In this document: one piece after another, positions 1 through 64,000 of the stretch
Layout of the letters: each line of letters opens with the position of its first letter
How positions within the stretch are numbered: the first letter of the stretch is position 1
Source: Botryllus schlosseri
Taxonomy: Eukaryota
Assembly (NCBI GenBank): GCA_051294905.1
Contig: CM119372.1
Coordinates: 13,642,001-13,706,000 of the forward strand
DNA length: 64,000 nt
Direction of reading: 5' to 3'
Made by a program: the position numbers and the translations under genes
The notes under the pieces: generated by a model
Databases searched by the model: none
What the model was told of the DNA's origin: nothing
Seen by the model: the letters and a program-made list of their open reading frames with translations, nothing else

Positions 1-3000
1 ACTTAAAACAAGGCAACAACACAAGAAGTGCTTATGAAGTGTTAAAATGACAGTGCCCGGTTCTATATATTCCTATTTATATTACAATACCTTTTCGGGG
101 AAGATAACATCGAGGTCGGAAAGCTGATGTAAATGGGTTCGAGAACTATTTCCTACAAATACGGATATATACGTGCGCACGCTAGATGTCGCTTTTCTCG
201 AATACGCCAGACGCAGTATTTATTCGTTCACAGCATCACACGGGAAGTTACTTTGACTGGCAGCTAGATGCTATCACTATTGACCAACCGAAATAGCCAT
301 TAGCGCTTGCCATGTAACATGACTGAATCCACAATTTGAAATATACGTTATATGCAGTGTCATTACGATTAGCATGCCCGGTGTTCACCACAGTTCATGC
401 AAAAATAATGATTACTGACTCAGTGTCTGCGTGTTACCAACACGTGTTGTTCCTGTATCACCGCTGCAGCTGGATCGTCCGAAGTCGGGGGAATGTAAGG
501 TGTCACTGTAGCGTATGACCCTATACGTTAAGCTCATGATTGTATGATACTACATGTACGTTACCTTTATATGTGATAACTACCAGCACAACGCTATACG
601 TCAGCGACCAGCGATAGGTTGACTTCAATCTGAAATTATGAGTATGGAGGATGGTCGAACGAGAACATATCACCATTAAGTAAAATGCAATGTGAGATGA
701 TCTGTCTTGTTCCGATTCGAAAACAAACGACTCCATGCCATTCTAACATGCCGTTCATTCTTTTCATGAATACAGAATTTATGACAGTCACCGCACTTTC
801 TGCAGATGGTCTCAAAATCCAGTTCAGATAAAAGATAGCAAGGGAACTGTCGCCAATCCGTTAGGGCCGCAAGGTTTTCAAATGCATCAATTGCTGGGCA
901 TATACTTATCACTAATAGAAAATGATTCAAAATATAAAGCAAGGTAGACGCTATAGATACGCCAACAAAAGGAGCATTTCAATGCCGTTCAGTGTCATCG
1001 TTGGTAAGCTCATTACTTACTCAGATTGTTATTGGTTCAAGTCAGCAGTCCATACTGCCGGTGGTTATGTAGCTGCAATGCTCCTCACCTTTCGGTCATT
1101 CCAGTTTCCTAAATACGTCATATAATAGATTGCGCACGTCTTGAAAATCACGGAATTTCCTCGTGGAATCATTTCGCAAAAGGCATTTGCAGTTGTGCGA
1201 TTTCGAATTCAAAACTAGGGTGTACTGCACTCGTTGGTTTTGCAATAATTTTCGTAGCACAGCACGCCTCGCGTAATGGCATTTCGTGAATGCTAGCAGC
1301 GGAATAGCCTATGTAAAGTCGCGGCGCAAAAATCGTTATCTTAGTTTCGTACGCAGATACTTTCCTGAAATTGATTATGCGTTAGTTTAGGCTTGTTTGC
1401 ATACTGAGGTGCAGGTATAATTAAAAATATATGCGTTTTGCTGTAAGGAGACGCCTTGTACTAATGAGATATTAACTCGAAAAGAATTCATAGCGGGCAC
1501 GTGGAGGTAAATGAAAAGGTTGCGTAATGCGTTCTTTTCGGATATCAACTCTTTCTTGCCGATTTTGATGATGTCATCCAGCAATTGGAAATTTACACGC
1601 TATATCTTTATGTATAATAACATATATGAATCCGACACCTGATGACAACGTTTAATAGCGAATATTTTGAATCAACAGTTCGGATTAACAATCAACATAT
1701 GACTTGTGCCCAAAATATAGCTTATTGTAAAGTGCTAGAAATCCACCCTTAACATATATAATAATATGGACAAACGTCGTAGCCATTAAAAATCCATTGG
1801 TTTAATTTTTAGTTTGGCAGTAGCATTTTTCTACGTGTCATTGTCACGTGTCAATTCATTCCAACTAGAGACTGCAATTGTTAGCTGTTATCGTTCGGTA
1901 AAACTTCTCTCTGCTATTAATGATATTGATATGTTGATAACATAACACTAATATTTTATCAAACACAAAGTATTACCAGACCTGGATCCTATACCTAAAG
2001 ACGCATTTTCAAGTTCTTTAAGATATGGAATTTCCACATTGTTTCGTAATGCGGTGGAGAAATGTTAGATGTGTTATATATATCGCGCTCTTATACATAA
2101 GAGAATATTGGTCCGTCAAATCCGTAGGAACTACGTAAAATATTTTTAAAAAATAGTCAGTCTCTGAGGCGGCCCACTGTTCATTTATAAATACGAGGTT
2201 GTCGGCATATTCAGCGTTATAGCATCGATGTAAAGATTGAGCATCTCATCGGCTCTGTGAAATGATAGTTACTTGAGTTGAGTACAGGACAGTATCACTG
2301 CGTTTCAGTATGATTCGTCTTGTCAGTATGCTGTAGAGAACGTCTGGTCTTTAACTCCCGGCAATATGCTTGTTAAAGATTTTGGTGTTATGGAATATAA
2401 GCCATGGTAATACCGATTTGTAACCGAGCAGAAAGGCGGATATGACAGATATATCACGCAGAACCATGTAGTAATTCCGCAACTTCCATACGTTACTTTT
2501 CACGATTAGCATAATAGCTGCGACGCCTCACTGCCACGATAATAGCGACGCCAGGGAATCTAGGACAAACAAACTCACCAACTATCCCATCAACCGGCGT
2601 TTAATTTGATCGACTATAAAATAAGAGAAGATAGCGCTTATTTCCATTCTTTCGGCGATTAAAAATTAGTAACAAACGCCGGCCGCCTGACACAAAGTTT
2701 GCCGATGATATTAAATCCTGGGATCGATGTCAATCGCGAGCGACCTAACCGCAATTCTGGCGCGTGCGTCGCTGATGCGTAACGTATTATTTCGGATTAG
2801 TTAGTACCATCATCAGGCTACTGCAATAGATCTTCAAAGGGCGCCGCAGGTGTGAAAACGACCATCGTCAAACTAGTTTTTAAGAGATTTGCGTAAAGGC
2901 TTATGCAGCGGTTGCGAAGTTGGTTTCTGCTATATTAAGTTGGTAACAGACAGTGTGGGTTGCCTCACGAATTCTCAATAAACCTTGTTCGCTCTGAAGT

Positions 3001-3011
3001 ACGCTGTAAAG

Positions 3012-3626
3012 CAGGGGCGGCCAACCCGTGGCCTGCGAGAAGGTTTTGAGTGGCCCACGGGGTAACTTTCGAAATTAGTAGTGTTATCAAAAATGGACTG
3101 CCCAGATTGTGAACTTGCGAGAGCAACAGAAAATTTGATTAGTCTGGCCTCAACACTTGGGATGTGAAGACTAAAAATATCAGTTCCGACGCACTGGCAG
3201 ATTCATGGGCCAGTCACATTTCACTCGATTTCAAGCTTTTAATATATTGCTACCCCCTCCCGACAATGAAAGAACGCCTGGAGTACCAGATTGAGTCTAA
3301 CTCTAACTATATTCGCAATTACGAAAGTGTCTTCCAACATGAGACCTTGCGATTGTGCTCACAGAAAGACCGTCGACGATGAAACCTAGGCAAAAATGAT
3401 TTCCGCACGTTAGCCGAAGCATTTGATATCGATATGTCCAGGCGGCGAATAGTCCAATCCTTGCGAACTTAGCGCAGCGATATACAGCAGACCCGCGAAA
3501 TACTCAAGTAACAATATTATCGACCAATAAACTTTGAAAAATTTTCGCGCTTGGCGCGGCTAGTAGCCCGCGCGCTGGCTCGTCAATTGCATGTGTCCCT
3601 TTAGCCGAAAAGGCTGCCCATCCCTG
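3012..3626. mobile_element. Non-autonomous hAT (Charlie-like) element
   Basis: CAGGGGCGGCCAACC...GGCTGCCCATCCCTG termini; 8-bp TSD CTGTAAAG/CCGTAAAG. Confidence 0.75.
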
Positions 3627-3866
3627 CCGTAAAGGAACATGTTATATTTCGCCGATTTCCCTCATACCGAAAGGTTCAAATCAGGTACACGATTTTTTTC
3701 TCACACTCATTCCAGTGGGTGAAAACGAGTTAAATACACAATTTCTTATGACGATATACATCCCAGGGGTGGAGTGGAGTGGGTTCTGTGGACAAAGCTG
3801 ATACACTCGTTTCCACCACTGGGATGGAGGCGAAAGCAAGATGTGACACCAGAAAGTGCCGCTAAC

Positions 3867-4138
3867 GTTTGTTTGTGGTATTCATGGTGTTTGTCGACTA
3901 ATATGGTCATCTACACCGCAGGCCGATATTGTTCATTATTTTCCGTAACTGCCGACTTATAGCACAGCCCACCTCTAGGCTTTTTGTAAGACAGCGCTTA
4001 CGCGGATGAGGTGGCGAGGAGGAGCTTAGGTAAACCTCCAACACTTAGGTATCGGAATTCTGAAGTTGGCCTCGGTCGGACTCGAACCAGCACCCATTGG
4101 TGTTGCAGCCGCGGATTATACGACTGCGCTATCTGGCC
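3867..4138 (-). mobile_element. tRNA-derived SINE, full-length copy
   Basis: The minus strand reads GGCCAGATAGCGCAGTCGT (A box)...GGTTCGAGTCC (B box), then a body ending in a (CAAA)n tail. The body recurs at 22203-22363. Confidence 0.75.
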
Positions 4139-5284
4139 ACCTGCCGCCGTCGTGATTTATTGAACCTGATTCGAGTTCGATGATATATCTCACCGCCAAG
4201 ACGACTCAGAGGTTTCCGGTTCAGCAGTACTGCCATGTTTTCTCGTACCTCTGAAATGGAGGGTGCAAGTGCAGATTTCAATAGGGATAGTACAATAATA
4301 AGAATATAAAGAGGACCGCAACCTAAAATAATTTACACATAACAGTTCCGGTGGTTTCGTGAAGGAGGTGTGAACGCAAATGATCGTGCGATGTATCCGA
4401 CAGCATATATATATAGGTATACCTTGCCCGCTGCACCAATCGCTCCTACTTTTGTAATAGGAACAGTCGGGGCTTCTCCTGATCCGCTTACATGGCGCCG
4501 CTCACCACAGCCTTATCGGGTTTTGATATATTGCTATCAGGGAATTGTTGAATGAATGACGTTCGGCGCGTGATTCTATATAAGAGTGTCGCGCAAGAGG
4601 ATCCCAAAGGAAGGAAAATACATATCGAATGACGGCCTACCGCCGCAAGGTGTAATAAATTACCAGAACCTGGCGCGCGGCTCAGGGCCGTCAGCTCAAA
4701 ACTAAGTTACAGGAAGCGGAGCGTTGTCGTTCTTTTTTGGCTAGTCGATGATAAAACCCGATTATTGTAAAGGCATAAGGTTTCTTTTGTAATTATACGG
4801 CAATCTTCCACGGCGGTTTCGTATAGACGGGTTAAAATCAAAACGGACTATATTGTTCCCTAGCGAAGCTACAATGTCGGGGGATTCCGCGACGTTGCGA
4901 GACCATTGTTTTGCGCAGTGTCAATCATTATCAACCTGTCACACGACTGAGTCTGGCTTGACACGCGTCAAAGAGAGACCGACGTAGACGTGCGAAACGG
5001 ATACGGTGTACCTGAAAGATTAGTGTGATGATCACGCTACATGTTCTGGTTAATTTTGCTTCAGAGCAGATGCACAGCCGCGCGCGGTCGTAAACACAGA
5101 TTACAAACGATTTCAAATACGATATGACATTATGAACGCTAATAATATCAAATGATCTGCGAAAAATATCGAATGCCCTATTTCTATTATCACAGTTGCA
5201 GAGAGACTGCATATACACTGAATCTTGGCATAACACGATGGCACCAAATACCCAATTTGTTGGCCGCATTCCTCATCTTGTAGC

Positions 5285-21117
<15,833 letters not shown>

Positions 21118-22070
21118 GAGAGCGTTTCGCCTCGCGTGCATAGCAACGCGCGGATTATGACATACATATTATTGCGTATTATTCTCGCCGTCTCGTGTAA
21201 TCAGGCGATGGACATTTCTTGAACTTTTTAGGCAGTTATGTGATTCTTGCCGTTCTCGTAGTTTACAGTGAGCTGCGGAGTCCTGCTTAAAGTTATCAAC
21301 TTGAGAGAATTGCTGGATTCCTCAAGAAACATATATATCTACTTCGATACTTGTTTTTGTACGTTTTATTATTAATTTTATCTGTGTATCGTAACCGGTT
21401 TTCTCATCGATCGCTTCCACGCTTTGGCAGAATCACCATATAGTCTTGCATACGCTTTGCATGGCGTGCTTTAATTATAACTATATAATCTGCCTGGCAT
21501 GAAAAATCTTTTAAAAAACACAAAAAATAATCACAGCCATAAGGCTAATTCGTTAATTGAAAACACTGTCAAAGACGTAAAACGATGAAGGTTATTTCTT
21601 ACATTCGATGCCGCTATTCTTCAATTTTAGAAATCACTGTGGCTGGACTGAAGTCAACAGCATATGTCTTCACCAACCTCGTAATTTTGATTAAAACAAA
21701 TGCAATGTAGAACTAGATCATTTGATTACTGACTCGTGACAGTGAGCTCAACGTACTATAGGCAACTTCCAACAAATCTTACATATTCCTATCAATTCTA
21801 GGTCTAGCACTCATTAAAATAGCTCTCAGTAGACACCACGGACCGCCGTTACAAGTTGGCATTCCATAACTATGCTTTGCCGTTCTTCTTCCGTTCAATA
21901 AGGCATACGTAGCCAGTACTTTCCAAACCTACTGAGTTATTCAACCATTTTTCAATAACAGGATCTGCTTTGTATCTTCAGTATAAGCCCTACCACGCTA
22001 AGTTGTTATTTTGTACGAAAAGAATCATTTGGATATCATGTTATTTTGGCAAATGTAGGACGTAGAGTGC

Positions 22071-22076
22071 AATAAA
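22071..22076 (+). terminator. Probable polyadenylation signal of ZEB (3' UTR about 0.95 kb)
   Basis: AATAAA followed by a U/GU-rich tract, just upstream of where the repeat-dense region begins. Confidence 0.5.
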
Positions 22077-22202
22077 CCAAAATTATATATTTCTCGTCTT
22101 CTGGTTTGGTAGTCTGCTATTGAATGGAGTCGATATTGTTGTCATAGTGCATACCTTAAGTCACCAGTAGGTGCACTGCAAAGTTAAGGGGGACGAACTG
22201 CA

Positions 22203-22363
22203 GCTTACCTCCTCCTCGCTACCTCCTCCTCGTAAGCGGTGTCTTACAAAAAGCCTAGAAGTGGGCCGTGCTATAAGTTGGCAGTTACGGAATAAAAATT
22301 ATGAATATCGGCCTGGTGTAAATGACCATAGCAGTCGAAAAACACCAATAATACCACAAAAAA
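22203..22363 (+). mobile_element. 5'-truncated copy of the SINE at 3867-4138
   Basis: GTCTTACAAAAAGCCTAGA..GTGCTATAAGT.GGCAGTTACGGAA..TATCGGCCT..ATACCACAAAA matches the reverse complement of about 3870-4030. Confidence 0.7.
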
Positions 22364-22613
22364 ACTGCAGCTTAGTTTCTAGCTTATTGCATTTGTTAAT
22401 TACGATGGTAGCCTATGCCGAGCAGTCGGTAGGTCGCGTGGACATTACCTCAGCACTAGGCTAACTAGTACCTACCGTTGACTGCAAATTTTTGCTTTTA
22501 TCACCTTTGAAGACATCCCTTCAATTAAAATTATTGTCATTTAGATGCGAATGAATATGGTTGTTATCCACAAGTAGAATGTTGAATTCACGCAACATGA
22601 TATATATCCGTGT

Positions 22614-23231
22614 CAGTGGTTCTCTACATTTTCAGCATGCGGAGCGGTAACAAAAATCAACCCGGAATGTGATTACGACAAAAGAATGCAACTCAAAACT
22701 AAATATTCGAACTTGAAATTCATTAGAAATTTTTACCACTGGTTCTTGGTACTATACACCTGTTGTGGGTGATTCTTTTCGTGTTTCCAAAGGGCAAAGC
22801 TAAACCATCAACTCGATTTGAATGTCGGGTTTCTTTGAAAATTATTGCGACTTCGCTGTTTGCTGGAGAGAGTCTTTATTTTCATCCAACCAAAATACTA
22901 ATATGCTAATATACTGTCAAATGTCACTAAATTGTGCTGTCAACTTTCGTTTAAAGCTGTTCTTACATTTCATATTTTACTGGTCACGAGTTGTTGAGTA
23001 CATTTCAACAATTTCATACAACACTTGCAGCATTGTGACGTAGGATAAGTCGAAAGTAGACCATGAACTCTGTATCATCTCATAACGTGTTTTATATTTT
23101 TATTTTACTAAATAATTATTTCAACTTCTAACATGTTACAATTGAGAATTAAACTGAAATGTATTTTGCGGGCCGGTTGGAAGGTATAGCAGGCAGGCAC
23201 CGGCCGACAGACAGGTGGCTGAGAACCACTA
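22614..23231. mobile_element. hAT-type MITE
   Basis: CAGTGGTTCTC...GAGAACCACTA ends; TSD not recovered. Confidence 0.5.
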
Positions 23232-23234
23232 GTA

Positions 23235-24342
23235 TAGGGTTACCATATTTCTTCGAACCAAATTCCGGACACTCTTCAGCGCCCACTAGTGGATTTCAAA
23301 TAAGCTATGACGTCACACCATAAACCAGAGGTGGTGACGATCCGGTTCCGGAGTATGCGGCTGTGTGTTGTGTAACCGGGACCGAAAGCACTATTTTTCA
23401 GCATCTTCCCGCCCAAATAAACAATGATTTTGAGCCCACGCTATGGGGTAATCGATGCAACTTCTAGGGTGCTTGTCATATGAATCTGGTTACTATATGC
23501 GTCTGGTCGTTAAATTTTTTTAATGAATTCTGTCAATAATATTGGTTGTTCCATATATTACTACATAGATACTATACTCTCCGCCCACATGATCAGAGTT
23601 AGCGGTAGAGCTGGTGGAGGATGATGAGTTCGAAAACACAGGGAGCGTAATTGTACATCGCGTCATGTTCATGTCCTACGATAAGATTGTTTATCAGCCT
23701 TAATCCGGTGTGCAGCTGTGCACCACGGAGCTTTATAAACACCCCAGATCCAGTGGTTTCCAACCTTTCATGGTCGCGACTCCATCTCCAATTTGAAAAT
23801 GTTCCGTGACCCAGATCAAAATTTGACGCGTTGATTATTAAAAGAAGTCAGCACCTTTGCCCAGACTTACTCACGGGCTATTTTGGAAGCTGATTACGTT
23901 CAACATATTCGCAAACCCAGAATAAAGGCAAACGACCCCCACGTTTGGAACCACTATCTTTGAATAAAGCATTTAACTTTATCAATCTCTAGGAATATAC
24001 CGTTCTTCTATAATTGCGATTACAATTAGGCTTATTCCAGTAAATGAAGGTTGTTTTATTCATATTTTATTGCAGTCTTTGTGATGGTGGTAGTCGTAGT
24101 CGCCATATTAAAATCAATGGATGTGATAGTAAATCGCGTGCGGCGCGAAGAAAAATATCATGTATCAGCATAAATAGTCCCCAAAATAAAGTTTTTATGT
24201 TGATTTACGAAAAAATTATGAGCCTACGTCAAGTCTTCTAAATTCCGGACATTTGGCATATTTTAGAAATTCCTCCCGGACGCTAGCTTGAACAGTAAAA
24301 TTCCGGACATGTCCGGGAAATTCCGGACGTATGGCAACCCTA
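23235..24342. mobile_element. hAT MITE (TAGGGTTACCA / TTCCGGAC-repeat family) containing a small MITE at 23751-23956
   Basis: TAGGGTTACCATA...TATGGCAACCCTA; perfect TSD CACTAGTA. Inner element ends CAGTGGTTTCCAAC...GTTTGGAACCACTA. Confidence 0.8.
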
Positions 24343-24369
24343 CACTAGTATATAGAGCGTTATTGTCGA

Positions 24370-24954
24370 CAGGGTTGTAATGACTCGAGTCATGACTCGA
24401 CTCGAGTCACGATTTTTTGATGACTCGACTTGACTCGAGTCATTTTCTCAAAATACGGAAATGACTCGACTCGACTCGAGTCAATTTGTGTATTGACTCG
24501 ACTTGGACTCGAGTCATTGCGCATGACTCGAACCAAGTCATATGACTCGAGATTCAGCCGGCCAAGACCGACATTCTATTGTAATTTCGAAGAACAGTAA
24601 AGCAACAACTCTATTGGGATTACGTCTATTGGTACTGGTACTTGAAAATGCGACCAGAAACTGTTAAAAGTGTAGAAAATAAGTATATTATAAATGCGAA
24701 CCATTCGATATCACCAAACAGAGTTATAAGAGTAGCTTTAACAAGACTTTAACTGGAAACTGAGCAGTCAACACAATAACTTGGACTCGGACTCGAGTCA
24801 TAATACGACGACTCGGACTCGAACCTCTGCTCGATGACTTGGACTCGGACTTGACTCGGTAGTGAATCGAAAATGACTCGACTTGACTCGAGTCAAAACC
24901 GTAAAAGTGGGAATGACTTGTGAGTCGGAGCTTTGTGACTTGGTTACAACCCTG
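24370..24954. mobile_element. hAT MITE with GACTCGAGTC repeats
   Basis: CAGGGTTGTAA...TTACAACCCTG; perfect TSD ATTGTCGA. A sister copy lies at 55271-55800. Confidence 0.85.
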
Positions 24955-25241
24955 ATTGTCGATGCTGAGATGCATATTAGTCAGATTTAGTGGCATATTA
25001 TACATGATGTTCAATTGTTCATGCAACTTGCCCCGGTACACTTGAAGTACAGGAAATAGAAAATAGACACTCCCGAATGTTAAAATTTGCTGGTAAATAT
25101 GCTAACAATAATAACTGCAAACGTCAGAGGAAGCCAACAACAATAGTTTTTATCTTGTTAGGCTATCTTCTTCAGAAAAACAAAATCGAGTATGGATCTG
25201 ACCTCTGGCTCACGAATAACTCCCTTGTCATAAACCGTAGT

Positions 25242-26640
25242 AGTTTTTGTGATTTTTATTCAGGTATGTGCATAAAATAGCAATAATTTCATAAATGCAA
25301 ATCCATCAGTTTGGTTTGGCCCCATTATCGGTTCATCTCATCGCAGTTGTTGTCGATGCCGAATTTGCAGTTGAGGTTGTAGTAACGCTCTCGTATTCAA
25401 CATTTCATGCTGGTGACGTCACATTTTGTGCTACGATTGTTGATACGATGTTATTTTGAATTCTCTACTAGTTGCTGACGATTACCCCTGACGAGCGTCA
25501 GCCGAAAATATTCGGGTTCATTTCAATATCAATATACTATTCAATTGTATATTGAAGTTATGTACCTCCAAGAAGCTGTTCAAATATTAAATTTTTGTAT
25601 TCGTTATTTTTTTGATAGTTGCTGGGTGGTTTGGGCTGTGAGTTGGGTATTCGGCGAGGAGTGTTGGTGGGGGAGTGATATGGGTTGGGTAAGAGTTGAG
25701 AGGATTGAGGATTGCACGGGAGGTTAGGATGTTTGGGATACGTTGTGGGTGAAATAGTTTGGTTTTGTGGAGACTTTAGTTGGATTGGGCGTATTCGATT
25801 TGAATGTCGAGTGAATTTTCCATTCCCACACTAGAGTTTTGACGTTTATAAACGCTTTTATTTTTATCGGAGCTTGCGGCTTGTCGTATACGTTGCGTAT
25901 GATTTCGTCGGGTGTAGCGTCTATAGCCGTTTGCAGGTCGTTCGCGAGATCCTGTATGCCAAGAGAGAACAGTTTTTTGTAAGTTGTACATTTCGCGAAG
26001 TTATGGTGCAAACTATCTTCTTCGTACTATCAGAATTTTCATTTGTTTTTCTTCGCATCCAACCCGCGTTGGGTTTTCTGGAGCTCGTGAAGTAGCTCTC
26101 TGTGGTCATGCCTAACGAAACCTCACGTTGCTTGTTATCAATGTGATCTTTGATGTTGGATTGGTATAGCCATATTTCTTTCCAGTCCGTCCGTAGTCCG
26201 TTTTAGTGATGTTTATTCAAATATGTACATAAAATATCACAAATTTCATAAAGAAAATCTTTCCCCATGATCGGGTCATCTCGTCTCAGCCGTTGCCGAA
26301 GTTGGATTTGTATACGCGGTTGTAGTAGACGCCGTCGTAAGTTGGCGCTCGTAGTCGCTCGGCTCGTCTCATCGCAGCAGTCGATGTCGATTCGTGGTCA
26401 CGGTTGTAGTAGGAGCCGCCAGTACTTGGCGCTCGTTTGCGTTTGTTTTTCATATAAATTTGGTGGAGTGGTGGTGGGTTGGGGAAGGAATATGGTAAGG
26501 AGGGGGGTTGGTAGGTTGGGGGTGGGGGGAATTAGTGGTTTAGAGGTGGGGTACAGTGGGATGGGTTGGGAGGTTTGGGGGTTTGGGGTAGGTTCTAGGT
26601 GGATTCGTTGGGTTTTGTGGGTCGATAAATATAACACGAT
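25242..26640 (-). mobile_element. Degenerate tandem 3' ends of an L1/Tx1-like non-LTR element
   Basis: Minus-strand frames WKEIWLYQSNIKDHIDNKQREV..., LHHNFAKC...AFINVKTLVWEWK resemble the L1/Tx1 C-terminal region. Two C-rich UTR-like tracts each end in related AATAAA-containing segments (25242-25390 resembles 26200-26330). Confidence 0.35.
25484..25517 (+). ncRNA. Minimal type I hammerhead ribozyme motif (Penelope-type)
   Basis: ACCC-CUGACGA-GCGUCAGCC-GAAA-AUAU-UC^GGGU: conserved core, 4-bp stem I, palindromic AATATT in place of stem III. Predicted cleavage after C25513. Confidence 0.6.
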
Positions 26641-27239
26641 TTATCGCGCGAACGTTTAATGGGCTCGCTCAAGTTGTTCGGTATATTTTACTTCTTATAT
26701 CGTTGATGCGTTGGTCTATCTAAATGTCTTGCGACTGAATTTAGAGCAAACTACCGCAGCGTAGCAATGTCTCTACTACCCACTAGCGACATAGATATTG
26801 GTATCTATGCAGTTTAACCGATTCAGGAAGCCACCTATTATAGTCAACCAAAAAAGAGGACATTTTTGCGGGCAAGTAAAACGAAAGTAGCATTGCTACG
26901 TTTGATTGTGATGCAGTTTTCCATTTCTCTGGTACTTACAGGCGGTTCCCATAACTTTTGTCTACAAGGAATAGTTACTTTTAATCATTTGTTCGAACCA
27001 AACAGCTAAGCTACACTACAAATATTTTTAATTTTGTCAAGTGGGAAGCATCGTTTGGTCATATTTACATCAATTTTATAATTTTACAAAACCAGCCGAT
27101 GCAGTTGCTCTGTCACAGTATCCCGGTATAATTCAAAAAATTGCATCATTTTGACTGCAACGCGAAAATGCACATTGCGATTTTCTTTCTCTGTGCAACT
27201 GAACGGTAATTTGTAAGTAATGTCTAATTTTATCGATAT

Positions 27240-28090
27240 CAGGGGTGGCCAACTTTTTCGGAAAAAGGGACACATGAGATTTACGAAGCTTTGCGCGGGC
27301 AACTGGAATATTGACAACCTTTTTTTAGTCATCCGATAGGAGCGAGCCGAATTAGGTAACATTGCAAACAAGACTTATATTACTACGCTCTAAAATTGAT
27401 AACAATTATGTCATGAAACTGTGCAGTATGTAGTCACGACCTGATCGCGCAACGCGCGAAATGTTTTTAAAAGGAATGACTGAATTCTATCAATAAATAT
27501 GTTACTAACTTATATTGGGGGTCGCATCTGTATACCATTGGGCTCATTCGGCAAGGACAGGATTATTCGACATTAAGACGTAGAAATATCGACGGTTTCG
27601 GTGAAAATGTGTCTATCATATTGTGCAAATGTGTCGTCGTCGACGATCTCGCTGCGAGTACACAAGCGAAGCCGCATGTTGGAGGACACGTTATCTCCTA
27701 AGCGCGAATATAGTGACACACAATTATGTTAATAACATGTATTTATAATTTTTTAGAAGGGGGCTCCAATACTGAATGCAAGAAATCTAGTGACAATAAA
27801 TCATGCGAAGTGCCGAGAAAAATTTCAAGTCAAATAAATCTGCTACGAAATATTCTACTTTATGGTCATATACGAAGATCTGGGATAAATGTGGCTGGCC
27901 CCTGGATACGCCAATGCGTCAGAGCTGATGTTTTAGTCATCATCAAATTTCGCGATCAGGCTAATCAAATTTTGGTTTGCCTTGCAATTTTACCTGATGT
28001 TATAAATAATTTCGAGAATGACCTCGCAGGCCACACAAAACCTTCTCGCGGGCCACATTTGGCCTGTATGCCACGGGTTGGCCGCACCTG
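27240..28090. mobile_element. hAT-type MITE
   Basis: CAGGGGTGGCCAAC...GTTGGCCGCACCTG termini; TSD degenerate. Confidence 0.6.
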
Positions 28091-28180
28091 ATATGTATGG
28101 GTATTAATAACAGTGATTGGTGGTACATAAAAATTATATTGAAAATCCTTTGAAAGCAATTGTTTTCATGATAGACAAGT

Positions 28181-28341
28181 TGGAGTCGGAGTCGGAGTTG
28201 AAGTCAGGGTCATTTTCACAAACTCCGACTCCGACTCCAGTCATTATAGTTTTCTCGATTCCGCCTACGACTCCACCAAGCGAAAATTAGCCAAACTCCG
28301 ACTCCGACTCCACCGACTCCGACTCTGACTCCACAGCCCTG
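28181..28341. repeat. GGAGTC/GACTCC-repeat MITE remnant
   Basis: (GGAGTC)n facing (GACTCC)n, ending CAGCCCTG. Confidence 0.55.
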
Positions 28342-29628
28342 ACCGCAAGTTGCCAATGTAGCGAAATATACTCTATGTATGCAGACTGCAGAGTTTGTCA
28401 GAGATTAACTACTTTAAAATTTTTCGAAGTACCCATGTCGCTACGTCTAATTCTACTTGAGTAGATCTCCTGACTGCTCTGATCACCTCCATATGCACAT
28501 GACTCAATGTAAGCGCGGATTTTGAGCAATGGTCATCGAGAATAGTATATAGCCTACTTGAGATTTCTATTGTATTTCAATGACTTATATCGATTTCAGG
28601 ATCTCCAGCATCTTTATACAGTAGGTGTGTTCAAAAATGACTTTTTTTCTCACATTCCACTGACCACTTGACAAAATTGTTAGGTTATCTAATTGAAGCC
28701 TGCACGCCAAATTTGGTTCACTTCCAACCAGTAGCCGCATTGCTACAGGAGAAGAATTTTTATTTATTTAATATACAAGAATGAATATAAAAAAATTTGT
28801 CGTACGTTGTTCTACCGTCCGATAAAGTGAGACTAAGTATCCAATGTCTATAAACGTTCATATGTTATGAGATCTCATAATTACATGATGGGCATTTACC
28901 GTTGGAAACTGCGAGAGTACACTGTTAAAAATATTCTATGCCAAATTACTGGTCTGGTCCTGGCAGCAGTTTTACGACTCTGAGACCAGTAAATTTGAAA
29001 AATATTTTCCCGTAAATATTATTGACCGTAATTTATTTTACAAATACTGACTGTTAAAATTTTTACGGAATACTCCCGTTACTTGATGTAACGGAAAACG
29101 GCTGTAATACCAAGTTACTGGTCTAGTCCAGTGCAGCAGTTTTACGCTGATGAGACCAGTAAATTCGAAATAACTCTCCCCGTAATATGATTTTACATAT
29201 GCTGACCGTAGGAAATTTTACGGAACATTTTCGTAACCTAAGGTAACAGAAATCTGCTGTAATATCAATATACTCGTCTGGTCCCTTGCAGCAGTTTTAC
29301 GTTCCTGAGACCAGTAAATTTGAATCAGGTTTATTTGGTGCGGGAACACGTAAAAAAAAAAGTAAGTGTGGATAATGACGGAAATCCAGTCTTTCTTGTG
29401 GAGATCATCGGTCAGCAACTGCCTGAATGAAGAGGGCTTCGTCAAAACTTCAGCAGCAGTTAAAGGACTGTACTTTGGGCCATGCTCTTTTGTAGGTTCT
29501 TCTATAATCTGAACAAAGATTATGCTGTCATCAACACCGTTACAATTTGGAAACTTCGAGACGCTATAGTATGACATACTGCGACTTTTCATATTCTTGT
29601 CAATTTCTCAAATAATGATGGCCTAGGA

Positions 29629-30494
29629 TAGCGATGTCGAACATAAGGCCAGCAGGCCGCATGCGGCCTGCGAAGCAATTCTGAGTAGTTTGAAAAAACC
29701 CTGTATTACCCAGCACATTTTCTAACAAATGTTGAGATATTATTGTAAGAAATGCTTCCCGCAAGGCCACAAATGTCAAGATCATAGACCGTAATATAAT
29801 TATCCGACAGTGGTGTTATGGTTTTACTCTAGTCGTCATCAGGAACAAGTTGGTGATACTGACATCCAATTCCAAAAACTCCAACTGTGCACACTGAGTT
29901 CATATTTTTATGAAGAAATGAGCCAAAAAGTAGTTATTCGTGAAGTGAAAAAAAGCTGTTATATGCAGGTCGCATGGAGAATATAATAGTTAAAAAAATA
30001 CAATTCAAATATATTTGGTCGCACTGCTGTATCACTTCTACTCAAAGGCCCCAGACAGACAGAGAAACCCGAATGACGATTAATAATGAGCCAAATTCTA
30101 ACGTCTGGTTTACAATTAAATCACTTGTGTTCCTTAAAGCGCATACGATGAGTTAACGGCAGTTTACGATTAAAGCAAAGGGTGCATACAAATATGTCAG
30201 CTTATTCCGTGGTTGAAGTCAGTGTTTAAGCGGTTGAATTCAAACGATCAATCTTTGAATTTTTGCCAAACTTCCGTTGTTTGCGAGTAAAGGTGCTGCT
30301 AGAATATATCCATATGATATGATCGTGAATGTTATGTAATATACCAAAATGTATACAGGATTGATAATAAACTATTCAAGCGAAAAGTAAGGTCGGGCGT
30401 TTTGATGTACCGTAACATTTTGGAATGATTTGACTGATCCGGCCCGCGAGCGGTTTGTAAGTTTGAATCTGGCCAGTGACGCAAGTTGAGTTTG
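29629..30494. mobile_element. hAT-type MITE
   Basis: GCCTAGGA on both sides (29621-29628, 30495-30502); GGCCGCATGCGGCC subterminal motif; right TIR partly deleted. Confidence 0.6.
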
Positions 30495-30652
30495 GCCTAG
30501 GACTTCGTACCTGAATCATCTGGCACTTCTTCGATGGCAGTCAGACATCGAAAAGTGTTCACCATGATCACCGATGAATGTTTTCCATGAACACGAAAAA
30601 AAAATTATAAACGTCAAAATATATTTTTTTTTGTGCCTTTCGAAAGACGAAT

Positions 30653-31081
30653 GTTAGGGTTGGGGTGGGGGGTCTTAGGGTGGGGGAAAGGGGGATATTA
30701 GGGTTGTCGGAGGCGATATTAGTGTTAGGATTGGTGGATGGGGATATTAGGGTTGGCGGAGGGGATATTAGTGTTAGGATTGGTGGATATTAGTGTTAGG
30801 ATTGGTGGATAGTAATATTAGGGTTGGGGTATGGGGGGTATTAGGGTGGGGGAAAGGGGGATATTAGGGTTGGCGGAGGGGATATTAGTGTTAGGATTGG
30901 TGGATGGGGATATTAGGGTTGGCGGAGGGGATATTAGTGTTAGGATTGGTGGATATTAGTGTTAGGATTGGTGGATAGGGATATTAGGGTTGTGGTGGGG
31001 GAAAGGGGGATATTAGGGTTGGCGGAGGGGACATTAGTGTTAGGATTGGTGGATAGTAATATTAGGGTTGGGGGAGGGGGA
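30653..31081 (+). repeat. G-rich TTAGGG-containing minisatellite, left arm
   Basis: Variants of a ~49-bp unit ATTAGGGTTGGCGGAGGGGATATTAGTGTTAGGATTGGTGGATGGGGAT. Confidence 0.9.
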
Positions 31082-31083
31082 GA

Positions 31084-31137
31084 TAGCGTAGTCGTAACGA
31101 TAAGCGCCCACCAATCTGGCGGACCCGGTTCGATTCC
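31084..31137 (+). promoter_or_regulatory. tRNA-derived Pol III A/B box cassette (SINE head) inside the TIR; mirror copy at about 34801-34854 (-)
   Basis: TAGCGTAGTCGT (A-box-like) and GGTTCGATTCC (B box, 31127-31137), followed by TCGGAGGTTTATGTGGGCTCCTC, which is shared with other SINEs in the window. Confidence 0.6.
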
Positions 31138-34100
31138 CGTCGGAGGTTTATGTGGGCTCCTCTTCCCTCGCCGTTGCCGCTCTTACGGAGACAAAAAAGA
31201 CCAACGAAAGAAAGCACTCACAAGGAATGGAAAGAACTAGTAGAAAGGACCGCGGCTTCAATAAGATCAACATCGAAATGAACTGCGACATCGGGCACGG
31301 CTTCGATAAGATCAACATAGAAAAGAACTGCGACATCGGGCACTCTAGACCGAGGTGGAAATTAGATTAAAAGGATCGCAACTGCATGCGTGTCGTTCGA
31401 CATCCTCCTATCTGCTCATTACATCGCATTTTGTCTTATCGCATGTACATTGTGTGTGACTTGTTCAGATGAAACATATAACCCAACGATTAATAATATG
31501 ATATTATTACTATTAGGGTTGAGGTGGGGAATGTTAGGGTCCATTCATTACATTCAGCACCAATTACCATCCGTTCAAAAGATACATATTTTCCAATTGC
31601 CAAGACAGAAAGTATCGAATCTTTCATTCGAGCACGGGGTTAGATCGTTCTAGTTCATTACAAAACTGATTCAAATATAAGCGAGTGATTAATATGATGC
31701 CTATTGAATCAATAGGTTACGTCAATTCACGCGGAGTCATCATTACAAACGATGGAAAAACATAAGCGGGTGAATTCAAGCCTGCAGGCTCGTGCCGCTA
31801 GGACATACTTTGCGATAGGTGATGCTGGAGCAAACTGATGATAATCAGTATGTTGATATTTCATCCTTTCGAATACACGAAAAGATTGCGATTGAACGAA
31901 AAAATTGGAAGGTATTGAAACGATATTTAGTAGTCGTTGAAACCGGACATTCGGACACCACACTTCCTGTAGCCATAAGACAATGTAAAGAGGCACTTAC
32001 GTCGTTGTAGCCTTGTAGGATGGGCAGTTGGACACTGAATATAAAGTAACAGAAGTGATGGGATGATAGCCTAATGAAGTGGCATGTTTCGGAATGATGG
32101 GCCGATATATCAAATTGAGATTTGAATGTGGACGTTCTTGACGACTGTCGGGATGGCCTTCGAGGCTTTTAGCGATGTCTTTCCCAAACTTATTTCCACG
32201 GCGTATTTCAATATCGAATATATTTTACATATAGATAGAAAGTCTCGAATCGAGAGGTGAAGTCAATACACGCATTCATGGTTAACACGACCATATGGAA
32301 TTAGAGATAACTGACCTACCGTATGTTAGTTAATTATCTATAATGGAATCAAGATTATATAGGCTTGCATCGCTGGGATAGAGATTGACCTTAATAATGT
32401 TATAGTGGACCGGACTTTCTGCCAGCACGTGAACGACCAACTGAGGCAAGGCGATATATACCCTTCGAAGAATGATGATCTTCATCGGAATCCATTGTGA
32501 CACACAGAAAACGAATGTCATCAGAAAATTGGCACTAGCCAACCCAATATTGCATAATGACATATTCAAACTTATCTATAGTATACGTCCATAATATATT
32601 TAGGTCGATAGAACGTAATTGGGCTACCGCTACGGTCAATTCTAATGTCTATTGCGTGCTACACGATAAAGGCGCGGTATGTCTTGGTGAACGGGACTTT
32701 GGAATGTTCATTGCCAACCTAATAATATTGATTTTCTCGACGGCAAATTGAAAGTTCAAAATTATCTGGCTGGACGTCTCTGAACTACCAGTAGGCAAAA
32801 CTACTCTTCAAAATATTGTGAAGTATACACAGTAGAGATCGTGTACAACTTAGTACACACGCAGAATCAACTTGTCATGAAAATACATACCGCATAGGCT
32901 ATTTATCGTGTATCATACAATACTCATTAGGATTGATTGTGAATGCTGCATGGCATCAACTGTATTTGTACTGCGTCTGCTTCACAAGTTGTGTAGGAGT
33001 ATATTTACCAATAGTTTGAAAGAATAGTTTTGGCTACTGGTCATTCAACGACGTCTATCCCGATACTTTTCAACTTTCAATTTGCCGTCGAGAAAATCGA
33101 AATTATTAAGTCCCGTTCGCCAAGACATTGTTATCTATAATTCCATATGCTCGTGTTCTTCCATGAATGCGTGCATTCACTGTAAAAACTGGGCCCACCT
33201 TTAAAGGAGGATACAAAAATAGCTGTCACCAAAAATGGTAGGCATGCCAACCATCCAGTCCAGTTTTTGAGAGTCTGTAAAATATTCAATGTTAGGTCAT
33301 AAGTTGATCATTGAAAACATATCCGATAACATTAAAGGGTGGCTATCAGAGGTAGTATAATTGACGAAGTACTATGTCTGGAAATATTCCTCTACTTCCA
33401 TTCCTCCATAGTTTTTATGTGTTGAAACTTTGTACTGTTTCGCTACTTATACTCCAAGCAATTTAAGAACGTTTTCAAAAGGACTACTTCTACTCGTACT
33501 TGAGTTGATTTTAGCTTCCTTTTCTAAGAGATGCCATAGGACGTACGGCACTTATCAAATATTTGGCGTTTTCCATTGAATGAAATATAGAAATAGTAGT
33601 ATGGAAACAGCTTACACATAAGCTTTCTGATGTAATCTGGAACATTTCCTAATTTTGTCAGGCATTGAGCCGAGCTGGACACTTTTCCTGCGATTATTCT
33701 TGGTAGATCAACTCTACAAAGGTCTTCAATGCAACCAGCAGTATGGCAGAGTATTTTCAATTCTTCGAGGATCTGGAAAGAATTTAGCTATTGATACTAT
33801 CGATGTAAGATTAGGATTCAAGATCTTACCCAGCGTGCCTCCACAAGAAGGGGATATTGTTCCAAGACATCTCTGGTTGTCACTTCTGTTACTTTATATT
33901 CAGTGTCCAACTGCCCATCCTACAAGGCTACAACGACGTAAGTGCCTCTTTACACTGTCTTATGGCTACAGGAAGTGTGGTGTCCGAATGTCCGGTTTCA
34001 ACGACTACTAAATATCGTTTCAATACCTTCCAATTTTTTCGTTCAATCGCAATCTTTTCGTGTATTCGAAAGGATGAAATATCAACATACTGATTATCAT

Positions 34101-34856
34101 CAGTTTGCTCCAGCATCACCTATCGCAAAGTATGTCCTAGCGGCACGAGCCTGCAGGCTTGAATTCACCCGCTTATGTTTTTCCATCGTTTGTAATGATG
34201 ACTCCGCGTGAATTGACGTAACCTATTGATTCAATAGGCATCATATTAATCACTCGCTTATATTTGAATCAGTTTTGTAATGAACTAGAACGATCTAACC
34301 CCGTGCTCGAATGAAAGATTCGATACTTTCTGTCTTGGCAATTGGAAAATATGTATCTTTTGAACGGATGGTAATGGGTGCTGAATGTAATGAATGGACC
34401 CTAACATTCCCCACCTCAACCCTAATAGTAATAATATCATATTATTAATCGTTGGGTTATATGTTTCATCTGAACAAGTCACACACAATGTACATGCGAT
34501 AAGACAAAATGCGATGTAATGAGCAGATAGGAGGATGTCGAACGACACGCATGCAGTTGCGATCCTTTTAATCTAATTTCCACCTCGGTCTAGAGTGCCC
34601 GATGTCGCAGTTCTTTTCTATGTTGATCTTATCGAAGCCGTGCCCGATGTCGCAGTTCATTTCGATGTTGATCTTATTGAAGCCGCGGTCCTTTCTACTA
34701 GTTCTTTCCATTCCTTGTGAGTGCTTTCTTTCGTTGGTCTTTTTTGTCTCCGTAAGAGCGGCAACGGCGAGGGAAGAGGAGCCCACATAAACCTCCGACG
34801 GGAATCGAACCGGGTCCGCCAGATTGGTGGGCGCTTATCGTTACGACTACGCTATC

Positions 34857-35572
34857 TCCCCCTCCCCCAACCCTAATATTACTATCCACCAATCCTAACA
34901 CTAATGTCCCCTCCGCCAACCCTAATATCCCCATCCACCAATCCTAACACTAATGTCCCCTCCGCCAACCCTAATATCCCCATCCACCAATCCTAACACT
35001 AATATCCCCTCCGCCAACCCTAATATCCCCATCCACCAATCCTAACACTAATATCCCCTCCGCCAACCCTAATATCCCCCTTTCCCCCACCCTAATACCC
35101 CCCACCCCAACCCTAATATTACTATCCACCAATCCTAACACTAATATCCACCAATCCTAACACTAATATCCCCTCCGCCAACCCTAATATCCCCATCCAC
35201 CAATCCTTACACTAATATCCCCTCCGCCAACCCTAATATCGCCCTTTCCCCCACCCCAACCCTAATATTACTATCCACCAATCCTAACACTAATATCCAC
35301 CAATCCTAACACTAATATCCCCTCCGCCAACCCTAATATCCCCATCCACCAATCCTAACACTAATATCCCCTCCGCCAACCCTAATATCGCCCTTTCCTC
35401 CACCCTAATACCCCCCACCCCAACCCTAATATCCCTATCCACCAATCCTAACCCTAATATCCCCTCCGCCAACCCTAATATCCCCATCCACCAATCCTAA
35501 CACTAATATCGCCTCCGACAACCCTAATATCCCCCTTTCCCCCACCCTAAGACCCCCCACCCCAACCCTAAC
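34857..35572 (-). repeat. Same minisatellite, right arm, with more units
   Basis: Reverse-complement array about 290 bp longer than the left copy. Confidence 0.9.
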
Positions 35573-37422
35573 ATTCGTCTTTCGAAAGGCACAAAAAAAA
35601 AATATTTTGACGTTTATAATTTTTTTTTCGTGTTCATGGAAAACATTCATCGGTGATCATGGTGAACACTTTTCGATGTCTGACTGCCATCGAAGAAGTG
35701 CCAATCATCTTTTCCAGCGTGATTGCAAACTTTTCTGGCAATACTCCTTTGCATCGCACGTCCAATGTATTTCGCACGGCATCGTGCTAGAAGCGAGAGG
35801 CGAAATGATCCCTTTCTATCACATAAGCATTCGACGTCATGATTCATAATGCCATAACGCTTCAATTTTCGTGTAGTTCAATGTCAGAAAATGTAATACA
35901 TTCTTATAAGCCATAGCTTCTGTTCACCATTAAACTGTAACGAAAATACATACGTCTTCAGAAACAGGACTGAGAATAACTTGCCAGATTTGAGCTCGGA
36001 TACTGCTATACCTACAATATCTGCTATCAACACCTGGAATATTCTAAAGCTAAAGTTAAGCTGTGGCTTCGAAACCCTCAATATCTTACAGCAACGCATC
36101 TTGTTATTATCCAATACGAAAACATCGCGTCGATATAATATCTGTCTCGGAACATTCAGCCGCACGTGCTCAGGCTCAGATATGTCTGACGTCTGACGCC
36201 ACTATGTCTGGAATATGTATGACGTCACAATGTACTGTTCGCTCGAACAGCTACGAATTCATGATCAAACAATTCACAAGGCCATTCGCAGGAAAAAGGT
36301 AAAGGACGTCTACTACTCTCGTCTCAATGGCAAAGGAGCATGGCAGCTAAACACCAGCTCCAGTGTTTCGATATATAGTTTGCATCATACATGCGTGTCT
36401 ACAATGGTGGCAGAACTGGTCCAACAGATAATTACACAAAATATCATACCTGCAGTAAAACTACATAACATACCAAATTCGCTTGCCATGCTACTATTGC
36501 TAGACCTTGATGTCTCAAAGGATACTATTTTTAAAGCGATAAAGACGATGGTATCTGCAATGCCCAAATGTTCGGATACCATTCACCGATTAGCAATCAG
36601 CACGGCCATCGATGTCGTAATTTGGTTGATGATTGAAACATGATGTAATAACGAAAATCATATATATATATATATTATATATGTCCATAAGACCGTAAGC
36701 GTGTAAAATGAACGAATTGTGAGTTCAATAGCAATGTTGCAAATAATGATTATCCAGTAAATCGCTTTTACGAATGCAAAAGTAAATCCGGAATACTTAT
36801 TATCCAGTAAATTGCTTTTACAAATCCAAAAGTAAATCTGAAATACTGGTTATCCCGTAAATTGCTTCTACGAATTCAATCTGTAATTTTTTTACCCTCT
36901 AAAAACAAGTAAATTTACTTTTGACGTGCCCGTATATTAATTTAACGGGCATTTACCGTTAATATAACTGACGGGACAAATTTACCGGTATAATTTGGGT
37001 AAATCTACGAATATTTCTAAGAGTGTAAGTATCCAATGTATATAAACGTTCATAAATTATGAGATATCATAAATATAGACATTATAGACATTGGATACGT
37101 AGTCTCACTTTATCCGACGGTAGAACAACGTATAGTATGCCCGATGGGCATGTTGGGTGCTGGTACGTGCTGGTCGTGTTACGTACGACTTTACACTTGC
37201 CTATAAATGCGTGATACTGAAACATCACCAAACACTGATCGTGTAAAATCGTTATTGAAATAAAGCTGTAGTTCTACGATGGAGTTGAAGATGTACAAGA
37301 ATTTCCTACCGTTTTTTATAATGCTCCAAGCTGGCTTCGGAAAAAGTTTGACAGGTAAGCAAAATGCAGGAAAATATTCATTTTGCCGCAGTTGGATTGG
37401 ATTTACTGTGACAGTCGCTATG

Positions 37423-39559
37423 CAGTGGTCGGGAACCTTTTTTGTCCGAAGAGCCATATTAGCCCTATTTTTTCCGTTTTAACTCCCAAAGAGCCATACA
37501 TGTCAATCAACTCTTACGTCACAATTAAAAATTCGTGACGTCATGGTAGCATTGATTCCAACTCACTACATGGGATTCGTCGTGTAAGCCACATTGTCTC
37601 TATAAAACTCGTACTAATCATGCTGGCTGTCTTATTTAAGCATGTGAAACTTGAGTTACGAGAACGTATAGGTTTGGGTAGGGTATGCATTGAAATTGAT
37701 TTCTGAGAATCCGAATCCATCCGACAGCTTGAGTCTCTGAGGAGCTATCCGTCCGAATCCGAACAATCTCATCCGAATATCCATGCGAATCCTAAAAATT
37801 TCGTACAGAATCCGGAAAATCCTAATAGAATAACTTTTACGAAGAATCCCGATTGTACAGCGGAGCTAAGATACATTTAGGGCGTAGCCTTTACAAAGTC
37901 TATTCCCATAGTTGGCTGATTTATATTTGCTTGGATCTTCGACGGACCAACTTTAGAGTGCTACTTTTATCACAACGGGTACATTGTCCGTTTTGGTTGT
38001 CGAGCTAACGAATTATCTTTTGACTTGAAATCAAAAGTCACGTCAGGTCAAAACTATCCAATAGTATTCGAAGCAAAGTTACAACTATCCGATAAAATCC
38101 GACACAAAATCTGCAATAGAATCCGAATCCAATCCGACAGTCTAAAAATTGTGCAAAATCCGGTCCGAATCATATATCCGAATCCGTCCGACGCTAATCA
38201 CTGGTAGGGCTGGGCAAACTCGAGTACCTGATTGATTCGATTCTGAATCACGTAATATGCTTCGAGCGAGTCGAGTAATCGGACAGACTATAACGGAATA
38301 TAAAACGTAAACGTTCAAATATGTACCGTTTATGCTATACCGCAAAGAATAAATGCCCGTTATCCATCTCATAAATGATACTTGGGTATTTTTGACCATA
38401 CTGATTCAATTCCACTTGGTGACAATATTGTGGGATAATCATGACTTCGGAAATGTGGTACGTCCAGTAAACTTCGTAGCTTTGTATTATATGTTTCGTG
38501 CGCTACGATACCGTCAATCAATTAAGGTTTCAAGGCTTTAACAGTGAAAATTGGCATCGAAGCTTTAATTCTCGTTGATAAATTAACTTTCAGTAGCAAG
38601 AAGCGTATAATTCACCTACTCAAAAAAAATCGTCTTTTACTACTCGACTCGAATCCTTAAAATTATTACTCGATTCAGATTCGACGAGTACTCGAATCAT
38701 TGTGCCCAGCCCTAGTAGGGAGTCAGTTGAGGCAGTACCTCACCTGTCGTCAAGATGAGTGAACGAAAATTGTGAAACCTTCAATTATTATTGATATTTT
38801 CTATCGATGTTCATGAATGACAAGATTTTGAACATTTTTTTCCGAAAATCACACAATTTGCATATTTATTGTTCGAAAATAAAGCGCGAAATGAGAGGTA
38901 AGGCACAGACCGGCCAAGCCTCACCATTGATAACGCAATTCCTCGTAAATAGCTTAGAATTTATTAAAACTGATATTAATCAAATGTAACTGTCGCACTG
39001 ATTCCGAAAATCTAAATGCTTATCGACTCCTCAATTCTCAAAGTATTCGGCGGTAACATATTACTTACCAGTCAAGATCATGGACGGCTATGACGTTGTT
39101 TGTAATTCGAGTTTGTAATTGTAAATGTCACGAACACGGCAGTTCATTTCGCGCCGTAGATCAGGAAGACAATGTATCTTTTAAAACTGCGTTGTCATAT
39201 GGACATCGTCATGTTTGCTATTCTCTTTGATCAATCAAAGTATCGTGCAATCCAAGATTTAGAGTCGGGTACATTGAATTTGCGCGTGATATTGGTCGCC
39301 GTCGCGACAGTAACTTAAATTTGAGGATTTCAAAAAGAGGGGTTCCAAGCCCCTAAACCTGAAGCCGGCATTGTCTTTACCTCACAATGACATGTTTTTA
39401 TTGCCACGAGAAAAAATTATTCTGGCCGTGATGAAAATTTACTATCAAGTTGCTGCAATATTGATCACTTCAGTACAAGAATAACTATTTGGCAAAGAGC
39501 CATATCTTATACCCAAAAGAGCCATATATGGCTCGCGAGCCATAGGTTCCCGACCACTG
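37423..39559. mobile_element. Non-autonomous hAT element with nested MITEs (AATCCG-repeat element ending at 38203; ACTCGA element at 38205-38714)
   Basis: CAGTGGTCGGGAACCT...AGGTTCCCGACCACTG with GAGCCAT subterminal motifs and CGCTAT flanks. Inner element ends TAGGGCTGGGCA...TGCCCAGCCCTA. Confidence 0.75.
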
Positions 39560-42500
39560 CGCTATAGGATACAATGTATTTCCTATACTGACAAAATGCG
39601 AGTCCATTATTCGTGATGGCTTCGGCGGTCACATCGCTCTCATTTCCCCATCGCCATACCTCCCAGCGTTGCTGCAATTTCCTGTCATGACTGCTGTGCC
39701 TTTGGTAATGCGCCGTTCTTAATTATTCGTTGTATGCGTGCGTTCTGCGAACAGTGTGTCCTATATAAGCCAATGACCTTTTCACTAAGTATCGCAATCA
39801 TCATCATCATCGATAATATTTGCTGCTCACGGCTGATCCCCACAAAGCACGCTAAATATGTTTGAAATGTCGCCAAATTCATCCCTAATCGCAAGGCCAG
39901 TGGTTCTCAAACTGAGGGGCGCGCCTCCCTTGGGGGTGTGAAAGCATCTGAAGGGGGTGCGAAGTCGCCTGTGAGTCGTATCATCTATACACCAATGCTA
40001 GATTGTGATTGATACCACCGGCATTGGTCCGATCAGAATATGTCTCTGAATTAGGAGTAACTATATATGGTGGATGCGTGACTGCTGTAGGGGTGCTAAC
40101 TGATGCTTTTAGGGTCTGTCTGTCAAGTAACTGTGCAGAGTGCGTAGAAGGCCATGCCATATGCCATGTATAAGTAATTTTATAACAGCAGAAAATCGGA
40201 GGTGGTCAAAGTAGTCAAGACAGTTACTCCAGCTCTCTTGGTGGAGGCTTACCCGGGTAATGCCGGAGCGAGAGTCGAGCGGAAGCTGGGTGGCAAAGAT
40301 CCACCCATGTCCTAACATGGAGACGTAAAACTCATGTTCCCTAGAGATGGACTAACAATCCACCCTAGAGGTTACTATTGTTTGCGAACCTAAAACGAAT
40401 GAAAAGGGGAGTGCCGTTGCGCCCCCTAGCAGTAGTACCGCGGAGCAGCCCGAGGGCTATACTGCGTTCCCAGATTGTGGCCAAGTCTACAAGATCAGGG
40501 GACTGAACGTCCACATGCGAGCGAAACATCCAGCCATCTTCCACAGCGAGCAAGCACCTGACCCAACTCAGAAGCAAATGCTGCCTTCTTGTCGGATGGA
40601 TGAAGGTGCTGGAGCCGTGTCCATGGACCACCAATGGTCCGATGACCTAAACGCCGCGATAGGCGATAACTCATTCGAGGTGTTTTGTCTAGCCGACATC
40701 GTCCCAGGCAGCCCGGAGAACCAACATCTCGTGGACATTGAATACTGTAAGGTATTTGGGGACAAACCCATGAGAGACCGCGCAGCCAGAATACCACCTC
40801 CCCCCCCCCCCCCGTAAAAGGCAAGAAGGCGCTGGCAGTACTGGCGTTGCCAGAACAAATACATCCGCGACCGGGGCAAATGTGCACGCTGGATCCTATC
40901 CGGCGATTATATGGATTCGCATCAAGTGCGACTCCAACTTTCCAGAGCTGAGAGGTGTTGGCGGCAGATTTTCGAGCGTGGCTCCGAGGCTGATAACAGG
41001 ACTCCGGAACCCCTGAATCCCCCGGTGTGTGATCTGGTCCAACCAATCGAGAGACTAGAGTTCGATGCTGCGTTACAATCGATGAGATCTTCGGCCCATG
41101 GACCATATGGGATGACAGTGGAGGAGCTCAAGAGCCTTAATAGGGAAACCTTGCGAGCTAACTATAACTTATGGCTACTCGCTGGATGCCCACCAGCAGC
41201 AGCAATCACGATCCTGATACCAAAAGTGAAAGCAGCGGAGGACCCGGCATAATATCGCCCGATCACCACGGAAAACATGAATCTCCGATGTTTCCATCGA
41301 ATCCTGGCTAAGAGGCTGGAGTCCGGGTTCAAACTCGACCCTAGACAAAAAGCCTTCACTGCAGGGGACGGCCTCATGCATAATACCTATCTGCTACAGA
41401 GTATGATTGGATATGCGAGAGAGCAAAGGAAGCAATTGTGTCTCGTATCGATAGATCTCGCAAAGGCCTTTGATTCGGTGTCACAAGAATCCGTTCTTGC
41501 TGCATCGCGCAGGTTGGGAGCTGCGGCACCCTTTCTTGCCTATGTCAAAGCATTCTATGACGGGATCTCGACACGCTTATGCGTCTCCGGGAGATGATCA
41601 GAAATTATCAAAACCCGGTCGGGTGTAAGGCAAGGAGACCCAACATCGGGCTCTCTTTTCAACAAAGTCATTGACTGGTGTCTGTCCTCACTCGATAGCG
41701 AATTGGATTTTCGCATCGGCGATGTCCGTGTACCATAGGCTACATGGCATTCGCTGATGACATAATCCTGACAGCTACAAGCCCAAGGCGCTGCAGGCGC
41801 AGCTAGCCACGCTAGAAAAGGAATTGATGACATGCGGGCTTAACATCAACCCGCAGAATTGTATGAGCCTGTTTATTCAAACTCATGGGACAAAGAAGAA
41901 CTGGTCCGTAAATCCGCGATCGATCGTGAGAATAGCGGGTAAGTCAGTCAAGGCCATCTCCATGGAGGAGCCATTCAAGTACCTAGGAGTAACCGTGAAT
42001 GCGCGCTGCACCCGAGTGGAAGTGATGGATCGACTGAAAAGGGAACTCGCTGAAACAACGCGAGCCCTCCTGAAACCGCACCAACGGCTCTATATGCTGA
42101 ATATGCATATCGTCCCAGCAATGTACCCCCAACTAGTAGTTGCCAATGCAACGAAGAAGTACCTATGTCAAATAGACAGGGCGATTCGGGAATCGGTGCG
42201 ATACTGGCTAAAGATGCCAAAAGATACACCAAATGCATTCTTCCACGCTACCCAAGCAGACGGCGGGCTCGGGATTGTTTCCCTTATGAGTCAACGGGTG
42301 CCAGTATTGAAAACTCGCTGATTTGCAAAGCTTGAGCAATCAGAAGATCCTGCTATTCAAGCAGTACTTGAATACCGAACAGCTCATGGCCGCTCAATGA
42401 AGCCGACAAACGAAACGACAAAAACACTGGACGAGAAAAACAGATCTGAACTTCTCTCAATGGTGGATGGTCGCTGATTAACAAACGCCGACAACGTCGG

Positions 42501-43938
42501 AACAGTATCGTAATGGATTGGTAAGACCTATATTCTGGATGGCCGAAACTATATCGGCGCAATTAAAATCAGAGGTAGCCTAATCTGATGCCTACCCATC
42601 ATGAAAATCAAGGGGGAGGCAGAACACGAATCCCAGCTGCGAATGCTGTGGAAAATAGCTTCTCTGGGGCATATTTTACAAGTATGTCCACGGATCTATG
42701 GCACTCGCATTAAAGGGCACAATCGGGTTGTCAGTTACGTGAAAAGCACAGCTGAACGCAAAGGTCGCCAGGTATGGGTCGAGTCTACAATCAAAACATC
42801 AGAGACATGGAGGAGACCTGATCTAATACCGGAATACGAAAGTGGCAACGATAATGGATGTCAACATTGTGTCTGACAACGCCGACCTGGATAAAGAGCG
42901 GAAAGACCAAGTGGAGAAATACCAAACTCCACTTATCGTGCAATGGGTAAAATCCAGTGTTGGGATGACTCGAGTCATGACTTGACTCGAGTACACTTTT
43001 TCGTATGACTTGACTTGACTCGAGTCACTTCCCAAAAATGACTTGACTTGACTTGACTCGGCCCTTCAAAAATGTGGATTGACTCGTGACTCGAAGTAAA
43101 ATTTACGAGTCAATTTCAAGTCATCAAGTACACAGTATCGATAAAATCACCGAATCTTAAATATGTTACGATTGTTCGAGATACGCCGGTGTCACTCGTG
43201 AGAGCAACCAGTCATTCACTGATTGTACCTATCACTGGACCTCCATTGTTACATCACAAATAAATTGTCCGCAAACGAAATGATCACAGCCTACGTTGTC
43301 ATAGTAGTAGCAGATTAATCTAGTAGCAACGCATCTTTGTTTCTTAGACGGCTCGATGCTCACATTGCGCGATGCTGCTCTTTACCAACCCTCTTGTATA
43401 GTTTGATTCAAACGAATATGTGTTTATATTCTCATGGATGTGTAGATGGGTATTGTATTGTACAATATCAATTTGTATCACCTTCTCGCGGATTATTATT
43501 CGATCCTCTAGTTTTTCTGATGCTACTAGACTGCATCATTCAGCTACACGGTTACTCAGGTAATTAAATTTATATTCGTTGTTTGATTCAAGATAAATGG
43601 TCAATTAATCTGTCTTTCACACAACGAGCAATATAGTTAATGACTTTGAATCATCACTCATACTCAGAGGTGGTCAGTAACGAAGTAGCCTACTTCTATT
43701 TTTTCGAAGTACTCAAGTAGTTTTCCTCTACTTCTGCTACTTACTCAAGTAGATCTGATTTTCGCTACTTCTACTTCGTAATATTTTGTGATCTACTTAC
43801 TTACTTTTCGCTATTTTCAGTTTGTCAAGTAAAAGTAGTTTAATCCTCCAATCAGGAAGATAGCCTGTAGAATTTCGGGGCTGTCTTCACGGAGTATCTA
43901 CATTTAATTTTCATACAAGTTATTATTATTATTATTAT

Positions 43939-44860
43939 ATTCTTTATTCACAGTAAAACTGGTAGATACACACATAATCCGGGGAGCAACCTGCCCCCAA
44001 AGGAAAATGGCGAGATTGGAGTAAATTTTTAAAATTTCAGTAATACATTCAAATTGTTATTCCTATGCAATACACGGAGAAGTCAGATTACAGAATTGCA
44101 GCAGATGAAGAATTGGCAAGGGTTACAGAGCAGAGGTAGAGATGATTGAAGATGAAGAATCGAAATTACAGAAATTATGCTGTGATTCACAAGCGTAATT
44201 TTAGTCCAGTGGTGCATTCAAGGCCTTCCGAAGAATGTGCACAGTGCCCAATAATGTGATCTTCTGGATCATGTCGAATCGAACGTTACCCGGAATTTGT
44301 TGGATATGTCTCATGAGTTTTTTGCTCACGACCCCTGTAGCACCAATGACTATCGGTACAATGTTTATTTTGCATCGCCACATTTTCTCACATTCCATTT
44401 TGAGGTCTGCGTATTTGGAGTATTTTTCTGATTCTTTTTGCAGTAGGTTGTGATCAGCTGGGACAGCCAGTTCAATGAATAAGCATTCTCTTTTCTTTTT
44501 TAGTTTGACGATTATATCCGGGCGGTTGCTCCTGATTTCGCGGTCAGTTATAACTGGTACATCCCACAGAATTTTTACTTGTTCGTTTTCTGTCACTGGT
44601 GCTGGGCTGTAATCGTACCAATTTTTTGTCGAAGTGGTGATGTTAAAATGTTTGCATAATTCAAGATGAATGTAGTGACCAATCCTATTGTGTCTCCATG
44701 TGTATTCGGTAGCTGCAAGTGCACCACAGCCGGACATGAGATGTGCTACAGTTTTATTTTGGTTGTGGCACATTCTGCATTTGCCGTCCGTGTTTTGCTT
44801 CAGAATTCTTTTGCGATAGTATTTTGTAGGAAGCGATTGGTCTTGTGCTGCGAAAATGAA
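43939..44860 (-). mobile_element. 5'-truncated R4/Dong-like non-LTR retrotransposon (CCHC + RLE; ORF end 44201-44860 is uninterrupted)
   Basis: FIFAAQDQSLPTKYYRKRIL..CRMC....TVAHLMSGC..LA..EY..RHN, ILWD..V.TDR....NRPDI, IELAVP.D, EKYSKY.DL, PIVIGATG. Flanked on both sides by (TAA)n. Confidence 0.85.
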
Positions 44861-45213
44861 TTATTATTATTATTACACGGGTATTACAGTGACGCTTATC
44901 GCCGTTTAGGCCTTGTGCGTCACGACACAGATATAGGTACAGTTCAGTTTCATAATACAGTCATTATCTTCAACATCATATGCATTGCTTCCTCGTTGGA
45001 CGACTTTCAATCAGCGCATTCACTTTTCACTCTTCCTCTTGCATGCGTCCGTCTTCGGGTCTCAGCTGCCGACTTTATGAGAGCGTGGCTTGCTCTTGCT
45101 CTTTTCAACACACTGTTTGTACAGCGGGATCGGCGATGAGGAGCCCAGATAACCTCCGACACATGGAAACATGGTAGAGCCGAGACTCGAACCAAGAACC
45201 ATTGATGTCCTGA
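44861..45213 (-). mobile_element. 5'-truncated tRNA-derived SINE with (TAA)n tail
   Basis: B box GGTTCGAGTCT and shared core TCGGAGGTTATCTGGGCTCCTC. The 12-bp TSD TTCATACAAGTT (43910-43921, 45214-45225) brackets the SINE plus the R4 fragment. Confidence 0.75.
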
Positions 45214-46685
45214 TTCATACAAGTTGAGTAAAGCCGAAAATTTTCATCGCGCTTCGCGCTCAGTGGATACGGAGTAACCAGTCTGATTTCACGAAAGTAT
45301 CGGTGAATGTAATTTGGGTAGGGGGTTGGCGTGGTTCCGTCCACACCGCATTGTCGCCCTTTGCCCATATGAAATATTTCATCACAGTATGTATGGCTCA
45401 TCATAACGTTTGAAACTGATGTTTCGCAATCTAGCATTTACTTATCATATCGTAATCTAGCAGTCCATAGCGTGTCCTAATCTTACTTTTCTTTTGTTCT
45501 AGAACTGTTTTAGCATACCAGCCTTCGAAACTTTCTGGACTAAAAACATGAAATACGGGCCTTATAATATGGGGGAGTGCGCCAAACCATGATATTTACT
45601 AAACGTGCTGTTCGATTAAACATAGGATTAGTATCGCATTTCCATATCAATACTATCATTTTCATCCCATGACGCGGACGAGCACTTATGCTGTTGAAAA
45701 TTGAATACCTCCTGGTATGCATCAATATGAATCAAGCCTGGCACTTTTCGCATATTTCCATATCAATACTATCATTTTCATCCCACGACGAGGACGAGCA
45801 CTTATGCTGTTGAAAATTGAATACCTCCTGGTATGCATCAATATGAATCAAGCCTGGCACTTTTCGCATAGCTCAATTTGCACCATTTGACAATCCATGC
45901 GAACGAATTATGATCGTTTTCACAACTACTTACTTACTTGAGTAGATTTAAAGTCAGTCAATTCTACTTCTACTTCAAGTAGTTTTAGGTTGCTTTAGTA
46001 CTTCTACTCGTACTTGAGTAGATATTTTCGTCGCTACTTCTACTTCTACTTGGGTAGCTTTCTTGACTACTTTAACCACCTCTGCCGTACTTCGAAAATT
46101 CAATTTGACTTGAATTGTGACTTGACTCGTGACTTGACTTGACTCGACTTGACTTGACTCAAGTCACCTCCAAAAATCGAGTGACTTGACTTGACTCGAG
46201 TCAAAATGTGCAATGACTCGAGATGACTCGTGACTCGAAGGTAGTGACTTGATCCCAACACTGGTAAAATCACGAACAAAGATGGAGGAGATACGTGTCG
46301 CCGGTATAGTGCTGGACTGGAGAGGTTCCTGGGGCGTTAGAAGCGCGGAAGAACTGATCAAATCTGTGGGTATGACAGTCGCGGACCTCCGGGAAATTGC
46401 AGCTATCGTATGCGAGGGAGGTTTCCACGAATGGATCATGTGGAGCAAGTCGACTTATCGCATTGCTCGAAGGTCGCGTTATAGACGATGAATTGCCCGA
46501 AAGGGTGACGAAGCCCCGAAGACTCCGACGCGTATTATGGGTTAAGCTTTTTCCATGCTCTTGCAGAACGAAAGCGAATAAAGCATGCTTAGGACTATAG
46601 CATTTACATGGTGTGTTAGGAGGGCCTGTGACCGAGCTAGCGCAGCCCTGTATACTGCACTAGGCCTTTATAAGCAATAAACCTT

Positions 46686-47547
46686 CGAAGTAGAAGTAGC
46701 GACTCAAAAATCTACTCAAGTACGAGTAGAATTAGTCCTTTTTAAAGCAGCCTAAAACTACTTAAATTAGAAGTAGAACTGACTGACTTTAAATTTACTC
46801 AAGTAAGTAAGTATAGTTGTGAAAACGATCGTAGTTCATTTGCATAGACCAGGGGTGTCAAACTCAAATTGCTCGCGGAACTGAAACTAATTTGAACTCA
46901 AAGTATGATACTGGTAATTGAAAGAGAAACATAAATACTACTTTTAAAAAGCGGAAAATGTATTTCATGTCTTTTGTCCAGAAACTTTCTACATAGTGGT
47001 CTGCTAAAACGGGAGTAAAGCTAAGAAAAAGTCAGAGTCCACTTTTCCAGATTAGTACACGCCAGGGGCTGCTAGATTATGATATTACAGGTAAATGCTA
47101 GATTGCGAAATGGTAGTTTCAAACGCTATGAGGGGCCATATTTACTGGGATGAAATATTTTATATATGGGCGACATTGCGGTGCGATCGCATCCACTCAA
47201 CCCACTACCTAAAATTATATTCACCAATACGTTCGTGAAATCATATTAGTCTACTGTGCGCGAAGCGCGACGACAATTCTGAGCTTAATACAACTTCTAT
47301 GAAAATTAAACGTTGATACTCCGTGAAAACAGCTCTCAAATTCCTCGGAATATCTTTCTGATTAAAGGATGAAACTACTTCTACTTGACAAACTGAAAAT
47401 AGCGAAAAGTAAATAAGTAGACCACAAAATATCACGAAGTAGAAGTAGAAGTATCGGTAGATTAGATCTACTTGAGTAAGCAACTACTTGAGCAACTACT
47501 TGAGTACTTCAAAGAAGTAGAAGTACTTCGTTACTGACCACCTCTGC
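46686..47547 (-). mobile_element. TACTT-repeat element copy, truncated
   Basis: Ends GTTACTGACCACCTCTG; reverse-complement similarity to 43665-46084. Confidence 0.7.
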
Positions 47548-47780
47548 AGAAAACTCATAAATTGGTTTTCGATTTAGCTTTTGGCCAGATACATTTGAGT
47601 CAAGTCCAAGTCAGGAAATAGGAGGTATAAGACACCAAAATCGCTAATATATATATATATATACTACGTGCTGCGATTTGACATGATTATTTTTGACAAA
47701 GTATTCAACATCTAGCTCAGAATTATTGATCTGCGTATAGTCCTACTTTCAAATGTCAGAGGTCTCTTAACAGTCATAAC

Positions 47781-49080
47781 TAGGGCAAGATTTTGTTGCA
47801 CTAAAATCACGAGAAAATTGCACTTAATTTTAAGCAAAGTTACAGTAAAACGTGGCATTTATAATTTTTGCTGAATTAGTAAGGGCATGACATACTTGAA
47901 AGGTTCCGTTGTATAACCTATAGTTCCTGCATATCTGTCAAATTTGTTGCTTTGCCATTTCACGGAGAGTCTGGCGACTGGTGAGACCGCAAGAAATTAC
48001 ATTTTTCACCGGTACACAGCAACAAAATTACGCAATGCGGGACTAATTTCCCCCCGAAAGTCAAACAGCAGAGCGATTACCCCGCCCCCTACAAAAAGTC
48101 AAATAACACGCCCCAAACCCCCTAGGTCTGCGAAATTGACCCAAGGCATTGCAGAAAAACTCACTCTTACTCTTAGCGACTTTGACAAAATCAATAGCCT
48201 GAAAAAGGTGACCCAGTGAAATGTAATTTTCGGCGGTCTCGTCTGGGCGTTCGTGAAATGGGAAGCTATCTCAAATTTAAACGATAGAATTCATATAGAG
48301 ATCTATTTACATATTGTTCGGGCATGGTCGTGTTTCGGTTGCGCTTGGCAGGGGCAGTTGAACTTCTTGCTTGCAAGACATTGTGTCATATATAACAGTC
48401 AGATGCAGCTAACCTATCATATAGCTCATTGTTATGCAAATCAAAGAGAATAGAATCATACCGGAAATAGTCTATAGCAGTGGTACCCAACGTGGGCGAT
48501 ATCGCCCCCCAGGGGGCGATTTGGTGGTCTAGGGGGGCGAAAATGACGAAGGGGGCGACAGGGGGCGAAAATGGACAAAGGGGGCGACTGGGGGCGAAAA
48601 TAGCGAAGGGGGCGATAGGGGGGCGATGACGCTTCAAAACGGATGACCTTTTTTTTTAGTCAACCCAAGGTAATTTAGTTACAAAAGTGTGTCAAATTAG
48701 ACATCGAGCCGAAAATTTGACCTTTTTTTTTTAGTCAACCCGCAGGTGATTACAGTTTGTATGCCCAATTTTCGGTACACAAAATTTGGGGGGCGATGAT
48801 CGGTGTTGACCTTGAAAAGGGGGCGATGGGTTGAAAAAGGTTGGGAACCACTGGTCTATAGCATGTTTCAAATCACTCCTTTACATTTTGATGCAATATT
48901 TGATCAATGTTGCAGTGAAAATTGGCATAAAAAATAGAGAAAAGTTGCAAAAAGTTGCACTATAACATCCCCCGAAACAGCTTAAAACGCCATAGTAAAT
49001 AGATTCTGAGTATCTAGGAAGCTGTCGAAAGCTGTAAAATAAAGTTGCAAAAGTTGCAAAAGTTGCAAAAACATGACCTA
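47781..49080. mobile_element. hAT-type element with AAGTTGCA repeats, hosting the GGGGGCGA MITE
   Basis: TAGGGCAAGATTTTG...CAAAAACATGACCTA; TSD GTCATAAC/TTCATAAC. Confidence 0.6.
48478..48853. mobile_element. hAT MITE with GGGGGCGA repeats
   Basis: CAGTGGTACCCAAC...GTTGGGAACCACTG; perfect TSD GTCTATAG. A related left end starts at 51600. Confidence 0.85.
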
Positions 49081-50356
49081 TTCATAACATTCCATGCCAT
49101 CAAACAATGCACTGGTATCGCAAACATTCTGGTTCCTCTTTTTAATATTTTTTAGATATGACGATAAGGGGGCCGCAAATTTTTTCACTACCATTAAGGG
49201 GGGCGTGTCTTAAAAATTTTGAGAGAACCACTATGCTATCAGGCCGAATCTTTCAGTCGCCAATCCGCAATATAATTGCTAAATATAGCGACAAAATGCT
49301 AAATTGACATTTTCTAATGGCAGCTAGCTATATTATGCTTGTGCAATGAGGGATAATGAGTCAGTAGTGAAAACAATATTAACCCATTTACTAGCATGAA
49401 TTGCTATCCGATAGTATACATAAATATAGTAGCCTATATCTAAGTCCACTTGGAAGCTGTTTGATAGACCTGGATTGTGACTGGAATAGTCATTTCGTTA
49501 GTATACACCAGGAATAGGGGCAAGGGTATGAGTAAATAGGCTATTGCTCATCAAAACGTCTGAAACTATACCGTTTCGCAATCTAGCATCTACCTATCGT
49601 ATCGTAATCTAGCAGTACTTTCCGTGTCCTAATCCGGAAAAGTTGTTTTTAGACTTTTTTGAGCGTTGGATCTGTTTTAGCATACCCCCGTTGAAGCTTT
49701 CTGGACAAAAGACATGAAATATATTTTCCGCTTTCAAGAAATACCATTTATATTTCTCTTTTAATTCGCACTATCATTGCTTTGAGTTCTTTTATCTGGA
49801 GAACATACAGGTTGAAGTTTAAAATCAAAGGGTGGTATTGCTTCTATTTTCCTGAAATAAAACTACAATATAAGCTATATGGCATTTTTACGATCCGCAA
49901 TATTTTCTATTAACGTATACCGATCGCACAAAGTGTTCGTATCCGATACAGCTCTTTCGTATTGCTTTTCGTCTTAACTTCGAGTCTTGTGATACAGGGA
50001 GGACGTCATGCCATTGTCATTTTATGAAACTGGGTGTTCGAGTAAACAAAAGATTAGAAACGCTTTTCCATAGCAAAATTATTATTAGCATCCCATGATG
50101 CGGTCGAATGATGCTTATGCTGTCAAAAATGCATACCTCCTGGGCTGCATCAATATGTCTCAAGCTTTCTGCACCTTGCGTATAACTCAATTTTCATCTT
50201 TTGAAAGTCCACAGATATTATGACTGTTTCGCAACTACTTACTTACTTGAGTAGATATAAAGCCAGCCAACTCTATTATACTTGAAGTAGTTTTAGGCCC
50301 ACTTTTAAAAGTACTTTACTTTACTCTATATATATATATATCGACTTTTCAATTAG

Positions 50357-50542
50357 ATAAAATAAAAAGGGCAAATAAAATAAAAGGGCAAAATAAAATA
50401 AAAAGGGCAAAATAATATAAAAAGGGCAAAATAAAATAAAAAAAGGGCAAAATAAAATAAAAAGGGCAAAATAAAATAAAAAGGGCAAAATAAAATAAAA
50501 AGGTCAAAATAAAATAAAAAGGGCAAATATAATAAAAAGGGC
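50357..50542 (+). repeat. Minisatellite (AAAATAAAATAAAAAGGGC)n
   Basis: About 9 copies of an ~18-21-bp unit. Confidence 0.9.
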
Positions 50543-51018
50543 GTACTTGAGTAGATTTTTGCGTCTCTAATTATACTTCTACTTGAGTAGCTTTCTTGAC
50601 TACTTTGACCAACCTTTGTTTATGATGAGCATGCAATTCATGCTGACGATCACGGTAGTGTTTCATTTCGCATGCAGCGATGAATAACAAACATATTTCT
50701 CGGAGATAATGGGTATTTAGGCGGTTTCCTGGGTACGCATGACTTGCCGGAGGTACATGGATTACATTCACTCTCAATTACATGATTCGACCTATGCTAG
50801 CTTACCAACATGTTCCTTTCGTTTTGCAGATGGAGCGATGACGGTGGGAAGGCAAACTCAGACCAGGGTAAAATAGCGTAATACATGTATTTTTTACTTT
50901 CTATATAGCTGTAGAAACATGTACTGTACTCAAGTAGAAATAGGAGTAAATCTTTGATTTATTCTTACTTACTAGCAAAAGTAACCAACCAATGATCGAA
51001 GTAGAGGTTGGTGTACAC

Positions 51019-51123
51019 CAGTGGTTCTTTACCATTTTCCCTCCTGCGACCCTTTTCGAATATTAACATGATCTGGCGCCCCCGACAAGGCGATGGCGAT
51101 GGCGACAAGGTTAAGAACCGCTG
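51019..51123. mobile_element. 105-bp hAT MITE
   Basis: CAGTGGTTCTTA...TAAGAACCGCTG; perfect TSD GTGTACAC. Confidence 0.8.
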
Positions 51124-51261
51124 GTGTACACGCAGTCGCTGCAGCTGGCAAATATTTTATAAGGCGATGGTGATTTTCAAACGTAATATCCTCCACATGG
51201 TTTAATGAAAAATACTCTCCTTTTCCATGGAGAAAAACTGATTTTAATTGATACATTTCAG

Positions 51262-54200
51262 CAAATTCGATATCCTGGTATAGTTCAGGGAAGACAAACA
51301 TTTCAGCAAATGTCCTATCGTGCCATACCTCAACGAAGACAACCATACCAAACCGTTAATGAAAGAAGAGCAATTTTTCTCCCCGGTCCATATTCGTCAT
51401 ATCGTCAACCGAGATCATCGTCATCACGCTCAGAGAGCTCCACTGGAAATATTGGGCTTTTATTGTACCTACTGTTTCGAGATACAAGTAAGTTTTTACT
51501 CTTTATGAACTTTATCCTCAATCTGAAACGACTGCATTACACGAAGATGAAAATCTGATGTCATCAAGTCTAACAAGTTTAATACTTCCACATGTAGACC
51601 AGTGGTTCCCAACATGGGCGATATCGCCCCCCAGAGGGCGATTGTGTGAAACAGGGGACGGAAATAACAAAGGGGGCGATGGGGGGGGGCGAAAACATAC
51701 GAAGGGGTGAGAGCGAACGAAAATGTTAGAACGTCCAGTTAGATATATTTAATTACCCGGCAATCATATACCGGCAAAAAATACACGGAGATGTCTGATT
51801 TCGAAATTGCAAGATGTATCTTCCCGACCAACGCAAAATGACTATAATCTTCCAAAATATATTCCGTTACCGCGGCGTTGTATAAAACTGTTCGAGTAGA
51901 AGTCGAAGTAGTCTACAAAACAACAATTCGGGTATGGGGTGCAACGGTGACAAAAGTGGTTCGTTATAATCGAGAACGGGAATGATGTGATATGTCTAGC
52001 GAAATTCTCTCCAGATAAAAAAAAAATGGTCGAGTATATGCTAAAGGTTTGTGACTTCGATGGGCAAGCTCGAAATGTCAAATGGTACTCCGGTAATCGT
52101 GAGGGCTGACTTTAATTTGTAAAAGTCATTGAAATTTTCGGAGCAGTGACCGCAATGGAACTAATTCATAAACCCGGCAGTTACTAGTTTCCACGCATCT
52201 TTGATGCTTAGGATCCCATGAGATCAGTTTAAACTTATGACTTATGTCCATTTTTATGTTCACTGCTCACCACAGGTCACAATAACCACACAGACGATAC
52301 ATGCACTAATAATTGTACTAATTCATAATGAAGCACTGACGAGGACTGGGCGAAGGGGATGACATTATTTTTTTCAGTCATCAGCTCTCAAAATTCGCGG
52401 TCATGCTAATCATTGCTGCCCTTCATTTTAGATCCACGTCGATGCCAACCCTGCAGTTCCAAAAATTTCCTCGGGCTGGGTCACTTTGAGTCTGAGGCGG
52501 GCAACACTACGTTAACAAAATTCATCAAATACTGTTTTTGTCGTGCTTTAAACTTATAGTTTACATTAAAAACGGTTTTTTCCTTGTATTGGTGGATAAA
52601 TACGCGATTGATGTATCGATTCATGAATCCGGCCAGCAAAGTCCGCCATTTTCCCTCATTATGCCCGCCCACTGGAGAAGTTACCCCCCTGCTTTTTAGG
52701 GGTCCACGCAGCCGTCCCAAATAATTTAGTTGTCCTAATTAAAAAAGATTTGGACCCCTTGCTCTAGCGCACTGTTTCGTGACCTTTTTATCGCTCGTAC
52801 CCGTTGAAATTTCATGAAATTTTCTCGTATCCAGGATAGGAACAGAATTCTGTGAGGCCGGCCTCAAACGCTGGCCTTGCGCTCCCGCAGGGTCATTACC
52901 AGCCATCGAAACCGCTTACCCGATTTATACACACGGTTCACAAAAACACACTCTTTCCGTAGCGAATAGGCTGGAGCCCGATATTTTACAATTCACGAAC
53001 GCAAGAATTATCTATTCATTTCTATCGGCCTACCCCACCTTCGTTGTCTTGGCCCCACGGAACATGATTTCTTTTTTTCGCCAAGTAATGCATATTTTGT
53101 CAATAATAATGATAACTGCATAAATTACTACTCATTTTTGTCCTCTGTCTCCCCGTGTCATCAGATTTATCGGTATATAGTTGCTGGTGTGATATCTTCG
53201 AAAATTTGGTTATTAATCGTATGTTCATGCATGAGGTTCTTGCAGGTAGGCTTCGGGCGGGTCCGTTGTTCTTAATTACTTTATTGGAGCATGCTGTTAT
53301 TTCGTGACGTCCGGCCAGTATACATTGTCGCTACTCAAATGATATTGGTATCGCTCACACGTAGGCTACCTGACCAAACTGAAACAATATACCTTCTTTT
53401 CTGAAGCGCACGCGACTCACATTCGCATTTCTTCACAGTGCGGATTATTTTACTCGCAGGACCGCATTTGTACCGCGGAGCTACTATGATTTTGTAGCAG
53501 GGGAAGGTATACAGAATTTGAAAGCAACACAGCTACTGACACGAAATCGCGCGAGGCGCGAAAGAAAACTTTTGACTGACCAATTCTGCCCAAAAATATT
53601 CAACTTTATGTTGATTTGTGAAACAACATTGGGCCTTAAATAGCGCATAATTTCACACTATGTATCGTCCCCCCCCCCCGGCTATGGTGCTTCATGTCCC
53701 CTGATTAAGAACATGGAGCCCTGGTTAAGAATCGCTACTCTGGTGCGAACAAGTTCATATCTTCCATGATTGCATGGTCATGGTCATTGGTCATTACTCT
53801 AGTGCAGGGGTGTTCGAGCTTGAAATATATACGTGGTGTAAATTATCATAGTAGTTGAAGCACCATAAATACCATAACTAACAACGACAACGGTCAATAT
53901 GAACATGTGTCAACAACTCTTTATGAGCGGCGACCGTACGGAGATATCACCGCCAGCAAATGCTTAATTGCCACACTCTCAAATATCAGAAAACTGTATC
54001 AATTAAGTATATAAACTATAGAAGCCTGTCGAACGTAATTATTGACAGAAAAAAAGCACCAATGTCACGAGTGTCTTAGTTATTCTCCGGCCCATGAGCA
54101 GTACATGCTCCAGAATATGTAGTGGGTTTATAAAAGATACCAACAATTGTTCTCTAAACTGAGATTATCAAGATCAGTAATAATGTGCCTTCGATCATTA

Positions 54201-54897
54201 GCGACCGCTTGTACAGTCAACTGGGGAAGTTGGACGGAGTGTAATTTTCAAGACGTCAGACATCGTAATCGAGAGTGTCCTGATGGATTGGAAACGGAAG
54301 AGGGAGAATGCTCTATTGGTAAGAATATTTCTTGAATTATACTGCTCCAATTGTGGAATCCTAATAAAACCGCTTGAGATCTGTGACCAACACGATTTGT
54401 TCTCAGTAAAACAGCTCTCGAAACAGGAATTAGGCAGAAGAGTCACAGTTTTATACAAGTGAGGGAGTGGAGTTTTATAATAATGGTTTGTCGTTTATCG
54501 CCGAATGTAGCCTATGTCATGACCAACTTGGAGCACATGCGTTACTCAAAATCCAAGCATGGCATCGCGAGCCACATGCCCAAATCCCGATATGTTTTCG
54601 GATGCGAAACAGAACTCTCAAAACGCGCTTTAGTCGAGTCCCGCAGTGTGAATCAAGAATTTTATCTACTAAATAACGAGTTTAAATTGATGGTTGATCA
54701 CAGAATGTATGTCATGGGGATCTTGGAGCACATGCAGTACACCAGAGCACGTGGACGAAAAAAAATCAAGAACACGACAATGTGTTACCGGTTTCCAAAC
54801 CGAAGAGGAGGATTGCTATCCAAATGCAGGTTAACTTCAGATTTATCATGTCATGAATTGTTACTTGTCGGTACTATCAGGTTTCTCGTCTGCATGA
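51262..54897 (+). CDS. Partial gene for a small thrombospondin type-1 (TSP1)-like repeat protein; exons 51262-51487, 54202-54318, 54704-54829 and possibly 54881-54897
   Basis: Two symmetric phase-1 exons encode CTVNWGSWTECNFQDVRHRNRECPDGLETEEGEC and CMSWGSWSTCSTPEHVDEKKSRTRQCVTGFQTEEEDC (WxxWxxC...RxRxC). An upstream open exon ends GLLLYLLFRDT with a phase-1 GTAAGT donor. The start was not resolved. Confidence 0.55.
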
Positions 54898-55270
54898 CCT
54901 ATGCGTGCACCCATAATATGAGGGCCGTAAGAACACTTTGTCAGGGCCACTTGGGCATCGATAACCGGGAGATCAATTCAAACTCTTTTTACGTATTAAA
55001 CTGTCGCTAGACTTAGTGTACGCACAGCGCATAGCGAAGCACATACATGCATAATGCATATCGTATCCGTCATCGACCGAAATACGGTAGTTCGCGCCCA
55101 AGGAAAGAGCTTAATCGCGTATTTTACAAGTAGCCTTACGAGCAAAACGTCGTCAGTAATCAGTAAGTATCTGATCACGCAGAAGATTTGTTTTATTAGA
55201 TTACTTTCACGGCCTTTGAAGCGAAATCAGTAACTGGTCAATTTTGAAGATTTGTCAAGGAGAAAGTATG

Positions 55271-55800
55271 CAGGGTTGTAATGACTCAAGTCACGATTTT
55301 TTTCGAAACTCAGCTCGACTTGAGTCGATTTTTGTATTGACTCGACTTGTACTCGAGTCTTTGTGCATGACTCAAACCAAGTCATATGAATCGAGACTAG
55401 GGCGACAAAGAAAGACATTTCATTGTAACTTCGAAGAATAGTAAAGGTACCACGTTATTCGTACTTCGTCTATCAGTCCTGATACTTGGAAAAATAGGGT
55501 CAGAAACAGTTGAGATTAAGGAAAATTACTATGTTATGAATGCAAGTCATTATATCACTGGAGCATAATTTTAAAAAAAGTGGATCGAACTGAAAACTGA
55601 ACACTGAACAGTGAACATAATGAACTGGACTTGGACTCGGAGTCAAAACGCTGTGACTCGGACTCGGCACTTTACTAGCTGACTTGGAATCGGACTTGAC
55701 TCGGTGGTGAATAAAAAAATGACTCGACTTGATTCGAGTCAAAATTAGAAAAGTGAGATTGACTTGTAATTCGGAACCTTGTGACTTGGTTACAACCCTG
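55271..55800. mobile_element. GACTCGAGTC-repeat hAT MITE, second copy
   Basis: CAGGGTTGTAA...TTACAACCCTG; TSD AAAGTATG/AAAATATG. Confidence 0.85.
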
Positions 55801-56374
55801 AAAATATGTTTTCTAGATTGGCATAATTTATTTTTCGAGAGCGATGAGTGTTAGTGTAATAATCACTGTGTATTGCGGTTGCTGTATCACGCGGACGGGT
55901 AAAATGTTATAATTGAAACAACCTTGCTGCCGCAAAATTTACCACTCTCCTCAGAAGAGACCAACTCTGCAAAACTAATCATACGTGCATACAAAACATA
56001 TCGACGGTAAGCTTACGTGGTCAGTAATGGAGTATTTTTAGTTTTTTTCGAGTATTTGAGTACGTTTTGTCTTCTTCCACGACTTGCTCATTTGATTATG
56101 TTTTTAGACTGCATCCACTTTTACTTATGCAATTTTTCGGCAAGCCACTTGCTTTTCACACTTTGGATTTCGTAAAGTAGAAGGAAGAATGTAGCTGTTT
56201 GCATCCCTTTCATGTGTGAAATTGCCATAAGGACTGGGTGAAACTGTCCCTGTATCACTTTAACCGACTATATATCGGAAACTTGCACCTAATGGTAGTA
56301 ACATTAGTCATTTTGCGTTAGTCGCGAGAATCATGTGAGCCTTTGATCAAATCTGTCTTTGGAAACAACTAACT

Positions 56375-57324
56375 CAGTGGTTCTCAACTGGGGGTCCGCG
56401 GACCCCTAGGGGTCCGCAAAGCAATTCCAGGGGGTCCGCGAGACCTCTAAATTTGCAAAATGATTGATAACCTAGTCATTTTTTCAAATTAGGGAAAGCA
56501 TGAGGCAGCTTTCCATCACCGCTGGTAAAACCTCATTACTCCCATCACCAGAATAATCGTATGGCATGAAATATCCTACTGGGCAAATTCATTCTAATTG
56601 CCAAATTGCCAATAACCTACTGTGGAAAAATAAAAATACGGAGATAGTAAGATCAATCGGGGTACCTTCGAAATGTATGAGAAACCTTTCCGATTTGAAG
56701 TTGTCAGTGTCATCAAATTAGTGAACAGTCGTTTGAAATAAAATCTCCTGAAGTATTTTCCCTAATTAGTCCTAATGAAGGGATTGAAATTCGGCACGAA
56801 ATCCATTTTATCCTGTGATATACACAACCATCATTCCAGAATAACTTCGAGATGATATGCTAGATAAAAATGGCTAGGTTGGACGTGATATGTTCATTAA
56901 AAATTTGTTTTCTCATATTGGTACCATAAATCTTGCGATCACACCAAAAGTGTCGTTGGCATAGTTACGCGTTAATATTACATTAGCCTCCATCTATCTT
57001 TGTGGAAATGGATTTCCGGCACTCGTTTATATAAAATCGAAGACTCGGATTTTCAGGACCACATACTTCAAGAATTACAGCTGCAAAATTAGCTTTGAAA
57101 TAATAAATGTTTACCCAATTGCTACATAACTAGTATGATGTCATTGTCAAGAAAAGTCATTTTGTTGCTATTTATTACAAGCCTACATGCAGTTCATATT
57201 TGCACAAGACAGATGACAGTCACACCATAATTGAGCTAAATTTTAACTAAAAGTCGAGGGGGTCCGCGAGGGTACGTGACAGTCAAAAAGGGGTCCGCGA
57301 AACCAAAAAGGTTGAGAACCACTG
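56375..57324 (+). mobile_element. Internally deleted hAT (Buster/Charlie-type) transposon with a dimerization-domain remnant
   Basis: CAGTGGTTCTCAAC...GTTGAGAACCACTG; perfect TSD AACTAACT; GGGGTCCGCG repeats. About 56988-57048 encodes SIYLCGNGFPALVYIKSKTR, resembling the hAT TYLCExGFSxL..IK motif. Confidence 0.85.
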
Positions 57325-57937
57325 AACTAACTTCAGTACTTTTCAGGCCTTCGTGTTCTACTGTCATTTGAAGTAGTTTAAACATGTCTTGGGATTCACT
57401 GCTTCTACTTGTAATTAAGTACAAAGTTACGGCGTTACTTCTACTTCTAGTTGACTTATGCACTGCAAACAGGTGCGACTTTCGAAAACATATTCAGATT
57501 CGGGCTTGTTTCGCCCAGTATTTATGACAATTTCACTGATAACAGGTGTACAAACATCTCCTTTCATGAATTCAAAGTGTAAAAATGAGCAGTTTTGCCA
57601 GAAAATGTAAAGTAAAAGTGGGAGTGGTCTAGATAAATAAGAACTTGATCAAGTAGTACGAGTATAGACGAAATCCACTTGAGTATTACAAAAAAAAGTA
57701 CGAGTACTTCGTTTCTAACCACCCGAGCCTCATGCCCGACACACTTTTGATTTTATAACAAAACACTAAAATTAAAACAATGAGTAATGCTAACGAATGT
57801 AGGTGATTCTAGAGAGACAACAACGGGAGATATCAAGTTTTCGAATTCTGTCTTAAAAAGAGCTGAAAACACCTGTATAAACATTATCCGACGATACTAG
57901 GTTAATACAAAGCGATCGACATAATCGGTATCGTAAC

Positions 57938-58333
57938 TAGGGTTGCATTTCAAAGAAAAATCAATTTAAAACAAACATGTTTAAAACAAGGCCCCTGTTT
58001 AAAACATGTTTTTTTATTGTTTTGTTTTTTGTTTTTTTATGCCATGACGTCACAATCATTCAATTGTGACGTCATAGTGGATTGAGATTGACAATTGAAA
58101 ATATAGGGTATATGTAGCTCCTTTGACGAAATATCTGTACTATTGCTGTTGAACCGATTAGTTTGAGGGTTCCAACCTTGCCGTATCGATATACGTCGGC
58201 TATATCGGGTGGTAATTGTCCGTAGGCTCATACAATATGTTTTTTAGAAAGTATTTACACAATTATGGCATAGTTTTACAACTTAAAAATTTTGTCATTT
58301 TAGAAAGGCCTTTGTTTAAAACACTGTTTACAA
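57938..58333. mobile_element. Second copy of the TAGGGTTGCA MITE, truncated by later insertions
   Basis: Colinear with 13049-13450; the ORF track shows matching MSLRTITTR peptides in both. Confidence 0.75.
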
Positions 58334-58509
58334 CAGAGGTCTCAAACTCAAATGTGCTTGCGGGCCAATTTCTTGCTTTTGTTGACGCCGCGGGCCGCAG
58401 CATCAATAATAGGGATATTCAATGTATAAGTTCCAAGTATACCTTTTTTGACGGGAGCTTGCTGACAGGCATTCCACAAACATCGTGAAAATGTAATTTA
58501 CTATTGTAC

Positions 58510-59098
58510 TATAGAAATTAAACATGGAACGGCAACGACCGATTTTGCAGCTTCGTTCCGCTTCGCAGAGGCTGGAGAGGAGAATTGTTTTGCGTAAGCG
58601 ACTGTAGGATTTCTGGCAATCCAAAAGCTATCTTCCCGAGCGCAGAAATTATTGAATCTAGTCTTGATCGAAAGCTACTGTTGCACCGATTCCGAAAATA
58701 TAAATTTAAATTATGATCAGGCACTGATCCACCTAGAATCTGTCCTCCAAGCTGAAATATCGGCATTGTTCAGAACAATCGGGTAACTGCAACACAATGA
58801 CCATAACAATTACCCGTTGCGACTCTCTGATTGTTCGAACAATGCCAATATTTCGACTTGGAGGACGGATTCTAGGTGGATCAGTGCCTGATCATTATTT
58901 TAATTTATATTTTCGGAATCGGTGCAACAGTGGCTTTCGATCAAGACCATATTCAATAATTTCTGTGCTCGGGAAGATAGCTTTTGGATTGCCAGAAATC
59001 CTACAGTCGCTTACGCAAATCCACTCTCCACTCCAGCCTCAGCGAAGCGGAACGAAGCTGCAAAATCGGTCGTTGCCGTTCCATGTTTAATTTCTATA
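58510..59098. mobile_element. Foldback MITE with ~270-bp arms
   Basis: 58510-58779 is the inverted repeat of 58829-59098; flanking duplication ATTGTAC(TA), 7-9 bp. Confidence 0.8.
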
Positions 59099-59454
59099 AT
59101 TGTACTATGCACGCTTGACACGGAAAATAATCACATTTTCAAATATTTTAATAAAATTGTTATTGTGCCTGGTATCATGCGAGAGGAATTTAGGGTTGTT
59201 CAGATTTGAAAAATTGTCAGGAAACTTCGATGCTTGTGACCAAAATGAAGGTTTAGTACATAAAAATACTTTTATGAGCAATTTTGGTCATCTTCGGCCT
59301 GATCTTCTATCCCCGAAAACCCCCCAAAGTTCCACGGGGCAATTCTCCTTACTACTGGATATGCAATGTTGACCACGTCACCGGTTTATAGCTTTTGTGA
59401 CGTTATCAGTTGAAAACGGCCGTGTAGAGATGATATATTGCAATAAAATAGCCA

Positions 59455-61933
59455 TGATTTCAAAATAGAAGTAGAATTGACTGACTTTAAAAGTACTCAA
59501 GTAAGTAAGTAGTTGTGAAAACGATCCTAATTCGTTTACATGGATTGTAAAAAGGTGCAAATTGAGCTACCGGTATGCGAAAGGTGACGAGCCTGATTCA
59601 TATTGATGCATACCAGCAGGTATTCAATTTTCGATATCATAAGGATAAGCATTCGTCCACATCATGGGATAAAAATGATAGTATTGATATGGAAATGCGA
59701 TACTAATCATCATCTGTTTACTCAAACAGCACGTTTTAGAAAATATCATGGTATTGCGCACTCCCCCATAATATATGGCCTGTAGTTTAGTCGAAGAGCA
59801 ATACGGAGATGGTGTGTTGGATAAGGTGTAAACACATTGTGCGATTACTAAACGTTAATAAAAAATATGGTGGACTGTAAAAATGCTATATTGTGTCGCC
59901 AGAAAGAACATCTCTACACGCTGGGAATCTTCCATTAGTGTTGTTTTGTCATTCGGCTGTTTTACTTGAGATAACTAACCTCCGTAGGTTAGTTATCTAT
60001 AGTTTTACAGCTGATTTTTGTGCGTGCTGTACCGTAACCGTGCGCTGATTACTAGTGATGGTGTGAACCACCGAAAAGTTCAAATTCGCGTGAATGCGAA
60101 CCTTTTTGAAAGGTTCTGTGTGAACGCGAACGTGAACCTCATGACGTTACGTGACGTCTTATTGCTAATTCCAATCCTATCTTTCAGTGAAGTGATAGCC
60201 TATATCAATGTACAGTACACTTGTGCAGTGTACACGATACCTAGCGACGACTCGGGCCACATAATGCCACAATCCTGAGGTACATATTGGCGTTTTAAAC
60301 GTCGCTAAATGTATCAACTGAGGCAATCAAAGAATATAATAATCCCATAAAATCAATATTTTCCGTCGCTTAGCCAACAATTTCGACGACGACTTATCAG
60401 GGAATAAAAGCTTACGCCTTAACGGTCTAGCCCAGACCGGACAATGTATTCGGCGTCTGAGTATTGCTACATTGATATTAGGCAGAGTGTAAAACGGGAT
60501 TCTATACTTGCTACCGATTTTACTCCATTAACAAGTTATACAGCAGAAGCCAACACCTCAATCGTACGGATTTGGTTTTAATGATACAGTGAACCTATGA
60601 AGTCAAGATTGACCCCGAACACCTGCTAGATTTTTTACATGAAAAAACGATATCAATCTCATTGATTGTTCGAGTAAGCATCATTGCTGACTACGCATTT
60701 CGCTCGTGATGTTGTGTGATTGCGGGTCAAGCTCACAGCAGAGAGTCACAAACGGTAATTAAGCTGGATATTTCGAGCAAACTTTTGTAACAACGCAAGT
60801 AAAACTTTTGAGATTGTCAAGGTGCATGCTCGTTTACTGTAGTTTTTATACTGCCAGCGCCATGAATAGAGTAGCCCGCAGTTGAAATGCAATAAATTTG
60901 AACGGAAGATGTCATAATGAAGTGAAAATTGTAATATATGAAAAAGCTTCACAGTGCAGAACCTACCAAGGTTCTGTTGTGAACGTGAACCTCTAAATTT
61001 CCTTACTGATTACTGATGTTCGCGACTCTGTGTACTTGTCATTATTATGTCACAACGACAAAATTCTTTCTATATTTCGAACTTGGTTAACCTCATTTAA
61101 TGGCGTTCACTGGTGAAGAGAGCAAGTCGAAAAGCTTCCAGTAGACTAAATTTGGCAATATGAACGTTTTGTTTGCTGCAAGCTTTATTTCTGGAAATTG
61201 AAGGCATCACTACACTTGCTTTTATACTTCAACATGTATGTTATCCAGAAAAAAGAATCGATCTTAATTAGAAATCAAAATATATTGTACTGGGAATTGC
61301 AAGTGAAATCTAAATCTAAAAACGGAACATGTATTCAATGTCTTTAGTCCAGAAAGTTTCGAAGGTTGGTATGCTGAAACAGATCTAAAACTTAAAAAAA
61401 GTCAGAGTCCAATTTTCCAGATTAGGACACGCCATGGACAGCTAGATTACGATATGATAAGTAAATGCTAGATTGCGAAACATCAGTTTCAAACATTATG
61501 ATAAGCCATATATACAGCGATGAAATAATTGATATGGCGAAGGGTGACAATGCGGTGTGAACGGAACCATGCCCACCCGCCACCTAAATTATATTCAACG
61601 ATACTTTCGTGAAATCATACTGGATACTCCGCATTCACTGCGCGCTATGCGCGACCAAAATTCTAGGCTTAACTCAACTTTTATGAAAATTAAATGTCGA
61701 TACTGCGTGAAAACAGCCCCGAAATTACTCAAGCTATCTTCGTGATTGGAGGATTAAACTACTTCTACTTGACAAACTGAAAATAGCGAAAAGTAAGTAA
61801 GTAGATCACAAAGAATTATGAAGTAGAAGTAGAAGTAGTGAAATTCAGATCTACTTGAGTAAGTGCCAGAAGTAGAGGAAAACTACTTGAGTACTTCTAA
61901 AAAGTAGAAGTACTTCGTTACTGACCACCTCTG
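59455..61933 (-). mobile_element. TACTT-repeat element copy interrupted by about 59784-61330
   Basis: Ends CTGACCACCTCTG; both halves match the reverse complement of 43665-46084 without the SINE/R4 insertion. Confidence 0.7.
60052..61020 (+). mobile_element. GTGAAC-repeat element, copy 1
   Basis: Starts TAGTGATGGTGTGAACC; direct repeat of 62938-64000; an inverted internal fragment lies at 62685-62937. Confidence 0.7.
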
Positions 61934-62304
61934 CGTGTAACTGTCAGTAATTTTGCGAAGAAATTCTGGTAACTTGACTTCACAGCTAAACTAAGGTAAT
62001 ATCACATATCAAAATGTAAAATTACAAGCTACGCACAGTTATTGGCTGCGACCGGTAATTCGTTGTAAAATTTACAGAGATTTTCCAGTAAATCTACCAG
62101 ATTTTTTACAGTGTAGGTATGATGTTTATTCAATCAATCATTGAAATTTATATAAAGAATATATCGTGGTCTAATGTAAAAAATCTTGCAGGAGTACGGG
62201 ATCCATCTTGATTTGATATGTTCGTTGTATCATAAAAGCAAATCCGTGCGATTAGGGTGTTGGCTACTGTATAAAAGGTTATGGGATAATATCGGTAGCA
62301 AGTA

Positions 62305-62675
62305 TAGGGTTACCATACGTCCTCTTTTAAGATGATTATTCCTCTTTTTTGAAAGTGTTCTCGGAGGACGCCAAAATGTCCTCTTTTTTGAGAATTTTGG
62401 TTTAAATATAGGGCAAAATCCGACTGAGATACAGTAAATCAGCACTGAAGTAACGCTCCGGCGGCTATTTTGCGAACTGAGCCGGAATGCAAGCCTTTTT
62501 TGTCAGCGAATGGAAAATGAGGAAGTAAAACTGTATTTCGGGAATTGAGCCGGAAACTTGACCTCTTTTTAGTCAAAAATTTACAATATTTTCAGGATTT
62601 TCCTCCGGTATTGCAAGTCTGAAAATTTTTAAAAAGTTTCCTTTTTTCAGATTTACAATATGTGGTAACCATATA
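62305..62675. mobile_element. TAGGGTTACCA hAT MITE
   Basis: TAGGGTTACCATA...TGTGGTAACCATA; AGCAAGTA on both flanks. Confidence 0.75.
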
Positions 62676-62937
62676 AGCAAGTATAGAAACCCGTTTTACA
62701 CTCTGGTCAATATCAACGTAGCAATAGTCAGACGCCGACAATACGATGTCCGGTCTGGCCTAGACCCGGCGTAAGCTAATATTCCCTCGCAAGTCCTTGT
62801 CGAAATTGTTGGCAAAGCGACGAAGGATATTGATTTTATGGGATTATTGATGGCTGTAGTTGATGACGTTTAAAAATTATAAGCATGTAGGCTACTTCAG
62901 CATTGTGGCATAATGTGGCCTGACGAGTCGTCGCTAG

Positions 62938-64000
62938 TAGGGATGGTGTGAACCTCTGAAAGGTTCAGGTTCTTGTGAACGCGAACCTTTTTGAAAGGTT
63001 CTGTGTGAACGCGAACGTGAACCCCATGACGTCACGTGACGTCATATTGCTAATTCCAATCCTATCTTTCAGTGAAGTGATAGCCTATATCAATCAATCA
63101 AGGATAATCCCAGAATTATCGAATAAAAACTGAAATAACTCCGCTTCTACGGCTTGGAATTGAGTCAAATTTGTTTTGCATAGTTTTTGAAGACAGCCCA
63201 ACAATTTCATGGGGTTGGCAGAAAAATTTGAAAAAAAAATTTTTTTGCGTTTCTGGGCAAATCCGAAATTTTCAAACTCTACGTAACCCGCGAATATTTG
63301 TCGGAATGAATTCAAATTTGGTATGCGTCGTTTTTTAAGGCAACCCAACGATTTAATCAAGTAACCAGCAAGATTCAGGAAAAAAAGTTATTTTTGAACA
63401 GCCCTAGTGTACACGATACCTAGCGACGAGTCGGGCCACATATGCCACAATGCTGAGGTACATATTGGCGTTTTAAACGTCGCTGAATATATCAACTGAG
63501 GCAATCAAAGAATATAGTAATCCCATAAAATCAATATTTTCCGTCGCTTAGCCAACAATTTTGACCAGGACTTACCAGGGAATAAAAGCTTACGCCTTAA
63601 TGGTCCAGGCCAGACCGGACAATGTATTCGGCGTCTGAGTATTGCTACATTGATATTGAGCAGAGTGTAAAACGGGTTTCTATACTTGCTACCGATTTTA
63701 CCCCAATAATAAGTTATACAGCAATAGCCAACACCTCAATCGTACGGATTTGGTTTTAATGATATAGTGAACCTATGAAGATTTACCCCGTACCCCTGCT
63801 AGATTTTTTACGTCAGAAAACGATTGATTGGTTGAATAAGTATCATTGCTGACTACGCATTTCGCTCGTGATGTTTTGTGATTGCGGGTCGAGCTCACAG
63901 CAGAGAGTCACTAAATGTTCACAAACGGTAATTAAGCTGGATATTTCGAGCAAACTTTTGTAACAAAACAAGTAAAACTTTTGAGATTGTCAAGGTGCAT
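62938..64000 (+). mobile_element. GTGAAC-repeat element, copy 2 (runs off the window), with an insertion at about 63090-63406
   Basis: Starts TAGGGATGGTGTGAACC; colinear with 60052-60830. Confidence 0.7.

Follow-up and report, generated by a model that had tools for sequence, protein, structure and literature searches.

A young foldback element with TG..CA ends in Botryllus schlosseri, with an integrase-like transposase as its favoured mover

The stretch of Botryllus schlosseri DNA analysed here (64,000 nucleotides; hereafter the window) carries, at positions 30515-35709 including duplications, a foldback element of approx. 5.2 kb with two long inverted arms, which raises the question of whether this structure is a genuine transposon and, if so, what kind of enzyme moved it. 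A first-pass annotation, made from the sequence alone, described inverted arms, termini of TGGCAC..GTGCCA (i.e., TG..CA) and an ATCATC duplication, and read the whole as a real, probably recent and non-autonomous insertion. The arms are present at 30521-32058 (1538 nt) and 33880-35703 (1824 nt), the termini are borne out by the sequence, the ATCATC copies lie at 30515-30520 and 35704-35709, and the reading itself is supported. The features of the element are as follows:

30515..30520: left target-site duplication (TSD) of 6 bp, of which the final 3 bp give the 3-bp TSD reading
30521..30650, plus strand: left core terminal repeat of approx. 130 bp, beginning TG; putative transposase recognition end
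30651..31080, plus strand: left G-rich subterminal satellite, with units of 21-29 nt and higher-order periods of 49 and 166 nt
31081..31491, plus strand: left SINE-like repeat, with Pol III boxes, an AT-rich tail and high depth
31492..32058, plus strand: unique inner part of the left arm, without a supported gene
32059..32844, plus strand: left inner segment, into which the arm usually continues across the family
32844..32845: central deletion point, where other copies have extra sequence
32845..33177, minus strand: right inner segment, with old inverted similarity to parts of the left one
33178..33879, minus strand: fragment of a CACTG-ended (EnSpm-like) element, standing in place of the inner right arm
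33443..33512: short piece of a high-copy repeat, interrupting the gene fragment
33616..33772, minus strand: probable coding exon of 52 codons, with AG and GT at its borders
33880..34446, minus strand: unique inner part of the right arm
34447..34857, minus strand: right SINE copy, an identical mirror of the left copy
34858..35574, minus strand: right satellite array, the longer of the two
35575..35703, minus strand: right core terminal repeat, ending CA
35704..35709: right TSD, ATCATC
28920..37025: enclosing older CACT..AGTG element, outside the foldback element and given as context only

Each arm consists of a 130-bp core, a G-rich satellite, a tRNA-type SINE and unique DNA. When the left arm was aligned to the right, 129 of 130 core positions (with one 1-nt gap), all 411 positions of the SINE module and 565 of 567 positions of the inner unique part (mismatches at 31562 and 31983) were identical. 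The difference in arm length resides in the satellite arrays, which measure 432 nt on the left and 718 nt on the right and differ in order as well. Identity declines inward: the arms match at 99.6-100%, the inner pieces at 72-90%. The inverted termini are perfect and the flanks outside the duplicated ATCATC are unrelated to each other. Folding of the core end and the SINE head was no better than that of shuffled sequences (z = 0.01, -0.38 and -0.75).

The stretch or part of it was present in 20 of the 24 listed sequencing runs (10 studies; one may be the source sample), and half or more of it in 17; none of the runs holding it was labelled as RNA. In contigs from four studies the family is seen to be multi-copy, and both its arms and its centre are longer than here. 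In run X4, one arm contig had a depth of 510 with zero differences over 469 nt (compared to 6.6-26 for several other listed X4 contigs and joints), and a depth this high free of differences points to a young multi-copy family, although it is no copy count. In other copies the terminal inverted repeat (TIR) extends up to approx. 32264, the contigs showing a 32059-33880 joint in three of four runs and a 32267-33174 joint in one of four, and nearly all arm depth continues into 32059, not 33879. Past 32844 the contigs continue with letters unlike the copy studied here (209 in X4 record 24, 272 in X14 record 3 and 702 in X20 record 19); relative to other copies, the 30515-35709 copy is centrally deleted.

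An X20 contig with the left-arm allele bridges the left junction, its shorter side measuring 249 letters. As the right junction (33879/33880) is bridged by none of the listed contigs, this join may be private to the copy or an assembly join; contig cover is absent, and hence uninformative, at 33809-33879 in X4 and at 33265-33834 in X20. The unbridged junction, the nil depth of X4 and X20 over 33835-33879 beyond the arm and the near-identity of the arms could suggest that the paired arms arose in assembly, or by inverted duplication in place, and never transposed as a unit. This is extremely improbable, as a direct duplication stands exactly at both ends, the satellite arrays are unlike in length and order, two substitutions and one gap separate the arms, and contigs from other samples show both left-type and right-type arm continuation. 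Overall, these data support a genuine young mobile unit that is non-autonomous and TIR-bearing.

The SINE in both arms was overlooked in the first-pass annotation. The 31081-31491 module and its mirror show the features of tRNA-derived SINEs, i.e., A and B boxes (at 31084 and 31127), high copy number (depth of 30,000-63,000 vs. approx. 550 for the adjoining arm in X4 contigs) and variable flanks, with loose contig ends varying at the mirror position 34439-34447. No tRNA homology was found by ARAGORN or Rfam, as is usual for diverged SINE heads. The module sits near the inner end of the left satellite, a satellite-like unit resuming at 31505-31540. At 12 of 19 listed variant rows, most X4 contig depth differs from the SINE of the 30515-35709 copy, and at each of these 12 positions the two arms share one base.

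Between the arms, the right inner segment matches the left one in inverted blocks of 21-87 nt with 72-90% identity, and CACTG begins precisely at 33178, where this similarity ends. A separate CACTG (EnSpm-like) element has left one of its ends at 33178-33879; this segment has the 5'-CAC terminus expected of EnSpm/CMC elements and lacks the second end. Neither this end nor the old inverted similarity of the spacer was noticed in the first-pass annotation. An apparent similarity by eye between 32059-32264 and the CACTG segment was discarded (score 25; 95th percentile of shuffles, 31).

The same fragment bears on coding capacity, which had been reported as absent. On the minus strand, 33513-33879 contains three phase-compatible exon pieces with GT..AG introns, of which 33830-33879 and 33513-33550 stay in frame with 33616-33772, and the spliced open length was equalled in 3 of 150 shuffles. 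X17 record 12 spans 33616-33773 and departs at the donor, a weak indication since its status as RNA is a guess. The fragment thus probably holds a piece of a spliced gene, judging from these sequence patterns, so that "no coding capacity" is right as regards a transposase and probably wrong for the spacer. The exon pattern may resemble that of proteins labelled "SAMD3-like". The repeat piece at 33443-33512 matches 46707-46776 and 45964-46026 and coincides with a depth spike in the 33455-33549 bin. Protein searches with the 52-aa exon retrieved none of 8 candidates at E ≤ 10 and no usable Atlas match, the 87-aa frame of this exon had no PDB match, and a further search with a two-exon read-through retrieved none of 88 candidates; all of these are weak tests for short diverged exons. 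A single read-through match (E = 9e-4 in 1.84 billion) was rejected as a tandem-repeat translation, and a short bacterial-looking frame in a metagenome locus (L004) was dismissed as chance. Animal EnSpm/CACTA (CMC) elements (PMC6004678; PMC12730594) share with the nested fragment the CAC terminus and a probable second, non-transposase gene; the fragment differs in having one end only, and no homolog was retrieved.

Five GT..AG-bounded open pieces from 34186 to 33455 might further suggest that the element was built around its own spliced gene, starting in each arm and running inward. We regard this as very improbable, as 32059, and not 33879, receives nearly all arm depth, an X14 contig (record 4) that covers the exon region departs from the reference at 33882 for 80 letters, an X17 contig passes both arm "introns" unspliced, and the last piece enters an unrelated high-copy repeat; the five-exon model starting in the arm was dropped on this contig evidence. 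The "mirrored ORFs" of the first-pass annotation are chance frames of duplicated arms, none of the 74 frames searched (≥ 22 aa, within 31400-33900) having reached a Pfam cut-off.

What moved the element must then be judged from its ends and TSD. No transposase, integrase or viral family was found among the 74 frames (Pfam cut-offs) or among 36 frames searched against PHROGs. The 63-aa arm frame matched Pfam CH_2 only below the cut-off, its Atlas matches were all < 0.9, and 0 of 7 homolog candidates were retrieved. Exact look-ups found 0 of 3 present, phage records had no match to the element, and its terminus had no match of 22 nt in metagenome contigs. Three 17-nt matches of the terminus in viral contigs were set aside as chance because they did not extend and lacked inverted ends.

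Among TSD lengths from 2 to 12, only 3 and 6 match (i.e., none from 7 to 12), and two random 6-mers from the window are identical by chance in 0.04% of cases. The duplication had earlier been called a clean 6-bp TSD; 6 bp does match, but so does 3 bp, as ATCATC is a doubled trimer. Base composition prefers 6 bp over 3 bp by about 15:1, since doubled trimers are approx. 15 times as common in the window as tripled ones (1.9% vs. 0.13%); the TSD length is that of one copy. A true TSD of 3 bp, made by insertion into a trimer run, would point to AcademX or another 3-bp group. Long TIRs occur in Academ elements. AcademX makes 3- or 4-bp TSDs (PMC10045372), with which the 3-bp match, the less likely reading, would agree. 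Given the rarity of tripled trimers and given that 3-bp elements of the CACTA type end in CAC, unlike the TGGCAC terminus here, we consider such an origin distinctly unlikely.

With TG..CA termini and a 6-base footprint, the element has no clean fit to any described group. The stronger statement that no described group fits is not supported, as GingerRoot elements have 6-bp TSDs and 5 of 77 end in TG..CA (PMC6839031, PMC10045372). On sequence features, IS3EU/GingerRoot, treated as one lineage in PMC10045372, appears to be the closest described group. The 6-bp TSD matches theirs (although 3 bp matches too, in this one copy), the element lies within their 3.9-12.9-kb size range, DDE-less copies exist among them too, and its 130-bp core compares with GingerRoot TIRs of 100-150 bp (PMC6839031), whereas the whole arms measure 1.5-1.8 kb. 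Modular arms of that length do not appear in the available portions of the IS3EU/GingerRoot descriptions, and no DDE transposase was found in 30515-35709 (0 of 74 frames at the Pfam cut-off). The usual IS3EU ends are TA..TA, typically TAYGG..CCRTA (PMC10045372); TGGCAC..GTGCCA lacks this signature and agrees with the minor TG..CA type of GingerRoot at two bases only. Ginger1 and Ginger2/TDD (PMC2836005) share the TG..CA ends and have an integrase-like enzyme and 40-270-bp TIRs, but their TGTNR start and 4-5-bp TSDs are not seen here.

A hAT6-type transposase could also have moved the same foldback structure. Many hAT elements have subterminal repeats, and one Atlas structure row for the arm frame is a ZBED1 RNase-like cluster, below the bar. 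The earlier assumption that hAT elements make 8-bp TSDs is too narrow, as families with 6-bp TSDs are known inside an animal hAT lineage (hAT6, a Repbase group cited in PMC12730594). We nevertheless consider a hAT6 mover unlikely, as no hAT sequence was found (0 of 74 frames with a hAT domain), the search with the arm frame found no homolog, and hAT TIRs mostly measure 10-25 bp (PMC3942097). Polinton/Maverick elements have 6-bp TSDs and TIRs of up to 1447 bp (PMC8097293), which would be compatible with a gene-less palindromic satellite of such an element, or of another virus-like element, having atypical ends and moved by a retroviral-type integrase. This origin is improbable: Maverick ends are short tandem di- or trinucleotides (AGT, AG, AC; PMC8097293), unlike those here, the three 17-nt viral-contig matches were unextended, and no remnant of a core gene (pPolB, integrase, ATPase, protease or capsid) was found, although non-autonomous derivatives would lack these genes too. 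Of the earlier interpretation, an integrase-type mover making 6-bp TSDs thus still seems most likely, while a linear virus-like parent is not supported as likely, Polinton end motifs and genes being absent.

In architecture, the element resembles Tetris of Drosophila virilis (PMC4079207) and Galileo (PMC3573991), which have long modular TIRs (an outer domain, a tandem-repeat domain unequal between arms and an inner domain), a variable non-coding middle and TIR extension in non-autonomous copies, as described for Galileo (PMC3573991). Modular arms with internal tandem arrays are likewise those of Mutator-type foldback elements (Tetris, FB). The TSDs differ, however, measuring 8-10 bp in Tetris, which is placed in Mutator (PMC4079207), and 7 bp in Galileo, a P element (PMC3573991). 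Because long TIRs are recruited from internal DNA in non-autonomous copies (PMC3573991, PMC4079207), they are a poor classifier; much of each arm here is satellite and SINE.

On balance we favour, with moderate confidence, a foldback DNA transposon that resides in an animal genome, is non-autonomous and depends on an integrase-like DDE transposase supplied in trans. Such an enzyme would recognise the approx. 130-bp TG..CA core ends, perhaps aided by the subterminal satellite, cut the element out and re-insert it with a 6-bp staggered cut; judged by ends and TSD only, it would most likely belong to the neighbourhood of IS3EU/GingerRoot. The arms may have grown when one end, with its satellite and inserted SINE, was copied onto the opposite end, a repair or conversion process that would keep the outer arms near-identical while inner parts drift; the identity gradient and the identical SINE are the basis for this proposal. 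In this reading the present copy is a rearranged derivative that lost central sequence at 32844/5, received an EnSpm-like insert at 33178 and then underwent a deletion joining the insert to the arm at 33880. Since the IS3EU TAYGG end is also absent, the family could tentatively be seen as a non-autonomous foldback branch of an undescribed integrase-like lineage with TGGCAC ends and 6-bp TSDs, separate from IS3EU/GingerRoot, Ginger, hAT6 and Polinton alike; we consider this doubtful.

The foldback element is inserted into an older CACT..AGTG element (28920-37025), whose ends are alike at 15 of 17 positions, with TA on both sides and subterminal arrays of 155 and 50 bp. This enclosing element had also been overlooked; for it, 34 frames in the flanks gave no match at Pfam cut-offs.

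The significance of the finding is modest, as foldback elements as such are already known. What is unusual is the combination of foldback architecture, a 6-bp TSD and TG..CA ends, which our literature search did not find (it may be in Repbase or Dfam). If the partner transposase proves integrase-like, one more lineage would have evolved foldback forms; if the undescribed integrase-like lineage is real, foldback architecture would extend beyond mostly Mutator and P elements, and the longer contig copies (at least 700 extra central letters) would lead to its transposase. The identical SINE in both arms, together with the inward fall in identity, lets the family serve as a natural record of the building of long TIRs and of how their arms stay alike.

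The element at 30521-35703 is a real non-autonomous foldback transposon, represented here by a rearranged copy whose arms each carry a SINE and whose spacer includes an EnSpm-like fragment. The first-pass annotation had placed both arms correctly; TGGCAC starts each end and ATCATC is found on either flank. Outside the satellite, the arms differ by 2 substitutions (31562 and 31983) and one 1-nt gap, and the 286-nt difference in arm length is located in the G-rich arrays (432 vs. 718 nt).

Parts of the foldback element
30515-30520 and 35704-35709: ATCATC flanks
30521-32058, plus strand: left arm
33880-35703, minus strand: right arm, mirror of the left
Outermost part of each arm, 130 bp: core
30651-31080 and 34858-35574, next inward from the core: G-rich satellite
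Inward of the satellite: 411-bp module, with Pol III boxes A (31084) and B (31127)
31505-31540, inward of the 411-bp module: extra satellite-like unit
Innermost part of each arm, ~520 bp: unique DNA
32059-32844: left inner segment
32845-33177: right inner segment
33178-33879: CACTG fragment, part of the spacer between the arms

The satellite units centre on TTAGGG/TTAGGA-like cores, with the G-rich strand oriented towards each end, and represent a possible G-quadruplex or protein-binding array. No further copy of the core end was found within the 64-kb window.

When duplication lengths of 2 to 12 were compared at the flanks, matches were found at 3 and 6 only. As ATCATC is a doubled trimer, a 3-bp target-site duplication (TSD) within a trimer run looks identical to a 6-bp TSD, so the 6 bp claimed previously is the favoured length but 3 bp fits the same flanks. 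Trimers in the window are doubled in 1.9% and tripled in 0.13% of cases (i.e., doubled ~15 times more commonly), and a TSD of 6 rather than 3 bp is thus favoured, but not shown, by these frequencies. An enzyme from a 3-bp-TSD group such as AcademX, with which the flanks would also agree, is quite improbable given this rarity of tripled trimers.

Contigs from four public runs (X4, X14, X17 and X20; four studies) were compared with the window sequence over 32030-34850. The summed depth over the right-arm mirror of the 411-bp module was 30,000-63,000 in X4, as compared to ~550 in the adjoining arm, and each of the four runs showed many unrelated loose ends where the module borders the inner arm; in both respects, the module behaves like a dispersed high-copy SINE. 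Neither ARAGORN nor Rfam detected a tRNA in it. In 12 of the 19 variant rows listed for the module, the majority of X4 depth has a base differing from the window copy, and the left- and right-arm modules are identical at 411 of 411 positions. The simplest reading, requiring few assumptions, would be a single old SINE insertion in one end that was afterwards copied onto the opposite end. Pol III B-box matches also occur at 24825 and 4088 (both minus strand), perhaps as heads of a different SINE family.

The stretch was contained wholly or partly in 20 of the 24 runs listed (10 studies, two organism labels), and half or more of its words in 17 of them, where one of the listed runs may be the source sample of the window. 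In X4, an arm contig with 0 differences over 469 nt had a depth of 510, as compared to 6.6-26 for several other listed contigs and joints; contig depth is not copy number, and the difference implies many nearly identical arms. This X4 contig and arm contigs of X20 and X14 continue into 32059; the X20 contig has the left-arm allele, and its shorter side measures 249 letters. A second X4 joint connects 32267 to 33174 on opposite strands (depth 171) and shows copies in which the right arm extends through a variant form of 32059-32267 before reaching the right inner segment; the family TIR is therefore ~200 nt longer than that of the window copy. At 32844/32845, contigs of three runs part from the reference and continue for 209, 272 and 702 unlike letters, which indicates that longer copies exist and that the window copy has lost central sequence. 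Between the inner segments, inverted similarity persists at 72-90% in five blocks, and identity of arms and inner segments declines from the ends to the centre. Over 32030-32219, summed X4 depth was 710-1066, as compared to ~530-550 in the arm, an excess indicating that additional copies, or a related family, share this part.

Searches of 74 frames against Pfam, and of 36 of those frames against PHROGs, detected no transposase, integrase or viral family; to this extent the earlier view that the element lacks coding capacity held, but the spacer contains probable exon pieces. A CACTG terminus starts at 33178, precisely where likeness to the left inner segment ends. In the 702 bp between this point and the arm, three minus-strand pieces (33830-33879, 33616-33772 and 33513-33550) share one open frame and are separated by GT..AG introns of 57 and 65 nt. 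An equal open spliced length was obtained in 3 of 150 shuffles for this region, which was selected after being seen. Protein searches found no homolog of these pieces, whose exon pattern presumably resembles that of proteins labelled SAMD3-like. One X17 contig spans 33616-33773 and then, at the predicted donor, exits the reference for 57 unlike letters, a weak hint of splicing of exon 33616-33772, as this is a single contig and its run is one of two guessed to hold RNA; DNA contigs of X4 and X14 read straight through the donor. An X14 contig of the fragment quits the reference at 33882 and takes no part in the depth at 33955, so the native continuation of the fragment is not the arm. We therefore rejected a model in which a gene of five exons begins in the arm, and read 33178-33879 as the end of a separate EnSpm-like element. 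Since no contig among those listed bridges 33879/33880, the join may be private to the window copy. An EnSpm-like element may have inserted in the inner right arm, with a later deletion joining its fragment to the arm at 3 letters of microhomology.

The foldback element lies in an older CACT..AGTG element, itself within a short palindromic repeat, giving three levels of nesting. In 34 flank frames of the enclosing element, no Pfam match reached the cut-off. Short spliceosomal introns and non-LTR remnants in the window point to an animal host.

Surrounding features
28803-28919 and 37026-37132: palindromic repeat halves, inverted, 90% over 80 nt, split by the CACT element
28920-37025: enclosing CACT..AGTG element (EnSpm-like), 8.1 kb, flanked by TA on either side, 15 of 17 end bases alike, with subterminal arrays of 155 and 50 bp
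36197-36643, plus strand: 148-aa frame within the enclosing element, Tc3-type HTH score weak and below cut-off, possibly a decayed transposase piece
40356-42321, plus strand, and 44201-44860, minus strand: broken non-LTR retrotransposon frames, zf-RVT score weak, which we take to be R2/NeSL-like
18280-21117, plus strand: Ser/Pro-rich frames with a PLDLT motif (presumably CtBP-binding), probably host exons encoding a transcription regulator
62068-62113, minus strand: additional CACTG terminus with 23-bp subterminal repeats
58510-59098: palindrome, 590 bp, 90% self-complementary

The architecture of the foldback element is known and its pairing of ends and TSD is unusual; searches of an open-access library found no paper describing a foldback element that combines TG..CA ends with a TSD of 6 bp. 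GingerRoot shows 6-bp TSDs, TIRs of 100-150 bp and TG..CA ends in 5 of 77 (PMC6839031), GingerRoot and IS3EU form one lineage with complete IS3EU families ending TA..TA (PMC10045372), and the IS3EU end signature is TAYGG (PMC12730594). The foldback element works alike but does not carry the usual end signature, and was thus not filed as a member. On balance, we lean towards an integrase-like DDE transposase as the enzyme, either within the IS3EU/GingerRoot lineage or beside it; its placement inside that lineage is tentative, and an undescribed sister lineage beside it is unlikely. A hAT6 enzyme is improbable; hAT6 families have 6-bp TSDs (PMC12730594). The TGTNR start and 4-5-bp TSDs of Ginger1 and 2 (PMC2836005) are both absent, as are the tandem AG, AGT or AC end units of vertebrate Mavericks (PMC8097293); a Polinton-type integrase is improbable. 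Tetris is close in architecture but has TSDs of 8-10 bp (PMC4079207). Animal CACTA elements have CAC ends and 2-bp TSDs (PMC6004678).

The foldback element combines terminal inverted repeats and a flanking duplication without an enzyme, and belongs to a young family of many copies that includes deletion variants. A DDE transposase supplied in trans would bind the core ends and mobilise it, cutting the target with a 6-bp stagger. Arms would lengthen when one end is copied onto its counterpart, a process described in non-autonomous copies of Galileo (PMC3573991), and satellite units may be secondary binding sites by analogy with Galileo and Tetris, for which this role of subterminal units has been suggested (PMC4079207). 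Repbase sorts non-autonomous elements by TSD length and first 11 bases (PMC4455052), and Dfam contains terminus profiles (PMC7805219). Overall, there is a small chance that this foldback element leads to an undescribed transposon lineage.
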